Positions 1 through 64,000 of a DNA stretch of 64,000 nucleotides are shown here, piece after piece (position 1 is the stretch's first letter; each line of letters opens with the position of its first letter). The notes below the pieces were generated by a model, which did no database searches, had not been told where the DNA came from, and saw only the letters and a program-made list of their open reading frames with translations. Both the position numbers and the translations under genes were made by a program. The stretch spans positions 62,001-126,000 of the forward strand of contig CDROCS010002735.1 of the NCBI GenBank assembly GCA_977020255.1, read 5' to 3'. This stretch comes from Obrimoposthia wandeli. Taxonomy: Eukaryota.

Positions 1-34
1 TTTAGATTACAAGCAGGCTAAAAATAGGAATATT

Positions 35-526
35 ATGAATTTAACAGCATTTCAAGATGCTTACCCTGAAGATTTAAGCCATTGTTTTGGCTGCGGGAAA
101 AATAATCCTCAAGGGCATCAATTAAAAAGCTATTGGTCATCAGAGCCAGTAAAAGAAGCAGCAGAGCAAACTTTTGCCAAATTTACCCCAAGTGCATGCC
201 ATACAGCAATCCCAGGCTTTGTATATGGTGGCTTAATAGCATCATTAATTGACTGTCATGGCACAGGAAGTGCTTCTGCAATGGCTTATAAACAAGCCGG
301 CAGAGCATTAGGTGAAGCCCCTGCACTTCGCTTTGTTACCGCAAAGCTAGACGTTAACTTTGTGGCTCCCACGCCTCTAGGAGTTGAGCTAACGTTAATA
401 GGCACCTTTAGTGAAGTAAAAGAGCGTAAGATAATAGTAGATATCACGCTAAGTGCTCACGGCAAAATATGCGCTAAGGGCCAAGTCATAGCGGTGAAAA
501 TGCCAAGCAGTATGGGCGCAGTATAA
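35..526 (+). CDS. PaaI-like hotdog-fold thioesterase
   Basis: 163 aa; CFGCG motif, YGGLIASLIDCH hotdog helix, VTAKLDVNF strand; upstream AGGA RBS. Confidence 0.85.
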   Translation: MNLTAFQDAYPEDLSHCFGCGKNNPQGHQLKSYWSSEPVKEAAEQTFAKFTPSACHTAIPGFVYGGLIASLIDCHGTGSASAMAYKQAGRALGEAPALRFVTAKLDVNFVAPTPLGVELTLIGTFSEVKERKIIVDITLSAHGKICAKGQVIAVKMPSSMGAV

Positions 527-622
527 CCATTAGAAAAACCTTGCTTGTGTTAATCGTATTAAAAGAGGTATAAAGCGCATTTTATATAAAAATGTAATTT
601 ATAACACAAGCAGGAAATATCA

Positions 623-820
623 ATGAATAGTCTTCTTGAGCAAAGTATCAGCTGCCCTTATTGTGGTGAATCAATAGCAGTATTGATCGATACAACTGAT
701 TTGGACCAGCAATATATAGAAGATTGCCAAGTATGTTGTAGGCCTATTAATTTTTCGATATCAACTACTGTCTGTGGAGATATTGATGTCGCTGTTTTTA
801 GTGACGATGAAAACTATTAA
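623..820 (+). CDS. CPXCG-motif small cysteine-rich protein
   Basis: 65 aa; CPYCGE and EDCQVCCRP motifs; AGGA RBS. Confidence 0.85.
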   Translation: MNSLLEQSISCPYCGESIAVLIDTTDLDQQYIEDCQVCCRPINFSISTTVCGDIDVAVFSDDENY

Positions 821-849
821 CTGATCACTAACTATTTAAAACTAATCGT

Positions 850-1668
850 TTATAGGAACAAATCAAGCGTTAATTTTTTAGTTGGATCAACAGCGTATTT
901 CGAAAAATCAGTTACCCCGTTTTCAGCTAAAACTTGCTCATCAATAAAAAAATTCCCTGTACAGCTTTTCGCATCTTGTAGCAAAATATGGTGCGCACTA
1001 TCGGCAACGATTGCCGCAGTCCTACAGTTTTCTGCTTGAATTACCCCGCCAAGCGCTGCAAGTGCGGCAGTATGAATAACCGTTTTTGGCCACAGGGCAT
1101 TCACTGCTATCCCTTGTCGACTAAACTCTTGCGCCATACCTAGCACACACAAACTCATCCCATATTTTGCAATAGTGTAAGCTGTATGGTTTTCAAACCA
1201 TTTGGCTTGCATATTCAATGGCGGCGCCAAGTTTAATATATGTGGGTTATCGGCTTTAATTAAATAAGACAGGCAAGCTTGTGATACTGCAAAGGTGCCT
1301 CGTGTGTTGACTTGATGCATAAGATCAAAGCGCTTCATGGTTGTTTGCGCGGTATTAGTTAAGCTAATGGCGGATGCATTGTTAATACAAATATCAATGC
1401 CCCCAAAGGTGCTCACAGCCGTGCTAATCGCAGCGGCTATCTGATCATCTTCTCTAATATCAACTTGCAAGGGCAGAGCGTTACCCCCAAGTGCTTCAAT
1501 TTCTTTAGCGGCGGTATATATCGTACCGGGAAGCTTAGGGTGAGCGATGGCTGATTTTGCAACAATAACGATATTTGCCCCATCAAGTGCTGCTTTTTTT
1601 GCTATTTCTAAACCAATGCCGCGACTAGCACCGGTAATGAATAGTGTTTTATTATGTAAACTTTGCAC
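850..1668 (-). CDS. SDR oxidoreductase (HSDL2/citronellal dehydrogenase-like)
   Basis: TGASRGIG, NNAS and YTIAK catalytic motifs; GTG start; last gene of the fatty-acid operon. Confidence 0.9.
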   Translation of the reverse strand: MQSLHNKTLFITGASRGIGLEIAKKAALDGANIVIVAKSAIAHPKLPGTIYTAAKEIEALGGNALPLQVDIREDDQIAAAISTAVSTFGGIDICINNASAISLTNTAQTTMKRFDLMHQVNTRGTFAVSQACLSYLIKADNPHILNLAPPLNMQAKWFENHTAYTIAKYGMSLCVLGMAQEFSRQGIAVNALWPKTVIHTAALAALGGVIQAENCRTAAIVADSAHHILLQDAKSCTGNFFIDEQVLAENGVTDFSKYAVDPTKKLTLDLFL

Positions 1669-1748
1669 GTAACTTAACCCTTGAACTTATAATAATATTT
1701 TAGATTAAAAAATCTATCCAAACACTTGAACTATAATACTATAACGAT

Positions 1749-3533
1749 TTAAAAATGTTCTTCATCAAGTTCCATTATTGTTTTAGAATCGGTCATGACC
1801 ACTGCAAATAAGGTGCTGGTTTGCGGTAAGATTTTTTGCATAAAAAATAGCGATGTGGTGATTTTTGCAGTATAAAAACCGTCAGTATCTTTAGCTAGTT
1901 TTTGCTGCGCTATTTGCGCCATTCGACACCACATGAAAGCTAATGCAACTAAACCGAACAGTCTCAAGTATTCACTGGCTACAGCGGCGGCCTGTTCGGG
2001 GTTAGACAGTCCAATCAATGCGATATGTCCTGTGGCTCGCTGTAAACGTATAAAAGCTTTGGTTAAAGGTTGAATGAAAGGGATTAGTTGCGCGTTAGCA
2101 GCGTTTTGCTCAATATACTCTTGGACAGGATGAAAGAAACGTCGTAAATTTCTACCTGCCTTTTCAGGTAATTTACGCCCAATTAGATCGAGTGCTTGAA
2201 TACCATTGGTGCCTTCGTAAATTTGTGTAATACGACAGTCACGCACATACTGCTCCATCGCTGATTCGCGAATAAAACCATGCCCGCCAAATACTTGTAC
2301 GCCGAGATTGGTGCATTCAAAGGCAATATCAGTGAACAAAGATTTTACAATGGGAGTCGTTAATTGCACAAACTCGTCAGCGGCTTTTCTGCGTTTAACA
2401 TCTTTGTGAGCAATGGAATTATCGTATTCTTGTGAAACCCAAGCACCAAAAGCACGACACCCTTGTGTATAGGCACGCATTGTCATCAACATGCGCCTAA
2501 CATCTGGATGAACAATAATAGGGTCAGCAACTTTATCAGGATGCTTAGCACCGGTTAAAGAGCGCCCTTGTAAACGGTTTTTAGCGTATTCAACCGCACC
2601 TTGATAAGAAATTTCACATAAGCCTACACCCTGCATGCTGACGGCTAATCTGGCTCTATTCATCATAGAAAACATGCCTTTCATGCCTTTATTGAGATTG
2701 CCAACTAGCCAGCCTTGAGCATCTTCAAAATTGATGGTACAGGTGGCCGAAGCTTTAATACCCATTTTGTCTTCAATTGAGCTGCATATAACATGATTGT
2801 TAGGGCCGGACGCACCGCATTCATCAATATGATTTTTAGGAACTACAAATAAACTAATACCTTTGATACCAGCCACTGCATCGGGTGTACGTGCCAGTAC
2901 TAAGTGAATGATATTATCTGTTAAATCGTGCTCGCCTGCAGAGATGAATATTTTAGTACCGCTAATAAGATACGATCCATCTTTTTGTAGTTTCGCCTGA
3001 GTAGAGCACAATCCTAAATCGGTACCGCAATGCGGCTCAGTTAAACACATAGTACCTGACCAGCTGCCATCAACTAGCTTGGGTAAAAATTTATCTTTAA
3101 GGGCAGTCGATGCAAAACCATACAAGGCATGATAGGCCCCAAAGGTTAAGCCCGGATACATACCAAAGGATAGGTTGGCTGAACATAGCATTTCTTCAAC
3201 CATGGAATGGATACTCTTAGGCATATTCATGCCGCCATATTGTGTGTCACAGTTGAAGGCTGTCCAGCCTCCCTCGCACAATTGTTGGTAGGCAGCTTTA
3301 AAGCCTGTAGGAGTGCTAACCTTGCCTTGCTTAAGTAGGCAGCCTTGCTCGTCTCCCAAGCGATTAAGCGGGAACAAAACTTGCTCGGTAAAACTAGCTG
3401 CAGCCTCTAAAACAGGGGTAACTAAATCTTGGCTTGCCTCTGAAAAACCGGTTAATTCAACCAGCTTATTTGCGTTGTGTAATTCATATAAAACAAATTG
3501 CATATCTCTAATAGGTGCTTGATAAGTAAACAT
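1749..3533 (-). CDS. Acyl-CoA dehydrogenase (about 600-aa type)
   Basis: CLTEPHCGTDL, GTKIFIS, GGHGF and QIYEGTNGIQ motifs. Confidence 0.95.
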   Translation of the reverse strand: MFTYQAPIRDMQFVLYELHNANKLVELTGFSEASQDLVTPVLEAAASFTEQVLFPLNRLGDEQGCLLKQGKVSTPTGFKAAYQQLCEGGWTAFNCDTQYGGMNMPKSIHSMVEEMLCSANLSFGMYPGLTFGAYHALYGFASTALKDKFLPKLVDGSWSGTMCLTEPHCGTDLGLCSTQAKLQKDGSYLISGTKIFISAGEHDLTDNIIHLVLARTPDAVAGIKGISLFVVPKNHIDECGASGPNNHVICSSIEDKMGIKASATCTINFEDAQGWLVGNLNKGMKGMFSMMNRARLAVSMQGVGLCEISYQGAVEYAKNRLQGRSLTGAKHPDKVADPIIVHPDVRRMLMTMRAYTQGCRAFGAWVSQEYDNSIAHKDVKRRKAADEFVQLTTPIVKSLFTDIAFECTNLGVQVFGGHGFIRESAMEQYVRDCRITQIYEGTNGIQALDLIGRKLPEKAGRNLRRFFHPVQEYIEQNAANAQLIPFIQPLTKAFIRLQRATGHIALIGLSNPEQAAAVASEYLRLFGLVALAFMWCRMAQIAQQKLAKDTDGFYTAKITTSLFFMQKILPQTSTLFAVVMTDSKTIMELDEEHF

Positions 3534-3544
3534 ATAACCTCCAA

Positions 3545-5899
3545 TTAATTTCTTAATGGTTTACCCGTTAGCAATATGTGTTCGATTCTATCTAAACTCT
3601 CAGGATGACGAATAATACGCATAAATGAGCTGCGTTCTAGCGCCAATATGTCATCTTCGCTTTGCGCTACTTGTGGGTCTGCGTTAGGGCCGCCGCTGAG
3701 AATTTCGGCTATTTCCAGTGCAACTACACTATCATGTTTGGTGGCCTTGCCACTGCGTACATAGCTAGCAATAGTCATATCAAAAACCGCTTTTGCACTG
3801 GGGCCAGGCAAGTTGAAAATAGGCTCAAAAGGCGGTTTATATTGCTCTACTAAAGATAGTGCTTTTTGTTTGGCGTCTGCTAGTAAGCGGTATCGGTTCA
3901 TAGTAATTGCATCGTTGGTGCGCATTACTTTGTTGCTTTTTGCTTGCTCAGCAGATTTAGATACTGCAGCTGTAGAGATAAGCTCAAACACTTTAGCAGG
4001 CCCAGCAATAGGACCTTTTGCATAATATGGATTATTTATCCAGCGATCTAACAGTTCTTTGCAACCACCCCATGCCGGCACTAATCCGACGCCCGCTTCA
4101 ACTAACCCGGTATAGGTTTCTATATGTGCTTGGATAGCATCGCTGTGTAATAATATTTCACAGCCTCCACCAAGCGCCATGCCACTAGGCGCGGAAACGA
4201 CTGGAAAAGGTGCATATTTAAGAGCTTTGTAAGCTTGTTGTCCAGCTTGTACAAGATTAGCTATTTCTGACCAAGCGGCGATATTAGCCGCAAACATGGC
4301 TAGGCCTAAATTTGCTCCCGCTGAAAAGTTATCCGCATCTGAATATATAACCATTGCTTTATAGTGGTTAGAAACTTCTAAAATAGACTTATGTAGTAGT
4401 TTAATGGTGTTTAAATCTAATGAATTCATTTTTGAGGTGAACTCAAAGCAAGCGACGCCGTCACCAATGTCCCAAAGAGCAGCAGAAGAGTTACTTAAAA
4501 TGGCTGTTGTATTACGTTTAATATCATTTAACATCACCACACCGACTGGGCGCTGCATAGGTGAATAGCCACCTTGAGTATTTAATGAAAGTTTTTGCGA
4601 TTCATCTATTTTATAAAAACCTTGCGCAACAGCCGCTTCCAAGGTGGTTGATATTGCAATGTTTTCAGCCTGCAGTTTCTCTTTAAACCAGCGGGCACCT
4701 ATTTTATCAATTAACTCGAAGGGGCCAAGTTTCCAGTTGTAGCCCAAGCGCATTGCTTCATCTACAGCGTTAATATTATCAGCTGCTTGTGGTACTAGCT
4801 GGGTAGCATAAGCGAGTGTTTTTGACATAACTCGCCATGCATATTTAGAAATTTTATCTTCTGATTCAAATAATTGCCTAATATTATTAACGCTAGTTAT
4901 CGAGCCTGCAATATCCACTTTTTTAACCGGAGCATAGTTACCAGTATGTAAGTCGATCACTTCCTTTATTTTAGTGCCTTGCACTGTTTTAACACGATAA
5001 AAGCCGCCTTTACCTTTACGGCCGGTATAACCTTCATCAATCATTTTTAGCAGTAGCGGTAAGTCACGTTTTATATTTACAAAAGCGTCTTTTGCAGGTA
5101 ATGCTGTTAGCATAGAGTCAATAACATTAGGCATTAAATCTAAACCGACTAAATCCATCAAAGCAAAGACACCCGTTTTAGGTACTCCACAAGGTTTACC
5201 CAAGATAGCGTCTGCATCCTCTATGCTAATGCCACTATCGAACGCTTCAATTAAAGCGCAGTATATCCAAAAGATGCCCAGCCTATTGGCTATAAAGCCA
5301 GGGCTGTCTTTGCACAAGACCACGGACTTTCCCAGTGTGTAATCACAAAACTGATTCACAGCATCAATAACTGAGCTTTTGGTGTGTTCGCCTTTAACAA
5401 CTTCCATTAAACGCATATACCGAGGAGGGTTAAAGAAATGTGTAATGCAAAAGTCTTCGACAAAGCGCTGTGGCATATCTTTGACAAGTGCTGCTAATAG
5501 GATAGTGGAGGTGTTTGAAGATACGATTGATCCAGGTTTTCGTATGGCGTGAATTTTTGCGTAAAGGGCTTGTTTAAGTGCAATGTTTTCGACTATTGCC
5601 TCTATTATCCAATCACATTTACTTATTTGGGAAAGATGGTCATCAATGTTTAATGCAATAATTCGCTTTGCATTACGTTTATGTGTGAAGGGCTCAGGGT
5701 TGGTTTTAAGTAGCTTTCCAATGGCTGATTTGGCAACGATACTGCGATCTTGATTACTAACTAAGCTATTAGAATTTATAATTTTTTTTGGAACAATATC
5801 GAACAGCAGCACACGATACCCAGCATTGGCAATGTGAGCTGCAATACCCGCTCCCATAACCCCTGCGCCAATCACGCAGATATTTTTGATTTCATTCAT
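3545..5899 (-). CDS. 3-hydroxyacyl-CoA dehydrogenase/enoyl-CoA hydratase (FadN-type, dehydrogenase N-terminal)
   Basis: GAGVMGAG Rossmann motif, HFFNPP, C-terminal GGGCE and LVEAGVG crotonase motifs; start placed at ATG 5899 (MNEIKN), overlapping the thiolase stop as TAATG. Confidence 0.93.
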
Positions 5900-7023
5900 T
5901 ATAAAACCTCCAATATGGTAGCGATGCCTTGCCCACCTCCGATGCACTGGGTCGCTAATCCGTATTTCTTACCTTCGCGTTGTAATAAACTGGCTAGTTT
6001 GCCAACAATACGCGCACCAGTGGCGCCTAAAGGGTGGCCAAGGGCAATAGCTCCACCATCTATGTTTACATTACTAGGGTTAATTTTTAACTGGTTAATA
6101 CAAGCTAAAGCTTGAGAGGAAAAAGCTTCGTTTAACTCAATTATATCCATATCGTTGATGCTCAATCCCGCCCGTTTTAAAGCTTTTAAAGTTGCATATA
6201 CCGGACCCATACCCATGATTTGTGGATCACAGCCAGAAGTTGCGACGGCTATGATTTTAGCTAACGGTTTGAGGTTTTTATTGAGTGCATAATCTTGTGA
6301 GCAAACAAGCACTGCACTAGCACCATCTGTTAAAGGAGAGCTGGTGCCCGCTGTAACAGAACCTTGTGCATCAAAGGCTGGCTTTAAACTGGCTAAAGCT
6401 TCTAAGCTGGTATCTTTTCGAATACAACCATCAGTATCATTACCATTGATAGGGATTATTTCCTCGGCAAAGTAACCTTTATTTTGTGCCTTGATTGCTT
6501 TTTGTTGAGAAAGTAGTGCAAAGGCTTCTTGCTGCTCGCGACTTATTTGATATTTGTTAGCAACCACTTCAGCGGTATCACCCATTGCGATAAAAGCATT
6601 AGGATTTTCTTTATAAAGGGCAGGGTTAGGCATGGGATTAAAGCCCATGATAGGCACGCGTGACATGCTTTCAATACCTGCACAAATAAATACATCTCCT
6701 GCGTTAAGTGCAATGCTTCCCGCTGCCATATGTATCGCTTGCATAGACGAGCCGCACCAACGATTGATTGTCGATCCACCTATACTATTTGGCAAGCCGC
6801 TCATAAAAACGGCTAAACGGCCTATATTAAAGCCTTGCTCTGCTTCAGGAAACGCACAGCCGCAAATAAGGTCTTCTATATCCAGAGTGTTAATTTGAGT
6901 GGCAGCCAGTAATCCTTTGATAACTTGTGCGACTAAATCATCTGGTCGAACGCGGGCTAAGCTGCCTTTATTGGCTAAATGGAAAGGGGAGCGGTTAAAC
7001 CCGACAATGACGGCTTGTTTCAT
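5899..7023 (-). CDS. Acetyl-CoA C-acyltransferase (thiolase)
   Basis: [19 protein letters not shown] and CIGGGQG motifs; likely start MKQAVIV at 7023, preceded by GGAG. Confidence 0.95.
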
Positions 7024-7620
7024 ACTAAATCTCCATAAGCTTATGGCTCTAAATTTAAGATCATGCAATAAAAGCAAGAGTGCCTTTAGTGATATAAATT
7101 ATGTTGTATTCAATATTTAACTGAGAAATAGAAAGTAGTTAATTCAAAGATCGCTTACAAAACGCTAGCCCTGTTAAAAAAATAACAAGCTTGTCAGTAT
7201 CGCTTTAGAGCGTTTACAATATCTCTTGAAATTGATAGCCCCTCTTTAAAAACAGTTTTTTATAATTATCGAGATACTTAAGAATGAACAGGTTACCTTT
7301 GGGGTGGCTCGTGAGCTGATAAATGCTGGTTGTTAGTTTGAGTAATAGCTCATCATAGTAATATAGACATCTACTTTTTATTATAGTGCCGTAGCGTTTG
7401 CTTTAAGCTTGGTTTGTCATTGATTTTTAAAGTTAATAACATCTATAACTTAGGAGGTCCTTAAGCATAAAATGAAATATAGTTGGTGAAGTTGCGCACA
7501 TGTACTAACAACAATTGTTAATATATTTTTTAAAAATATTACAAGCTATCGTGTAATGCATTTCAACCCAGTCTAAAAATATCTAAGTTTAAATTGCTAA
7601 AATACATACTTTAGACTGAA

Positions 7621-7628
7621 GGGGAGGG
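7621..7628 (+). other. KOPS-like octamer (GGGNAGGG) pointing toward the dif-like site
   Basis: GGGGAGGG on the + strand 1.8 kb left of the dif-like site; a single occurrence, so weak. Confidence 0.3.
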
Positions 7629-7650
7629 GAGTAAAACCTCGATGTAGCCA

Positions 7651-8955
7651 TTAAAATTGATAATCAAACCCTACACTAAGTATGTTGACACGGGATTTAA
7701 ATGCACCAGCATAAGTAGTCGCTTTACCTGATCTGCCTTCCTTTAAATCGGCAGATCTAGCTCTAATGTGAGAGTACCCGACATTTAATGTCGTCTTCTT
7801 ATTAAGTGCATAAGACGCTCCAACAGATGTCCAAAACCTAGTTTCATCTGGAATACCTGCTGATCGATGCTGATCGTTAGCAGCTCCTTCATCATAAGCG
7901 ACTCCCATTTTTAATTGAAGCTGTGCATCGTATTGGTAGTTTGCTCCTAATGCGACGAAAATATTATCACTCCAATTATAATCTGTGGCTGCAGCTAGTG
8001 ATCCGTCATCTCTTATAACCTCTAATTTGTCAAATACAGACCAATCTGTCCAGCTTACATCTGCAAGCAAAGCCCATTGCTCAGTAACATCGTGGTATAA
8101 GCCGATAGAGGCAGTTGCAGGTGTAGTAAAATTTGCAGAAGCATTAAAGTTGGTAGCACTAAATGCAGGATGAGCGGCAGCAATAGGTGTTTTTACATCG
8201 CCGTCTAGTTCGTGCTTAATCTGAGAGCGATAATTAAACCCAACGCGCCCTTTATCACTATATTCATAGAGCATGCCAAAACCAAAGCCAAAACCAATAT
8301 CGTCAGCTTTAAGTGTCGTTAAAGCTTTAGTGTTTACATCACCTATAGAGGCTTGGTACAAAGACTGATTGGTAAGTTCTCCGTCCATTTTTTGAATCTG
8401 TACATTACCACCAATTGAAAATTTATCATTAATGCGATAAGAAATTGAAGGGGCCAGGTTAATCGTTTTTATTTGGCTTAAAACATTATATTCAGCTCCT
8501 ACCCAATCTTTATCGTATTCCGTGGATAATCCATAGGGAGCATTGATACTTATGCCCAGCTTGATATCTTCAGAGTAATCCCAAACAGCATAAGCTGCTG
8601 GCACAAAGGCTGAAACACCCCCATCAATGCCAGAGGTGTTTGTGAATGGGTTAGGAGTAGGGCCTAATGCAGCTGAAGTGCCCGCAGAGCTATGCCCATA
8701 TTTAGCAGAAGGGGCTATATAAGAAATATTTGACTGAATATGGTTGCCTTCAAGGCGTGACATGCCAGCAGGGTTGAAAAATATTGTACTCGCGTCAACA
8801 GCTTTAGCCGTTTGTCCTGCGAATGAGTTTCCTTGTCCTTCTGCGCTTTGCTCCTTTAATTGAAAGCCGGCAGCGTAAATTGAAGACGCACTACTGATCA
8901 GTGTAATTGTACTGACAATGGTAATGAGTATGTTCTTTTCCGCATATTTATTCAT
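7651..8955 (-). CDS. fadL: Long-chain fatty acid outer-membrane transporter (FadL/OmpP1 family)
   Basis: AAGFQLKEQS N-terminal hatch, NPAGM motif, PYGLSTEY, C-terminal Phe. Confidence 0.9.
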   Translation of the reverse strand: MNKYAEKNILITIVSTITLISSASSIYAAGFQLKEQSAEGQGNSFAGQTAKAVDASTIFFNPAGMSRLEGNHIQSNISYIAPSAKYGHSSAGTSAALGPTPNPFTNTSGIDGGVSAFVPAAYAVWDYSEDIKLGISINAPYGLSTEYDKDWVGAEYNVLSQIKTINLAPSISYRINDKFSIGGNVQIQKMDGELTNQSLYQASIGDVNTKALTTLKADDIGFGFGFGMLYEYSDKGRVGFNYRSQIKHELDGDVKTPIAAAHPAFSATNFNASANFTTPATASIGLYHDVTEQWALLADVSWTDWSVFDKLEVIRDDGSLAAATDYNWSDNIFVALGANYQYDAQLQLKMGVAYDEGAANDQHRSAGIPDETRFWTSVGASYALNKKTTLNVGYSHIRARSADLKEGRSGKATTYAGAFKSRVNILSVGFDYQF

Positions 8956-9424
8956 ATTATTCTCTCTTTGGCTGACAAATTTTATTGGGGGATGCCATCA
9001 ATGTATCTAACAAAATATAGGCTTGCACTAACAGTTTCTATGAGAATCTGACGCATCCTTAGATGCTATTTTAAACATAACGGTAACTCAAGCATAGGTA
9101 ATGTGCAGTACCCAAAGTGAATAAAGAGTTTACTAATAGTAGTAATAATAACAAGTTGCTGCAACATTCCCTGTATTAAACATTAATCCATAGGCGTGTA
9201 AGTATCCACAAAAAAATAATAAAAAACGGGTTAGATCAAATATCAATCCAAGCATGTAGATAAAGAGCTAGTGGAGTGGTCATCAATAATTTTTTGCAAT
9301 TCAATGAATTTTACAGCTAGAAGCATTGATCATGAGGTAATTAGCAATTAATTGTCTATGAACTTAAAGTAATTGATCACTGTTGTAATAATCATTTAAA
9401 AACAGATATCTTTATATAAAATAT

Positions 9425-9452
9425 CATGCGTATAAATAATATTATGTTAAAT
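9425..9452. other. dif-like XerC/XerD recombination site
   Basis: CATGCGTATAA-ATAATA-TTATGTTAAAT: perfect 11-bp XerD arm, 6-bp core, XerC arm 8/11 identical to E. coli dif (22/28 overall); intergenic. Confidence 0.8.
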
Positions 9453-9800
9453 AGAGAGTTGAGTTTAATGATTTAGTGCTTTCGCTCTTATCACGATATA
9501 GCATCAATATTAGTAGCCTTAGCTGTCGTTTGTGGGAGGGTAGGAGTTGGAGTGGTTTTAAGAAAAAAGCTTAAAACAATAGCGCAGCATTAGTAAAAGC
9601 AGGCCATTAATGCTATTTACCTACTTGATGTAGGCAATGCTTTGATTAGAATTACTTGTTTATTCCCATGCCAATATTATCCGGATCTTAGTAAACTCTA
9701 CTCATTTTACGGCTAGCGTTTTAGTTGAAAATATATATAAACAAAGATTGTGTTTGAAAATATTTCTCAATACAATACTGGCCAATAAATTTGTATGCGA

Positions 9801-9965
9801 TAGGTGCAGTCAGCCATTTAATGCCTGACTGATAATTGGGAAGCTTGTGTAAATCAGGCGCTGCCCCCGCAACGGTAATTACAGTTTGTCGGTCAACAAT
9901 ATTTCTGAGCAACAGCTTAGAAATATTGATCCATGGCCGCACTGTTAAGCCCGAAAACCAGCCTA
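9801..9965 (+). ncRNA. Cobalamin (AdoCbl) riboswitch
   Basis: TAGGT...AATTGGGAAG...GTAAATC...GCTGCCCCCGCAACGGTAA...AAGCCCGAAAACCAGCCTA (B12 box); P1 TAGG/CCTA; lies upstream of an ABC importer. Confidence 0.9.
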
Positions 9966-10128
9966 ACGTTACCCCTTTAAATAATCGCGGTGGGCGGTTC
10001 TGGGCATGAAGCTTTTTGGGCTTTCTTCCTAGGCATGTTTCTCCGTGTGTGAGCTTATTAGGCAGCACATGACAAAAGCTATTCAAAATTACACTCTAAT
10101 ATATGTAATCATTAGTTGACCCCTGGCT

Positions 10129-10941
10129 ATGGCAGATCTGTTACAAGTCAAACACTTGAGTGTCTCTGGTGAGTCCCATCAAAAATTGCTTGAAGATGTC
10201 AGTTTTAATCTAAAAGCAGGTGAAATGGTGGGAGTGCTAGGACCCAATGGTGCTGGTAAAACGACTTTAATGCGTTGCTTGTTTGGTGCATTAAATGCTT
10301 TTTCTGGAGAAATCTATCTAAATGGGCGAGATAGCCGCACATTAACTGTTCGTCAGCGCGCATTATTAATCGCTGCTGTAACACAAGAAAACCCCGCTGA
10401 TTTTCAGTTAAGTGTTCGCTCTGTTATATCCACGGGTCGTACACCACATCAACATTGGCTCAGTGGTAGGGACGCTAAAGGCGTGAGCGTATTCGAGGCC
10501 GCTGTGAAACAGTTTAACCTCGGTGACTTTTTAGACCGTGACATTAAAGATCTTTCTGGTGGTGAACGTAAAAGAGTGATGATCTGTCGAGCAATAGTAC
10601 AGCAACCCCAGTTAATGATACTCGACGAACCCTGTAACCATCTAGATATTGCGCATCAGCTTAGCCTCATGGGATTATTACGCAAGCTACCTGTAAGCAG
10701 CTTAATATCCTTACACGACCTTCCATTAGCGGCAAGATACTGCGATCGAGTGTTAATGCTTCAACACGGGCGCTTAATTGCTGAAGGTAGTCCCAAAGAA
10801 GTACTCACGTCACGACTATTCGCTTCAGTGTTTGGTGTGCATGCAAATACCTATACTAATCCTTGGGAGCAATGGTCATTCCATGCGACCTCTCTCTCAT
10901 CCTTTCCTGAAACTTCTAATAATGAGAAAACACATGCGTAA
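10129..10941 (+). CDS. ABC ATPase, BtuD/FecE family (probable corrinoid uptake)
   Basis: GPNGAGKT, LSGGE, LDEP and LHDL motifs. Confidence 0.92.
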   Translation: MADLLQVKHLSVSGESHQKLLEDVSFNLKAGEMVGVLGPNGAGKTTLMRCLFGALNAFSGEIYLNGRDSRTLTVRQRALLIAAVTQENPADFQLSVRSVISTGRTPHQHWLSGRDAKGVSVFEAAVKQFNLGDFLDRDIKDLSGGERKRVMICRAIVQQPQLMILDEPCNHLDIAHQLSLMGLLRKLPVSSLISLHDLPLAARYCDRVLMLQHGRLIAEGSPKEVLTSRLFASVFGVHANTYTNPWEQWSFHATSLSSFPETSNNEKTHA

Positions 10942-11890
10942 TCTAATGCTAAGCTCAGTCATCTTTCTTGGCAGTCTAGCGCCGTTTAGTCAGGCGTCAG
11001 AGTTCCCAGTAAGTGTAAATAGTTGCGGCCGAACAATTACATTTGAAAGAGCACCTCAACGCGCGGTTATTCATGATCAGAATATGAGTCAGATGGCGTT
11101 TGCTTTGGGTATTCAAAACAATATAGTGGGTTTGACAGGGATTACTGGCTGGTATAAAACGTCGGCTGAATTTGATAGAGATCGTGGAGACATCCCTGAG
11201 TTGGCAAATAAAAACCCGACCACCGAAAACATTCTAAGTGTGGATGCTGATCTGTTTTTTGCTGGTTGGAATTACGGCATGCGAACAAATGGGGAACTCA
11301 CTCCGCAGAGTTTAGGGAAACTTGGTGTACCTGTGTTAGAGCTTTCTGAGTCTTGTGTTCATTTAAGTAAGTCGGGTGCTGACGCTTCTATGGATCTGCT
11401 CTATAAAGATGTGTTGCGCTTAGGGTCTGTTTTTGGAGTCCAAGAGAAAGCGGTTGCGTTGACTAATGAATGGCAATTAAAACTACAGGAAATAACTAAT
11501 ACACTACAAGGGAAGCCGGCGATTAAAGTATTTCTTTATGATTCAGGCGAAGATAAAATATTTACATCTGGTCGTTTTGGAATGCCAACGGCATTGATTC
11601 GTGCAGCTGGGGGTATAAACGTAATGGATAACATTGATACCAGCTGGGGTAAAGTGGGCATTGAAGCTGTAATGGACGCCGAACCTGAGTTCTTTATTTT
11701 AGTTGATTACCAAGAGGGAGGCTGGAAGTCTTCTTGGGACTTTATCAAAAATCACCCTGTACTATCAACCCTCGATGCCGTTAAAAATGAGCGATTTTTA
11801 CCCCTTGAATACGGAGAAATAACCCCGGGACCACTGAATATTCAAGCAATACAGAAACTGTCAAAGAAAATGCACGAGATTGGAAGTTAA
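10934..11890 (+). CDS. Periplasmic binding protein, BtuF/FepB class (probable corrinoid)
   Basis: Signal peptide MRNLMLSSVIFLGSLAPFSQA; PQRAVI, ENILSVDADL and AVKNERF motifs; ATG 10934 overlaps the ATPase stop. Confidence 0.9.
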   Translation: MRNLMLSSVIFLGSLAPFSQASEFPVSVNSCGRTITFERAPQRAVIHDQNMSQMAFALGIQNNIVGLTGITGWYKTSAEFDRDRGDIPELANKNPTTENILSVDADLFFAGWNYGMRTNGELTPQSLGKLGVPVLELSESCVHLSKSGADASMDLLYKDVLRLGSVFGVQEKAVALTNEWQLKLQEITNTLQGKPAIKVFLYDSGEDKIFTSGRFGMPTALIRAAGGINVMDNIDTSWGKVGIEAVMDAEPEFFILVDYQEGGWKSSWDFIKNHPVLSTLDAVKNERFLPLEYGEITPGPLNIQAIQKLSKKMHEIGS

Positions 11891-12923
11891 AGCATTGAAC
11901 AGTGCTCGCAAGCCTCAAATAATAGCAGGTTTTTTATTGCTTTTTATTGCGCTGTTTTCACTTACAGGTGTAGTGATAGGTGTTAGTCAAATTAGTCCTG
12001 CTCAAGCGCTTGGCATTATACTACAAGGTATTAGCCCAGATTTGACCGTCAATTTTATTGAGCCGTTTTGGCGTAAGTCTCAAGCGGTTATTATAATAGA
12101 GTTACGAGCCCCACGAACCATTTTAGGTATCTTAGCAGGTGCAGGATTAGCGGTTTGCGGAGCTGCTTTACAGGCCGTAACCCGCAATCCTCTCACTGAT
12201 CCATTTCTGCTAGGAGTTTCGTCTGGCGCATCAATGGGAGCGGTATTAGTCATCTCACATGTCGGTCTGTTAATAGGTGCTTACACTATGCCTGTGTTTA
12301 GCTTTGCAGGCGGCTTATTTTCTTTTTTCTTACTCTTATTATTGATCCGACGACCCGAAAATCAGCGACCAGAGCGCTTAGTGTTAGCAGGTGTGGCAAT
12401 TTCGTTTTTACTAATGGCGGTCACTAACGGTCTAATTTTTCTTGGAGATCAACGAGCAGCACAATCCATTGTTTTTTGGATGCTTGGCGGTCTTGGTCGG
12501 GCGCGTTGGGACTTGCTCCCGATTCCCAGTGTGTGCATTATATTGGGTGTTGTCGTGTTGTTTTGGCAATCCCGAAATTTAAATGCCATGATGATGGGGC
12601 GAGAAAGTGCCGCTGCAATGGGCGTTTCAGTTAACCGAGTTCAAATAACCGTCTTGCTTTTAGCTACGTTGGTAACGAGCTCAATTGTTTCGCTTACCGG
12701 GACTATTGGATTTGTTGGTTTAGTTGTCCCGCATATTATGCGAGCATTTGTCGGCGGTGATAACCGTATATTGTTGCCGTTATGTGCACTGGCGGGAGCC
12801 GTTTTTGTGCTTGCTGTAGATATCATGGCTAGGCTGTTATTGGCCCCGCAAGAATTACCTATAGGTATTCTTACTGGCGCAGTGGGAGGCTGCTACTTTT
12901 GTTATTTACTGGCGCGCCGCTAA
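11880..12923 (+). CDS. ABC permease, BtuC/FecCD family
   Basis: ELRAPR, TRNPLTDP, GFVGLVVPH and ELPIG motifs; TTG start. Confidence 0.92.
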   Translation: MEVKALNSARKPQIIAGFLLLFIALFSLTGVVIGVSQISPAQALGIILQGISPDLTVNFIEPFWRKSQAVIIIELRAPRTILGILAGAGLAVCGAALQAVTRNPLTDPFLLGVSSGASMGAVLVISHVGLLIGAYTMPVFSFAGGLFSFFLLLLLIRRPENQRPERLVLAGVAISFLLMAVTNGLIFLGDQRAAQSIVFWMLGGLGRARWDLLPIPSVCIILGVVVLFWQSRNLNAMMMGRESAAAMGVSVNRVQITVLLLATLVTSSIVSLTGTIGFVGLVVPHIMRAFVGGDNRILLPLCALAGAVFVLAVDIMARLLLAPQELPIGILTGAVGGCYFCYLLARR

Positions 12924-13312
12924 TTACAGATGGTAGATTTTTCGTGACTTTTTTGTTGACAGTTTAGCAGGCTTAATAAACTTGAAATCGCGTATACGTT
13001 ACCTCAGTTTTAGATTTGGCTATAGCCGCAAAATCTTCAGCAATTATGTGGTTTCTTGGCGTTTTTAAGACTGGTCTTATCTTAAAACGCGAGATTAAAG
13101 AGTTGTGCAATTTATCATGAAATCAATTTATAAAAGTTTCTGTGAGATAGCAAGACTGACTAAAAATTGTAGAAGATTACTCAATAAGCTCATAGTAACC
13201 AATATATGATCACCGTTGTTATATAAACGAACCAACCAGCATACGGGAACAAAACTTGACCTGTGATATGGCCCAGCTCTCTAGATTGATTATATTGTCA
13301 AAATACCTAGAA

Positions 13313-13480
13313 TTAATATTTATTGGAGTTTATTGCAGGTCTACAAAAGGAGTTCCCAGTTTGTTCGGTGCACTTAGTTCCTTTAACTCCGTCATAAACA
13401 GCTTGGCTTACATGCTTCATGGAGCAACCGGAAATGGCTAGCAACAAAGCAAGCGCTATCGTACAACTTATACTATTCAT
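13313..13480 (-). CDS. Small predicted lipoprotein (55 aa)
   Basis: MNSISCTIALALLLAISG|C lipobox, then a CTEQTGNSFC pair; restarted from the longer ORF 13313..13705. Confidence 0.6.
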   Translation of the reverse strand: MNSISCTIALALLLAISGCSMKHVSQAVYDGVKGTKCTEQTGNSFCRPAINSNKY

Positions 13481-13616
13481 TTTCAGTCCTGAAATATAAA
13501 ACATTCTAATACTATTTTCGTTCTCTAGAAGCCAGTCGTCAAAGCTAAACACTTGATCCAAAGGCACTAAAGGAAAGTCGGTTTGTACGATAAATAGAAT
13601 GAGGTTTGACTCACAA

Positions 13617-14346
13617 TTATACTTCGGCACTATTATACAATACGGGCATACTGCTTTGCCATTTCCTCCAGAGCAGGTCATCAATAACCAAGTCTCGCAT
13701 AGCACTAGCGACGTTTATTCTACTACAGATGCCTGAATTAAATATGGCACTGCGTGTTGGAGAGGGGTACATTTTATATGCAGATTCTTGTAAATGATCC
13801 ACTAGCGCATCAGGTCTGATTGAAACCCATGTTAGCTGTGGATGACACGGGCCTATTTTAGTGCGTAAATATATAGCTGCCTGCTCATTATCCCGATGAG
13901 GTGGCAATATATGGCACAATGTAAAAATCACCATTTTTTGAGCGCTAGAAATTATTTCGTTCAAGTCAGGGTTACGCACGCCACTACTGCTCATCAGTAT
14001 GTACTTGACCTTCTTATTGGTATTGTGGCTAATAATCGCCTCACACAACTTTTGTGTTGCATCCGTGACTAATGTACGAGGAGGTGCAAATACCCCCCCG
14101 AAAACTAAGTTTGTGTCCAAGTGTGCTGATAACAGCAGAGCAATCTTGCACTATCTGAGCGAGTTGTTCTTCGCTCATAGCCAGTATATTAGCTTTAATA
14201 ACGGTTAATCGAGAATGTGTTTGAGCATATTGACTGAGGTTTGTCTTGTTTCTGACGATGATTTTCACACGCTTACCACTGTGTAATAACTGTTCTACTA
14301 CTAAACGCCCAGTGCCGCCGCTAGCACCTACTACTAAGACCGACAT
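13617..14346 (-). pseudogene. Atypical SDR/NAD(P)H-binding protein split by a +1 frameshift
   Basis: N-terminal half has VVGASGGTG; C-terminal half has IRPDAL and RINVA. Removing one G from the G7 run (C7 at 14093-14099) gives continuous KLSFRG-VFAPPR. Confidence 0.85.
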
Positions 14347-14441
14347 GTTTTCACCTTTAATGTTTGATTGTAATTATATGTCTGAAGCATTAGTTTAGTC
14401 TATGCAGTAAATAATAGTAATATGGTATTTATCTATAATAA

Positions 14442-14459
14442 CTATGCATATATGCATAG
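14442..14459. promoter_or_regulatory. Perfect 18-bp palindrome, probable LysR operator
   Basis: CTATGCATATATGCATAG between the divergent SDR and lysR genes. Confidence 0.5.
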
Positions 14460-14463
14460 ATAG

Positions 14464-14497
14464 ATTAGGTTTATTGTCACTTACCCGAACGAAAATA
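14464..14497 (+). repeat. 34-bp direct repeat, left copy (just upstream of lysR start)
   Basis: ATTAGGTTTATTGTCACTTACCCGAACGAAAATA; 30/34 identical to 15416-15449. Confidence 0.85.
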
Positions 14498-14509
14498 GGT
14501 ATTAAAGAA

Positions 14510-15412
14510 ATGGATTGGAGATCAGTAAAATTTGACTGGAATCATGCCAGGTCTTTCTTGGTTACAGCCGAGGAGGGATCGCTTTCTGCTGCCGCAAGAG
14601 CTCTAGGGATGAGCCAACCGACCTTAAGTCGCCAAGTCAGCGCGTTGGAAAAAGATTTGGGAGTGGTATTGTTTGAACGTATAGGTCTAGGTTTAACAAT
14701 TACTCCCACCGGCCTAGAGCTGCTACAGAAAGTGCGCTTGATGGGGGACGCTGCCAGTCAACTCTCGCTGCTTGCCAATGGTCACTCTCAACAGCTTGAA
14801 GGAAATGTGTGCATTAGCGCTAGTGAGGTCTATGCGATATTTTGGTTACCTAAAATTATCGCAAAATTATTACTATTAGAACCAAAAATCAACATTGAAA
14901 TTATTGCGACTAATGATGCAAGTGACTTACGAAAACGTGAGGCTGACATTGCTATTCGCAACTTTAAACCTACCCAGCCAGAGCTAATAGCACGCAAAAT
15001 CAAAGACGTTAATGCTAAACTTTACGCTAGTCCTAGTTATCTCAAGAGCATTAATAAAATAAACGAGCTAGAAGATCTTAATCAGGCAAATTTCGTCAGC
15101 TTTGATAGTTCAGGTATGTTGATAAAAGGTCTTAGGGAAAGGGGTTTGAATTTAAACTCAGAGAATTTCAACCATTTAAGCGAGAACTTTATCGTACACT
15201 GGGAACTGGTAAAGCAAGGATTAGGCATAGGTATAATGCCGCAAGATATTGGCGATCTTGAACCAAAAGTGCAGCAAGTCTTGCCCAGTTTTAGCACTAT
15301 AAACTATCCAGTATGGTTAACTACTCACCGTGAATTGCATACAAACACCCGGGTTAGAATGGTGTTTGATTTGCTCGGTAAGGAACTTGCGAAGCCGTAT
15401 GCACAACTGTAA
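14510..15412 (+). CDS. LysR-family transcriptional regulator
   Basis: AEEGSLSAAARALGMSQPTLSRQVSALE HTH plus LysR substrate-binding domain; likely start MDWRSVKFDW at 14510. Confidence 0.95.
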   Translation: MDWRSVKFDWNHARSFLVTAEEGSLSAAARALGMSQPTLSRQVSALEKDLGVVLFERIGLGLTITPTGLELLQKVRLMGDAASQLSLLANGHSQQLEGNVCISASEVYAIFWLPKIIAKLLLLEPKINIEIIATNDASDLRKREADIAIRNFKPTQPELIARKIKDVNAKLYASPSYLKSINKINELEDLNQANFVSFDSSGMLIKGLRERGLNLNSENFNHLSENFIVHWELVKQGLGIGIMPQDIGDLEPKVQQVLPSFSTINYPVWLTTHRELHTNTRVRMVFDLLGKELAKPYAQL

Positions 15413-15415
15413 GCT

Positions 15416-15449
15416 ATTAGTTTTGTTGTCACTTACCCGATCGGAAATA
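15416..15449 (+). repeat. 34-bp direct repeat, right copy (just after lysR stop)
   Basis: ATTAGTTTTGTTGTCACTTACCCGATCGGAAATA. Confidence 0.85.
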
Positions 15450-15821
15450 ACACTTTTGTGAGATTTTACATTAGGAAGGATTAGGAAATTTCTGTAGAAG
15501 CTGAAATATTACATGTTCAATGATTTGGTGTATTTACTAGAGGGTTTAATATATGCAAATGAGAAAAAACCTTTAAGTTAGGTTGTTAATTTATCTTATT
15601 GAAATTTATATGTTATTTAATTTTTAATATCATTAAATCCACTAAAAATACGCCAATCTATTACATTGAATTTGATACTAAAAACCTGACTAACATTTTT
15701 ATATAATACCTCTGTACCATAGCGTTTCATCTATCAAAGTAACGATTCAATTCAGCTCGATTGAATAGGGCGCTAGTTATTAGTTCTCTCCTTATTTCTA
15801 CGTAATAAACTGTTTCTCCCA

Positions 15822-16226
15822 TTAGTACAGCTTATAATAAGTTGGATTGAATAAAGCCATATACTTTTTATCCAATACATCTTTGAAGCTGATACTAAGT
15901 TTTCGGTTGTCAGCAAGGAAGGTTTCAACCAATAAGTTTTCAAAACTGTGTATATTGAATAATGCATTTCTAATTGTGCGCATATATTTTAAAGATGAAA
16001 TAATTCCTGAATTCATCAGAATCCCTATATGATGAATTGGAACACTTAATAGCGCAGTTGCTTGCTCTGTATTGGCTTGAAAAGTGTCATGTGAGATTTC
16101 TCTATCAGTATTTCTAAGGCAAAAAGCTATCCAATTTTGATACTGTTGCTCAGGTAATTTTTTAAGTTGTGGGATAATTGGGAGAAGAACAGCATTGTTT
16201 ATTACATAGTGGTCAGTCTTTTTAGT
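15822..16226 (-). pseudogene. Gene remnant with an excisionase/MerR-like HTH pattern
   Basis: 134 open codons after an in-frame TAA (16227-16229), no ATG until 16016; segment NTEQATALLSVPIHHIGILMNSGII fits an AAxxLgV-turn-helix-G pattern. Confidence 0.35.
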
Positions 16227-16373
16227 TTAGATCCGATTACTAGCTGAAAACTTGCAAGGCATTCAAATTTAATGCACTTATTTTTTTAGCCTCATATGTA
16301 ATATTAGACTGAGCCACAGTCTTAAGAGTCGTCGTAAACTACAATAATAATTTAGAAGGTGCATAACAAGCTA

Positions 16374-16409
16374 TACTATGTCCAATACTCTTAAGTATTG
16401 GACATAGTA
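16374..16409. repeat. Perfect 16-bp inverted repeat with 4-nt centre, upstream of the recombinase
   Basis: TACTATGTCCAATACT-CTTA-AGTATTGGACATAGTA. Confidence 0.9.
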
Positions 16410-16453
16410 GTATATGTTGTTATACTGGGTTTTGCTTATAATTATGTGAATAT

Positions 16454-17734
16454 TTGGATTTTTATATGTTACAGATAACGCCTTTAATAAATACCTTTAC
16501 TGAAATTAGAAACCAGCGATCTTTGCTTAAACAGCAACAGCTTGCGACCGAATATCCTAGCGTGGCATCTTTTCTTAGTTCATTAAATGAATTACAGGAA
16601 ACTGCGCAAACTGAACTCATATTTGTCTTAGACTTTCTATATATTATGGGTCGAAAATCAGATGGTACGTTTATTCGGTTTCGCAATGAAATTGAACGTT
16701 GGTGTTTGTTTTGTTGGCAAGAGCGAAAAAAAGCTATTTTTAATGTTAACCGTTCAGACATTGAAGCTTATATTGAATTTGTTTGGAAACCCGATAAAGC
16801 TTGGATTGGACTTTCTGTACAGCAGCGCTTTAAATTAATATCTGGGAGCTTTCAAGCAAATCAGAAATGGCGTCCGTTTGTAGTTAAATTGCCAAAATCG
16901 ATGGTTAAGAAAAATCAAAACCACAACTTAAGCCCCGAGCAATATAGGCCTTCTCAAGAATCGTTAATTTCTACCTTCACAGCTATCAGCGTGCTTTATC
17001 AACACGCGCAAATGGAGGAAGTTTGTGATAAGAACTTTGTGCCAGTAGTAAAAAAGAGCTGTCCATATTTAGTTAAAGAGGTACAGCGCAAGACTCCGGA
17101 TACACTTAGTGAATTGCAATGGGAATACGTATTAGGCACGACCAAAGAAATGGCAGATGCAGATAGTCAGTATGAGCGTAATTTATTCATTATAGTGACA
17201 TTAAAATCTTTATATTTAAGGGTTTCTGAGTTGTCAGAACATGCAAAGTGGCGGCCTACCATGTCTGATTTTAGTAAAGATAATGATGATTTCTGGTATC
17301 TCACAGTGTTTGGTAAAGGCAATAAAATTCGTTCTGTTACCGTGCCACAAGCCTATTTAGAATATCTAAAACGTTACCGTACTTATCGACAGCTATCGGC
17401 TCTGCCCTCGCCTGATGAAGATTCTGCGATGTTAAATAAATTGCGCGGATCTGGAAATATGACCTCTCGTCAAGTACGCAGGATTGTAGAACAAAGCTTT
17501 GATTATGCGATAAAGGCTTTACAGAAAGATGGCTTTATTGAAGATGCTAATTATCTGATGGCCGCAACAACTCATTGGCTAAGGCATACTGGAGCAACTG
17601 AGGATGCAGGCTCTAGACCGCTCAAACATCTTGCCGATGAGTTGGGCCACGCATCATCAGAAACAACGGATAAAAACTATATACAAAGCAATATTAAGGA
17701 TAGAGCAAGAAGCGGCTTTAAAAGAAGTATTTAA
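16454..17734 (+). CDS. Tyrosine recombinase (site-specific integrase)
   Basis: Full catalytic set: R (YLRVSE), K (GKGNK), HWLRH, LGH, Y (DKNY); N-terminal core-binding region; ATG start probably 16466. Confidence 0.93.
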   Translation: MDFYMLQITPLINTFTEIRNQRSLLKQQQLATEYPSVASFLSSLNELQETAQTELIFVLDFLYIMGRKSDGTFIRFRNEIERWCLFCWQERKKAIFNVNRSDIEAYIEFVWKPDKAWIGLSVQQRFKLISGSFQANQKWRPFVVKLPKSMVKKNQNHNLSPEQYRPSQESLISTFTAISVLYQHAQMEEVCDKNFVPVVKKSCPYLVKEVQRKTPDTLSELQWEYVLGTTKEMADADSQYERNLFIIVTLKSLYLRVSELSEHAKWRPTMSDFSKDNDDFWYLTVFGKGNKIRSVTVPQAYLEYLKRYRTYRQLSALPSPDEDSAMLNKLRGSGNMTSRQVRRIVEQSFDYAIKALQKDGFIEDANYLMAATTHWLRHTGATEDAGSRPLKHLADELGHASSETTDKNYIQSNIKDRARSGFKRSI

Positions 17735-17832
17735 TACAGTCGATTTGGCCGTTGATAGATCATCAAGGTAGATTCCTCTAGCCCAGAACAATTAACTATG
17801 AATGCTTGCTAACCAAGAAAGGTTAGCGCCAG

Positions 17833-19737
17833 TTATTTCAGCTCATCAGAGGATACTACTCTTGCGCGGCCATTCGTTTTTGCTTGATATAACCGTTTAT
17901 CAGCGACTTCAAATAAAGCTTGCCAATCTCCACTTTCAATTTCACTTGAATGAGCGATGCCTAAACTCAAAGAGAGATGCTTAAGAGTGGATTTTTCATG
18001 TTTAATATCAAGTTTCTGGATAATTGACTGTATTCTATCGGCCACTAATTCAGCCTGAGTCATGGTGCTATTAACTAATAATACCAAAAACTCTTCCCCG
18101 CCATAGCGCACCGCTAAATCAGCATCATTGCGCAAGCTTTCTTTAATCGCAGTTGCAACTTTAGTAATGCATACATCACCTTCCGCATGGCCGTAGAAAT
18201 CGTTAAAGGCCTTAAAGTAATCTATGTCAGCCATAATTAATGCGTAATTTGACTCTATTTGCTGATCAATAAAAGGCTTTAGTTTTCTACGGTTATAAAG
18301 TCCTGTTAAAGTATCTGTTAATGATTCGTCTTTAACTTGTTCAAGTGTTTTAATTAATTGATGTTCTTTTTTAACATCAACAGTTATATCAATTAACAAA
18401 GCAAGTGTACTAGCTTTGTCATTCCAATCTATATCGGTAGCGAAAAAGCGGAAAAAGCATTGACCTATTTGCAATCTGTCTTTGTAGGTCATGGTTTTAA
18501 TAGCGATGAGGAGGTTTTGAGAAATAATGTCAGTATTGTTTATTGCATTTAGATCTAGCAGTTGCTGAGAATACTGATTGCTGTAAACAATTTTCTCTGC
18601 ACTGTAAATAATCACTGCTTGATTGGAGTTTTCAATGATCAGCATTAATTGCTTAGCGTTGGTTTTTATTTCGTTTTTTTGCTGTTCATTCTTAAGCATA
18701 TACTTAAGGATAGATTTTGCAATGATGCTAATTTCAGAGCCCCCTCGTGTTTCTTTTGTCAGCATTTTACGGTTCTCTTTAGTGCCGATACTTCTAGCTA
18801 GAACTATTAATCTTTTAGAGACGCTTTGGTGAAACAAATACATGAAGGCAATGGTAAAAATAGTGGTGAAGAGAACAATTGAGATTAATGCTTTAGTATA
18901 GTTTGATGAAATATTGTTTAGCTCTTGGGTGCCTTCCTTTACTAAGTTTTTAACAACATTAACTTTATCAAAAGAAATGGCGATAAGCTGTTCAATAATG
19001 ACGTTAGTTTGTGTTTCTAACACTGATAAATTGACCGAAATATCACCTTGCTCTTGAAGTACGGCAATAATCCCATCTTCGGGGTGATCAATGATTTCGA
19101 AAAAGCGCTTGTCGTTAATACCCATTATCCTTAATTGTTTAATTTTATTGATAATATTACTTCTGGCACGCTTAAATAAAAATGTGGTCGGGTAATCAGG
19201 GAGTGAGCGTGCTGATGTATAAAGCTGGTTAAGTTCACTTGTTTCACTCATTTGATGACTTTGTAATTTCATTAGCTTATTTATGTAAGCATCATCTAAT
19301 GCAATTATTTGTTTACGCAAGTTTAGTTTAGAATCAATAAATCTATCCGTTTCTAAGCTATAAGAATTAACAATAGGTAATAATTCTTTTGTCATCGCCA
19401 GCATTAGTTTACTGTATTTGTCCTTGGAAATATTATCAATAGCGAGTGTGATTTGATGTAATTCATTACTAAGCTCTTGCACAATAACCCTGTTTTCGGC
19501 GCTACTTTTGACGTGAGGAATTGCATCCATTTTTCTAAGCACGTTCTTGATTGCTAAATGTAAATTTGATGATTTTGATAATTCTGGAACCTGTTTTTCA
19601 GAGACAACAAGAGATAGGTAACTAAATTTATCCATCATCCAAAATGATAATGCCGTAATCATAAAAAGCGCGATTAGAATAACCAGCATACCGGCATTAA
19701 TTCTAACGGATATGCTAGCTTTCCAATTAGTTCTCAT
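17833..19737 (-). CDS. Membrane-bound diguanylate cyclase (TM-periplasmic-TM-HAMP-like-PAS-like-GGDEF)
   Basis: DTLTGLYNRR, DIDYFK..NDFYGH..GD and RYGGEEF motifs; two hydrophobic TM segments. Confidence 0.92.
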   Translation of the reverse strand: MRTNWKASISVRINAGMLVILIALFMITALSFWMMDKFSYLSLVVSEKQVPELSKSSNLHLAIKNVLRKMDAIPHVKSSAENRVIVQELSNELHQITLAIDNISKDKYSKLMLAMTKELLPIVNSYSLETDRFIDSKLNLRKQIIALDDAYINKLMKLQSHQMSETSELNQLYTSARSLPDYPTTFLFKRARSNIINKIKQLRIMGINDKRFFEIIDHPEDGIIAVLQEQGDISVNLSVLETQTNVIIEQLIAISFDKVNVVKNLVKEGTQELNNISSNYTKALISIVLFTTIFTIAFMYLFHQSVSKRLIVLARSIGTKENRKMLTKETRGGSEISIIAKSILKYMLKNEQQKNEIKTNAKQLMLIIENSNQAVIIYSAEKIVYSNQYSQQLLDLNAINNTDIISQNLLIAIKTMTYKDRLQIGQCFFRFFATDIDWNDKASTLALLIDITVDVKKEHQLIKTLEQVKDESLTDTLTGLYNRRKLKPFIDQQIESNYALIMADIDYFKAFNDFYGHAEGDVCITKVATAIKESLRNDADLAVRYGGEEFLVLLVNSTMTQAELVADRIQSIIQKLDIKHEKSTLKHLSLSLGIAHSSEIESGDWQALFEVADKRLYQAKTNGRARVVSSDELK

Positions 19738-21295
19738 CGTTTGCCTGATCTACCATTCTATTCATAGCAGGCTTTCGAATAGTTTGATGTGTTGAAAAAT
19801 AATCGGAAACAATATTCCAAATTCTACCTTTGTTAAATAAATTATTAATTGGCTTCTTGTTTTTAAGCATATAGTAGTCGTCTCCTCCTTTTAAAAAATA
19901 GTCTTGGAGAGCCATTGTATAAATTTTGTTTTCCACCACCGCTTTGCCTGCAATTTTTAGGGATTTTAATCGACTACCTACAGGTACTGAGGAGTCGTAC
20001 ACAGCCTTCATACCAGAAATATTGAGAAACCTGCCATCAATATGCTCTATTCTACTGACTGAATTTTCCATCATTTGTAGCAACTCTGTTCCAGATATTT
20101 CTATTACGACATAAAAGCCGCCGAAAGGAAATTCTCGTTGAATGTCGCCACGGGTAAATTTATACCCCACAGGATAAATAGCAGAGTTGCGTATTGATCC
20201 GCTGTTCAAAATGGCGATTTCTGTCTTTGCATGTGCATGTAGTGCATCTACAAATACGTTTGCCAATGCGGTTTCTCTCGTTCTGATTTGGTTTTTTTCT
20301 GTCGTGAACTTATCTGCAGCCGTAGCTATTTCTTCGTTGTACAAACTACCTAAGCGTAATTGATACTTTTTAATGAAATTAACTATTTCAGCATTAGCAG
20401 GATATTCATTAAGCTGCTCAATGCGCGCAGATATTTTCTGCGCTGCACTATAATCTATATCAACGACAACAGCATCACCGTCTTGGCCACCACCTAGTAC
20501 AATGGTTGTTTCGTTTTTGGTGATAATTTCATCCTTACCGTCAATAGCAACCAGTATTAAGTCAAATCTGTATTTATCCGCTATTGCTATCGCCGCTTCC
20601 TTTTTTAGATCGGTCATCAGAATTTTCATATCGGATGTTGCTTGCGCTGTAACAATTTTTTTTAAAACACTATCAAGATTTTCGATTTTAGCAAACTTTG
20701 GAGCATAAGTTATTAACGTTCTAGGACTAATGATAGAGGCTACTGAAATTGATTTGCCTTCAATATTGAATTGATAATCGGAGAATAAACCCTCGATTGT
20801 TGTATTGTTACGTGCATCCGTCATATTGCTACTAACGATTGGAAACTGAGCATCATGTGCCCTTAATGATAGAACATCTACATCATAACTAAGCTCTCTT
20901 TTCCCGACCGAATACAGAGACACATCCATGATATTGGCTAAGGATATAATATTACGTGCTTTATCAAACAGCGATATAGCGCTTGGTGAGAAACTATCTC
21001 CACCGTGTAAAAACAAAGTGTTTTTATTTTGATTAGCTCTTATCTTTTCTAGCAAAGAGCCTAATTGTGGAAAATGCGCCACTTCTTTGTCTAGCAAAAT
21101 ATCTGGCTGGTTTGAGGTATACACAATTGTCGTATTGGCAGCTAATGAGCATGAAAAAAGAGAAATCATAACAATGTTAACTATTTTAATGCTGTCTTTA
21201 CTATATTGTCGGCTCAATGCCGTTAGTTTTTCAATAATCAAGTTGGACTCCTGCATTGTTATCAATATAGCATCAGTTGAAGGTATGTCTAGCAA
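19727..21295 (-). CDS. 5'-nucleotidase-fold periplasmic protein with degenerate metallophosphoesterase site
   Basis: HGGDS, NSGSIR, FPFGG, GRFLNISG and GGDDY motifs; signal-like ISLFSCSLAA; GNHE replaced by GKRE; true start is probably downstream of 21295. Confidence 0.85.
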   Translation of the reverse strand: MLDIPSTDAILITMQESNLIIEKLTALSRQYSKDSIKIVNIVMISLFSCSLAANTTIVYTSNQPDILLDKEVAHFPQLGSLLEKIRANQNKNTLFLHGGDSFSPSAISLFDKARNIISLANIMDVSLYSVGKRELSYDVDVLSLRAHDAQFPIVSSNMTDARNNTTIEGLFSDYQFNIEGKSISVASIISPRTLITYAPKFAKIENLDSVLKKIVTAQATSDMKILMTDLKKEAAIAIADKYRFDLILVAIDGKDEIITKNETTIVLGGGQDGDAVVVDIDYSAAQKISARIEQLNEYPANAEIVNFIKKYQLRLGSLYNEEIATAADKFTTEKNQIRTRETALANVFVDALHAHAKTEIAILNSGSIRNSAIYPVGYKFTRGDIQREFPFGGFYVVIEISGTELLQMMENSVSRIEHIDGRFLNISGMKAVYDSSVPVGSRLKSLKIAGKAVVENKIYTMALQDYFLKGGDDYYMLKNKKPINNLFNKGRIWNIVSDYFSTHQTIRKPAMNRMVDQANDEN

Positions 21296-21621
21296 GCCAA
21301 TCCTTAGCTAGTTCTCATCCTGAAACGGGGCCGTAACGAGGGCGTCTCAATGGTTCAAGATGTGTGCTACTAGCTTAGGTCATTCCAAATAAACTAGTGG
21401 TGCTCGGTGATCTCTATGGCATCTGTTTCTGGATGGGAACTTGATTGAAACAATATGACTTATTGGTGTAAAAGGCAAAAGAGATTGGAATTTATGAACA
21501 ACAATGGTTAGGTAACAAGTAGTACTGTTTGATATATTGAAAAATATGTATGGTTTAAGATACATAAAAGAAACTAACGTACAATTTCTTCTATGTAATA
21601 TATTTAGGTTATCTCGATAAA

Positions 21622-22410
21622 TTAATCGCCGTCTAAGATACGACCCAAACCGCCTAAAGCTGAGCCTTCTCCCTTGCTGTTTCCGCCATGACCAGCAGCA
21701 CTTTGAAAAATACGGTCAGCAAGACGTGAAAAAGGCATACTTTGTAGCCAAACAGTACCGTGGCCCGATAAAGTTGCTAGAAACATGCCCTCTCCGCCGA
21801 ATACCATTGATTTTAACCCACCGGATCTTTCAATGTCGTACTCAATGCCTGAAGTAAACGCCACTAAGCAGCCGGTATCAACACGTAACGTCTCACCCTT
21901 AAGCTCTTTTTTAATCAAAGTGCCGCCTGCATGTATAAATGCCATGCCATCGCCTTCTAAGGTTTGTAAGATAAATCCTTCACCTCCAAAGAATCCAGCA
22001 CCTAATTTACGATTAAACGTGATAGACACTTTTGTTCCCAGTGCTGCGGCTAAAAATGCATCTTTCTGGCAGGTGATTTTAGAGCCTAACTGATTCATAT
22101 CTAACGGTACAATGCAGCCAGGGTATGGCGCTGAAAATGCTACTCGCTGTTTACTTGACCCCTCGTTACTAAAGTGGGTAGTAAATATTGATTCCCCCGT
22201 TAGCTTGCGTTTTGCCGCTGAAAACAGTTTTGACATAACCCCTTCATCGGGTGTTGAGCCATCTCCCATTTTAGCTTCAAAACTAATATCCTGTTCCATA
22301 TAGTTCATAGCGCCAGCTTCAGCAATCACTGTTTCATTTGGGTCTAATTCAATTTCAACTAATTGAATATCGTGACCTATGATTTCGTAATCGACTTCAT
22401 GACATTTCAT
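21622..22410 (-). CDS. TIGR00266/AIM24-family protein
   Basis: [10 protein letters not shown] start, [16 protein letters not shown] and VWLQS motifs. Confidence 0.9.
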
Positions 22411-22597
22411 ATATAATCCTTTCAATGCTAAGCTATTAAATAGAGCGTTTATCAATCTTAATAATTTATAACATAATAGCACAAAATCAAATCAATTCTG
22501 ATAGTTGAACTGTCTCTTAACGACAGCAGGTCATTTTCCATTTGATATCGTTGGTTGTTTATCGCATTATTATTTTTTGAGTAAAAGAGTGGTTATA

Positions 22598-23017
22598 ATG
22601 ATAAATATTGAAAAGCATTTAGGTGGGTGTTTATGTGAAGCAGTTAGATATCAGGTTAATGCTCTCTTAAGGCCTGTGGTTGCATGTCATTGTCGTCAAT
22701 GCCAGAAAACATCAGGTTTTCATGTAGCGGCGACTAATGTCGCCCAGCAAGATTTAACTTTCCTAAGTGCAGATAGTTTAAAGTGGTACCATTCATCTAG
22801 TTTTGCTAAACGTGGTTTTTGCGGTTCGTGTGGGTCAAATTTGTTTTGGAAGGCGTTAAACAGTGACTCAATATCCATTTTTGCCGGCACCCTAGACCAA
22901 CCTACCGGTTTAAAAATTGTTGAGCATGTTTATGTGCAAGACAAAGGCGATTATTATCAGCTAAATGATAATTTACCTAAACACGATAACTTTGATGGAT
23001 CCATTTGTGATTATTAA
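22598..23017 (+). CDS. GFA (CENP-V-like) zinc-binding protein
   Basis: GGCLC, CHCRQCQK and FCGSCGS motifs; start MINIEKH. Confidence 0.9.
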   Translation: MINIEKHLGGCLCEAVRYQVNALLRPVVACHCRQCQKTSGFHVAATNVAQQDLTFLSADSLKWYHSSSFAKRGFCGSCGSNLFWKALNSDSISIFAGTLDQPTGLKIVEHVYVQDKGDYYQLNDNLPKHDNFDGSICDY

Positions 23018-23102
23018 GCTAGTTTTTAACACTCAATTTCGAGCACAGTCATGTAAAAGTTTGAAATTATTTACTCAGGTTTCGCTCCTATTATAATTAC
23101 TT

Positions 23103-23253
23103 CATTGCTGTCCGGTTAAAAAGTGTAAGCTCTTTACTCAGTGATTTGTGGTTTTCTAGCATAGTTAGTCGGATTTTTTCAGCCGAATAATGCTTGTGGC
23201 TAACGTAAAATCAATGAGTTAAAGAACAACAAAAATTATACCCGACACTAATG
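23103..23253 (+). mobile_element. MITE-like repeat family A, copy 1
   Basis: Starts CATTGCTGTCCGGTT, ends CCCGACACTAATG; collinear with 32344-32496; long imperfect terminal inverted arms. Confidence 0.75.
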
Positions 23254-23268
23254 TAGTTACTTGCGAAT

Positions 23269-23934
23269 ATGTTTAAAAAAATACCTTCTTTTTTATCAAA
23301 AGTACTCTTTGTCTGGATACTCTTCAGCGTATCTTGGGTGTTGCTCTATAAATTCACTGCGGTTGTATACACCCCTCTTATGGCGATTCGCTACGTTGAA
23401 AAAACAGAATTAACACGTATTGAGCATCAATGGGTTCCTATAACTGAAATCGCCAGAAGCATGCGCCAAGCAGTAGTTAGCGCTGAGGATCAACAGTTTT
23501 TTAAACACTCAGGTTTTGATTTCCAAGCGATTAAAACAGCAATATCTGATTACAATCGTGGAAAGCCTTTAAGAGGCGGTAGTACTATTTCTCAGCAATG
23601 CGCTAAGAATGTTTTTTTATGGCCACAGCGCAGCTGGGTAAGAAAAAGCTTTGAGGTCTGGTTTACATTTTTAATTGAAATACTTTGGAGTAAAGAGCGG
23701 ATTTTAGAGGTGTACCTCAATAGCATCGAAATGGGAAATGGTGTTTTTGGAGTTCAAGCTGCTGCCAAATATTGGTTCAACAGATCAGCATCTCAATTGA
23801 CATATAACCAGGCATCCGCAATCGCAGCTATCTTACCTAATCCTATTAAATACTCAGCTCATCCTCCTAGCCGTTATATTAAAAAACGAATCCTCTGGAT
23901 TCGCCAACAAATGCGCAATAATTTAAATCATTAG
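23269..23934 (+). CDS. mtgA: Monofunctional peptidoglycan transglycosylase
   Basis: AEDQQF..HSGFD, GGSTISQQCAKN, RKSFE and YLNSIEMG motifs. Confidence 0.93.
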   Translation: MFKKIPSFLSKVLFVWILFSVSWVLLYKFTAVVYTPLMAIRYVEKTELTRIEHQWVPITEIARSMRQAVVSAEDQQFFKHSGFDFQAIKTAISDYNRGKPLRGGSTISQQCAKNVFLWPQRSWVRKSFEVWFTFLIEILWSKERILEVYLNSIEMGNGVFGVQAAAKYWFNRSASQLTYNQASAIAAILPNPIKYSAHPPSRYIKKRILWIRQQMRNNLNH

Positions 23935-23972
23935 TACGATTTCAGCCATGGTTGACTACCGTTATTAAAATT

Positions 23973-24009
23973 TGTCCGTATTCTAGAATAAATGTCTAGA
24001 ATATGGACA
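23973..24009. promoter_or_regulatory. Inverted repeat, probable enhancer (UAS) for a sigma54 EBP
   Basis: TGTCCGTATTCTAGA-N7-TCTAGAATATGGACA (14/15 arms), about 100 bp upstream of the -24/-12 motif. Confidence 0.6.
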
Positions 24010-24088
24010 TGCAGATACAGAGCTATCATTAGTTTGAACATTTATAGATGATGTCAGCTATTTTAATTATGAAAAGAAAGTAATTTTA

Positions 24089-24105
24089 TTGGCCTACTAA
24101 TTGCT
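24089..24105 (+). promoter_or_regulatory. sigma54 -24/-12 promoter of the acyl-CoA ligase gene
   Basis: TTGGCCTACTAATTGCT: GG-N10-GC, close to TGGCAC-N5-TTGCW. Confidence 0.7.
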
Positions 24106-24271
24106 TTTATAGAGAACATAGAAATATTAGGTAGTACATTTCAATTACGTAACAAACACAGCTCGGCACTATTTATAATTAGCAAAAAAACTCAATATAA
24201 AGCTATATATGAATACCTAGCTATTCGACTTAACTAGAACATCACGATTATTAACAAAGGCTATTGCTAAA

Positions 24272-25882
24272 ATGCTAATTCATAACAAAAATTATCAGCA
24301 ACTGTATGACTCTTTTCAGGCGGACTTTCCACATGAATATAATATCGGTGTTGACGTATGTGATAAATGGTATTACAAATCCCCTGAAAAATTAGCCATC
24401 ATCCACAAGCTAGAAGATGGCTCTGTGAAGAACTACAGTTTCACTGATTTATACCAGCAATCTAATGCAATTTGTAACATGCTAATAGACGATGGTTTTA
24501 TTTGTGGGGATGCTGTTGCCATTTTATTGCCTCAATCTCCTGAAGTCGCATTTGGTCATATCGCCACTTATAAACTAGGAGGCATTGCTATACCTTTGTT
24601 TGCTCTTTTTGGTGAACAAGCTATTAAGTTTAGATTGCAAAACAGTGGCGCCAAGTTTGTTATTACCAATCGAGAAAGCGCGCGAAAAATAACAAGCATG
24701 ATTAATGAGCTACCGGACTTAGAAAAAATTTACTGCATAGATGGAGATCAAGATGGCTGTGATTCTCTTTATCAATGCCTTGAAAGTAAAAGCACTGAAT
24801 TTACTCCCGTTAAAACAACCTTAGAGACTCCTGCTGTTATTATTTATACTTCAGGAACTACTGGTCAACCAAAAGGAGCGCTACATTGTCATAAAGTACT
24901 GTTAGGGCACCTTCCTGGGGTTGAAATGTCTCACAATTTTTTCCCGCAAGAGGATGATCTAATTTGGACACCTGCAGACTGGGCCTGGATTGGCGGCTTA
25001 TACGATGTCCTGATGCCTGCTCTGCATCATGGCGTTCCCGTTGTTTGTCATCGCTTTAGAAAGTTTATACCTGAAAAAGTGTTTGAGCTTATTTCAGAAC
25101 TATCGATAAAGAATATTTTTCTGCCCCCTACAGCTATTAAAATGCTATCAACCGTTGAAGCTCCTCAAAAACGCTGGAAATTTGCGGTGCGAACCATCGC
25201 TAGTGGCGGAGAAAGTTTAGGGGAGTCCTTACATCAGTGGGGAAAAGATACGTTTGATTTAACGATCAATGAATTTTATGGGCAAACGGAATGCAATATG
25301 GTTATTTCTTCATGCTCTGAAATCATGCATACCCCAGCAGGCTATATGGGAAAAGCAGTGCCTGGACACACAGTCGAAATTATAGATGATTCGGGCAATA
25401 TTTTACCCGCAAATCAAATCGGCAATATAGCGGTTTATAATGATAGCCCTTCAAAGTTTCTTTATTATTGGAAAAACAATAGTGAATCAATCAAAAAATA
25501 TACTGGTAATTGGCTGGTTACAGGAGATTGCGGCTCTAAAAATGAAGCGGGGTTTATTAAATTTTTTGCTCGTGATGATGATGTTATTACCAGTTCTGGT
25601 TATAGAATTGGGCCTGGGGAAATAGAAGACTGCCTACTTATGCATGAGTCGATTAAAATGTCGGCGGTAATCGGTAAGCCGGATGCTACCAGAACAGAAA
25701 TCGTAAAAGCGTTTGTGATATTAAATGAGAAATTCCAACCCTCCCAAGCGCTAAAGCTTGAAATAATGGATTTTGTAAAAACGAAATTATCTGCTCATGA
25801 ATATCCAAGAGAGATTGAGTTTATTGATGAATTACCAATGACAACAACAGGTAAGATCATTAGAAAACAGCTCCCTAGATAA
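24272..25882 (+). CDS. Short/medium-chain acyl-CoA synthetase (AMP-binding)
   Basis: YTSGTTGQPKG, YGQTE, TGD, GYRIGPGEIE and TTTGK motifs. Confidence 0.93.
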   Translation: MLIHNKNYQQLYDSFQADFPHEYNIGVDVCDKWYYKSPEKLAIIHKLEDGSVKNYSFTDLYQQSNAICNMLIDDGFICGDAVAILLPQSPEVAFGHIATYKLGGIAIPLFALFGEQAIKFRLQNSGAKFVITNRESARKITSMINELPDLEKIYCIDGDQDGCDSLYQCLESKSTEFTPVKTTLETPAVIIYTSGTTGQPKGALHCHKVLLGHLPGVEMSHNFFPQEDDLIWTPADWAWIGGLYDVLMPALHHGVPVVCHRFRKFIPEKVFELISELSIKNIFLPPTAIKMLSTVEAPQKRWKFAVRTIASGGESLGESLHQWGKDTFDLTINEFYGQTECNMVISSCSEIMHTPAGYMGKAVPGHTVEIIDDSGNILPANQIGNIAVYNDSPSKFLYYWKNNSESIKKYTGNWLVTGDCGSKNEAGFIKFFARDDDVITSSGYRIGPGEIEDCLLMHESIKMSAVIGKPDATRTEIVKAFVILNEKFQPSQALKLEIMDFVKTKLSAHEYPREIEFIDELPMTTTGKIIRKQLPR

Positions 25883-25906
25883 ATATCTTAATAATTTAAA
25901 TATATG

Positions 25907-26019
25907 CTAGCAGTCTGTCGAGCTTGGCCGATCGTAGCGAGAAAAAGTGATTATTAGGCGACGAGCTGTTTCTTAAAATAAAATTCAGGGTTTGAGTGTT
26001 AAGCCCGACAGGCTGCTAT
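25907..26019. mobile_element. MITE-like repeat family B, copy 1 (113 bp, internally shortened)
   Basis: TIR CTAGCAGTCTGTCGAGCTT ... AAGCCCGACAGGCTGCTAT; homologous to 48161-48326 in the opposite orientation. Confidence 0.75.
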
Positions 26020-26046
26020 CGTTCTCTTAAATGATAAATGATAACT

Positions 26047-27462
26047 TTAAAGCCCATATCTTTTAAGTTTGACATATAGCGATGACCTTGGTATTTCAAG
26101 CATATCAGCGGTTAAGGATTTATTGTTGTTGCATTTGATAAGTGTTTCAGTGATGATTTTTTCTTCGTACTGAGCGACCATGTCACTTAATGATTGTGCA
26201 TTGGGAAGCGAAACTTGTTCATCTATAACTGTTAGTGCCTTTTTTTCTCGAGCACCCAAGATTATAGCTAAATCTTCCTTTCTAATAATAGTGTTGTTGT
26301 TCATAGCACAGGCTCTTTCGAGCACATTTTTAAGCTCCCTAACATTCCCAGGCCAATCATGATGCTTTAAATGTATGATGGCTGCATCACTAATAAATCG
26401 AGGAGCGCTATTTTCTTGAGCAGATATACTATCCAAAATAGCTTCACATAATAAATCAATATCATCTAACCTCTTTCTTAAAGGCGGGATTTCGATTGGG
26501 ATTACATTTAAACGATAATATAGATCTGCTCTAAAAGAACCTTTAGCGACTAACTTTTCAAGATTAACGCTGGTTGCAGCGATAACTCTAATATCAATAG
26601 GGATAATTTTGTTTGATCCAACAGGTTCTATTTCCCTTTCCTGTAGGGCACGTAGCAATTTAGATTGCACATTCATTGACATATCGGCTATTTCATCTAA
26701 AAATAAAGTGCCTCCATTGGCAAGCTGCATTTTCCCCATTCTTCCTTGCTTGCTGACACCAGTATAAGCGCCGCCAACAGCGCCAAAAAATTCAACCTCA
26801 GCCAGGTTTTCGGGTATTGCAGCAACATTGATCGCTACAAATTTTTCTGAGGATCTCGCTGATAAAGAATGAATGGCTTGTGCAATCAGTTCTTTACCTG
26901 TGCCGGTTTCACCAGAGATAATCATTGAAGCTTTAGAGCTAGCAGCTTGCCTTGCTTGCTTTTTTACCGATGTGATGGCATCACTGGTGCCTATAACATT
27001 TTTTAAGCTGTATTTTACAACACGTTCGTAGCTTACTTTTTTTTGAGTTTGCGTAAGATCTTTTGTTAAATTTGCTATTTTTCTTATGACGGGTTCAATA
27101 TTTTCAAGATTACCGAATAACAAAAATCCAAAGGCGCCAATTATGACACCGTCACTATCTTTTAAAGGGAACCGGGACACAGCTGCCCAGCCTTTTTCAT
27201 ACTCAAGCAGGTCAAACAAAATCGTTTTTCCGCTTTTAATGACATAAGGTAATTTACTGCCTTCGATAACATCCCAAACATTTCTCCCTACCACTTGCTC
27301 TGTACTACTAAAACCTAGAAAGCGTAGATAATTATCATTTATCCAAACTATTTCCGACTTTATGTTAACTGTAATGGCACCTGTAACTGCATTTTCGATT
27401 GTTTCATACAAGCCTTGTTTTGCAAGGGTTTGTAGATTTTGAAAATTGACAGTTGTTTGCAT
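26047..27462 (-). CDS. PAS-AAA+-Fis-HTH sigma54 enhancer-binding protein
   Basis: GETGTGKE, GAYTGV (GAFTGA variant), FLDEI, FRADLYYRLNV, WPGNVREL, C-terminal HTH. Confidence 0.93.
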   Translation of the reverse strand: MQTTVNFQNLQTLAKQGLYETIENAVTGAITVNIKSEIVWINDNYLRFLGFSSTEQVVGRNVWDVIEGSKLPYVIKSGKTILFDLLEYEKGWAAVSRFPLKDSDGVIIGAFGFLLFGNLENIEPVIRKIANLTKDLTQTQKKVSYERVVKYSLKNVIGTSDAITSVKKQARQAASSKASMIISGETGTGKELIAQAIHSLSARSSEKFVAINVAAIPENLAEVEFFGAVGGAYTGVSKQGRMGKMQLANGGTLFLDEIADMSMNVQSKLLRALQEREIEPVGSNKIIPIDIRVIAATSVNLEKLVAKGSFRADLYYRLNVIPIEIPPLRKRLDDIDLLCEAILDSISAQENSAPRFISDAAIIHLKHHDWPGNVRELKNVLERACAMNNNTIIRKEDLAIILGAREKKALTVIDEQVSLPNAQSLSDMVAQYEEKIITETLIKCNNNKSLTADMLEIPRSSLYVKLKRYGL

Positions 27463-28287
27463 TTAGATACCATTGATTGTGTGTATTAAAGATCAATAAG
27501 ATCTCAGTTGTTATTGGCTAATTATGTATATTAAACAGAGCAACTATTGTACTGGGTTATGTTGATTATTCTTAGTTAATTTTGCAAGTCACTATTATAT
27601 GCTTTCTGGATATGAATATGGATATTTGGAGGAAATTAGTATCACTTTGAATGAGGTCTTTACTAAATTAATCGTTGTATCTGTTACACATCTCTATCGT
27701 AAACTTTCAATGGGCCATGCACCCGTTTAAGTGCAAACAATAAATCGTTAGGTTTAGATAAGGGCAAAAGAGCATTCACATATAGTGTCTAGCCGATAAT
27801 AAAGTAAAACAAAGTTTGGATAGTTAAATATGGAAATAAATATTCAAAATGCGTGGAAGAATAGGCGCTTATCTTTACGCAATTACAAAGTGTAATTTTT
27901 GTATCATTATAAAAAAATAACTAAAAGATTGAACTATTTAATGAACAATTGATGAATATTTTCTAGTAAGAAGTTATGATCCTTATTAATGGTGTAAGAT
28001 TTCATCATAATATATTTTATAAAACCGAATTAGCTTTAAATACATACCTTTGATATATGGTTTTCTTAGTGGCCAGTAATGAGTTGTATTAACAATATAC
28101 GATGGTTTATAAATACGTATAATGAATAAGCATTTGTTTTCTAAGACAAAATAGTTTTAATAAAAGATTATAATTCAGATCTCTGTTGATAATTTGTGAT
28201 GATTCTCAATTTAAGAGAATTTTAACTTGATAATCAGTACATAATAAATCGATATAGACGACAAATAAAAAGGAATAGGTATATATA

Positions 28288-29166
28288 ATGAACAACTATC
28301 AAACATTCAAAAAAGCAGCTGGTGTAATAACGCTGTCGCTTGTCATCACAGGCTGTGCTTCGACGTCTAACAATACATCGCAGCCAGGCACCTGGGACAC
28401 TAAACGTGTTTTATGTGTTGCCGCTGGCGGTCTTGCGGGTATTGCAATGGATGCGGCTGCTAATCGTGATAACGACAGCAAATCTGGCGCTGCTGGTGCA
28501 TTGGTAGGAGCTGGTTTAGGCGCAATATTCTGTGCCCCAGGTGTTGTATTGGATGGCGATAAAGACGGTGTAATCGATAAGATAGATGAATGCCCGTACA
28601 CACCTTTAGGAACGGCCGTAAATGAAGTTGGCTGTACACTTGATGATGATAAAGACGGCGTTGCAAACAGCATTGATCAATGCCCTAACACACCACTAGG
28701 CACCAAAGTTGATGAAACTGGTTGTGAAGTTGTAAATGACCAAGATGGTGACGGTGTATTAGATGAAGCTGATCAGTGCCCTGATACCCCAGCAGGCATG
28801 GCTGTAAATTCTATCGGTTGTGATGAAAACGTTGCTATTGTACTTGAAGGTGTTTTCTTTGAGTATAAGTCATTTGATCTAACAGTAGATTCAAAGCAGA
28901 TACTTGATAATGTAGCTAGCAAACTTGTCGCCGCTCAAGCTGAAGTATTAGTTGCAGGACACACTGACTCTATTGGCGGTAACGCTTATAACATTCAGCT
29001 TTCTGACAAGCGTGCTGCCTCAGTTAGACAATACCTTATCTCTCAAGGTGTTCCTTCAAATAATATTGCCTCTGAAGGTTTTGGCGAAAACAACCCTGTT
29101 GCTAGTAATGAAACAGATGATGGACGTGCTCAAAATAGACGTGTAGAAATGCAAATTCAAAACTAA
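28288..29166 (+). CDS. OmpA-family lipoprotein with three thrombospondin type-3 (DxDxDG) repeats
   Basis: Lipobox VITG|C, glycine zipper, three DxDxDGV..D.CP.TP repeats, GHTDSIG and NRRVE OmpA motifs. Confidence 0.92.
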   Translation: MNNYQTFKKAAGVITLSLVITGCASTSNNTSQPGTWDTKRVLCVAAGGLAGIAMDAAANRDNDSKSGAAGALVGAGLGAIFCAPGVVLDGDKDGVIDKIDECPYTPLGTAVNEVGCTLDDDKDGVANSIDQCPNTPLGTKVDETGCEVVNDQDGDGVLDEADQCPDTPAGMAVNSIGCDENVAIVLEGVFFEYKSFDLTVDSKQILDNVASKLVAAQAEVLVAGHTDSIGGNAYNIQLSDKRAASVRQYLISQGVPSNNIASEGFGENNPVASNETDDGRAQNRRVEMQIQN

Positions 29167-29182
29167 ATAATGATACTTTAAT

Positions 29183-29210
29183 AAAACCGGCTATTGAGCC
29201 GGTTTTTTTT
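29183..29210 (+). terminator. Rho-independent terminator
   Basis: AAAACCGGCT-ATTG-AGCCGGTTTT plus T-run. Confidence 0.85.
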
Positions 29211-29564
29211 CGAAAAAAATTGATAGCAATGCTGAGGAGTTTGTTTATTGATTAACCTAGTCATTGCTGTTTAATTTATTGGTACTTAATATGCTTGCTT
29301 ACGTTTCATATTCAAAATAAGCTTTCCATAAAAAATAGCAAAATATTGACTTTTTTAGCTAACTATCATGAAAACATAGACTAAAGTGTTAATCACCCAT
29401 AAAAACAAAGTATTTAAAATGGGATTGTCGACAATATTGGCCTTTTCAGGTACAATTGGTCCCCATATCAAGATCTAGAGCAATTCTAGTGAATAAATTA
29501 GATATATGCCGACATTTTCATATTATAGTAATTAAACGGCAGACAAACAGATGAGGGCTAAACC

Positions 29565-32162
29565 GTGTTAAAAGCTTACCGTAAACATGTAGAAGAACGT
29601 GCTATTCAAGGCGTTCCAGCATTACCATTAGATTCAGATCAAACTGCAGCTTTAGTAGAACTACTAAAAGCACCCCCGGCTGGTGAAGAAGATTTCATTC
29701 TTAGCCTTTTGACCGATCGCGTTCCTGCGGGCGTTGACCAATCTGCTTATGTAAAAGCAGGATTTTTGGCCGCTATCACGACAGGCGAAGCAGAATCTCC
29801 TTTAATTTCAAAAGTTTTAGCGGTTGAAATTTTAGGTACCATGCTAGGCGGCTATAACATACAGCCTTTAATAGCTTGTCTTGAAATTGATGAATTAGCG
29901 CCAGCAGCGGTTAAAGCACTTTCGCATACTTTGTTAATGTTTGATGCTTTTTACGATGTAAAAGAAAAAATGGATGCTGGAAACGCATCTGCCAAGCAAG
30001 TAATTGAATCTTGGGCGCAAGCTGAATGGTTTACCTCTAAGCCAAAACTTGCTGATAGCATTAAGCTAACCGTCTTTAAAGTCCCTGGCGAAACAAATAC
30101 TGATGATCTGTCTCCTGCACCAGATGCATGGTCTCGCCCAGATATTCCAGTACACGCCAACGCGATGTTAAAAATGACACGTGATGGTATTGAGCCACAA
30201 GAGCACGGCGTACTAGGCCCATTAGCGCAAATTGAAGCAGTTAAAGCCAAAGGCAACCCTGTTGTCTATGTTGGTGACGTTGTAGGAACAGGATCTTCAC
30301 GTAAGTCAGCCACTAACTCAGTGCTTTGGTTCTTTGGTGATGATATCCCAAATATTCCTAACAAGCGCACGGCTGGTTTTTGCTTTGGCAATAAAATCGC
30401 CCCTATCTTCTTTAATACAATGGAAGATGCAGGTGCATTACCTATCGAGCTGGATGTTGATAGCATGCAGATGGGCGATGTTATCAACGTTTACCCTTAC
30501 CAAGGTAAAGTAACAAACGAAACTGGCGAAACGATCTCTACTTTCGCGCTTAAAACCCAAGTATTGCTTGATGAAGTCCAAGCGGGCGGCCGTATTCCAC
30601 TGATTATCGGTCGTGGTTTAACTGAAAAAGCAAGAGAAGCATTATCATTGGGAAATACTGATCTTTTCAGATCTCCTGATCAACCAGCCGCTGCTAGTGA
30701 TCAAGGTTATACCCTTGCTCAAAAGATGGTTGGTAAAGCCTGTAATGTTGAAGGTATTTTACCGGGCACATATTGCGAGCCTAAAATGACCACTGTAGGA
30801 TCGCAAGATACTACCGGCCCAATGACACGTGATGAGCTAAAAGATCTTGCCTGTCTTGGTTTCTCTGCTGATTTAACTATGCAGTCTTTTTGCCATACCG
30901 CCGCTTACCCTAAGCCTGTTGATGTCAATACACACCACACCCTACCCGATTTCATTATGAATCGTGGTGGTGTTGCACTTCGCCCAGGCGATGGTGTTAT
31001 TCACTCTTGGTTAAACCGTATGCTATTGCCGGATACTGTGGGTACAGGTGGTGATTCACATACACGTTTCCCACTAGGTATCTCTTTCCCTGCAGGATCT
31101 GGTTTAGTTGCTTTCGCAGCAGCAACCGGTGTTATGCCATTGGATATGCCTGAGTCAATCTTGGTGCGTTTCAAAGGCGAAATGCAACCTGGTATCACGC
31201 TACGTGATTTAGTACACGCTATTCCTTATCGTGGTATTCAAGAAGGTCTATTAACGGTTGAGAAATCTGGCAAGATCAATGAATTCTCTGGTCGTATATT
31301 AGAAATTGAAGGTCTTGAAGAACTGACTGTTGAGCAAGCTTTTGAATTGACAGACGCTTCTGCCGAGCGCTCTGCTGCTGGTTGTACTATCACTTTAAGT
31401 GAAGCATCAGTGACTGAATACCTAAACTCTAACATCACTATGTTGAAGTGGATGCTAAGTGAAGGGTACGGTGATGAGCGCACTATTTCGCGTCGTATTA
31501 TTGCCATGCAAGAATGGTTAGCAAACCCAAGCTTGATGCGCGCTGATGAAAACGCGCAATATGCACACATCTTAGAAATCGATATTTCTGAAATTAAAGA
31601 ACCGATTCTTTGTGCGCCAAACGATCCAGATGATGCGCGTTTATTATCCAGTGTTCAAGGTCGCAAGATTGATGAAGTATTCATCGGCTCTTGCATGACT
31701 AACATTGGTCATTTTCGCGCAGCAGGTAAGTTACTAGAAGCTAACAAAGGGTCTATTCCTACTCGCATGTGGATTGCTCCACCGACTAAGATGGATGCAG
31801 CTCAACTTTCTGAAGAAGGTTACTACAACATCTTTGGCAGTGCTGGTGCACGTATAGAAATGCCTGGTTGTTCTTTATGCATGGGCAACCAAGCAAGAAT
31901 CGCTGCTAAATCTACGGCTGTTTCAACCTCTACACGTAACTTCCCTAACCGTTTAGGTGATGGTGCTGATGTATTCTTAGCGTCTGCTGAGCTAGCCTCA
32001 GTGGCTGCGATTACCGGTTCACTACCGACCGTAGCAGAATACTTAGAACATGCTAAAACATACGATGCTATGTCTAGCGAAATCTATCGTTATTTAAACT
32101 TCGATCAAATGGAAACTTACGTTAAGAAAGCCTCTAACGTCATTCCACTTGTAGAAGCGTAA
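29565..32162 (+). CDS. acnB: Aconitate hydratase B
   Basis: 865 aa; [35 protein letters not shown] and [10 protein letters not shown] motifs; GTG start. Confidence 0.98.
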
Positions 32163-32220
32163 ATAGCCTTAATTGTTGTTCTTACGAAATAGACCATCAA
32201 CGACTCAATTGTATTGATAA

Positions 32221-32245
32221 GTTGAGTTGAGTTGAGTTGAGTTGA
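32221..32245 (+). repeat. Pentanucleotide microsatellite (GTTGA)5
   Basis: Five exact units read directly. Confidence 0.9.
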
Positions 32246-32296
32246 TAGCTTAGTATTCTCGCAATGCTATATCTGCAACAACATTAAGATTATACT

Positions 32297-32332
32297 ATCC
32301 CGCTTAAGTACTGACTTAATGCGGGATTTTTT
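32297..32332 (+). terminator. Rho-independent terminator after acnB
   Basis: ATCCCGC-TTAAGT...ACTTAA-T-GCGGGAT plus T-run. Confidence 0.8.
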
Positions 32333-32343
32333 ATGTTTATAGC

Positions 32344-32496
32344 CATTGCTGTCCGGTTAAAAAATGTAAGCCCTCTAACTCATTGATTTGTGGTTTTCTA
32401 TCATGGAAAAATGGATATTTTTTAGCTGAGGAGTCTTTGCCGTTAACGTAAAATCAATGAGTTAGAGAGCAACAAAAATTAAACCGGACACTAATG
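32344..32496 (+). mobile_element. MITE-like repeat family A, copy 2
   Basis: CATTGCTGTCCGGTTAA ... TTAAACCGGACACTAATG; internal perfect pair CTCTAACTCATTGATTT/AAATCAATGAGTTAGAG. Confidence 0.8.
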
Positions 32497-32580
32497 GTTT
32501 ATAGCTTTAATACGTACCTAATGTTCTAAAAAATAGAAAGCTGCTTCGTGTTTACCTTTCACCTAACAAAATGATGATTC

Positions 32581-33198
32581 ATGGCCAATTTAATATTACT
32601 CAATAAACCTTTCCAAGTGCTAAGCCAATTCACTGATGATGGAGAGCGTACAACGTTGCGCAATTTTGTTAGCGAAAAAGGATTCTATCCTGCTGGGCGT
32701 TTAGATTATGATTCTGAAGGATTGTTAATTCTTACCGATGACGGCCCAACTCAACACCAACTGGCAAACCCAGTATTTAAGCTAGAAAAAACCTACTGGG
32801 TGCAAGTTGAAGGCGTAGTTGATCAAGAAGCCCTAAGCCAGCTCATTAAGGGAGTTGTGTTAAAAGATGGTAAAACTAAACCAGCACAAGCTCGAATAAT
32901 GGAAGAACCTGATCTATGGCCACGTAATCCGCCGATAAGAGTGCGCAAAGATAAGCCAACCTCTTGGTTAGAGCTTAAAATTAAAGAGGGAAAAAACCGT
33001 CAAGTTAGACGCATGACTGCAGCGGTAGGCTACCCGACTTTAAGATTAGTAAGGTACGCTATTGGTAACTGGACCGTTGAAAATTTAGCCGGTGGCGAAA
33101 CCAGAAAAGAAGTAGTGCATTTGGATGTCCCTAAAAAACCAGCTAATAAGAAATACACTGCGACTAAAGCCCCTATTAGAAAAAGAACAAACAGATAA
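32581..33198 (+). CDS. rluE: rRNA pseudouridine synthase (RluE type)
   Basis: LLNKPF, GRLDYDSEGLL, KTYWVQVEG and EGKNRQVRRM motifs. Confidence 0.9.
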   Translation: MANLILLNKPFQVLSQFTDDGERTTLRNFVSEKGFYPAGRLDYDSEGLLILTDDGPTQHQLANPVFKLEKTYWVQVEGVVDQEALSQLIKGVVLKDGKTKPAQARIMEEPDLWPRNPPIRVRKDKPTSWLELKIKEGKNRQVRRMTAAVGYPTLRLVRYAIGNWTVENLAGGETRKEVVHLDVPKKPANKKYTATKAPIRKRTNR

Positions 33199-33261
33199 AA
33201 TAGGTTTTTAAGCTTGCTAAAAACGAGAGCTGTTCTTAACCCTTGCTAACAAGGCGGGGCT

Positions 33262-33735
33262 TTAAATAAGCTGGCTAATTGAAGCGTATTTTCCACGCGT
33301 CAATTTAATTAAGTCACTTGGCTTTAGCTCTATCTCCAAACCTCTTTTGCCTGCACTGACATAAAGTGTATCTAGTGCTTGAGCAGATTGATCAAGCACT
33401 GTTAGCAATGATTTTTTTTGTCCTAAAGGACTAACACCGCCAAGCACATAGCCTGTAGTACGCTCTACCAATGCTTTATCGGCCATCGCAGCTTTCTTTG
33501 CAGCGAGTGCTTTGGCCATGCTTTTCATGCTGAGCTTGTCTAAAACAGGGATAATAGCGACTGCTAATCTACCATCATCTAAACTGACCACTAATGTTTT
33601 GAAAATTTTTGTAGGGTCAACTGCTAGCTTCTCGGCCGCTTCAATTCCATAAGAAGTTGCTTTCACATCATGTACGTATTCGTGAATAATGTGGCTGATT
33701 TTCTGTTTTTTTGCAGTGTTAATTGCCGGTGTCAT
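33262..33735 (-). CDS. ybaK: Cys-tRNA(Pro) deacylase
   Basis: MTPAI start, FKTLV, TGYVLGGVSPLGQK and SAGKRG motifs. Confidence 0.95.
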   Translation of the reverse strand: MTPAINTAKKQKISHIIHEYVHDVKATSYGIEAAEKLAVDPTKIFKTLVVSLDDGRLAVAIIPVLDKLSMKSMAKALAAKKAAMADKALVERTTGYVLGGVSPLGQKKSLLTVLDQSAQALDTLYVSAGKRGLEIELKPSDLIKLTRGKYASISQLI

Positions 33736-33837
33736 CGAGCTCTCTTTTTAATAAAATCTTTTTAATGGATATTAGCAAAGTAACCTGCTGATGTTACTTT
33801 GCCAGCATCTTGGCTTTTTAAACCTTAAGAGCACTGT

Positions 33838-35769
33838 TTACAGATCAATTTCTAAATCAGAGCGTGCATAACTACAACAAGGCAAAAATTCTCCATTTGC
33901 TTTGTCCTCTTCATCTAAAGCTAAAGCATCAGGCGCATGTATTTCGCCATTGACCAGCGTGCTATTACAGCTACCGCAAATTCCTGCCAAACAGCTGTAA
34001 TCAGGATAGATTCCAAGGCTTTCTGCTGCATCTAAAATTGTTTGATCAGCATCTACTTCCATTTCTAAGCCACTTTGTAAAAACTTTAACTTAAACGGCC
34101 CTTCACTTGCTTTGCTATCTTCGTCCTGCTCATCATTATTTGTGCTGCTATCAATCACAAAGCTTTCTTGATGATATTGCGTTTCAGGCAATTTCAACTC
34201 AGTAAGTATATGACTAGCGCTATCCATAAATCCTTCTGGACCACAAACAAACACTTCACGCTCTAATACATTACTGCAAAATGCTTGTAACATTTCAGCG
34301 TTGAATCGCCCGCTGCTATTAGCAACATCATAATCATTAATAGCGTCTTGGCGCGTAAAATTACAAGATAAAGATAACTTTGATGATCCATTCACCACTG
34401 ATTTTAGTTCATTAAAACAAATCAAATCTGCTGCTGTTTTAGCACTGTGATGAAAATGAACATCCATATCAAGCGCTAGATCTGTAATGTAACGCACAAT
34501 TGACAGCATCGGTGTGATGCCCGATCCTGCCGATAGTAATAATAACTTAGGTAAGCTTTGAGCCGCCAGATGAAAAACACCGCTCGCATTACTGCTATTA
34601 ATAGAAGAGCCTACCTTAAAGCTGTCGTGTAGCCAGTTAGAAACAATGCCATCTGTCACACGCTTAACGGTTATTGAAATGATATCCGGAGTAGATGGAC
34701 TTGAAGATAACGTATAACAGCGTGGATATTTTTGATCATTGATAACCGGCTGCAACGTAATAAACTGACCCGGTAGATACGAGAAACGACAGATAGGATC
34801 AGCAACGAATTTAAATGTTTTAACATCCTCTGTCTCATCAATAATCTGTACGCAGCGCAGCAACATATTACCAGCTTGCTTGGTGCTAGAAGTTAGCGCA
34901 AGTTGCTGTGATAAGCGACTGTTTTCAAAAGACCAGCTATCTATATACTCAGGCTTCGCTTTGGTTTTTAATACCTCAACTTTGTCACCAATGCGGATAA
35001 TACCAGGCTTCACAACCAGCATATTCTCACCAAAGATTACGTCACCATCTTGCGCTTGCTGCTTGCGATAAGTACCTAAGGTTTTTAGCGGCTCTGATTT
35101 ACTATCATGAATCGCAGTGGTTGGATCTACCGTTGTAAAAATACAGCGACCACAAGGCTTAGGCAGATCGAAAATCACTTCGCCTATCTTAATTTGCGCC
35201 CACTCATCTTCCGCCCAAGCAGGTATGCCGCTAATGGTGATGTTTGGTCTAAAGGCCGCCATGCTAACAGGTGCTAATAAACGCTGATTCAAATGATCAA
35301 GAGAGTGAGTATTAGTGATTAGTAGTGGAAAACCATCAGCAAAAGCGACTTCATGCGCATCGTGGCCAGCTACTTCTCTATTTGAGTTATCACCAAAGAA
35401 TAAAATACGTAAAGGCTCGTCAAAAATGGCACTAATCCACTGATCTACTGCATAACCACAGCCTTGGCCTAAAAACTTAGTCCCCCACACTTCTGTTGGG
35501 TAGTACTGCTGAGAAAAAGTGTGTTGCTCTAAGATCAAATCATCACAACTAGCATGTTTAAGCACTAAGTTGTTATCTATATATTCACAAGTGATGGCGG
35601 TAATTTTAGGATGAGTACGCCCTGTCACAAAACGACCATCCATCTTGGTTAGCATAAAGCGTCTATCGCCCTTTATCCCAGTACTGAGTATTTCTGCGCA
35701 ATCACAATCGATACCTGCAGCGGATTTTAATGGATAAAAAGTTAAGCTTTCAACATAAGCATTAGACAT
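33838..35769 (-). CDS. ycbX: MOSC-domain protein fused to FAD/NAD reductase and 2Fe-2S ferredoxin (YcbX-like)
   Basis: FYPLKS, DRRFM, FADGFP, FRPN, KPCGRC; then RCYTLSS, SAGSGITP, VCGP; CLAGICGSC...C; start MSNAYV. Confidence 0.85.
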   Translation of the reverse strand: MSNAYVESLTFYPLKSAAGIDCDCAEILSTGIKGDRRFMLTKMDGRFVTGRTHPKITAITCEYIDNNLVLKHASCDDLILEQHTFSQQYYPTEVWGTKFLGQGCGYAVDQWISAIFDEPLRILFFGDNSNREVAGHDAHEVAFADGFPLLITNTHSLDHLNQRLLAPVSMAAFRPNITISGIPAWAEDEWAQIKIGEVIFDLPKPCGRCIFTTVDPTTAIHDSKSEPLKTLGTYRKQQAQDGDVIFGENMLVVKPGIIRIGDKVEVLKTKAKPEYIDSWSFENSRLSQQLALTSSTKQAGNMLLRCVQIIDETEDVKTFKFVADPICRFSYLPGQFITLQPVINDQKYPRCYTLSSSPSTPDIISITVKRVTDGIVSNWLHDSFKVGSSINSSNASGVFHLAAQSLPKLLLLSAGSGITPMLSIVRYITDLALDMDVHFHHSAKTAADLICFNELKSVVNGSSKLSLSCNFTRQDAINDYDVANSSGRFNAEMLQAFCSNVLEREVFVCGPEGFMDSASHILTELKLPETQYHQESFVIDSSTNNDEQDEDSKASEGPFKLKFLQSGLEMEVDADQTILDAAESLGIYPDYSCLAGICGSCNSTLVNGEIHAPDALALDEEDKANGEFLPCCSYARSDLEIDL

Positions 35770-35990
35770 GTAAATACCTTTTAAAAAAGTCATTATTATA
35801 TAGGGTTAAGAGTAACTTAAGGCGGCGTACTAGGCTACTGCTTTAGATGGTCGCTAAGCTTAATTTATACAGCTCAACAGATAGAAGGATGTGCCAGATA
35901 TGCGATTATAAGTTTATAAAATACTAAATGCCTCGCAGATCTGAATTTAGTCCTTGAGGCATTGAAGTTTTTTACTGATAAAAAATATGA

Positions 35991-37058
35991 CTAACTACGC
36001 TGACGGTAAATAGCGCCTTGGAACAAGTTTGCGTATTGCGTCGCTGGAGTTAAAAATGCTTGGTAGCTTTTTTGCACTTTGGCAAATTCTGGATTTGCAG
36101 TCGCTAGCTCATCCATTACCTCAATACTGGCTTTTTTCAATGCCTCGACTACATCCGTTGGGAATTCTTTAAACTTAACGCCCTTTTCTTGCAGCTTCAG
36201 CATCGCCAGAGTATTAAAGTAATCAAATTGAGCTAATGTTTCAACAGAAGTAGCACGGGCAGCTTCTTCTACAATCGCTTGTAAATCTTTAGGAAGTTCA
36301 GCGAATGCATCTTTATTAACCACGATTTCAAGCGCTGCGCCAGGTTCATGAAAAGCAGGGGTATAGCAAAGATCTGTAATTTTGTTTAAACCGAATGCTT
36401 GATCTAACATAGGGCCTACCCACTCAGCGGCATCAATAGCACCTGATTTAAAAGCAGGGAAAATTTCCGGTGGCGGCAGTAAAATAGCGTTAACACCAAG
36501 CTTTCGCATCGCTTCCCCACCTAAACCTGCAATACGCATATTTAAGCCTGAAAGATCTTTAACAGAGTTGATTTCTTTTTTGAACCAACCACCTGATTGC
36601 GTTCCAGAGTTGCCGCTGTAAAAACCTTTTAGGCCGCGCTGATCATAAATTTCATCCCACAATTGTTGGCCTCCGCCATATTGTAGCCAAGCAACGTGTT
36701 CAGTGGCTGTCATACCAAAAGGTACGGTACTGAAAAAATGAATAGCTGAGTTTTTACCCGCTGAGTAATAAGGCGTGCTGTGGCCAATTTCAGCTGTACC
36801 TTTTTGTACCGCATCTTCAACCGCAAAAGGAGGCACTAATTCGCCACCTGAGTACACTTTAAAACTTAAGCGACCACCAGACATTGCCTCTACACGCTTG
36901 GCAAAACTGGTGACATTTGTGCCAACACCTGGTGCTTTAGCAGGAAAACTAGTTGGTAACTTCCATTGTATTTTGCCACTTGCGATAGCAGGCGCGCCTG
37001 TAATTGCAACACCAGCTCCTGTTAAAGCGGCACCTTGTAAAAATTTTCTACGCTGCAT
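35991..37058 (-). CDS. dctP: TRAP transporter solute-binding protein with Tat signal
   Basis: MQRRKFL twin-arginine; LSGLNMRIAG and AAEWVGP motifs. Confidence 0.9.
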   Translation of the reverse strand: MQRRKFLQGAALTGAGVAITGAPAIASGKIQWKLPTSFPAKAPGVGTNVTSFAKRVEAMSGGRLSFKVYSGGELVPPFAVEDAVQKGTAEIGHSTPYYSAGKNSAIHFFSTVPFGMTATEHVAWLQYGGGQQLWDEIYDQRGLKGFYSGNSGTQSGGWFKKEINSVKDLSGLNMRIAGLGGEAMRKLGVNAILLPPPEIFPAFKSGAIDAAEWVGPMLDQAFGLNKITDLCYTPAFHEPGAALEIVVNKDAFAELPKDLQAIVEEAARATSVETLAQFDYFNTLAMLKLQEKGVKFKEFPTDVVEALKKASIEVMDELATANPEFAKVQKSYQAFLTPATQYANLFQGAIYRQRS

Positions 37059-37117
37059 AAATGTTCCTTATTAGGTTGTTTTCTCTATTGTTATTATTTC
37101 GTTTTAAATGTATTACG

Positions 37118-38722
37118 CTATGAAAATATCCATGTTGGTAACCAAGTGACCAATTCAGGAAAAACGACTAACACGCCCATTGTTATTATTTGGATAATAA
37201 CAAAAGGAATAACGGATTTGTAAATATCTATAGTGCTGATACTTTTTGGAGCAACAGAGCGAAAATAGAATAGTGCAAAGCCAAAAGGCGGTGTTAAAAA
37301 ACTGGTTTGTAAGTTAATAGCGATCATTATTGCAAACCATATTGGATTGAAATCCATCGCCAAAATAACTGGGCCGACGATAGGTATCACAATAAATAAA
37401 ATCTCAACAAACTCTAAGACAAAGCCAAGTAAAAATACCACTAGCATTACCGCTATCAGCGCACCCCATTTATCACCAGGAATTTGCGACAAAACATGCG
37501 CGACCATTTCATCCCCTTCAAAGCCTCTAAACACTAAAGATAACATTGAAGCGGCAATGATGATGGCGAATACCATGCCAGAAACGCTTACGCTTTGGCT
37601 AATTGCATCTCTTAATATATTGTCTTTTACCAGACGATGGCCGGCACAAAATAAAGCACTTAATAAGATTAAGCTCAACACTATGGCGCCAACACTACCA
37701 TAATCTAATACTAATGAGCCGCTACTTAAATCAATTTTAGAGATGTTATAGGAAATTAATAAGCTCAAACTAAAAGCCGAAATCGCACCTAATAAGATGA
37801 GTTTTTTAAGCCAATTAGTGGCATTAACGCTGTTCGCTGCTGCTATTAATAACGTTCCTGCAACGCCTACAGCTGCGGCCTCAGTAGGTGTTGCCACACC
37901 AAACAAAATAGAACCTAGTACCGCTATAATCAGTAGTATTGGGGGCAAAAATGCCGTGCTAATTTCTTGAATAGATATGTTTTGTTGAATAAGTGTGTTT
38001 TCTTGCTTTGTGACTGTTATACGCTGATTCGCAGGGCGCGGTTCTGGATCGATAAAACGATTATGGATAAAAACATAGAATGCGTAAAGTAAAACTAGCA
38101 ATAAGCCCGGCAGTAAAGCACCTGCGAACAAGTCACCAACAGAGACGGGATCTGGCGCAAAGTTGCCAATATTTTGCTGTGCTTCAATGTAAGCATTTGA
38201 AATTTGATCACCGAGTAAAATCAACACTATAGATGGTGGTATAATTTGCCCTAAAGTACCTGAAGCACAAATCAAACCTGAAGATAAACGTACAGATACG
38301 CCTGCTTTAAGCAGTGCAGGTAAGCTTATCATTCCCAGCATAACGATAGTGGCACCGATAATACCTGTTGATGCGGCAATCAACGTACTCACAATGAGTA
38401 CAGAGTAAGCTAACCCTGCCCTATCTCCACCAAAGAAACTGGCCATTATTAATAGCATGCGCTCAGCCACTTTTGAGCGCTCTAATAAAATACCCATCAT
38501 CACAAATAGCGGTATCGCTATTAGTAATGAATTGTTCATGATACCAAAGACACGTTGTGGAAACGCACCAAAAAAACTTAAATCAAAATGACCAAAAAAC
38601 GAAGCGATTACCCCTATTATTACTGGGATACCAGAAATAGCTAACATAACCGGCATGCCGCTCATGATCGCAATCAATAAGGAAATCACTAGTATTAGTA
38701 ACCAAATAGCCGCAATACTCAT
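37118..38722 (-). CDS. dctM: TRAP large permease
   Basis: AIPLFVMMG, ASGTLGQIIPPSI, TPTEAA and LTPPFG motifs. Confidence 0.93.
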   Translation of the reverse strand: MSIAAIWLLILVISLLIAIMSGMPVMLAISGIPVIIGVIASFFGHFDLSFFGAFPQRVFGIMNNSLLIAIPLFVMMGILLERSKVAERMLLIMASFFGGDRAGLAYSVLIVSTLIAASTGIIGATIVMLGMISLPALLKAGVSVRLSSGLICASGTLGQIIPPSIVLILLGDQISNAYIEAQQNIGNFAPDPVSVGDLFAGALLPGLLLVLLYAFYVFIHNRFIDPEPRPANQRITVTKQENTLIQQNISIQEISTAFLPPILLIIAVLGSILFGVATPTEAAAVGVAGTLLIAAANSVNATNWLKKLILLGAISAFSLSLLISYNISKIDLSSGSLVLDYGSVGAIVLSLILLSALFCAGHRLVKDNILRDAISQSVSVSGMVFAIIIAASMLSLVFRGFEGDEMVAHVLSQIPGDKWGALIAVMLVVFLLGFVLEFVEILFIVIPIVGPVILAMDFNPIWFAIMIAINLQTSFLTPPFGFALFYFRSVAPKSISTIDIYKSVIPFVIIQIITMGVLVVFPELVTWLPTWIFS

Positions 38723-39321
38723 CAGTGGTTTGCCTCAATATTGCTCGATGTTGCCAAACTATCAGGCACTTGCGGTAAGTATTTTCCGCGACGTACAATG
38801 ACACACACACCTTGTATAATCATCAATAAACACACTAAAGGGAGTGTTGATTTAACCAGGAACAAACCGCCTAAACCGCCTGTTTCTCGTGAACCTTCTA
38901 ATATGCTCCAAGCGTAATAAATATCAGACCATACCCAATATAAGATAAGGGCAAAAAACGGTATTAGAAAAAACACAACTGCAATTATATCAACTTGCTG
39001 TTGCACCTTAATGGTTTGATTTTCACGAAACACATCAACCCGAACGTGCTTGTTACAACCAAAGGTATACACAACACTGAATACAACTAACGCGCTAAAA
39101 TTATAAAGAGCGAAATCATGCAATTGCAAAAAACCAATGTCGTAGATGTACCTTAAAAACACAATACAAATTTCGCACAATACTAATGCCACTACTAAAA
39201 AGAGACAAATTTTCTCAACTAATAAATGAATAAATAAACTAATTTTGTATGGCATGATAGAAGATATTTTGGATGACCTTTTGTGTGGCATATTGTCTGG
39301 AATCTTTTGTGGAGAATGCAA
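38722..39321 (-). CDS. dctQ: TRAP small permease
   Basis: Four TM segments, HVRVDV, ETGGL; start uncertain. Confidence 0.88.
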   Translation of the reverse strand: MHSPQKIPDNMPHKRSSKISSIMPYKISLFIHLLVEKICLFLVVALVLCEICIVFLRYIYDIGFLQLHDFALYNFSALVVFSVVYTFGCNKHVRVDVFRENQTIKVQQQVDIIAVVFFLIPFFALILYWVWSDIYYAWSILEGSRETGGLGGLFLVKSTLPLVCLLMIIQGVCVIVRRGKYLPQVPDSLATSSNIEANH

Positions 39322-39638
39322 TGTTGAACCCTTTTACGAGTAGCAAAAAAATATAATACTGTGGATTTTCACAAGCGAAACCATAACGAGGATTTGTTTT
39401 AAATTCAATCTATAATAATAGTTTTATGCTTAAATTACTTTCCATGAAATGATTAAGCAAGGCCGCGGAAATTGATGAGGTGTTGTCGTTGCAAGGTTCG
39501 TATAGAGAGCGAACCTTTCTGTTTTAAAACAAGTAGTGAATGAGCTGCGAATCCAATTGAGGTTGGGGTTGAGCAAGCTCACGTTTACTACTGTAGATTT
39601 AAATACAGATCAATCTTCTGTCATCTAGGCGTTTAAAT

Positions 39639-39681
39639 AATAATGATTAAATGCAGTGGCGCACTGCTTTTAATCATTATT
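39639..39681 (-). terminator. Long hairpin/terminator after the nucleoside ABC operon
   Basis: 20-bp arms (one mismatch) AATAATGATTAAATGCAGTG-GCG-CACTGCTTTTAATCATTATT. Confidence 0.7.
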
Positions 39682-39699
39682 TAGTAACAAAGCAGTATT

Positions 39700-40644
39700 C
39701 TAATGACGTTCCCCACGCCTAAAAGGAATCAACAATGCTTTGGGATAAACCGCTTTGCGCGCTAATAAAGTCAGAGCTATGATGCTTAACACATAAGGCG
39801 CCATCAAGAAGAACTGGTATGGAATGTCAATGCCAGACACTTGCTGCAAACGTACTTGGTACGCATCAATACCTGCAAACAGTAATGCGCCAAATAAAGC
39901 TTTTTTAGGCTCCCAAGAGGCGAATATCACCAGTGCAACACAAATCCAGCCACGCCCGTTTATCATCCCAAAGAAGAAGGCATCAAACGCAGAGATAGTT
40001 AGAAATGCGCCGCCAATGGCCATCAAGCTGCTACCCATCATCACTGAGATTGTCCGCACTAGATGCACATTTATTCCCTGTGCTTCTGCGGCTATAGGGT
40101 TTTCGCCCACCATACGCATCGCCAAGCCAAAAGGTGTTTTATACATGATATAAATCACCACCGCGACCATCAGCAAAGATAGGTAAGTTAAGGGCGATTG
40201 AATAAATAATATTTCGCCAACCACGGGGATATCAGATAGGAACGGCACTGCATAAGTGTTGAAAGCATCAATTTTTGGCGGTGTGGTGACATCTGGTAGC
40301 ATCATTCTAAACGCAAAGTAGCTGATGGAAGATGCAAACATGGTGAGTGCAATACCGGTTACATGCTGGGAAAGCCCAAGGTATACTGTAAAACCGCTAT
40401 GTACTAAGCCGGCCATAGCACCCAAGAATGCGACAAACAAAACAGCACTCCACAACCCGCCGCCCATATATACCCACATCCAGCCACCCATCGCGCCGAG
40501 TGTCATGATGCCCTCGATGCCTAAGTTAAGTACCCCTGCACGCTCACAGACTAGTTCACCTAATGTGCCAAAAATGAGTGATGTGGCGATGCGTATGGTT
40601 GCTACCCAAAAGCCAACTTCAAAGAAAATCGAAATATAATCCAT
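39700..40644 (-). CDS. Nucleoside/purine ABC permease
   Basis: ERAGVLNLGIEG, GENP.AAEAQG and GRGWI motifs. Confidence 0.92.
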   Translation of the reverse strand: MDYISIFFEVGFWVATIRIATSLIFGTLGELVCERAGVLNLGIEGIMTLGAMGGWMWVYMGGGLWSAVLFVAFLGAMAGLVHSGFTVYLGLSQHVTGIALTMFASSISYFAFRMMLPDVTTPPKIDAFNTYAVPFLSDIPVVGEILFIQSPLTYLSLLMVAVVIYIMYKTPFGLAMRMVGENPIAAEAQGINVHLVRTISVMMGSSLMAIGGAFLTISAFDAFFFGMINGRGWICVALVIFASWEPKKALFGALLFAGIDAYQVRLQQVSGIDIPYQFFLMAPYVLSIIALTLLARKAVYPKALLIPFRRGERH

Positions 40645-40647
40645 AAC

Positions 40648-41697
40648 TTATCCCCTAATAATTCGATAGCGAACCAGCAGCATGCTTATCAGCACCATAA
40701 GAATTGACACGGCAACCATCACATCTGCAATATAAGATGGTATGCCCATGCCTTGGCTCATCGAATCAGCGCCGACATAAATACCGGCAAAGAAAATGGC
40801 TGATGCGATAACTCCCAATGGATGCAGCATAGCTAACATAGCTACCGCAATACCTGCATAGCCAAAGCCTGGTGACATATCTAAGGTCAAATAACCTTTA
40901 AGCCCCGCTACTTCACTCACCCCTGCAATACCTGCCATGCCGCCACTTAAAAGTGCGGTAATTATCAGTGTTCTATGAATATTAATACCTGAAAATTTTG
41001 CCGCTTGTGGATTGAGGCCAACCGACCTTATTTCATAGCCCCATAAAGTGAATTTCATAAACACCCAGCAACCAATAGCGGCAACAAGCGCTAAGATAAA
41101 ACCTAGATGTAAACGTGCCCTTTCCATAATGGGCATTAACTGCCCTTCATCAATAATCGGCCGCCCTTGTGGCCAGCCCATCGACATAGGGTCTTGTATT
41201 GGCCCCTCTAACAGATAATTCACAAACAACAGTACGATAAAATTCAGTAGTAAGGTGACCACCACTTCATCAACGCGTAAGTAGTTTTTAAGCAGCGTGG
41301 GGATCAGTAACAATATTCCTGCTGCAAGCGCGCCAGTTATCACCAAAAAAGGAATCATCAGTACAGGGTGAAAAGTGACTAAACCTGAACCTAAAACCGT
41401 GGCAACAACTGCACCTACATAAAGCTGGCCTTCACCTCCTATATTCCAAAGTTTTGCTTTAAAGGCGATGGCGGCGGCTAAGCCGGTAAAAATAAGCGGC
41501 GTAGCACGGGTCAGTGTTTCAGATAATGCAAAAGAGCTTCCAAGCGCCCCGTTCACCAGTAAAGCATAGGACTCTAAAACCGGCTTGCCTGCCCATATAA
41601 TCAACAAGCTACATAACACTAGCGATATAAAAATAGCTAAAACGGGCGCAAGCCCTTGTGCCCACAAAGGCACATTTGTACGAACTTCTAAGCGCAT
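40648..41697 (-). CDS. Nucleoside/purine ABC permease
   Basis: WNIGGEGQ, DEVVVTLLLN and GFGYAGIAVA motifs. Confidence 0.92.
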   Translation of the reverse strand: MRLEVRTNVPLWAQGLAPVLAIFISLVLCSLLIIWAGKPVLESYALLVNGALGSSFALSETLTRATPLIFTGLAAAIAFKAKLWNIGGEGQLYVGAVVATVLGSGLVTFHPVLMIPFLVITGALAAGILLLIPTLLKNYLRVDEVVVTLLLNFIVLLFVNYLLEGPIQDPMSMGWPQGRPIIDEGQLMPIMERARLHLGFILALVAAIGCWVFMKFTLWGYEIRSVGLNPQAAKFSGINIHRTLIITALLSGGMAGIAGVSEVAGLKGYLTLDMSPGFGYAGIAVAMLAMLHPLGVIASAIFFAGIYVGADSMSQGMGIPSYIADVMVAVSILMVLISMLLVRYRIIRG

Positions 41698-43229
41698 ACC
41701 GCCTCCTTTGGCTTAGGTTTATTATTATTGTCGATAGATCCACCACTCATCAAGCTACCCAGTTGTGTTTTGCTAATCTCGTTTGCATTGTAAATAGGGC
41801 TAAGTTTGGAATGGCACATCACGGCTACTCGATCAGAAATACTCAACAATTCATCTAAATCTTCAGTAATCAAAATCACGCAAGCGCCTGAGCGCCTAGC
41901 TTCTAATAATCTTTCATGTACGTTGGCAATAGCGCCCACATCTAAGCCACGAATAGGCTGATTGGCGATAATTAAATCAGGGTTTTGCGATAGCACTCGC
42001 CCCAAAATTAGCTTTTGCATATTGCCACCAGACAACAATCGCGCTTCTTGATCAATTCCTTCACAGCGAATGTCATAGTCTTCAATTAATTCATTGGTAA
42101 ACTGCTTAGCTTTTTTAAAATCGATAAAACCAAAGCGGCTTATTTTGCGATAAATCTCACTCATGGCGTTTTCCCACAAGCTCATTTCCCCAATAACTCC
42201 TTCTCGTATGCGATCTTCAGGCACACGGGCTATTTGGTTATCAACAAAACTTGCCGCTGAAAAATAACTGATGCGATCGGCATTAAAATGCACTTCACCT
42301 GCATCAGGTTTGAGCATGCCGCACAATACATCGGCTAAAGCGCTTTGCCCATTTCCCGAAACGCCGGTAATGCCTAAAATTTCTGAGCGGCGTGCATTTA
42401 AATTGATACTCTCTAATCGTGCACTCGCTTTTGCGCTCTTAACGGATACATTGGCTAAGCTGAATATCTCTTCTCCCACTGGCAACTTTTCAGCCAAAGG
42501 CTGAGCTATCTCCTTACCTACCATTGATGAGCTAAGGCGCTGCTTATCCGCATCAGCGGTTTGCATTTCATCGACTAAAGCGCCGTGGCGCAATACTAGT
42601 ACCCGATTACTCACGGCCAAAATCTCATGCAATTTATGAGAGATGAAGATGATTGATAGCCCTTTCGCTACTAGTAAACGTAGCGTTTCAAATAAGCTTT
42701 CAGACTCTTGCGGGGTTAATACGGCGGTGGGTTCATCAAGAATCAGCACCTTCGCATCGCCATATAAAGCTTTGAGTATTTCAACTCGCTGCTTCTCCCC
42801 CACAGAAAGAGAACTCACCTTTGCATTAGGTGACACTTGAAGACCAAAGTCTTCTGACATCTTTAGAACTTTATTACAGGCAGAGACTTTATCCGTAGTC
42901 AAAGACCACAAACTTTCGCTGCCAAGCATAATATTTTCAATCACCGTTAAATTATCAGCCAAGGTAAAGTGTTGATGAACCATGCCAATACCCGCTTCAA
43001 TCGCGGCTTTAGGATCCCCTGCCTGTAAGGTTTTACCCATCACATCAACAGAGCCTTCTTCGGCCACATAGTGACCAAAGATGATATTCATCAACGTTGT
43101 TTTACCTGCACCGTTTTCACCTAACAGCGCAAGCACTTCTCCTTGTTGTAACTCAAAGGTAATATTATCGTTCGCAACAAATGTTCCAAAGCGTTTGGTC
43201 ACGCCTTTAATATGCAAAGCTGAGCTCAT
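41688..43229 (-). CDS. CUT2-type ABC ATPase (two NBDs)
   Basis: GENGAGKT, LSVGE..RVE, LSGGN and EDLDE motifs. Confidence 0.93.
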   Translation of the reverse strand: MSSALHIKGVTKRFGTFVANDNITFELQQGEVLALLGENGAGKTTLMNIIFGHYVAEEGSVDVMGKTLQAGDPKAAIEAGIGMVHQHFTLADNLTVIENIMLGSESLWSLTTDKVSACNKVLKMSEDFGLQVSPNAKVSSLSVGEKQRVEILKALYGDAKVLILDEPTAVLTPQESESLFETLRLLVAKGLSIIFISHKLHEILAVSNRVLVLRHGALVDEMQTADADKQRLSSSMVGKEIAQPLAEKLPVGEEIFSLANVSVKSAKASARLESINLNARRSEILGITGVSGNGQSALADVLCGMLKPDAGEVHFNADRISYFSAASFVDNQIARVPEDRIREGVIGEMSLWENAMSEIYRKISRFGFIDFKKAKQFTNELIEDYDIRCEGIDQEARLLSGGNMQKLILGRVLSQNPDLIIANQPIRGLDVGAIANVHERLLEARRSGACVILITEDLDELLSISDRVAVMCHSKLSPIYNANEISKTQLGSLMSGGSIDNNNKPKPKEAVCA

Positions 43230-43240
43230 AGCAACCTCCT

Positions 43241-44248
43241 TTAGAACGAAGACGCTGGTTTTTTATCGTTAATTTCAACGACGAATTCACCGGCAAGAAT
43301 AGCAGCAGATTTTGCACTCACTTGCGCTTTCATATCAGCGGAAACAACCGCTTCCATATCATGATATGGAGCAAGCGATGCGCCACCTTTAGCCATCATT
43401 GTCCATTCGCGATAATCTTCACCTTTAAAGGTTTTTTCTTTTACGCGCTTAACAGCATGTGCAATAGCGTTTTCCATGTTCCAAAGTGCAGAAGTTACCA
43501 CAACCCCTTCACCTTTCTCTTCAACGTTCATGTCGTTCACATTACCGAACGCCATAATGCCTTTTTCACGTGCTGCATCAACAACACCCGCGCGCTCTGC
43601 AAACAAAATATCCACGCCTGATTCTATCTGCGCAAAACTTGCTTCTTTAGCTTTTGGTGGATCATACCAAGAGCCGATAAAGTTAACCTTGAACTCTACT
43701 TCAGAATTAACTGACTTAGCGCCCGCCATAAAGGCATTAAACAAACGGTTCACTTCACCAATTGGATAACCACCTACCATACCGATTTTATTGGTTTTAG
43801 TGAGGGATCCCGCGATCATGCCCATCAAAAAGCAAGGTTCGTGAATGTAGTTATCAAAAACAGAGTAATTATCTAAATCAGCCTTGAAGGGATCGCCCAT
43901 TAAGAAAGCCACTTCAGGATAAGCCTTAGCCACTTTACGTGCTTCACGACCGATGCCAAATGCTTCCCCAACCACTAGATCAACACCGTTTTCAGCGTAT
44001 TGGCGCATGACACGCGCGTAATCTGCATTAGAAACTTTCTCGGAAAAGACGTATTCAATATCTCCGGCTTTTTGTGCTTTTAACAGCGCAGTATGCAAAC
44101 GCGCATCCCATTTTTGCTGAATAGGCTGCGTGTAAATACCCGCCACTTTTATAGTTTCAGCTGCCGCCACTGAAGCTGCGATAGGCGATAAAAGTGCCAC
44201 GCACATCACCGCTGTTTTTATAAATACGTTTTTTATAGTTTTTTTCAT
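43241..44248 (-). CDS. BMP/PnrA-family binding protein
   Basis: Signal peptide, GSWYDP and GVVVTSALW motifs; start MKKTIK. Confidence 0.9.
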   Translation of the reverse strand: MKKTIKNVFIKTAVMCVALLSPIAASVAAAETIKVAGIYTQPIQQKWDARLHTALLKAQKAGDIEYVFSEKVSNADYARVMRQYAENGVDLVVGEAFGIGREARKVAKAYPEVAFLMGDPFKADLDNYSVFDNYIHEPCFLMGMIAGSLTKTNKIGMVGGYPIGEVNRLFNAFMAGAKSVNSEVEFKVNFIGSWYDPPKAKEASFAQIESGVDILFAERAGVVDAAREKGIMAFGNVNDMNVEEKGEGVVVTSALWNMENAIAHAVKRVKEKTFKGEDYREWTMMAKGGASLAPYHDMEAVVSADMKAQVSAKSAAILAGEFVVEINDKKPASSF

Positions 44249-44342
44249 ATCCTCACCTTTTGTTTTTTGTCTTAAAATCAATTATTTGAATAACACTCTT
44301 AATATTCAATCTGTTTTCTAAAACGATACATCCTCCCTCTTG

Positions 44343-45626
44343 TTAAAAAAGCCCTTTTGAGAAATTAACCTGCTGCTCTTCATCATCATTGAGCGTTACA
44401 TAGTTTTCTTGCACGGGTGCTCTGGCAATCACTTTGCCACCTTTGATCACAAACAAGCGGTTAGCTTTTAATTGAATTGCTTCAATTGGGTTAGCAGCTT
44501 GCAAAATAACAAAATCGGCATTACAGCCAGGTTCTAGCCCATAGCCTTCAAGCCCCATTACCTTAGCGCCATTAACCGTTACCGCATCAAACGCTTGGCG
44601 CATGCCTTTCACGCTGGTCATTTGCGCAACATGTAGCCCCATATTCGCCACTTCTAACATGTCATGTGTGCCCATGCTGTACCATGGATCCATCACACAA
44701 TCATGACCAAAAGCTACGTTAATTCCTGCCTCTAACAGCTCAGGCACGCGCGTCATGCCGCGTCTTTTAGGGTAGCTATCATGGCGACCTTGTAAGGTAA
44801 TATTTATTAGCGGATTGGCAACCACATGCATATTTGATTCACGCATTAATGGGATCAACTTACTCACATAATAGTTATCCATTGAATGCATTGAGGTTAG
44901 GTGAGAGCCTGTAACACGCCCCTCTAGCCCCAACCGTTTTGTTTCACTGGTTAAGGTTTCGATATGTCTAGAGTGTGGATCATCACTTTCATCACAGTGC
45001 ATATCCACTCTTAAGCCCCGAGCTTGCGCAATTTCACACAGCTCACGTACTGATTTAGCCCCCTCATCCATAGTGCGCTCAAAGTGTGGAATACCCCCTA
45101 CCACATCCACGCCTTTATCCAGTGCACGCATTAAATTTTCCCGCGAGCGCTCGTATCTTAAAAAGCCATCTTGTGGAAACGCCACTAACTGCAAATCTAT
45201 ATAGGGCTTCATCTCTTCGCGCACTTCTAATAGTGCATCGACCGCCAATAAGCGATCATCACAAATATCAACATGGCTGCGAATAAACAACGTGCCACGC
45301 GCGATTGACCAGCGACACAATTCAAGAGCGCGTTGCTTGATCAATTCAACCGTAAGGTGCGGCTTTAGCTCGCCCCATAACTCAATTCCCTCCAGCAAAG
45401 TGCCGCTTTCATTCAGCCTAGGTTGGCCAAGGCTTAACGCTGCATCCATATGAAAATGGCTATCCACAAAAGGCGGTGAAACCAGATAGCCTTTCGCTTC
45501 TATTTCTTTAATCGCTTGTGCTTTAATTGCAGGCGCTATCTCAATAATTTTTCCATCTTTTATCGCAATATCAATCCCCTGACGTCCATCAGGTAAATTT
45601 GCATTGCGAATCAGCATATCAAACAT
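44343..45626 (-). CDS. codA: Cytosine deaminase-family amidohydrolase
   Basis: DSHFHMD, RSHVD, GGIPHFE, DMHCDE, GSHLTS and GHDCVMDPWY motifs. Confidence 0.88.
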   Translation of the reverse strand: MFDMLIRNANLPDGRQGIDIAIKDGKIIEIAPAIKAQAIKEIEAKGYLVSPPFVDSHFHMDAALSLGQPRLNESGTLLEGIELWGELKPHLTVELIKQRALELCRWSIARGTLFIRSHVDICDDRLLAVDALLEVREEMKPYIDLQLVAFPQDGFLRYERSRENLMRALDKGVDVVGGIPHFERTMDEGAKSVRELCEIAQARGLRVDMHCDESDDPHSRHIETLTSETKRLGLEGRVTGSHLTSMHSMDNYYVSKLIPLMRESNMHVVANPLINITLQGRHDSYPKRRGMTRVPELLEAGINVAFGHDCVMDPWYSMGTHDMLEVANMGLHVAQMTSVKGMRQAFDAVTVNGAKVMGLEGYGLEPGCNADFVILQAANPIEAIQLKANRLFVIKGGKVIARAPVQENYVTLNDDEEQQVNFSKGLF

Positions 45627-46404
45627 GCAGTACTCCGTTGCTTAAAATTTGTAGAAGTTAGAAGTGTAAATTTTGTGTACAAAAAGCTGTAATTATAAAT
45701 AGCTACAAAAAAATTGGGCGCTTGAATAATTACTATCTAATTAACTATGATTTTAAGAACAGCTATTTAAATAGTACTCAATAAGGAGGGTAGTAATTCA
45801 GATGATTACGAAACAGGAAAGCTTACTTTGCTGTTGGTTGTAAAGGTAAATAGATGGAAGGCACATTGAAAACATAGCTAAAAAGGAATTTTCAAGTAGT
45901 GCTTTACAAGCAGAGAAAACTGAATAACTTTTTGTTACAGGTACATCGACTGACAGTGACACGAATAATTTTTCAACTAGCTCTACCTTGTCGGTAAAAC
46001 ACTGCAGGCTTGCCTGACTAGCTGTTTGATTTTTCACGTTTCGACAATCCGTTTTTATTATTAATAATTTATATATCTTAACATCGTAAAAAACAGGCTT
46101 TTTAAAAAAAGCTGCATTGAAACTAGCAATTTTTTTCCTATAGGTCAATAATTTTTCTATAGATCTGCGAAAGTAAATGATAACCCTTTTTAGCAGACTC
46201 AATAGTCTTATCTCGTCGTTTAGCTAAAGTGCTAATCGCTAAAAGTGTTTTTTTGCTTTAGACCGAGCGCCATTGACGATGAGGTAATCCCTGCATGCAA
46301 CAAAAAATCGGGCTGATTAAATAACAAAACTATCATCAGATTCAAGGTCAATCAAAGAAATTAAAATTATTATTTTAAGAATTTTTTTGATTTAAAAGCT
46401 TAAA

Positions 46405-47001
46405 CTATTTTCGGCGTTTTTGATGTTCTTCTAAGCAATTTGCAACACATATCGCTGCATGAGCATCATTCGCTGCATACTCAATTTGATGGTTTTTCAA
46501 CGGATATGCACCCCAGTTAGATTTCTGAGCTCCTTTTGATAAACGCAGCCCAAGCATCATTGCCACCGCAGCTCTTGCTCCGATATCGCCTTTTTCACCG
46601 ACCAGTATCCTCAGATCTACCGCCAAATCTTGTGTGCTTGCAATTTCAATAGCAAGTTTTGTACGTAACTCTTTTTTGTCTCCTTTAAGACCGAACCCAA
46701 CCTTTTTAATATTTGCATCACTTAATATTGCTTTTGCCGCTGCAATTGCACAGGGAAATCTAGCGGGAAACAGAAATGCATGTTTCGGTGTTGATAGTTG
46801 AATAAGCGTTGGGCCGGCGCTCATCTCACCTTTGCGAAAGGTTGGCTTGCTCTCTGTATCAAACCCAAGCGAGATTTCACTAGCTAATACAGCCAATGCT
46901 TGAGCGGCATCTCTTTCGCATTCAACAATGGTGATTTGTGACAGTGCCAAACCAACGTACATAGGGAGTTCTCTAATTTGCTCTTTCGTAGGCCGCTGCA
47001 T
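46405..47001 (-). CDS. DEDDy 3'-5' exonuclease (WRN/RNase D-like, stand-alone)
   Basis: GFDTESKP, QDL, SNW and YAANDA motifs. Confidence 0.9.
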   Translation of the reverse strand: MQRPTKEQIRELPMYVGLALSQITIVECERDAAQALAVLASEISLGFDTESKPTFRKGEMSAGPTLIQLSTPKHAFLFPARFPCAIAAAKAILSDANIKKVGFGLKGDKKELRTKLAIEIASTQDLAVDLRILVGEKGDIGARAAVAMMLGLRLSKGAQKSNWGAYPLKNHQIEYAANDAHAAICVANCLEEHQKRRK

Positions 47002-47075
47002 ATGAGCTCTCTTAGTGCTTGGTTAAACTGTTTTAAAGCAAAAACGCTATCCGTTTTCTTTTACATACGAAGCTA

Positions 47076-48104
47076 TTAATTGCTAAAGCTTTTTAATAGC
47101 TCTGCATTAGTTGGGTATTCCTCTAGTAATTCAGACAGCCTTTTAGCCCCTTCTAAAGGTTTAAGCTCTGTTAGCTCTCTGCGCAAAGCATGGATGTTTT
47201 TGATTTCTTTTGAATTCAAAAGAAGTTCTTCACGGCGCGTGCTACTTTGAGCAACATCTAACGCTGGAAATATACGGTGACTTGCAATATCGCGCGATAA
47301 AACAATTTCCATGTTGCCGGTGCCTTTGAATTCCTCAAAGATTACTTGATCCATACGACTTCCAGTATCTACTAAAATGGTCGCTAGAATAGTCAGTGAA
47401 CCGCCATCTTCAATCTTTCTTGCGGCCCCGAATAGCTTACGCGGAATTTCTAAAGCTCTAGCGTCTAGCCCGCCTGAAATTGTACGGCCACTACTCTTTC
47501 GCTCTGCATTATGCACACGAGAAAGCCTTGTTAGAGAATCAATCACAATCATTACATCATGACCTTCGCCAGCTTGCTTGCGCGCTGCATCAAGTAGCTC
47601 ATTGGCCACACGAACGTGCTGTTCGTAGCTTGCATCTGAAGATGAAGCGTGTACACTTGCTGTTACGCTGCGTGTAAAGTCTGTTACTTCTTCTGGGCGT
47701 TCATCAATCAATAGCGCATACAGCTTGATATCAGGATAAGCTTTGCCTACCGATTGGCAAATATGTTTTAAAATAGTGGTTTTCCCGCATCCAGGTGGCG
47801 CAACAATTAAGCCTCGTTGACCCATACCGATTGGCGAAATCAAATCCATTGCGCGCACGCTAGGTTCTGTTGAACCTAATTCTAAGCGAATACATTGGGT
47901 AGGATTGATGGCAACGCCATTAGCAAAACGCTGGAGTGGATCATCAGATATATTTTGAGCAGCTTCATTTATCTGCTTAGTATCAGTGTTTCTTTTAGTC
48001 TTTAACGATAATGTTTTTTTAATCATGGTAGTGGTTATTGCTCTAGAAAAGTAGGTTTTCGACCTGTTAAGTCGTTCGTTTGCATCCATTAACTTTGTAT
48101 CCAT
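47076..48104 (-). CDS. Rho termination factor paralog lacking the N-terminal RNA-binding domain
   Basis: PIGMGQRGLIVAPPGCGKT, DERPEE, IDSLTRL, FKGTGNME and STRREE motifs; only 316-342 aa; alternative start MIKK at 48026. Confidence 0.88.
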   Translation of the reverse strand: MDTKLMDANERLNRSKTYFSRAITTTMIKKTLSLKTKRNTDTKQINEAAQNISDDPLQRFANGVAINPTQCIRLELGSTEPSVRAMDLISPIGMGQRGLIVAPPGCGKTTILKHICQSVGKAYPDIKLYALLIDERPEEVTDFTRSVTASVHASSSDASYEQHVRVANELLDAARKQAGEGHDVMIVIDSLTRLSRVHNAERKSSGRTISGGLDARALEIPRKLFGAARKIEDGGSLTILATILVDTGSRMDQVIFEEFKGTGNMEIVLSRDIASHRIFPALDVAQSSTRREELLLNSKEIKNIHALRRELTELKPLEGAKRLSELLEEYPTNAELLKSFSN

Positions 48105-48160
48105 AAGTTTTTATCTAAAATCAAGAATGCGGAAATGATTTGAATGAGCGCTATTAGACC

Positions 48161-48326
48161 CTAGCAGCCTGTCGGACTTAACACTAATCTACTGCGAAAA
48201 ATCAGAATTTGGCCATATTTCCCGCTCTTTTTCGTTAAATAGCTCGCTATTCGCCTCAAAAGACCAAGAAATCTCTCTCAAATCTACTTTTTCTCGCAAC
48301 ATCGGCCAAGCCCGACAGACTGCTAG
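48161..48326. mobile_element. MITE-like repeat family B, copy 2 (166 bp)
   Basis: CTAGCAGCCTGTCGGACTT ... AAGCCCGACAGACTGCTAG; CTAG at both ends. Confidence 0.8.
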
Positions 48327-48749
48327 TAAATTGAAGCCCTTTAAATATAAGCGTTCAAACGCTCAAAAGAGCTATATTTAGTTATAATCAAATCGGATTA
48401 GTGATGCATTCGCAGTAGATTTTGTTGATGGATGAAACCAGTTGATGCTTGAAATACACTGTTAAGCAATACAGTAGAAAGTAATTTTTCGATTGCTCGA
48501 AGATAGTAAGCTTAAGTTGCAGTGTACGATCAGTATAGTGTTCCAAGACAATAGAATTAGCCAGTGAAATACGCAAAAATACGCTAGAGTTTGCCTCTAA
48601 TCAATTAAAAGCCATATAAAGCGTCTAAAACTGGCTTAAAAATCAGCGCAATATCCTCATACAGAGATGGTATTAACCGCTACTTCCAGCTAAAATGCCT
48701 GCCCAATTATATCCTACTGTTTAACTCAAGAATTAGGTATCGCCCGTTT

Positions 48750-51047
48750 ATGAGCACTGCAACTCAAAAGATCGAATTATTAGCCCCTGGTGGCGATGTT
48801 GAAGCAATTAAAGCGGCGATTGTCGCCGGCGCCAATGCGGTGTATTGCGGCCTCGATACCTTTAATGCGCGTAATCGAGCCACCAACATATCTTTTGATG
48901 AGCTTACCGGTATTTTGCGCCTTGCTCATAAATACAATTGTGAAGTTTTCCTAACGCTTAACGTGGTAATTCTTGAACAGGAAATGGCGGGGTTATTTAA
49001 ACTACTCAACAAACTAGTTAATACCCGTATCGATGGCATTATCGTGCAGGACTTAGGTTTGTTTAACTTAGTCAAAAAGCATTTTCCATCACTTGATATT
49101 CACGCTTCTACTCAAATGACTACGCATAACCCAGGGCAAGTTTTATTTTTGAAGGCAGCTGGTGCATCTCGTATTAATTTATCGCGCGAGCTTAACCTAT
49201 CTGAAATCAAATCGTTAACAGCGCTAGCCCATGAGAACCAAGTATTAACCGAAGTGTTTGTGCATGGTTCTTTATGTATTGCCTTTTCAGGGCAATGTTA
49301 TTCAAGTTCAGTAAGTGTCGGTAATTCAGGCAACCGTGGTCGTTGTAGCCAAGCATGTCGTGACGAATACGAACCGACTAAAACGGGCAATAGATTTCCG
49401 CTAAACTTAAAAGATAACTCCGCCTATTTTGATTTGCCGCAACTGGTTGAAGCGGGCGTTGATTCGTTAAAAATTGAAGGTCGTATTAAAGGTGCTCACT
49501 ACGTTTATACGGTGGTTGATAGCTGGCGCCAAAACGTAAATCAGTTTATTGAAACCGGAAAATTAGCTGAAGATGATTCTAATTTACACAAAGTATTTAA
49601 CCGCGATTTCACCAACTCCTTTTTAACCGGTAATTTAAACAAGGATATGTTCATTGATAACCCGCGTGATCACAGTGCGATACATGCGGTTCAACAAAGT
49701 AATGCTATTTCTGTGGTGCAAGTCCAAGAAGTAACGCAAGAGCTTTACACTGAAAAACAAGCACTTGGCGCGACCCTTGAAGATAAAATTAAATACCTTA
49801 GTATTGCTAAACAAAACATTACTATCAAGTTTTCAGGCCAACTCGATCAGCCGTTAACAGTCACAGTAATCATTGAAGAGAATGCCAAAAATAGCCATGC
49901 GCCTATTATTGCAGCATCAGCTTCTACTATGATCAGCTCAGAAAAATCGCCAATCGATCAAGCGACATTAGAAAAACGTTTTAAAATCTTCAATAATTCA
50001 GACTATATCATTGAGCGTTTCGACTTTAGTGAGCTGAGCGATGGCTTAAGCATCCCCTTTAAAGAATTATCCGTTTTAAGAAACAAAGTGGCTTATCACT
50101 TAAACGATGATAACGATGTTATCGCCCCTGTTGATTTGCCAAAATTAGTGTCTCACCCAAAGCTTAAAAATAACCAGCCAAACAACAAACCGACTTTATC
50201 TATTTTAATCAGTGATGAAAAAGATTTTTATCTAGCCGATAAAACAGATGCTGATGTTTATTTTAAACTGCCTGAAAGCTATAAAAAAGAATCACCAAAA
50301 TACAGTGATATCCTTAACGCTAACCCTAAACTGATCCCTTGGTTTCCAGCGGTGTTAATTGGTAAGGATTATATAGAAGCGGTTAAAATTCTTGAACAAG
50401 TAAAGCCTAAGAGAATTGTTAGTAATAATACCGGTATTGCTTATGTGGCAAACCAAATGGGTATTGAATGGATTGCTGGGCCATTTTTAAACACCACTAA
50501 CTCCTATGCGCTAATGACGCTAAAAGAAGAGCTTAATTGTGCCGGCGCCTTTATTTCAAATGAAATAAACCATCTGCAAATTAAGAACCTTGCACGCCCT
50601 GAAAACTTCAAAATGGTGTACAGCATTTACCATCCTATATTGATGATGGTGAGCCGCCAGTGTTTCTTCCAACAAACGGTTGGCTGCAAGAAACCCACAA
50701 TCGAAGATGGCTGCATGCTTAAATGCACTAAAGCCACCACTATCACTAATGTGAAAGGTGTATCGTTTGCCGTCGATAAACAAAAAGGCGGCTACCCAAG
50801 TATTTACAACCATGAGCAATTCTTAAACCTTGATATCATTAGCGATTTAGAACATGTTTTTGATGAATTCTTTATTGATTTAACTGATATAGGCAGTGGC
50901 TCTAAAGAAGCATTAGATAAGTTGCAACTGCTTAAACACTTTGAAAACACACTCAGCACTGATAGCGAAATAACGATTGAAGCACAAGCTCAGCTCAACC
51001 ATATGATCACTATCAAAACCAATGCCCAGTACACTCAAGGGCTATAA
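48750..51047 (+). CDS. rlhA: Peptidase U32-family protein with long C-terminal extension (RlhA-like rRNA hydroxylase)
   Basis: ELLAPGG, HASTQM, CIAFSGQC, GRCSQACR and LKIEGR motifs; 765 aa. Confidence 0.7.
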   Translation: MSTATQKIELLAPGGDVEAIKAAIVAGANAVYCGLDTFNARNRATNISFDELTGILRLAHKYNCEVFLTLNVVILEQEMAGLFKLLNKLVNTRIDGIIVQDLGLFNLVKKHFPSLDIHASTQMTTHNPGQVLFLKAAGASRINLSRELNLSEIKSLTALAHENQVLTEVFVHGSLCIAFSGQCYSSSVSVGNSGNRGRCSQACRDEYEPTKTGNRFPLNLKDNSAYFDLPQLVEAGVDSLKIEGRIKGAHYVYTVVDSWRQNVNQFIETGKLAEDDSNLHKVFNRDFTNSFLTGNLNKDMFIDNPRDHSAIHAVQQSNAISVVQVQEVTQELYTEKQALGATLEDKIKYLSIAKQNITIKFSGQLDQPLTVTVIIEENAKNSHAPIIAASASTMISSEKSPIDQATLEKRFKIFNNSDYIIERFDFSELSDGLSIPFKELSVLRNKVAYHLNDDNDVIAPVDLPKLVSHPKLKNNQPNNKPTLSILISDEKDFYLADKTDADVYFKLPESYKKESPKYSDILNANPKLIPWFPAVLIGKDYIEAVKILEQVKPKRIVSNNTGIAYVANQMGIEWIAGPFLNTTNSYALMTLKEELNCAGAFISNEINHLQIKNLARPENFKMVYSIYHPILMMVSRQCFFQQTVGCKKPTIEDGCMLKCTKATTITNVKGVSFAVDKQKGGYPSIYNHEQFLNLDIISDLEHVFDEFFIDLTDIGSGSKEALDKLQLLKHFENTLSTDSEITIEAQAQLNHMITIKTNAQYTQGL

Positions 51048-51058
51048 GTGAGGCTACT

Positions 51059-51736
51059 TTGAGTTTAGATTCAAACAGCGATCCAAGCACTGACTCAAGC
51101 CCAGTACTCTATTCGTTACAAAACTGCCCGTATGCAATGCGGGCACGCCTTGCGCTGTTATTATCCAAGCAAAGTATTATCATCCGCGCCATCACACTCA
51201 AAGACAAGCCCCAAGCGATGCTCAATGCATCGCCCAAAGGGACCGTCCCTGTTTTGATTTTAGCAGATGGCAAAGTCATCGAAGAAAGCTTTGATATCAT
51301 GCTCTGGGCATTAAAGCAGAGTGACCCTCTCAATTTATTACATCAGGATCAGTCTGATATTCAGCAACAGATTATTCAGTTAATCCAGCGTGGTGATGAT
51401 GAATTTAAGCATCCGCTTGAGCAATACAGAGCGAGTAAAAGATACCATCGCGATAACGAAATTGCATGGCGTGAACAGTGTGAAGTGTTTATTCAAGAAC
51501 TAGAGCAGCGCTTATCGGATAACGGTTTCTTTGTTGGTAATCAAGCCAGTTTAGCTGATTACTCATTTATTCCTTTTATGCGCCAGTTTGGCCGCGTAGA
51601 CCGAAAATGGTTTGCACAAGCTCCCTACCCTAATGTGAAAGCTTGGCTTACCTCGCAATTACAAAGCCAGCTTTACGCCCAAATGATGAAAAAACATACA
51701 CTTTGGGTTGAAGAAGCGCAGTGCTGTTTTCTTTGA
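51059..51736 (+). CDS. Glutathione S-transferase
   Basis: CPYAMRAR, PKGTVPVL, EES and SLADY motifs; TTG start. Confidence 0.9.
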   Translation: MSLDSNSDPSTDSSPVLYSLQNCPYAMRARLALLLSKQSIIIRAITLKDKPQAMLNASPKGTVPVLILADGKVIEESFDIMLWALKQSDPLNLLHQDQSDIQQQIIQLIQRGDDEFKHPLEQYRASKRYHRDNEIAWREQCEVFIQELEQRLSDNGFFVGNQASLADYSFIPFMRQFGRVDRKWFAQAPYPNVKAWLTSQLQSQLYAQMMKKHTLWVEEAQCCFL

Positions 51737-51936
51737 AACTTCTGTACAGCTTAGTTGAAAGTCTATTAAATCTATCAGACAAATTATCCTCTTAAACTAT
51801 AGTAATAGTTTCTTTTCTTGAGCTAAAGGTAACATCCTATGGTCTTATATAGTGATGGCTTTAGATAGTTACCTATTTGCGAACAGAAAAACGGTCAGCA
51901 GATCATCTACTGAAAAAATTGGCTCACTTAATTATC

Positions 51937-53079
51937 TCAACTTACTTCTTTATAAACAGAAAATTTAGCCGGTAATTGCTTTTGACGATCAAAGCTAAAC
52001 AGCCGATTAATTAAAGACCCCGTGATTTCTTGCCCTTTACAGACCAACAAAGTACCTTGTAATGTATAAATATCTTCCGCAACAATCATCCCTTCCTCAA
52101 AGCCTAGCAAATTAATTTCTGATACAAATTCACTACGAGCATTATTTATGTAGTCAATGAAAATGTTCTTAATTTTGGGGTCATAACGGTTGGTGTGCTT
52201 TTCCAACTGAAGTAAGGCTTCATCGCTAGAGCCAGTAATGTGATTAAAGCGTTCATAATCAAGTGCTATTTTTAATATCCGGGCCCCTATAGGAATATCC
52301 TTACCTTCTACTTCATCCTCTGGAAAACCACCGCCATTATAGTGCTTATTTTGATATTTAATGACTTTAGCAATATCATCCAACCGTGGAATTCTTTCAA
52401 TTAGCTGATAACCTACTTCACTGTGTTTAAAATACTCAGATTCTTGATCTTCAGTCAATATAGCGCCGCTTGAAATTTTTCCTAACAATTCGTCGGACAA
52501 AGAGATGTACCCTATTAATGCCAGCATAGCCATTGACTCAAACATCCAGGTGTTTTCTGCTCCCATCGCACGAGCACAATTAACGACACTTTTTTTGATC
52601 CGATTGATAGAACCAAAAGATGATGGACAAGCCAATGTGAGTGTTTCAATTAATACTTCGATAGACTTCTTTAATGTGGTTTTGAGTAATTCTTGTTCAG
52701 CAGTGATAAGTAAATATTGTTTTATCGCAACCGTCAGTACTTCATACATTTGCTCTGGGCTACAAGGTTTATTAACAAATCTAAAGATGTCCCCTTGATT
52801 TATAGCATCAATCGCTGTTTGCTGATCCGCGTTCCCCGTCAGCATGATACGTACACTATTTTTACTGACCTTCTTGGCGTGCTTAAGAAACTCAACACCG
52901 TTCATATTAGGCATTTGCATATCAGAAACGATCACAGCCAAGTTACGCTTTCCTTTAATTAGCTCTAACGCATCTGCCCCGCTTAGAGCCGTGTGTATAT
53001 CAAAATGCTTCCTTAAATTACGTTTATAAGCATTTAATACATTCGGTTCATCATCTACAAATAGAATTGAATACTTCAT
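51937..53079 (-). CDS. Response regulator, REC plus degenerate HD-GYP-like domain
   Basis: FVDDE, SDMQMP and KP REC motifs; HD replaced (MLALIG); NGGGFP. Confidence 0.88.
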   Translation of the reverse strand: MKYSILFVDDEPNVLNAYKRNLRKHFDIHTALSGADALELIKGKRNLAVIVSDMQMPNMNGVEFLKHAKKVSKNSVRIMLTGNADQQTAIDAINQGDIFRFVNKPCSPEQMYEVLTVAIKQYLLITAEQELLKTTLKKSIEVLIETLTLACPSSFGSINRIKKSVVNCARAMGAENTWMFESMAMLALIGYISLSDELLGKISSGAILTEDQESEYFKHSEVGYQLIERIPRLDDIAKVIKYQNKHYNGGGFPEDEVEGKDIPIGARILKIALDYERFNHITGSSDEALLQLEKHTNRYDPKIKNIFIDYINNARSEFVSEINLLGFEEGMIVAEDIYTLQGTLLVCKGQEITGSLINRLFSFDRQKQLPAKFSVYKEVS

Positions 53080-53162
53080 AAAACTCCTAAAATAGTGGTA
53101 AACAAAAATTCTAATTTTTAGTTATCTAGCTGTTCTGCTTTCAGGCTTAAGATTCATTACCC

Positions 53163-54329
53163 TTATTGTATTGTTTGTCGCCATTGCTCGCTAAATTCTT
53201 GAAAATTTTCATTATTCACCATGCCCTCTGGTAAACTATGTCCACGTTTTTCTGACTCTATCAAATTAGCTAGATAAAGAATATCTGCAAGGCTTAATGC
53301 ATCAAAATTTATCAAACTCACACTACTATGGTGGTATGCAACACATTCAACAACAGGTAAAGGAATTCCCCATAGATGTAATAAATACACGGCTATTTGT
53401 TCATGTGACACTCCATATATATCCCGCTCCAACTCCAATTGCAACGTTAAATCAACATTAGTCTGCGCATCATATAATTCCTGTAAAGCTTTAGGAAAAT
53501 AATTACAAATAACTAATTCTCCAATATCTTGTAGCAAGCCTGCGGTTAGTAGCTGGTTGCATTCTTGGGAGCCAAAACCTTGCGCTTTAGCCATAGCTAC
53601 TGCTAAATTCGCAACGCTTTGGGAACGTGTAAATACTTTGCTGATTTTTTGAATGCTAATTTCATCGTCAAACGTCTCAAATACTTTAATAGATAAAACT
53701 AAACTTTTAATAGTGTCTAGCCCTAAATGGGCAGCAGCTTCGGTCGGCGATATGACCTCCCTTGCCAGTCCAAAAAAAGCAGAATTTACAATCTGTAATA
53801 ACTTAACTGACATAGCAATATCTGATTCAATGATTTTGCCTACAGAATCAATTGAGGCTTCTTTAGAGGAAAGCTCGCTAATGAGTTTATTATATATTTC
53901 TGGCAAACAAGGCAAGCTGCTGATACCAGAAATAAAATCACACAAATCTTTGTCTTGAACCATGGATTGTATCGATAAACATCGTTCTATAGCACCGGAT
54001 AGAGTTTCAAAATCAGTGGGTTTTGAGATAAACAAATGAGTAGCTTTTATACTTTCAAGTATCATTTCTGTGTCGCTGTAACCTGATAATGCAATACGTC
54101 CAATTCGAGGATAATTAACTCTAATAGTTGACAGTAACCTGGCACCATTCATACGTGGCATACGCATATCGCTGACAACAATATCAAAACAGTTTGCTTT
54201 TAAGATTTCCAAGGCCTCTTCCCCTGAGTCCACAAAAACCATATTCCAAACTTTTTTCTTAGTATGAAGCATACGTTTTAAACCATTTAAAATATTAACT
54301 TCATCATCGACAAATAAAATATCCTTCAT
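53163..54329 (-). CDS. Response regulator, REC plus HDOD domain
   Basis: FVDDE, SDMRMP; LPCLP, LLQIVNSAFFG, GLLQDIG and HEQI motifs. Confidence 0.9.
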   Translation of the reverse strand: MKDILFVDDEVNILNGLKRMLHTKKKVWNMVFVDSGEEALEILKANCFDIVVSDMRMPRMNGARLLSTIRVNYPRIGRIALSGYSDTEMILESIKATHLFISKPTDFETLSGAIERCLSIQSMVQDKDLCDFISGISSLPCLPEIYNKLISELSSKEASIDSVGKIIESDIAMSVKLLQIVNSAFFGLAREVISPTEAAAHLGLDTIKSLVLSIKVFETFDDEISIQKISKVFTRSQSVANLAVAMAKAQGFGSQECNQLLTAGLLQDIGELVICNYFPKALQELYDAQTNVDLTLQLELERDIYGVSHEQIAVYLLHLWGIPLPVVECVAYHHSSVSLINFDALSLADILYLANLIESEKRGHSLPEGMVNNENFQEFSEQWRQTIQ

Positions 54330-54476
54330 AACAAACCCTTCTGTTTGTAAGTGTTACCTACGGTCAACTTTTGCAGAGCAGGTAAAATGTCATCATTAGT
54401 TTATTCTAAGGCTACTATAAAGCCTATATTTGATGTAAATGTGCTAATCGAGGTTTAAATTAATCTGATTAAAATA

Positions 54477-56684
54477 CTATTCAATGGGTAATTGAATAGT
54501 AAAGACAGTCCCGGCGCCAAGTTCTGATTCAACGAATATACCTCCATCATGTTTGTCCACAATAATCGTATATGCTAATGATAAACCTTGGCCTGAACCC
54601 TTTCCTACATCCTTTGTCGTAAAAAAAGGATCGAAAATACGCTCTACTATTTTTGCTTCCATACCCAAACCGTCATCTTTAATTTTTATAATGACTTTAT
54701 CTTCATTTTTTTGGGTACTAATCAATATATTTCCTTTTTCTTTACCTTGTGTTGAATCCTTAATCGCGTGGCAAGCATTGACTATCATATTCAAAATAAC
54801 CTGATTTACTTCTCCTGGAAAACAGTTAACCATAGGTAAATCATTGGCAAAATCGAACTGTAAATTAGCTAAGTATTTCCATTCATTACCAGCGACTATT
54901 GTGGTACTTTCAATCGCTTTGTTTATATCAACTTTCTGTTTATCATCTTTACCTGGATGAGAGAAATCTTTCATGGCTGATACAATTTTAGATATTCTAG
55001 TGACACCTTCTATGGACTGTTCAATTGCCTGAGGGGTTTCTTCCTGTAAAAACGCTATTTCAAACTTTTCTTTGGCTTTTTTAAGTTGTTCTGTCAATTC
55101 GTTCTGATTCAAATCGTATATCATATTCTCTAACTGTTTTTGATAGTCCTCAAAATCTCTAGTTGAGTCAGCAATGAAATTTAAATTATCCCCTACAAAC
55201 TGTGCCGGCGTATTAATTTCATGTGCGATCCCTGCTGCCAACTGGCCTATAGATTCCATTTTTTGAGCATGCTTTAATTGCCCTTCCATTAACACCCTCT
55301 GTTCACTAAGCATTTTTTCTTCTGTGATATCAAAAAAAACCCCTTGTACCTTAACTAGCGCTCCATCTTTAAACACTTTACTAATTATATTTTTTATCCA
55401 TATGAGCTGTTTGTCTTTTCTATACCCTTGATATTCGATGATACAGTTATCAGGCCCTTCAAAACTATTTTTCATAAGTGTAGAAATAGATGCAGCACCT
55501 TCAATAACTTTTTGACCACCTAAGCGTAACTTGCCACTCATATAGTCTTTAGCTTTAAAGCCTAAAATTTCTTCAACTTGATCACTGATATAAATGTATG
55601 TCATGGTATGAGGATCTGCTTCCCAAATCACCCCATTGACCGAATTAGTCAGCACTTTAAGACTTTCTGCCGAATCACTCAATTGCTCATAAAGATTTTC
55701 TTTTTTCTTTATCTCTTCTTCTAAATTTAAATTTAGCAAATGATAAGCGTTTGTCTTCTCTTCAACTTGTAAACCAATTTGAATATTTCTTCTTTTTAAT
55801 GAAATTAAATAACCACAAATTGATAACGTCAAAAACAAACCTAATAAACTGGGTAAAAATAAAAATTTACTGTCCTCTCGTGTGTTCCCTTTAAAAGAAA
55901 AAAGCAGTGATAAATCTTTATTTGCAAAAGTCATAACCCAAGGAATAAAAATATAATTATCCCCTTTCACTGACAGTGGATTCTGGATAGGTAATGTTTC
56001 AAAATGTAAATAGCTATAGATAAGCTTATGACCGTCTACTTTATCGCCTACATACATTAAAGCTTCTAACCAGCCATAACTAGAACGACCAATCACTTCA
56101 TCTAGAATTTCGTCCAGCTTAAAACAACTTATTAGCATTTTTCGTTTATTGCCTTGTTCAAATATTTCACGAGTTAAACAAGCTAAGCTCCCTGCTAATT
56201 CCAAATCTATAAAAAAGCTCTGCGCTTTACGATTGTTTAATTTTTTTAAATCACCTTCAATAAGCGCTACAAAAGCAGCCTCGGCTTCCAGTTCGAAACT
56301 TTTCTTATTAGCTTGTGCTGCATACTTACCGGACATATGACTCAGATTAAAAATGCCCGTTTTACTATCTTTTTCAAAAATAGAAAACACAACTGGGCTT
56401 ATGTTGCCTTGAAAGGACAGCTGAGAGAATCGTGCTAAATAGTTATTATTATTAAACCAATTGCTAACTTCCGCTATTTTTGCGAGTAAATTAAATTGAT
56501 CCTCCATTTTACTTAAGCTATCAGTCACGAACAGTGATAGGTTTGAAACTTGTGACTCAAACCCATAACGTTCTTCACTATCTTTTGCTTTAAGGATACC
56601 TAATTGCATTACGACCGTGATTGTTAAACCGATGATCAATGCCGCGATAATAATAAAGTAACTTGTTCCAATCTTATTTTTCAT
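54477..56684 (-). CDS. Sensor histidine kinase (TM-periplasmic-TM-PAS-HisKA-HATPase)
   Basis: AHEINTP, NMIVNA, DDGLGM, FDPFFTTK and GSGQGLS motifs. Confidence 0.93.
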   Translation of the reverse strand: MKNKIGTSYFIIIAALIIGLTITVVMQLGILKAKDSEERYGFESQVSNLSLFVTDSLSKMEDQFNLLAKIAEVSNWFNNNNYLARFSQLSFQGNISPVVFSIFEKDSKTGIFNLSHMSGKYAAQANKKSFELEAEAAFVALIEGDLKKLNNRKAQSFFIDLELAGSLACLTREIFEQGNKRKMLISCFKLDEILDEVIGRSSYGWLEALMYVGDKVDGHKLIYSYLHFETLPIQNPLSVKGDNYIFIPWVMTFANKDLSLLFSFKGNTREDSKFLFLPSLLGLFLTLSICGYLISLKRRNIQIGLQVEEKTNAYHLLNLNLEEEIKKKENLYEQLSDSAESLKVLTNSVNGVIWEADPHTMTYIYISDQVEEILGFKAKDYMSGKLRLGGQKVIEGAASISTLMKNSFEGPDNCIIEYQGYRKDKQLIWIKNIISKVFKDGALVKVQGVFFDITEEKMLSEQRVLMEGQLKHAQKMESIGQLAAGIAHEINTPAQFVGDNLNFIADSTRDFEDYQKQLENMIYDLNQNELTEQLKKAKEKFEIAFLQEETPQAIEQSIEGVTRISKIVSAMKDFSHPGKDDKQKVDINKAIESTTIVAGNEWKYLANLQFDFANDLPMVNCFPGEVNQVILNMIVNACHAIKDSTQGKEKGNILISTQKNEDKVIIKIKDDGLGMEAKIVERIFDPFFTTKDVGKGSGQGLSLAYTIIVDKHDGGIFVESELGAGTVFTIQLPIE

Positions 56685-57398
56685 ATTGATCCTTATTCAT
56701 GTACCGATATCAGATTCTAAAAAACACTTGAACTATTGCCATTATAAAACTTTCGAATCAATGCAGCATGCCATCAAAATATTCTAGAAACTGTGCACTA
56801 TAAAAATAACTTCTTATCACTTATGACGAACCTTTTGACACAATGGAAATAGGTTGATTAACAGTAAAACGACATGGCGAGTGATAATAAAGAACGATTG
56901 TTGATTGGCGTTTTTTAAATATATCAGTACTACATTTTAGTAAATAGCACGGTTTATTAAACGATTACTTAATACTTCAATACAAACAAAAACAATGCTT
57001 AGAAGAGCTCATCTTTAGCGCAACCCTTTGTGCAGGGATACAGAGTTTTACCTTTCACTAAATATAGTATTTTGTTTTGCGATCTCACAAAGAGACAGCA
57101 CCAATAAGCAAGTAACAATCCTAACTCAAAGGTTACGACTAGGGCGTTCTATTAGTGATCCGGATGACTCAAATCAAGTTTTTAAGGTAAAAAGGAACTA
57201 TGGGCTAGTATCCAATGATGTTAACTCTAAAAGAAAAAAGTTTTATAGCCTAATGAAGCCAACAATAATCTTTAATGGTAAGTATCAATCCGTTAAAAAA
57301 TCATTCGCTCTAGTCTACAATTATTAGAAACGGTTGTTTATGTTAAAAGACCTGATTTACGACAGGGTCCATTAACACAAATTTGCAAAATATAATGT

Positions 57399-58124
57399 TT
57401 AATTATTGCTTATAGAATTAAATTCATCCAAAACAGCTTGTAATTCGTCCACTATTTTTTGATCAGTATTTAAATTAAATGCATAATAAAGCTGTGATTC
57501 GCTTAAAGTGTACACTGATTCATAGTCATCTATATCCAGATTCAAGTCCTGCAGGAAATGCTTTGCTACATTTTCCTCATAAGCCCACAAATCAATACGC
57601 CCTAAATTTAACACCCTAGCGATAGCATTTGCGGATGAAAAGCCCTTTAACTGCCCTCTATTGGCGACTAAACTGGTGACCAATGACAAGCCAATATCAT
57701 CATGGACTCCACCAATCACATACCGCGATAAATCGTCAATCGAATTTATTTCTATGTCATTACTTTTTTTCGCGAGCAATACTACTTTTGTTTTACTAAT
57801 GGGCCCAGCCCATTTAAAAAGCTTTTCTCTACCTTCAGTTCTCGTCATAGAAAATAGCAGAGTATTAGTATTAGTTTGTACCTCGCGATAAGCTTTGGGC
57901 CAAGTGCGTAATTTTATCTTGTCTTTATCGAATTCAATCTTGGAATTTTTGTATGCATCCACGAGTAAATCCACCGCAATGCCTTGTAATTCACCAGTTT
58001 TGCCTCGGTAATTATAAGGCGGATACTCTTCGGTGTAGATAGTTACTCCTTCCAAACTACCTGCTATTAATAGTGAATGAGAAAACAAAAAACTAATGAA
58101 TATCATTATAGGAAATTTTATCAT
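57399..58124 (-). CDS. Periplasmic substrate-binding protein (SBP_bac_3-like)
   Basis: TEEYPPYN, GIAVD, TRTEGRE..FKWAGP and GRIDLW motifs; signal peptide. Confidence 0.88.
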   Translation of the reverse strand: MIKFPIMIFISFLFSHSLLIAGSLEGVTIYTEEYPPYNYRGKTGELQGIAVDLLVDAYKNSKIEFDKDKIKLRTWPKAYREVQTNTNTLLFSMTRTEGREKLFKWAGPISKTKVVLLAKKSNDIEINSIDDLSRYVIGGVHDDIGLSLVTSLVANRGQLKGFSSANAIARVLNLGRIDLWAYEENVAKHFLQDLNLDIDDYESVYTLSESQLYYAFNLNTDQKIVDELQAVLDEFNSISNN

Positions 58125-58564
58125 AAATACCTTTATGTCTTAGAAACAACAAGAGTTCAAAAATGGATAATCATTTGCACGATAATCATCTCGGGTAATG
58201 CATTACGTTTTGTTATAACCCTCTCTTTCTTAGAAAGTTTGCTATCAGTAATCTAACTTGACTTTTTAATTCCAAGTCTACACTTTAAATTTATTAGCAT
58301 TTTTGTTCTGAAAATTCTTTCAAGTACTATTTTTTTAAATAGAGGCTATTAGCATTTTAAGCACGATCGCTAAAGAATGTAAAGTTGCTACTATTAAGTA
58401 AGCGTTCCAATAACCATATACTATTCAATGATATCTAGTTCCCATTCCACTCTTTTTTATTAATGAGCACTATTTAACGGCTTTAAACTTATGCCCTAGA
58501 TCTATAGCTAGAATTTGAAGCATTTATAGATGCTTCATCCAATGGGGGCATACTACCTAGTATG

Positions 58565-58609
58565 CTAGTTACCCTAGTTACCCTAGTTACCCTAGTTATC
58601 CTAGTTATC
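58565..58609 (+). repeat. Tandem 9-mer CTAGTTA(C/T)C x5
   Basis: Three CTAGTTACC units plus two CTAGTTATC units, read directly. Confidence 0.9.
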
Positions 58610-58853
58610 AGAACATCAGTTATTAGCACGATAATTGATAAATTAATGCATTCGTAGCCACTCGTCATATTACCCCCTACTTAGGGAGACTATCGTCAAT
58701 AAAAAATGCATTTAATGTGCTCCACCATCAATTGTGCATCAATTCCCGGATATCTATATTTTCATCTCAGCAAAGAAAATGGCTAACCTCTTTAAAGGAT
58801 GAAAACTAGATGGCTATTCAAGATCAGTTACATTTTTAAAAAAATATTGAATA

Positions 58854-58892
58854 TAGTTCGATTTCGTACTAATATAATTCGAAATCGAACTA
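58854..58892. promoter_or_regulatory. Paired operator, probably for MarR
   Basis: TAGTTCGATTTCG-N13-CGAAATCGAACTA; also two tandem TAGTNCGANNTCGNACTA-like boxes; 14 bp before the start codon. Confidence 0.65.
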
Positions 58893-58906
58893 AATGAGAA
58901 ATAAAT

Positions 58907-60010
58907 ATGCAATCTAATAGACGAAATTTTCTTAAAATCATGAGTGGTGGTGTTGTCATGGCCGCTGTTGGTGTTGGTAGCTTTCTGGGAACCAGAACTC
59001 CAGAAAAAGCTTTGGCTCCATGGGATATGGCTGGAAATTACCAAGATGTTCGCAAATGGGCGCTATCTTATGCCTTGCTCGCGCCGAATCCGCACAATCG
59101 TCAACCATGGGAAGTAGATCTATCTGTTGCAGATCAAATCAGTATCTATCGTGATAAATCAAAAGATTTACCTCATACCGATCCTTTTGATCGTCAACTA
59201 ACGATAGGCATGGGCTGCTTTCTAGAGCTGTTATCTCTATCCGCTACCCATGCTAATTACAACATTGCCTATAAACTGTTCCCAAAAGGTGAAGAGGGCC
59301 CAGTAGCCGTGGCTACTTTCACTAAAGGCGCTACCCCAGACCCTTTGTTTCCTCATGTTTTAGAACGCAGATCCTGTAAAGAAGCATTTTTGGAAGAAGA
59401 ATTGCCAGAAAATTTACTGAACAAACTGACTAAATATGCAGCTATAATTTCAGACAAAGATAAAGTAACAAAACTGAAGCAATTGAGTTGGGATGCATGG
59501 CTAGTAGAAGCGCAAACACCTCGTGCTTGGAAAGAGAGTGTTGATTTAATGCGCATTGGTAAAGCAGAAATTAATGCTAATCCAGATGGTATCGATTTAG
59601 GCGGTCCTTTGATGGGAACACTCCGAGTTGTGGGCATTATGAGCAGAGAATCACAGTTGGATAAACAATCCAGTGGTTATAAGGAAGGTGTTAAAATATA
59701 CAAGAAAATGCTGAATGCCACACCTGCCTATTGTACTATTACCACTGCTTCCAATTCACGTGAAGATCAAATCAATGCCGGTAGACAATGGATGCGATTA
59801 AATCTGAAGACCACGGCATTAGGGCTATCTTTACATCCTATTAGTCAAGTGTTGCAGGAATACCCTGAAATGGCAGAAAATTATAATCGTGCTCATGATC
59901 TACTTGCACAACCGGGTCACACAGTTCAGATGCTGGGTAGATTAGGTTTTGGCCCCACCACTGCGCGCACCCCAAGATGGCCATTAGAGGCAAAAATTAT
60001 CAATGGATGA
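58907..60010 (+). CDS. Acg-family FMN-binding oxidoreductase with Tat-like signal
   Basis: SNRRNFLK; APNPHNRQPW, DPFDRQ..IGMGCFLE and LHPISQ motifs. Confidence 0.85.
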   Translation: MQSNRRNFLKIMSGGVVMAAVGVGSFLGTRTPEKALAPWDMAGNYQDVRKWALSYALLAPNPHNRQPWEVDLSVADQISIYRDKSKDLPHTDPFDRQLTIGMGCFLELLSLSATHANYNIAYKLFPKGEEGPVAVATFTKGATPDPLFPHVLERRSCKEAFLEEELPENLLNKLTKYAAIISDKDKVTKLKQLSWDAWLVEAQTPRAWKESVDLMRIGKAEINANPDGIDLGGPLMGTLRVVGIMSRESQLDKQSSGYKEGVKIYKKMLNATPAYCTITTASNSREDQINAGRQWMRLNLKTTALGLSLHPISQVLQEYPEMAENYNRAHDLLAQPGHTVQMLGRLGFGPTTARTPRWPLEAKIING

Positions 60011-60467
60011 AAAAGCACTGCCAATTTATTTCGAACTATTCAATGAGATTGGCATTATTCAACAATTAAGCCGAACTATATTGGAAGCACAATTGCCTCA
60101 TGGCTTTTTGCAATCCCATTTTTCAGTGTTAAATCACTTGATTCGCGTGGGCGATGGCCGTACTCCGCTAGAAATAGCGAAAGCTTTTCAGCTACCTAAA
60201 ACAACAATGACGCATACTTTACATGGATTAGAAAAACACGGACTTATCCAGATGCTATCTAATCCAAAAGATGGTCGCAGTAAATGTGTATGGCTAACTG
60301 ATGAAGGTAGGAAGTTTAGAGGCGAATCTATTCAAAAACTCGGTGCTTCTATATCAGGTATTACCGAACATATAGACCCGAAAAAAGTTGCTGAAATACT
60401 TCCTATACTGCAAGAATTGCGTAAGTATCTAGATGAAAACAGGAGCGTAACTGCAAGTTCTAATTGA
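60003..60467 (+). CDS. MarR-family regulator
   Basis: wHTH with DGRSKCVWLT.EG; overlaps the upstream gene by 8 bp. Confidence 0.92.
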   Translation: MDEKALPIYFELFNEIGIIQQLSRTILEAQLPHGFLQSHFSVLNHLIRVGDGRTPLEIAKAFQLPKTTMTHTLHGLEKHGLIQMLSNPKDGRSKCVWLTDEGRKFRGESIQKLGASISGITEHIDPKKVAEILPILQELRKYLDENRSVTASSN

Positions 60468-60621
60468 ATAACCTAGCGGAATCAGCGCGCACCTTTTTAT
60501 GTATCTTGCCGCTATAAGTGAGTATATTGAGCCGATCTAGCGCATTATTATTAGCGAGTTATGATGCCCTTTGGCTAAGTTTTACAACACCCTCTAGGTG
60601 AACTCGCAGACAAAAACAGCC

Positions 60622-61245
60622 TTATTCACCCAGCATATCGTTAATAATGGGTACCAAAGCGTCAGCTAAAAACTGATGCTGCTCTACTGGCCAATGAATA
60701 CCTTCCTCCTTGCAAGAGGAAACAACAGAGCCAGCATCAAAAAATGCACAGCCTATTTCACCTGCGTACAGCGCATAGTACGTTGCTAATTCTAATGATT
60801 TAGCCTCAGCACCTGCATACATCTTTGCATAAAAACCTACTTCATATACAGGCGGCGGTGCTATCAACAGCACCTTAGTCGTTTTGTGCATCGACAAGCT
60901 TTTGAACTGTAGGGTTTGCTCAGCTAAGTGTGCCGCACTTTTTGCCACAGTGTCAGAGCAAAGAGAGAAGCGCTTTTTCAAATCATTGGTTCCCAGCAAA
61001 ATCAGCACTAAATCGGGAGAGTGTATTTCTAAACAATCCTTTAAATAGTGTTGGCCACTCTTCTTGCCTTGAAAAGGGTCGTTATGAACAATAGTACGCC
61101 CCTGCTGGCCTTCTTCTATAATGTCTAAGATCGGTAACATACTTTTTAACAGCGCTGGCCAGCGCTCATTTTCATTATAACGACGCGGCTCCCCTGGCAC
61201 CGTTCCCCAAGTATTTGAATCACCAAAACATAGTACTGTTGCCAT
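60622..61245 (-). CDS. SGNH/GDSL hydrolase
   Basis: FGDSNTWG, LGTND and EGIHW motifs; start MATVL. Confidence 0.9.
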   Translation of the reverse strand: MATVLCFGDSNTWGTVPGEPRRYNENERWPALLKSMLPILDIIEEGQQGRTIVHNDPFQGKKSGQHYLKDCLEIHSPDLVLILLGTNDLKKRFSLCSDTVAKSAAHLAEQTLQFKSLSMHKTTKVLLIAPPPVYEVGFYAKMYAGAEAKSLELATYYALYAGEIGCAFFDAGSVVSSCKEEGIHWPVEQHQFLADALVPIINDMLGE

Positions 61246-61659
61246 GCTTGAAACTCTCAATTAGTACTCATAATTTTAGCCAGCTTACTTTCATGCTTTG
61301 ATTGCTTCAACTATTTCAACGTGCGAATGGTACATTGCAATTGAATAATCTTGTTCAACTACTAAAGCAACCGCTTCTTGTTTAGATTCTATAGGCTATG
61401 GTGGTTACTACGTTTAGTTATATTTATCTCAATATCAGGATTATAATCCGTTATTAAAGTGCACTGTTAATTCAACCACAGCTGGTGGTTAATAAACATC
61501 GAGAAAATTAAGCACCAGCAAATTCTATGTTAGCTTTGATTCAATTTATAAAAGTGCCTGTCCTTTATAACCATTGCCTAAATACCTCTTTAATTCATTC
61601 AAGCTTATTAATCTTTGCTAAAGTTTAGGCGCTAACTTGTTAGCTAGCTTAAGGCTTAT

Positions 61660-61716
61660 AAGAAAATTACAAATCAATAAGTTAGAGAGCTTACAATTTT
61701 TAACCGGACAGCAATG
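61660..61716 (-). mobile_element. MITE-like repeat family A, partial (left arm only)
   Basis: Reverse complement reads CATTGCTGTCCGGTTAAAAATTGTAAGCTCTCTAACTTATTGATTTGTAATTTTCTT. Confidence 0.7.
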
Positions 61717-61962
61717 ATTCAAAACCATGCTGTTGTGATAGCAGACCTTTTAGATGAACAAATCAGCTTCAACACGGATTCTTGGCACTTTAAAAATGAC
61801 CGCAGATATATTCGCACAAAAAATAATCAATCTAAAATATTACTTGTTCGCCAATGCAAATTTGCTGCAAAGCGGCCTTTAATGATGAGTTAAAAAAATG
61901 AGATAATTAGCCTTTGCGCTTGTCATCTACGACAGGTCTATATTTATATCCTAAGGTTAATT

Positions 61963-63387
61963 ATGAACGAAGAAAGAGAACAATTTGGATCGCGGTTAGG
62001 TTTTATTCTAGCCGCTGCAGGTAGTGCAGTTGGTATTGGTAATTTAGTTGGATTTCCCGTTAATGCTGCTAAAAATGGCGGTGGCGCATTCTTAGTTGTG
62101 TACGCTTTATTTGTTATCGCCCTTTGCTTACCGGTAATGATTGCTGAGTTAGCTATGGGGCGCAGCACCCAAAAAGGCCCTGTGGGGGCATTCAATCAAT
62201 TAGCAAAACGCAATATCATTTGGCGCGTAGCAGGCTTCTTGGGCATGCTAACACCCTTTATGATTGCCGTTTTTTACACCGTGATTAGTGTGTGGATTTT
62301 AGGCTATCTTTTCATGGCTGCTACTGGTGATTTAGCCTTTCTAGCAGCCGATGGCACTTTTGGTAGTTATATCAGCAGCAGTCATATTTTTTCAGCGATG
62401 TTCGGTGTAATAGTAATTATCTACTTAATTTTAAAAGTAGGTGTACAAGATGGTATTGAGAAAATCTCTAAAATACTAATGCCCGCATTATTCTTCATGT
62501 TGATCGGCTTAGTCATTTTCGTTTTGACGCTAGATAACGCTGCAGCGGGGATTGAATTTTACCTCGTGCCTGATTTCTCAAAGATTACTGCTTCAGTCAT
62601 CAACGGTGCGCTATCACAAGCTTTCTTCTCACTCTCTTTGGGTATGGGGATATTAGTCACTTACGGCTCGTATCTAACACGTCGCACTAATATAGTCGGT
62701 TCTGCGAAGATGATTGCTCTGGCGGATACCGCTGTTGCTTTTATTGCCGGCTTAATGGTGATGCCAGCAATTTTCTCTTTTAATCCCGAAGTTGACCCAA
62801 ATGAGCTAAGTAACTCTTCGGTCGGGTTAATTTTTGTTTTGCTACCTAAAATATTTCTGGCGCTACAAAGTTCAATAGGCTTTATCGGTGCTAGTTCTGT
62901 CGCGACCTTATTCTTCTTATTAGTCTTTTTTGCGGCGATCACTTCACTGGTCTCTATCATTGAAGTACCAGTAGCCTACTTGATGGATGAAAAGCAACAA
63001 AGTCGTAAAAAGGCGCTATCCACTATTGGTATTTTTGGTGGATCGCTAATGGTATTAGTCAGTTTATCAATGGGCATGGTTAGCTTTTTAAGTGAAATGG
63101 TCAGCTACGGCAGTGGCGTTAAATCACTGTTTGATATCATCGTCGATATTTTCTACGATACCATTTTGCCATTAAACGGCTTACTGCTCTGTTTATTCGT
63201 TAGCTATCGTTGGAAGAAGCAAGCATTCAACCAAGAGCTGAGTATCGGAAATGAAGGTTTTGAGGGCTCACTAATGCAAAAATATCTCAATCTTTCACTC
63301 GGTACATTTATCCCTGTGGTGTTGTTGCTTATTTTCTTAAATACGCTTGCGGATAAATTCTTTGCATATTCACTGTTTGGGTTTTAA
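61963..63387 (+). CDS. Sodium-dependent transporter (NSS/SNF family)
   Basis: LAAAGSAVGIGNL..FP, NGGGAF, AFFSLSLG and AAITS..SIIE motifs. Confidence 0.93.
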   Translation: MNEEREQFGSRLGFILAAAGSAVGIGNLVGFPVNAAKNGGGAFLVVYALFVIALCLPVMIAELAMGRSTQKGPVGAFNQLAKRNIIWRVAGFLGMLTPFMIAVFYTVISVWILGYLFMAATGDLAFLAADGTFGSYISSSHIFSAMFGVIVIIYLILKVGVQDGIEKISKILMPALFFMLIGLVIFVLTLDNAAAGIEFYLVPDFSKITASVINGALSQAFFSLSLGMGILVTYGSYLTRRTNIVGSAKMIALADTAVAFIAGLMVMPAIFSFNPEVDPNELSNSSVGLIFVLLPKIFLALQSSIGFIGASSVATLFFLLVFFAAITSLVSIIEVPVAYLMDEKQQSRKKALSTIGIFGGSLMVLVSLSMGMVSFLSEMVSYGSGVKSLFDIIVDIFYDTILPLNGLLLCLFVSYRWKKQAFNQELSIGNEGFEGSLMQKYLNLSLGTFIPVVLLLIFLNTLADKFFAYSLFGF

Positions 63388-63397
63388 GTAGCTTTTT

Positions 63398-63435
63398 TAC
63401 CTTAAAAAGGCTGCCGTCACAGCCTTTTTAAGGTA
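63398..63435. terminator. Bidirectional terminator hairpin
   Basis: Perfect 16-bp arms TACCTTAAAAAGGCTG-N6-CAGCCTTTTTAAGGTA. Confidence 0.85.
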
Positions 63436-64000
63436 ATTATTTTGCAAGTCACTTTGAAAAAAACATACATACTTTGCACCCCGTATCGTTGCAGTTTTAC
63501 AATTTTGATATGATTGAATTCGTTAAAGATAATCGATTAGCGGATGACTATTGCAATAGTACAAAATAGCGACCAACACTCAATAGCCTTTGGACACTCA
63601 ACGCAAGCTTAGTAATGCAAAAATATTGATTGCCGCATAAGCCAGATTATTACTTCGCCTCTACAAGTTTACATTTTTATTGATGAACCAACTGATCCAA
63701 ACAAAACCACTTTTTAGCAGTGAATACTTAAACGATTAAGCTGCCTCACCTTTTAAGCTGCATAGCTAAAAAATGTAAATGCTTAGAACGTGCAGAAAGT
63801 CAAAATGCCTGCCACAGAGATTGCCGCTGACTCAAAGGTTGTCGACATTGCCTCATTTAAGGCAAATCATTAATGCCTATATCACAAATCACACCTTCAG
63901 CTAACCCGCTTATAACTCAGTAAATCGGTTCAATGATGTTCCTGAAAATTCAGATGCAAACTTGCGATCTATCGCTCGTGAACTTTGCGATATTCTATGA

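What the first reader, a model, noticed from the sequence alone, without database searches (positions are those of the whole stretch)
16374..17734. Tyrosine recombinase with its own perfect palindromic site, 7 kb from dif: candidate single-recombinase system
Seen: an intact recombinase (R-K-HxxR-H-Y, over 420 aa) with a 36-bp perfect inverted repeat 45 bp upstream, readable as 15-bp arms around an asymmetric 6-bp core (TCTTAA) or 14-bp arms around an 8-bp core. No phage, transposon or conjugation genes accompany it. Known: symmetric arms with a 6-8-bp core are the form of loxP/FRT-type sites, and XerS/difSL is a one-recombinase dimer-resolution system with its site just upstream of the gene. 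Inference: a stand-alone terminus-linked recombinase/site pair (backup dimer resolution or gene capture), or an autoregulatory operator.
Basis: partly seen in the sequence, partly recalled or inferred. Interest (0 to 1): 0.75.

Follow-up and report, generated by a model that had tools for sequence, protein, structure and literature searches.

The report
XerL-type recombinase and site beside dif
This marine bacterium carries a recombinase of the XerL family (described so far only in Legionella and Coxiella, where it untangles joined chromosomes) together with its own palindromic DNA site. It sits a few kilobases from the ordinary chromosome-untangling site dif, and the same pairing recurs in many related bacteria.

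Summary
A perfect 36-bp palindrome (16-nt arms, 4-nt asymmetric centre CTTA, 16374-16409) lies 57 bp upstream of an intact 422-aa tyrosine recombinase (16466-17734), 6.9 kb from a dif-like site (9425-9452).

The protein is 40% identical (E 9e-89) to Coxiella XerLCb, the tested single recombinase of the Legionellales XerL/dif system. So it belongs to a known family that was reported as restricted to Legionellales.

- **The palindrome is the cognate site.** Its 30-nt core is identical in nearly all orthologs of 80-97% identity while the flanks are unalignable. More distant relatives have different palindromes of the same build. The site persists when it lies 10-15 kb from the gene. Extra copies with other centres occur without a gene, one beside a dif-like site on a plasmid-like contig.
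- **It probably also acts as an operator.** Its right arm holds the gene's conserved -35 box.
- **Linkage to dif is general.** In 23 of 23 genomes checked the gene lies 0.1-95 kb from the best dif match (an exact core match in 22), often within 1 kb. This holds in three non-sister subclades and on Pseudoalteromonas chromosome II.

Verdict: a XerL-type recombinase/site module living beside XerCD-type dif, a new variant of a known kind. Recombination activity and role in the cell are inferred, not shown.

The parts
16374..16409 (.). 36-bp palindrome, proposed XerL-type core recombination site: two 16-nt arms around the asymmetric 4-nt centre CTTA. The 30-nt core 16377-16406 is the conserved part.
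   Evidence: The core is identical in nearly all orthologs of 80-97% identity while the flanks are unalignable. One primary copy per genome.
16399..16426 (+). Promoter-like element of the recombinase gene: -35 TGGACA inside the right arm, 16-nt spacer, TG-extended -10 TATACT.
   Evidence: 10 of 12 matches. The -10 box sits at a fixed 14 nt from the arm end in 9 of 10 tier-1 orthologs although the spacer sequence is not conserved.
16466..17734 (+). xerL-like tyrosine recombinase gene, 422 aa plus stop. The upstream TTG at 16454 is probably not the start.
   Evidence: Pfam PF00589 1.2e-10. 40% identity, E 9e-89, to Coxiella XerLCb. Invariant R-K-H-R-H-Y. AF2 model pLDDT 82.5, with Cre and XerH as the nearest folds.
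9425..9452 (+). dif-like XerCD-type site (XerC-arm-like CATGCGTATAA, centre ATAATA, canonical XerD arm TTATGTTAAAT). A linked neighbour, not part of the module proper.
   Evidence: The same linkage is seen in 23 other genomes, in G000:C3321 and on Pseudoalteromonas chromosome II.

Best explanation
The gene encodes a XerL-family 'simple' tyrosine recombinase with two domains of the Cre/Xer type and no arm-binding domain. The palindrome upstream is its cognate core site: two recombinase-binding arms around a short asymmetric crossover region.

**Inferred mechanism.** Two monomers bind each site, and two sites synapse. Strand exchange across the central 6-8 bp gives directional recombination only between sites with the same centre. 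With one primary site per chromosome, in the terminus region, the expected substrate is the pair of sites on a chromosome dimer. That would make it a second dimer-resolution system next to XerCD-type dif.

**Autoregulation.** The -35 box of the gene's promoter lies inside the right arm, so occupancy of the site should also repress the gene.

**Origin.** The module is of the kind carried by plasmids and chromids. It probably reached the chromosome by integration at dif, more than once in this bacterial family.

**Shown here:** homology, site conservation and co-variation, uniqueness of the site, linkage to dif, promoter overlap.

**Inferred:** binding, cleavage, dimer resolution, route of acquisition.
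For: 1. **Homology to a tested enzyme.** 40% identity over 362 aa, E 9e-89, to Coxiella pQpH1 CBUA0010. That protein is XerLCb of PMC9765430: the start of the Table S3 sequence matches, and Y389 fits. 38% to the Legionella adelaidensis homolog. The family is monophyletic against XerC/XerD (SH-aLRT 100).
2. **Published XerL sites have the same build.** They are about 30 bp with uninterrupted palindromic arms of 10-12 bp, and XerL alone suffices for recombination, even in yeast.
3. **Site conservation.** The 30-nt core is identical in orthologs of 80-97% identity with diverged flanks. The outer arm extensions differ between genomes but stay complementary.
4. **Co-variation with the protein.**
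   - Relatives at about 42% identity carry AATTACCAGTAGT-AGAC-ACTACTGGTAATT, in 23 of 23 genomes.
   - Relatives at about 30% carry (A/G)TGCCGATAA-N6-TTATCGGCA(T/C).
   - Plasmid and chromid relatives have their own versions 40-70 bp upstream of the gene.
5. **Not merely an operator.**
   - A perfect site is kept 15 kb from the gene in G003, 10 kb away in G045, and 15 kb away but 0.6 kb from dif in G030.
   - Secondary sites with conserved arms and different centres have no adjacent family gene: G000:C4036, G002/G090, G003 and G081.
   - The C4036 copy lies 17 bp from a dif-like site on a contig with KfrA and HigBA genes.
6. **Linkage to dif.** 23 of 23 genomes, plus G000:C3321 and Pseudoalteromonas chromosome II.
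7. **Purifying selection.** The recombinase is 84% identical between the window and G001, while the adjacent GGDEF and 5'-nucleotidase-like proteins are 62%. It is single-copy per genome.
8. **Promoter overlap**.
Against: - No biochemical or genetic evidence exists for this protein or site. Public reads were only short assembled contigs that break at the palindrome and show no joints.
- Where checked, the other genomes carry canonical XerC and XerD (G019, G133, G109) or, in the window's own clade, a below-cut-off XerD-like gene plus a weak second Xer-like gene; all have a dif-like site. The window organism's own Xer genes could not be assigned in the mixed assembly. A second dimer-resolution system therefore has no obvious necessity.
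- Adjacency to dif within 1 kb is tighter than function at the terminus requires. It could simply record the entry route, integration at dif.
- The window's subclade is sister to, not inside, the Legionellales XerL clade, so function is transferred across about 40% identity.
- In one genome (G002) the 4-nt centre is flipped relative to the gene. Orientation relative to dif is not fixed in the 42% group.
- I could not compare the site with the published Legionella dif sequence, because it appears only in figures.
Confidence: 0.6

Rival explanations
1. Hitchhiker. The module is a plasmid multimer-resolution cassette that entered the chromosome by XerCD-mediated integration of a plasmid or integrative element at dif. 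It persists there, possibly still active, without any role in chromosome dimer resolution. Its position next to dif records the entry route only.
For: - Close relatives sit on plasmids and chromids with the same gene-plus-upstream-palindrome layout.
- A plasmid-like contig carries the palindrome 17 bp from a dif-like site.
- The three groups within one bacterial family are not sister lineages, and each has its own geometry relative to dif.
- The adjacency is often under 1 kb.
Against: - The protein is more conserved than its neighbours (84% against 62%). It is single-copy and present in 76 of 151 genomes of the family.
- The site stays perfect even when separated from the gene, and in G030 it stays with dif rather than with the gene.
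- This amount of selection is more than a passive remnant should show.
Confidence: 0.2
2. Docking site. The chromosomal site mainly serves as an attachment site for circular elements that carry a matching site. LME-1 uses XerL/dif in Legionella in this way. The recombinase would then act as a host-encoded integrase for such elements or for gene capture.
For: - XerL/dif is exploited by LME-1.
- Secondary sites exist on a plasmid-like contig and elsewhere. G081 has two extra sites with the same centre, GGAG.
- In G003 a 15-kb block separates a perfect site from the gene, beside which a weak right-arm-like remnant remains (14 of 19 positions).
Against: - Secondary sites have centres different from the primary site, which should prevent recombination with it.
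- The 15-kb block in G003 holds ordinary chemotaxis and glycogen genes, and the remnant is weak and absent in G030 and G045.
- The filamentous prophages found next to relatives are bounded by dif-like sites, not by the palindrome.
Confidence: 0.1
3. Operator only. The palindrome is just the binding site through which the protein represses its own promoter, and the enzyme recombines other DNA or nothing.
For: The -35 box lies inside the right arm, with a conserved -10 box at fixed distance. The site lies upstream of the gene in most genomes.
Against: - Perfect sites persist 10-15 kb from the gene or on other contigs.
- Gene-less secondary sites have conserved arms but different centres.
- The catalytic residues are invariant.
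- The asymmetric centre has a fixed orientation in all but one of the tier-1 sites and in 22 of 23 sites of the 42% group.
- Tested homologs recombine at sites of this build.
Confidence: 0.07
4. Integrase of a prophage or genomic island, with the palindrome as an attL or attR end.
For: Pfam and PHROGs call it 'phage integrase'. IMG/VR places relatives at the ends of predicted proviruses.
Against: - There are no phage or island genes around it, only one site per genome, and no arm-binding domain.
- In the proviruses a hybrid dif lies between the gene and the Zot-like phage genes. The phage is therefore a Xer-exploiting element at the neighbouring dif, and the gene lies outside it.
Confidence: 0.03

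Closest known systems
XerL/dif of Legionellales (Nicholson, Deecker and Ensminger 2022, mBio, PMC9765430)
   Same: - Homologous protein of similar length (40% identity to XerLCb, 38% to a Legionella homolog).
- Site of about 30 bp with uninterrupted palindromic arms around a short centre.
- Site in the terminus region.
- A plasmid partner also occurs: in Coxiella the gene is on the plasmid, here a site is on a plasmid-like contig.
   Different: - Here the system coexists with a XerCD-type dif a few kb away, whereas Legionellales lack XerCD/dif.
- The gene is next to its site and shares a promoter region with it, whereas xerL and dif are more than 400 kb apart in L. pneumophila.
- The arms are longer (13-16 nt and more).
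- The window protein is in a sister subclade shared with plasmid and chromid genes.
- The family was reported as restricted to Legionellales.
XerS/difSL of streptococci and lactococci
   Same: A single recombinase encoded immediately beside its terminus-located site, thought to have been acquired as one module.
   Different: No family membership (NCBIfam XerS 37.5 bits against a cut-off of 267). difSL arms are only partly symmetric. XerS replaces XerCD rather than coexisting with it.
XerH/difH (Helicobacter, Campylobacter) and archaeal XerA/dif
   Same: Single-recombinase systems of the 'simple' tyrosine recombinase type. XerH and XerA are among the nearest solved folds.
   Different: No sequence-level match to any solved structure. 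They are shorter proteins (about 280-360 aa) and are the sole Xer system of their hosts.
Cre/loxP of phage-plasmid P1
   Same: Nearest solved fold (Foldseek E 2e-5). Symmetric arms around an asymmetric centre, site next to the gene, and a role in replicon dimer resolution.
   Different: 10-12% sequence identity. loxP has 13-bp arms and an 8-bp spacer. Cre lacks the roughly 100 extra N-terminal residues.
XerCD acting at plasmid sites (cer, psi) and elements exploiting Xer (CTXphi, LME-1)
   Same: A replicon without its own recombinase carries a copy of the host system's site (the C4036 contig). Filamentous prophages sit at the dif next to relatives of this gene.
   Different: These are uses of a host system by other DNA, not the system itself.

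Membership tests
XerL family (Legionellales single-recombinase Xer) | Sequence homology to experimentally tested XerL (Lpg1867 / XerLCb) | tested here: met
   BLASTP 40% identity over 362 aa, E 9e-89, to Coxiella pQpH1 CBUA0010, which is XerLCb. 38% to the Legionella adelaidensis homolog. Clade support 100 against XerC/XerD.
XerL family (Legionellales single-recombinase Xer) | Orthology: placement inside the Legionellales XerL clade | tested here: not met
   Quick ML trees put the window with Pseudoalteromonas chromosome II and plasmid genes, in a subclade separate from Coxiella plus Legionella. The deep branching order is unresolved.
XerL family (Legionellales single-recombinase Xer) | Tyrosine-recombinase catalytic residues R-K-H-R-H-Y | tested here: met
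   R252, K287, H370, R373, H395 and Y405 are invariant in 37 sequences.
XerL family (Legionellales single-recombinase Xer) | Cognate site of about 30 bp with uninterrupted palindromic arms of at least 10 bp around a short centre | tested here: met
   16+4+16 perfect palindrome. Conserved and co-varying with the protein.
XerL family (Legionellales single-recombinase Xer) | Site located at the replication terminus | tested here: met
   The GC-skew maximum lies within the window. The site is 6.9 kb from a dif-like site. 23 of 23 relatives lie within 95 kb of dif.
XerL family (Legionellales single-recombinase Xer) | Only Xer system of the genome (no XerCD/dif) | tested here: not met
   A dif-like site is in the window. 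Relatives G019, G133 and G109 have XerC and XerD above or near the cut-offs. Tier-1 genomes have a XerD-like gene (241-281 bits) plus a weak second Xer-like gene.
XerL family (Legionellales single-recombinase Xer) | Necessary and sufficient for recombination at the site; loss causes filamentation | not testable with these tools
   Needs excision or integration assays and deletions. Public reads were uninformative.
XerC / XerD | Score above the curated NCBIfam equivalog cut-off | tested here: not met
   XerC 59.6 bits against 335; XerD 43.6 bits against 330.
XerS | Score above the curated cut-off | tested here: not met
   37.5 bits against 267.
Phage or island integrase with arm-type sites | Arm-binding N-terminal domain, mobile-element genes, two att ends | tested here: not met
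   Two-domain fold of the Cre/Xer type. Ordinary neighbours. One site per genome.

The most novel reading that the evidence does not exclude
Many marine gammaproteobacteria, and the second chromosome of Pseudoalteromonas, run two independent dimer-resolution systems side by side at the terminus. One is XerCD/dif. The other is a XerL-type recombinase with its palindromic site, taken repeatedly from plasmids by integration at dif.

This dual state would be the evolutionary intermediate that led to the Legionellales condition, XerL alone. In some relatives of this window (G012, G005) no Xer-type gene was found at all, so the replacement may have happened again. The second system could keep dimer resolution working when dif is occupied or altered by Xer-exploiting phages.
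Probability: 0.3. Interest if true: 0.8.

Novelty: new variant of a known kind. Interest (0 to 1): 0.65.

Why it matters
XerL/dif was described in 2022 as a replacement for XerCD/dif that is confined to Legionellales. In the paper library available here, only that paper and one citing it mention XerL.

This work shows three things:
- The family is much wider. It occurs on marine plasmids, on chromids and on the chromosomes of the Oceanospirillales family that includes bone-worm (Osedax) symbionts.
- There it travels as a compact gene-plus-site module.
- It repeatedly ends up within about 1 kb to tens of kb of a classical dif, in genomes that keep XerCD.

That raises directly testable questions:
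- Are the two systems redundant?
- Does FtsK control both?
- Did Legionellales lose XerCD after passing through such a dual stage?

There are also practical consequences. These genes are annotated as 'phage integrase' and pulled into provirus predictions, which misplaces prophage borders. The short, directional, self-contained sites with several natural specificities could also serve as genome-engineering tools of the Cre/lox type.

Tried and rejected
- **Protelomerase (hairpin-telomere) reading.** Rejected. The centre CTTA is not self-complementary, the motif is HxxR rather than YxxR, and the flanks are not palindromic.
- **Terminator reading.** The scan lists the palindrome as terminator-like, but it is AT-rich with no T-run, and it is conserved as sequence rather than only as a stem.
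- **Integron-like cassette idea.** The 34-bp direct repeats around lysR (14464/15416) are unrelated in sequence to the palindrome.
- **A second site downstream of the gene that could explain the inverted gene order in G001/G002.** None was found.
- **Public reads.** Only Logan contigs were available. They break at the palindrome and show no joints or variants at the site.
- **Sequence search of solved structures.** No hit.
- **dif pattern search over the whole 1.35-Gb assembly.** Swamped by chance hits in AT-rich non-bacterial contigs, with controls higher than signal. The Xer genes of the window's own organism could not be assigned either, because the assembly holds many bacteria.
- **Half-site remnants next to genes that have lost their site.** Weak in G003 (14 of 19) and absent in G030 and G045.
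- **The published Legionella and Coxiella dif sequences.** They are in figures only and could not be compared. I did not find a convincing palindrome next to xerLCb on pQpH1.
- **Careful ML tree.** It did not finish in the time allowed, so the quick trees are reported.
Full report
**1. The observation**

The window is a bacterial contig inside a 1.35-Gb mixed assembly (G000:C2735). Its closest public relatives are Osedax-symbiont, Nitrincola and 'Oceanospirillaceae' genomes.

At 16374-16409 there is a perfect palindrome with 16-nt arms and the 4-nt non-palindromic centre CTTA. An open frame follows from TTG 16454. Alignment with orthologs puts the start at ATG 16466, which gives 422 aa.

Pfam sees only the generic PF00589 catalytic domain (1.2e-10). 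The curated XerC, XerD and XerS models score far below their cut-offs: 59.6 against 335, 43.6 against 330, and 37.5 against 267.

The catalytic set R252, K287, H370, R373, H395, Y405 is invariant across 37 family members. The neighbours are ordinary chromosomal genes.

A dif-like site with a canonical XerD arm lies at 9425-9452. It is the only match in the window to ATAA-N6-TTATGTTAAAT. Cumulative GC skew turns over at about 30 kb of the window.

**2. What the protein is**

A tblastn search against plasmids found the Coxiella burnetii pQpH1 gene CBUA0010. BLASTP gives 40% identity over 362 aa, E 9e-89.

That gene is XerLCb of Nicholson, Deecker and Ensminger (mBio 2022, PMC9765430):
- The start of their Table S3 sequence, MEPLMKTVPLALFD, is the translation from L077:2362.
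- The catalytic Tyr falls at 389.

The paper shows the following:
- XerL (Lpg1867) is necessary and sufficient, even in yeast, for recombination at a roughly 30-bp terminus-located dif.
- The arms of that dif are uninterrupted 10-12-bp inverted repeats.
- Loss of XerL causes filamentation.
- Legionellales lack XerCD.
- The authors regarded XerL as restricted to that order.

In the library available here only that paper and one citing it mention XerL.

An AlphaFold2 model (pLDDT 82.5) is a two-domain 'simple' tyrosine recombinase. Its nearest solved folds are Cre, XerH, IntI and XerA. No arm-binding domain is present. No solved structure is detectable by sequence.

**3. The palindrome is the cognate site**

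*Close orthologs.* In orthologs of 80-97% identity (three other contigs of this assembly and eight public genomes), the 30-nt core TATGTCCAATACT-CTTA-AGTATTGGACATA is identical. One arm substitution in G001 is the only exception. Everything around the core is unalignable. The outer extensions of the arms differ between genomes but stay complementary, reaching arms of up to 21 nt.

*More distant relatives have the same build with other letters.*

| Group | Site |
|---|---|
| About 42% identity | AATTACCAGTAGT-AGAC-ACTACTGGTAATT, one primary site in 23 of 23 genomes (one with centre AGGC) |
| About 30% identity | (A/G)TGCCGATAA-N6-TTATCGGCA(T/C) |
| Pseudoalteromonas 0.8-Mb replicons | AAAGTCCAATACT-AGAC-AGTATCGGACTTT |
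| Alteromonas plasmid | CCCTATGTCTAATACT-ATTC-AGTATTAGACATAGGG |
| Teredinibacter plasmid | 22-nt arms around GTCT |

All of these lie 40-170 bp upstream of the gene.

*The centre keeps one orientation relative to the gene.* This holds in all but one genome; in G002 it is flipped.

*The site is unique.* Each genome has one primary site. My estimate of chance matches at the tolerance used is about 0.002 per genome.

**4. More than an operator, but also an operator**

Sites separated from the gene:
- In G003 the perfect site lies 15 kb from the gene, with a chemoreceptor gene and a glycogen operon in between.
- In G045 it is 10 kb away.
- In G030 it is 15 kb from the gene but only 0.6 kb from dif.
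- In two draft genomes it is on another contig.

Secondary sites with conserved arms but other centres have no family gene beside them:
- G002 and G090, centre GTGA, conserved between the two species.
- G003, centre TAAC.
- G081, two sites with centre GGAG.
- G000:C4036, centre CAAC.

The whole assembly has only four family genes, and none is on C4036. C4036 carries KfrA and HigBA genes. Its copy of the site lies 17 bp from a dif-like site, CTACGCATAA GATTTA TTATGTTAAAT. I read this as a replicon borrowing host recombinases, as cer plasmids do.

Identical arms with different centres is the classic way in which tyrosine-recombinase sites are kept from cross-reacting.

At the same time, the right arm contains TGGACA as the -35 box of a promoter, with a TG-extended -10 TATACT 16 nt downstream. 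The -10 box sits exactly 14 nt from the arm end in 9 of 10 close orthologs, although the intervening sequence is free to vary. Bound recombinase should therefore repress its own gene.

**5. Linkage to dif**

The protein is single-copy and was found in 76 of 151 sampled genomes of the bacterial family of G001. I searched the dif core ATAA-N6-TTATGTTAAAT in the 23 genomes with long contigs. In 22 of them the nearest match is exact; in G012 it has one mismatch in the XerD arm, so that one is uncertain. In all 23 the gene lies near it.

| Group | Genome: distance from gene or site to dif |
|---|---|
| About 42% identity (site to dif) | G030 0.63 kb; G132 0.78; G133 0.84; G019 0.85; G125 1.04; G106 1.06; G044 6.7 |
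| About 30% identity (dif always downstream of the gene) | G109 0.12 kb; G023 0.16; G051 0.18; G080 0.23; G049 2.6; G120 4.1; G009 4.6; G007 5.2; G039 7.9; G151 18; G112 26; G149 48; G034 95 |
| Window's group | window 6.9 kb; G012 about 16 (one mismatch in dif); G002 32; G001 89 |

In G000:C3321 a dif-like site is about 0.5 kb from the palindrome. On two Pseudoalteromonas 0.8-Mb replicons it is about 0.7 kb away.

For a random position in a 4-6-Mb genome the chance of falling within 95 kb of dif is about 0.04, and within 1 kb about 4e-4. These are my own figures.

**6. How the family is distributed**

Quick ML trees give a family clade against XerC/XerD with support 100 and three subclades:
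- Legionellales XerL.
- The roughly 30% group.
- A subclade in which the window's group is sister to Pseudoalteromonas chromosome II genes (support 99). Next come Alteromonas and P. aeruginosa plasmid genes, then a Teredinibacter plasmid gene and the roughly 42% group.

The three groups found within one bacterial family are thus not one vertical lineage. The module has probably entered chromosomes several times, each time beside dif.

In a sample of 401 genomes of the class, 108 carry a family member. Most strong hits are in small genomes without a canonical dif, which is the Legionellales-like state.

In IMG/VR, about 55 predicted proviruses of 8-12 kb end at a gene of the roughly 30% group. 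In L096 the order is:
- the palindrome GCCGATAA-CCCCAT-TTATCGGC;
- the gene;
- a hybrid dif (GCGCATAA TGCCGTG TTTAGTTAAAT);
- Zot-like inovirus genes.

These are Xer-exploiting phages sitting at the neighbouring dif. The recombinase has been mistaken for their integrase.

**7. Xer complement**

- G019, G133 and G109 have both XerD (382-386 bits, above the cut-off) and XerC in addition to the XerL-like gene.
- Genomes of the window's own clade have one XerD-like gene below the cut-off (241-281 bits) and one weak Xer-like gene (124-153 bits).
- G012 and G005 gave nothing at E 1e-15. Their completeness is unknown, so this is only a lead.

**8. Reading**

*Shown.* This is a XerL-family recombinase with a co-evolving, unique, strongly conserved palindromic site that overlaps its promoter. 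It is embedded in ordinary genes and is linked to a XerCD-type dif here and in many other genomes and replicons.

*Inferred.* The enzyme recombines two copies of the site, for instance on a chromosome dimer, and represses itself. The module comes from the plasmid/chromid pool and entered at dif.

*Main rival.* It persists there without a chromosomal role. The strength of selection argues against that: the recombinase is 84% identical where its neighbours are 62%, and perfect sites are kept even when detached from the gene. Only experiments can decide.

**9. Novelty**

The kind is known: XerL/dif, and more broadly single-recombinase Xer systems such as XerS/difSL. Four things are new:
- occurrence outside Legionellales;
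- the compact gene-site-promoter module;
- coexistence with XerCD-type dif;
- the recurrent physical pairing of the two sites.

I file it as a new variant of a known kind.

Noticed in passing
G000:C4036:122036-122110 (L067:2537-2610): A plasmid-like 135-kb contig with KfrA and HigBA genes carries a XerL-type palindrome (ATGTCCAATACC-CAAC-AGTATCGGACTT) only 17 bp from a dif-like site. No family recombinase gene is present on the contig. It looks like a composite multimer-resolution locus that borrows two host systems.
   Followed up: partly
window 14464-14497 and 15416-15449: 34-bp direct repeats (88% identical) bracket the lysR gene that lies between dif and the XerL-type site. They are unrelated in sequence to the palindrome. 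The lysR gene is also present upstream of the ortholog in L014.
   Followed up: no
window 15450-16370: About 900 bp of AT-rich DNA without a convincing ORF precedes the palindrome. In the roughly 42% group the 0.8 kb between dif and the site is likewise free of ORFs (L031:524-1350).
   Followed up: no
window 17833-21295 and L011, L012, L015, L016: The GGDEF plus 5'-nucleotidase-like gene pair stays next to the recombinase in relatives. It lies on the opposite side and in the opposite relative orientation in G001 and G002, as if the site-gene module had been inverted in place.
   Followed up: partly
L015/L018 (G002:C1:2591155-2591182): The 4-nt centre of the site is flipped (TAAG) relative to the gene, while both flanks match those of G001. 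Because the arms are a perfect palindrome, this equals an inversion of the whole site.
   Followed up: partly
G106:C1:2747695 and 2759605; G420:C1:158088 and 187405: Two dif-type sites lie 12 kb apart next to the XerL-like gene in G106. In G420 two exact dif sites in inverted orientation, 29 kb apart, have a XerL-like gene between them. These may be integrated Xer-exploiting elements or a rearranged terminus.
   Followed up: no
L095-L146 (IMG/VR): About 55 predicted proviruses of 8-12 kb (filamentous phages with a Zot-like gene) have their border set at a host XerL-like gene that lies beside dif. The real phage border is probably the hybrid dif between the gene and the phage.
   Followed up: partly
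G012 and G005 (whole genomes): No XerC/XerD-type gene was found at E 1e-15 in two relatives that do carry the XerL-like gene with a perfect site. Either the assemblies are incomplete or XerCD has been lost.
   Followed up: partly
L084:1-1300 (Pseudoalteromonas sp. CF6-2, 826-kb replicon): Phage-type genes (replication endonuclease, DUF3693) abut the dif-like site that lies 0.7 kb from the XerL-type site. This suggests an element integrated at the dif of the second chromosome.
   Followed up: no
L014 and L016 (MAG 9NakV-11 = G129): The ortholog (97% identical) is split over two contig ends with a 35-residue overlap. This is probably an assembly break caused by strain mixture.
   Followed up: no
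L079 (Legionella adelaidensis 'plasmid 9', 451 kb): This record, filed as a plasmid, carries the trigger factor gene beside the XerL homolog. It looks like a piece of the chromosome.
   Followed up: no

Follow-up and report, generated by a model that had tools for sequence, protein, structure and literature searches.

For most membrane diguanylate cyclases and sensor kinases, no input signal has, to our knowledge, been established. Among the closest described systems, TorT/TorS of E. coli and Vibrio parahaemolyticus combines a periplasmic binding protein with a hybrid kinase that has a double four-helix-bundle sensor (PDB 3o1h, 3o1i, 3i9w and 3i9y; PMC8050422). For NspS/MbaA and other solute-binding-protein-dependent GGDEF/EAL proteins, the partners listed in Table 1 of that review are all classical solute-binding proteins and the sensors are dCache-like; the word nucleotidase does not appear in the review (PMC8050422). 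In PruR/DcpA of Agrobacterium tumefaciens, a secreted noncatalytic protein whose fold derives from an enzyme's cofactor-binding fold is reported to bind a small excreted metabolite in the periplasm and to control a membrane c-di-GMP enzyme of the same operon, which is conserved across Proteobacteria (PMC11194511). PA2072 of Pseudomonas aeruginosa, a receptor for extracellular ATP, controls c-di-GMP (PMC12625894) and sets a precedent for periplasmic nucleotide input to c-di-GMP turnover. We found no description in the literature of a nucleotidase-like sensor partner.

The window analysed here is a 64,000-nucleotide stretch of an Obrimoposthia wandeli assembly (GCA_977020255.1, contig CDROCS010002735.1, positions 62,001 to 126,000). 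It carries a gene for an exported putative pseudo-5'-nucleotidase (ORF A) followed by one for a membrane diguanylate cyclase (ORF B). As in TorT/TorS, the gene of a soluble periplasmic protein adjoins that of a sensor with a helical bimodular domain of ~270 aa between two transmembrane (TM) segments, and, as in NspS/MbaA, the gene of a periplasmic partner that binds, or here would bind, a ligand adjoins that of a membrane c-di-GMP enzyme. Unlike TorT, however, the ORF A product would be a pseudoenzyme of the 5'-nucleotidase fold rather than a type I periplasmic binding protein (Peripla_BP_1), and unlike TorS, ORF B has a GGDEF output instead of HisKA-HATPase-REC-Hpt. PruR/DcpA differs in fold (MoCo-binding-like versus metallophosphatase plus 5_nucleotid_C) and in its pterin ligand, its sensor domain and its dual DGC-PDE enzyme. 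In PA2072, the sensing CHASE4 domain belongs to the same protein and hydrolyses ATP, and neither a separate partner nor a 5'-nucleotidase fold is involved. No tor genes were found near the ORF A/ORF B pair.

The features of the locus are listed in Table 1. The earlier note had placed the two genes at 17833–21295; the end of ORF B holds, but the TTG at 21295, where the 522-aa frame of ORF A opens, is a less likely start than the ATG at 21256 or an alternative TTG at 21217. The 11-bp overlap that it reported between the genes is present, and the genes at related loci likewise overlap by 11, 4, 14 or 17 nt. ORF A and ORF B likely form a two-gene operon with translational coupling. Scans for promoters and terminators gave no more matches than in shuffled sequence. 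The genes upstream of the pair vary, with AIM24 at the studied locus, DsbD in locus L001 and sulfite reductase in L002; a conserved third gene was ruled out, as flanking genes change from locus to locus.

Table 1. Features of the putative pseudo-5'-nucleotidase/diguanylate cyclase locus (window coordinates)
Feature	Position	Strand	Remarks
ORF A, open frame	19727-21295	-	522-aa frame opening at TTG 21295
Exported pseudo-5'-nucleotidase gene (putative), likely extent	19727..21256	-	509 aa from ATG 21256
Signal peptide	21140..21256	-	Long basic n-region, hydrophobic stretch IVNIVMISLFSCSLA, predicted cut between SLA and A; read from the translation
N-terminal domain, degenerate metallophosphatase	20402..21136	-	Alignment with E. 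coli UshA
C-terminal 5_nucleotid_C domain	19862..20326	-	PF02872, E 7.5e-31, aa 324-478
Gene overlap, 11 nt	19727..19737	-	ORF A stop/ORF B ATG, sequence ATGAGAACTAA
ORF B, membrane diguanylate cyclase gene	17833..19737	-	634 aa
TM1	19633-19689	-	aa 17-35, TM scan
Periplasmic sensor domain	18889..19632	-	aa 36-283, ~248 aa; all-helical double four-helix bundle (model), TorS/HBM type
TM2	18832-18888	-	aa 284-302, TM scan
Cytoplasmic linker	18322..18831	-	aa 303-472; possibly PAS-like, weak assignment
GGDEF domain	17863..18321	-	aa 473-625, PF00990, E 1.2e-42
GGEEF motif	18088-18102	-	aa 546-550, intact
Hairpin, candidate two-way terminator	17807..17828		Consensus match only; lies where the cyclase gene and a recombinase gene converge

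The ORF A product is predicted to retain the whole two-domain fold of UshA and CD73. Its AF2 model (pLDDT 86.9) has a two-domain 5'-nucleotidase fold, and Foldseek aligned it over the full length with 2z1a (E 5.6e-39, 512 columns), CD73, 3ivd and UshA, with E values from 1e-34 to 6e-39. The modelled conformation comes nearest to E. coli structures in an intermediate or trapped state (TM 0.72–0.74) and is uninformative on the open versus closed state. PF02872 is the sole Pfam domain of ORF A, and the Pfam search gave no match to PF00149 (Metallophos). The signal peptide proposed earlier is borne out by the n-region, the hydrophobic stretch and the cleavage site, and an equivalent hydrophobic N-terminus with A/S-x-A at its end is present in all homologues compared. 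A lipoprotein reading of the LFSC string was ruled out because the signal-peptide Cys is not conserved in homologues. The two-domain architecture, the C-domain pocket and the export by signal peptide are thus shared with UshA/CD73 (PDB 1ush, 1hp1 and 4h2i; also 2z1a and 3ivd), from which ORF A departs by lacking the His-Asp dyad and all metal ligands but one.

Alignment with E. coli UshA (ORF A residues numbered from the start of the 522-aa frame) showed that eight of the nine catalytic and metal positions are replaced, in line with the loss of most dimetal and catalytic motifs noted earlier by eye. The metal ligands D41, H43, N116, H217, H252 and Q254 of UshA correspond to N62, P64, K132, D229, I251 and G253, and the catalytic dyad is gone (H117 to R133, D120 to S136); D84 (D100 here) is the only metal ligand still present. 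The motif remnants read TSNQP (I), HGGDSF (II, with its Asp kept), GKRELS (III), MTDL (IV) and AIDGK (V), and the strings SNQP, GKRE, NSGSIR, FPF, GRF and GGDDY quoted at the outset all match the translation. In the wider family, the D84 position is often G or N, that of H217 is S, G or A, and that of N116 is usually Lys, while the catalytic-His position is an invariant Arg in all sensor-paired members, part of a new and strongly conserved group of charged residues that occupies the site of the lost dimetal centre and dyad. The family is sizeable, with ~100 of the best 150 representatives (50% identity) degenerate at catalytic positions. Given these replacements, the ORF A product is probably a pseudoenzyme that lacks hydrolytic activity.

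In the C-domain pocket of UshA and CD73, the base is stacked between two aromatics and the phosphate is gripped by two arginines. As anticipated, the substrate residues are maintained in ORF A: R379, R410, F429, G458, F498 and D504 of UshA correspond to R338, R369, F391, G421, Y466 and D472, whereas in the close family R375 is changed to Lys and N431 to Gly. R379, R410, F429, F498 and D504 are retained in ~145 of the best 150 representatives (50% identity), and the nucleotide-contact residues are conserved even at 23% identity. The family also has new invariant charged residues of its own (TRGDIQxE, R500, D98 and R132), which are not UshA substrate contacts. Conservation is 0.65 in the N-terminal and 0.64 in the C-terminal domain, and the best-conserved blocks of the former are what is left of motifs II and III; judging from these alignments, the degenerate N-terminal domain is under selection.

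In ORF B, a periplasmic domain between two TM segments was found as described in the earlier note, but it measures ~248 aa rather than ~270. Its AF2 model (pLDDT 86.1) matched McpS (2yfa_B, Z 17.9) and TorS (3i9y, Z 17.9 over 207/229 residues at 2.3 A; 3i9w, Z 17.0) in VIA-align comparisons; overall, Z values against TorS and McpS HBM structures were 16–18, including TorS chains solved in complex with TorT. The likeness is at the fold level: sequence comparison of the domain with TorS, HBM and 4HB_MCP models gave nothing significant, and the sensor domains of relatives give sub-threshold matches to them. No Pfam match was found in the linker, although that of the homologue at L012 matched PAS_8 at E 0.0014. 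Both the intact GGEEF and the shifted inhibitory site read earlier were recovered, and GGEEF does not vary among the 19 inspected partner cyclases whose GGDEF domain is complete. The preceding RNDAD is an RxxxD, with one residue more than the canonical RxxD found five residues ahead of GGDEF, and this spacing (R at −10, D at −6) occurs throughout the close family; L005 and L021 have the canonical form.

The pairing of the two genes is conserved across orders and phyla, which answers the co-occurrence question raised by the earlier note. At each of 16 different loci in genomes or contigs, from Oceanospirillales, Marinomonas, Rhodospirillales, Temperatibacter, Halieaceae and Deferribacterales, the nucleotidase-like gene is followed on the same strand by one for a protein with ~260 aa between two TM segments. 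A metagenome scan seeded by a narrow family alignment, which yielded 251 relatives, added 26 evaluable loci with Arg at the catalytic-His position, all followed by a sensor with ~270 aa between two TM segments, whereas none of the 27 loci with intact catalytic motifs was paired with such a sensor (Fisher p 1e-15, kinship between loci ignored). In total, coupling to a signalling gene holds for 42 out of 42 loci of the Arg clade and for none of the catalytic relatives, the nearest of which (P0027 and P0035) also stand alone. Two degenerate orphans (L049 and L050) have no adjoining sensor gene. Distances among the nucleotidase-like proteins and among their partners are correlated (r 0.975, shared ancestry ignored). 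The pairing of the Arg-type protein with the sensor is not due to chance.

The partner sensor domains are homologous (hhalign 98.3%, E 2e-14, 300 columns), with PF21689 detected at E<=1e-3 in 5 of 28 metagenome partners. Their outputs are mostly GGDEF, with some histidine kinases (HK) and some hybrid kinases with Hpt. The partners at L018, L019 and L041 have the domain order of TorS, HAMP-HisKA-HATPase-REC-Hpt, and REC-GGDEF regulators lie downstream in L018 and L019. The HK-type locus L017 and the GGDEF-type L021 are nearest neighbours by both proteins. Sensor domain and nucleotidase-like partner have remained together through exchanges of the output domain. The TorT/TorS analogy drawn at the start is therefore closer than foreseen, both in the sensor fold and in the TorS-ordered hybrid kinases of relatives.

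In two more distant proteins (P0078 and P0118), a degenerate 5'-nucleotidase module is the outermost periplasmic domain of a single chain that continues with SBP_bac_3, TM, PAS and SpoIIE (PP2C). We know of no 5'-nucleotidase-like or SBP_bac_3 input module described for SiaA. The PAS-SpoIIE/PP2C end of these proteins is like that of SiaA in the SiaABCD module of P. aeruginosa (PMC7647112, PMC8457831), a likeness that concerns these fused relatives and not the ORF A/ORF B pair. Their genes adjoin SiaC genes, and no SiaD gene was seen in the two loci; a link to c-di-GMP there would follow by analogy with the P. aeruginosa module.

By analogy with TorT/TorS or PruR/DcpA, we read the ORF A family as pseudoenzyme co-receptors that would mostly feed c-di-GMP signalling. 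For the studied locus, a fairly probable explanation is that the two products work as a coupled pair, a pseudo-5'-nucleotidase as the receptor and the membrane cyclase as the transducer, with a nucleotide or nucleoside phosphate as the most likely ligand. The periplasmic protein would hold this ligand without hydrolysing it and move between open and closed states upon binding; the TorS/HBM-type double four-helix bundle of the cyclase would read that state, and the signal would pass through TM2 and the cytoplasmic linker to alter GGEEF-dependent c-di-GMP synthesis. We infer physical contact between the two proteins, as well as the class of the ligand and the sign of regulation of the cyclase. 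Every part of the original proposal that could be addressed computationally came out as predicted: fold and pocket are retained, catalysis appears lost and the pairing is conserved. The ligand may differ from AMP-like substrates because N431, which contacts the base in UshA, is changed to Gly and R375 to Lys in the close family.

These two altered contacts also fit a different account, which we regard as unlikely, in which the nucleotidase-like protein regulates the sensor as an accessory factor in the periplasm and responds not to nucleotides but to the envelope, redox or another chemical state, or to a non-nucleotide ligand. YfiR acting on YfiN and CpxP acting on CpxA are models for such a protein. 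The pairing data are silent on the ligand, and the family-specific invariant charged residues lie outside the UshA substrate contacts. Against this, both stacking aromatics, the phosphate arginines and the ribose-binding Asp are near-invariant down to 23% identity, and such constancy in proteins that seem devoid of catalysis makes a nucleotide-like ligand hard to avoid. The genes could instead share an operon with no joint function, the nucleotidase-like protein being, for example, a binding protein for nucleotide scavenging or storage, as the sensor-less orphans might suggest. We consider this very improbable given the contrast between the Arg clade and its catalytic relatives, the variable flanking genes, the joint retention of sensor and partner while outputs were exchanged, and the covalent fusion of related modules to other sensors.

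Alternatively, the protein might still be an enzyme of altered chemistry, using one metal or none, whose product or substrate is a small molecule sensed directly by the HBM domain of the cyclase. Small ligands, among them small acids, bind directly to HBM domains of the McpS type, so the cyclase, whose sensor matches this fold, might need no partner for sensing. An oxygen-rich site for one hard metal ion is conceivable at N62, D100 and D229 in the close family and could leave some residual or altered chemistry, and the CHASE4 domain of PA2072 both binds and hydrolyses ATP (PMC12625894). Nevertheless, the His-Asp dyad is absent in every paired member, the invariant Arg occupies the catalytic-His position, and the putative ligands vary (D84 to G/N, H217 to S/G/A). 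A surviving single-metal site was rejected on account of this variation across the wider family, and we hold the altered-chemistry account to be improbable.

Returning to the receptor reading, we tentatively extend it, with somewhat less than even confidence, to the whole Arg-substituted family, which may be a widespread and undescribed class of bacterial extracytoplasmic nucleotide receptor. Cationic side chains would replace the metals, so that the ligand is clamped but not hydrolysed; it might be extracellular ATP or ADP, a cyclic di- or oligonucleotide, or a product of the breakdown of extracellular DNA or RNA. Three kinds of transducer would read the closed state: TorS-like cyclases, SiaA-like PP2C phosphatases and TorS-like phosphorelays with REC-GGDEF as their last step. 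A conserved periplasmic partner with a nucleotide-like pocket is, in any case, a testable input candidate. Should the receptor reading hold, the few periplasmic co-receptors, so far solute-binding proteins bar a few cases such as PruR, would gain a new fold, and the family would be a clean bacterial case of an enzyme turned receptor. It would also constitute a second, mechanistically different path from extracellular nucleotides to c-di-GMP signalling, by which environmental nucleotides would set c-di-GMP levels and thereby decide whether marine bacteria live attached or free. Experiments are feasible because the family occurs in cultured strains, namely Marinomonas sargassi C2222, Temperatibacter marinus and isolate AS21.

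Two minus-strand ORFs occupy 17833-21295 of the window (see table), and the stop of the nucleotidase-like ORF and the ATG of the cyclase ORF share an 11-nt overlap, ATGAGAACTAA, of the length that the earlier note had claimed. A hairpin lies between the cyclase gene and the convergent tyrosine-recombinase gene, and a promoter scan of the locus gave no more matches than shuffled sequence. The AIM24/TIGR00266-family gene is not kept beside the pair in L001 and L002, the two relatives' loci with flanks compared. Directly upstream of the tyrosine-recombinase gene, G+C content is 30-33% (15000-16500), compared with about 38-41% around it.

Genes of the locus, with positions in the window
Feature	Position	Strand	Remarks
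Tyrosine-recombinase gene	16454-17734		Downstream of the pair; converges on the cyclase gene
Cyclase ORF	17833-19737	-	ORF call
Nucleotidase-like ORF	19727-21295	-	Open frame; likely start ATG 21256
AIM24/TIGR00266-family gene	21622-22482	-	E 4.5e-72; upstream neighbour, 326 nt off, same strand as the pair

The upstream gene of the pair encodes an exported 5'-nucleotidase fold without the catalytic machinery. Its sole Pfam match is the C-terminal 5'-nucleotidase domain, PF02872 (aa 324-478, E 7.5e-31); Pfam detected no Metallophos domain, and the NCBIfam matches, including UshA, SoxB and NadN, were all far under their cut-offs. The fold predicted by AlphaFold2 with 25 family members as input (pLDDT 86.9) aligns with two-domain 5'-nucleotidases over their full length, namely that of T. 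thermophilus (2z1a, E 5.6e-39), human CD73, E. coli c4898 (3ivd) and UshA. The N-terminus is a signal peptide, as previously claimed; a lipoprotein is unlikely because the Cys of the LFSC motif is not conserved among homologues. Residues were mapped onto E. coli K-12 UshA taken from the annotated genome, with the window protein numbered in a 522-aa frame. Among the metal ligands, D84 alone is kept (D100); D41, H43, N116, H217, H252 and Q254 are replaced by N62, P64, K132, D229, I251 and G253, respectively, and the catalytic dyad H117 and D120 by R133 and S136. The nucleotide pocket is retained: the substrate-holding residues R379, R410, F429, G458, F498 (as Tyr) and D504 of the C-terminal domain (UshA numbering) are present, with R375 changed to Lys and N431 to Gly. 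The alignment thus bears out what had been read by eye, namely that the dimetal and catalytic motifs are lost and the substrate residues preserved.

To judge from its conservation, the dead N-terminal domain is not decaying. Mean column conservation among 25 family members is 0.65 in this domain versus 0.64 in the C-terminal one, and conservation within the N-terminal domain peaks at what is left of motif II (HGGD..PS..S..D) and motif III (R-E-L-Y..D.L..R). In an alignment of 72 members (23-57% identity), the Arg at the catalytic-His position is invariant or almost so, as are D98, R132, R325 (UshA R379), R356 (R410), D459 (D504), D337 and R500. The last metal ligand, D84, is G or N in many members of the family. 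Rather than being given up, the former active-site cleft has been remodelled: cationic side chains occupy the old metal positions, where we infer that they help to hold a phosphate.

The cyclase has TM helices at aa 17-35 and 284-302 and a GGDEF domain at aa 473-625 (E 1.2e-42). The GGEEF motif is intact, as had been noted, and invariant across the family; the inhibitory site does prove to be shifted, reading RxxxD in the close family and the canonical RxxD in two distant partners. No Pfam match was obtained for the 248-aa periplasmic stretch, a profile of this domain found nothing among PDB sequences, and matches to TorS_sensor_domain were sub-threshold and present in only 2 of 21 relatives. 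The AlphaFold2 model of aa 1-310 is all-helical (pLDDT 86.1), and its predicted structure resembles the HBM domain of McpS (2yfa_B; Z 17.9, 208 residues, 2.5 A) and the TorS sensor domain (3i9y; Z 17.9, 207 of 229 residues, 2.3 A; 3i9w, Z 17.0), with Z of about 16 for the chains of TorS in complex with TorT. All lie above the level reported by the tool for helical proteins that are unrelated, a Z of about 13-14.

The pairing of the nucleotidase-like gene with a two-TM sensor gene is conserved and exclusive. A word-based protein search yielded 26 relatives with PF02872 only. From contig look-ups and the scanning of species-representative genomes, 16 distinct loci emerged, spanning Oceanospirillaceae/Nitrincola (including the Osedax symbiont Rs1), Marinomonas sargassi, isolate AS21, Rhodospirillales, Temperatibacter marinus, Halieaceae and Deferribacterales. 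In all 16, the next same-strand gene encodes a protein with 250-290 aa between two TM segments, at a spacing of -26 to +107 nt and frequently with overlaps of 4, 11 or 14 nt; the remaining flanking genes vary. A metagenome scan added 80 loci, in which homologues were classed by family-profile alignment and downstream genes by topology. Among evaluable loci, an adjacent two-TM sensor was found for 26/26 homologues with Arg at the catalytic-His position (the Arg clade), 0/27 canonical homologues with intact N-H-D motifs and 2/4 other degenerate ones (Fisher's exact test, Arg versus canonical, p = 1e-15, a value that ignores shared ancestry). Two catalytic relatives from the first protein search are likewise unpaired. 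The nucleotidase-like gene is obligatorily coupled to that of a TorS/HBM-type sensor.

Some loci depart from the common arrangement. L049 (4465-5934) and L050 carry orphan degenerate homologues that are flanked by parC and a transaldolase gene and lack a sensor gene next door; they have Gly at the catalytic-His position, keep H217 and were counted as other degenerate. The copy in L020 (4971-5486), from a Pseudomonadales MAG, stops after about 170 codons, 92 nt from the contig end, and could represent a pseudogene or a misassembly. In the metagenome locus L090 (6023-6889), the partner of an Arg-clade pseudo-nucleotidase has just 289 aa, forming a helical domain between two TM segments with no recognisable output domain.

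c-di-GMP is the usual output of the pairs: of 28 metagenome partners, 21 have GGDEF, the commonest output domain. Other partners are plain HisKA-HATPase kinases or hybrid kinases, some of the latter showing the complete TorS arrangement HAMP-HisKA-HATPase-REC-Hpt. In two loci (L018:4653-10239 and L019:85-5604), the pseudo-nucleotidase is followed by a TorS-architecture hybrid kinase with Hpt and then by a REC-GGDEF response regulator, so that these cascades also lead to c-di-GMP. The close GGDEF partners and the distant partners have homologous periplasmic domains (hhalign probability 98.3%, E 2e-14, 300 columns). Pairwise distances of the two proteins correlate with r 0.975, a value reached in 0 of 5000 permutations and a sign of co-inheritance rather than contact, since common descent alone suffices; a Rhodospirillales kinase pair and a Deferribacterales cyclase pair are nearest neighbours for both proteins. 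The pairs have thus switched outputs without separating the sensor domain from its partner.

Computation, as far as it reaches, supports the interpretation of the earlier note, a dead nucleotidase and a membrane cyclase forming a candidate extracellular nucleotide-sensing system. UshA and CD73 are known to undergo hinge motion. A nucleotide-like ligand bound between the two domains of the nucleotidase-like protein could alter its shape by a motion of this type, which the four-helix bundles of the sensor would read, as TorS reads TorT, with a consequent change in cyclase activity. The nucleotidase-like protein is likely to serve the sensor as an accessory or co-receptor; given such a role, a nucleotide or nucleoside phosphate is the ligand that we would somewhat favour. 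We rate the pair among the systems of periplasmic co-receptor and membrane transducer, whose logic is common to TorT/TorS, LuxP/LuxQ and NspS/MbaA. Particularly close is PruR/DcpA, whose c-di-GMP enzyme is controlled by a pterin-binding protein, non-catalytic but related to a cofactor-binding enzyme domain (PMC11194511). PA2072, which ties extracellular ATP sensing to c-di-GMP, differs in that its sensor is a CHASE4 domain of the same chain, with ATP hydrolysis as a second activity (PMC12625894). A review of periplasmic-binding-protein-dependent receptors covers classical solute-binding folds only and never names a nucleotidase (PMC8050422), and no description of the present pair was found in the literature searched.

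An exhaustive profile search, from which the best 150 cluster representatives were classified (72 with Arg at the catalytic-His position, 28 otherwise degenerate and 50 canonical), revealed three long proteins among the degenerate members. In P0078 (1665 aa) and P0118 (1417 aa), an initial signal or TM segment precedes a degenerate 5'-nucleotidase module (about 490 aa); two or three SBP_bac_3 Venus-flytrap domains come next, and a TM helix, PAS and a SpoIIE/PP2C phosphatase complete the chain. P0145 (633 aa) seems to be part of such a protein. In these natural fusions, signalling proteins have a related degenerate module within their extracytoplasmic input region; their support for the pair is by analogy because they belong to the other degenerate class, outside the Arg clade. 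SiaC genes adjoin the fusion genes (L024:523-8254, L025:657-6103 and L026), and in L024 a second SiaA-like gene (HAMP-PAS-SpoIIE), then DUF6272 and SiaC genes, lie just upstream. In P. aeruginosa, SiaA, SiaB and SiaC control the cyclase SiaD (PMC7647112, PMC8457831); as no SiaD gene was seen in the fusion loci, the link of these to c-di-GMP is putative. Two further proteins from the profile search, P0052 (2537 aa) and P0156 (992 aa), consist of 10 and 4 tandem 5_nucleotid_C copies, respectively, with no N-terminal metallophosphatase domain, and could represent either arrays of modules that bind nucleotides or artefacts of assembly.
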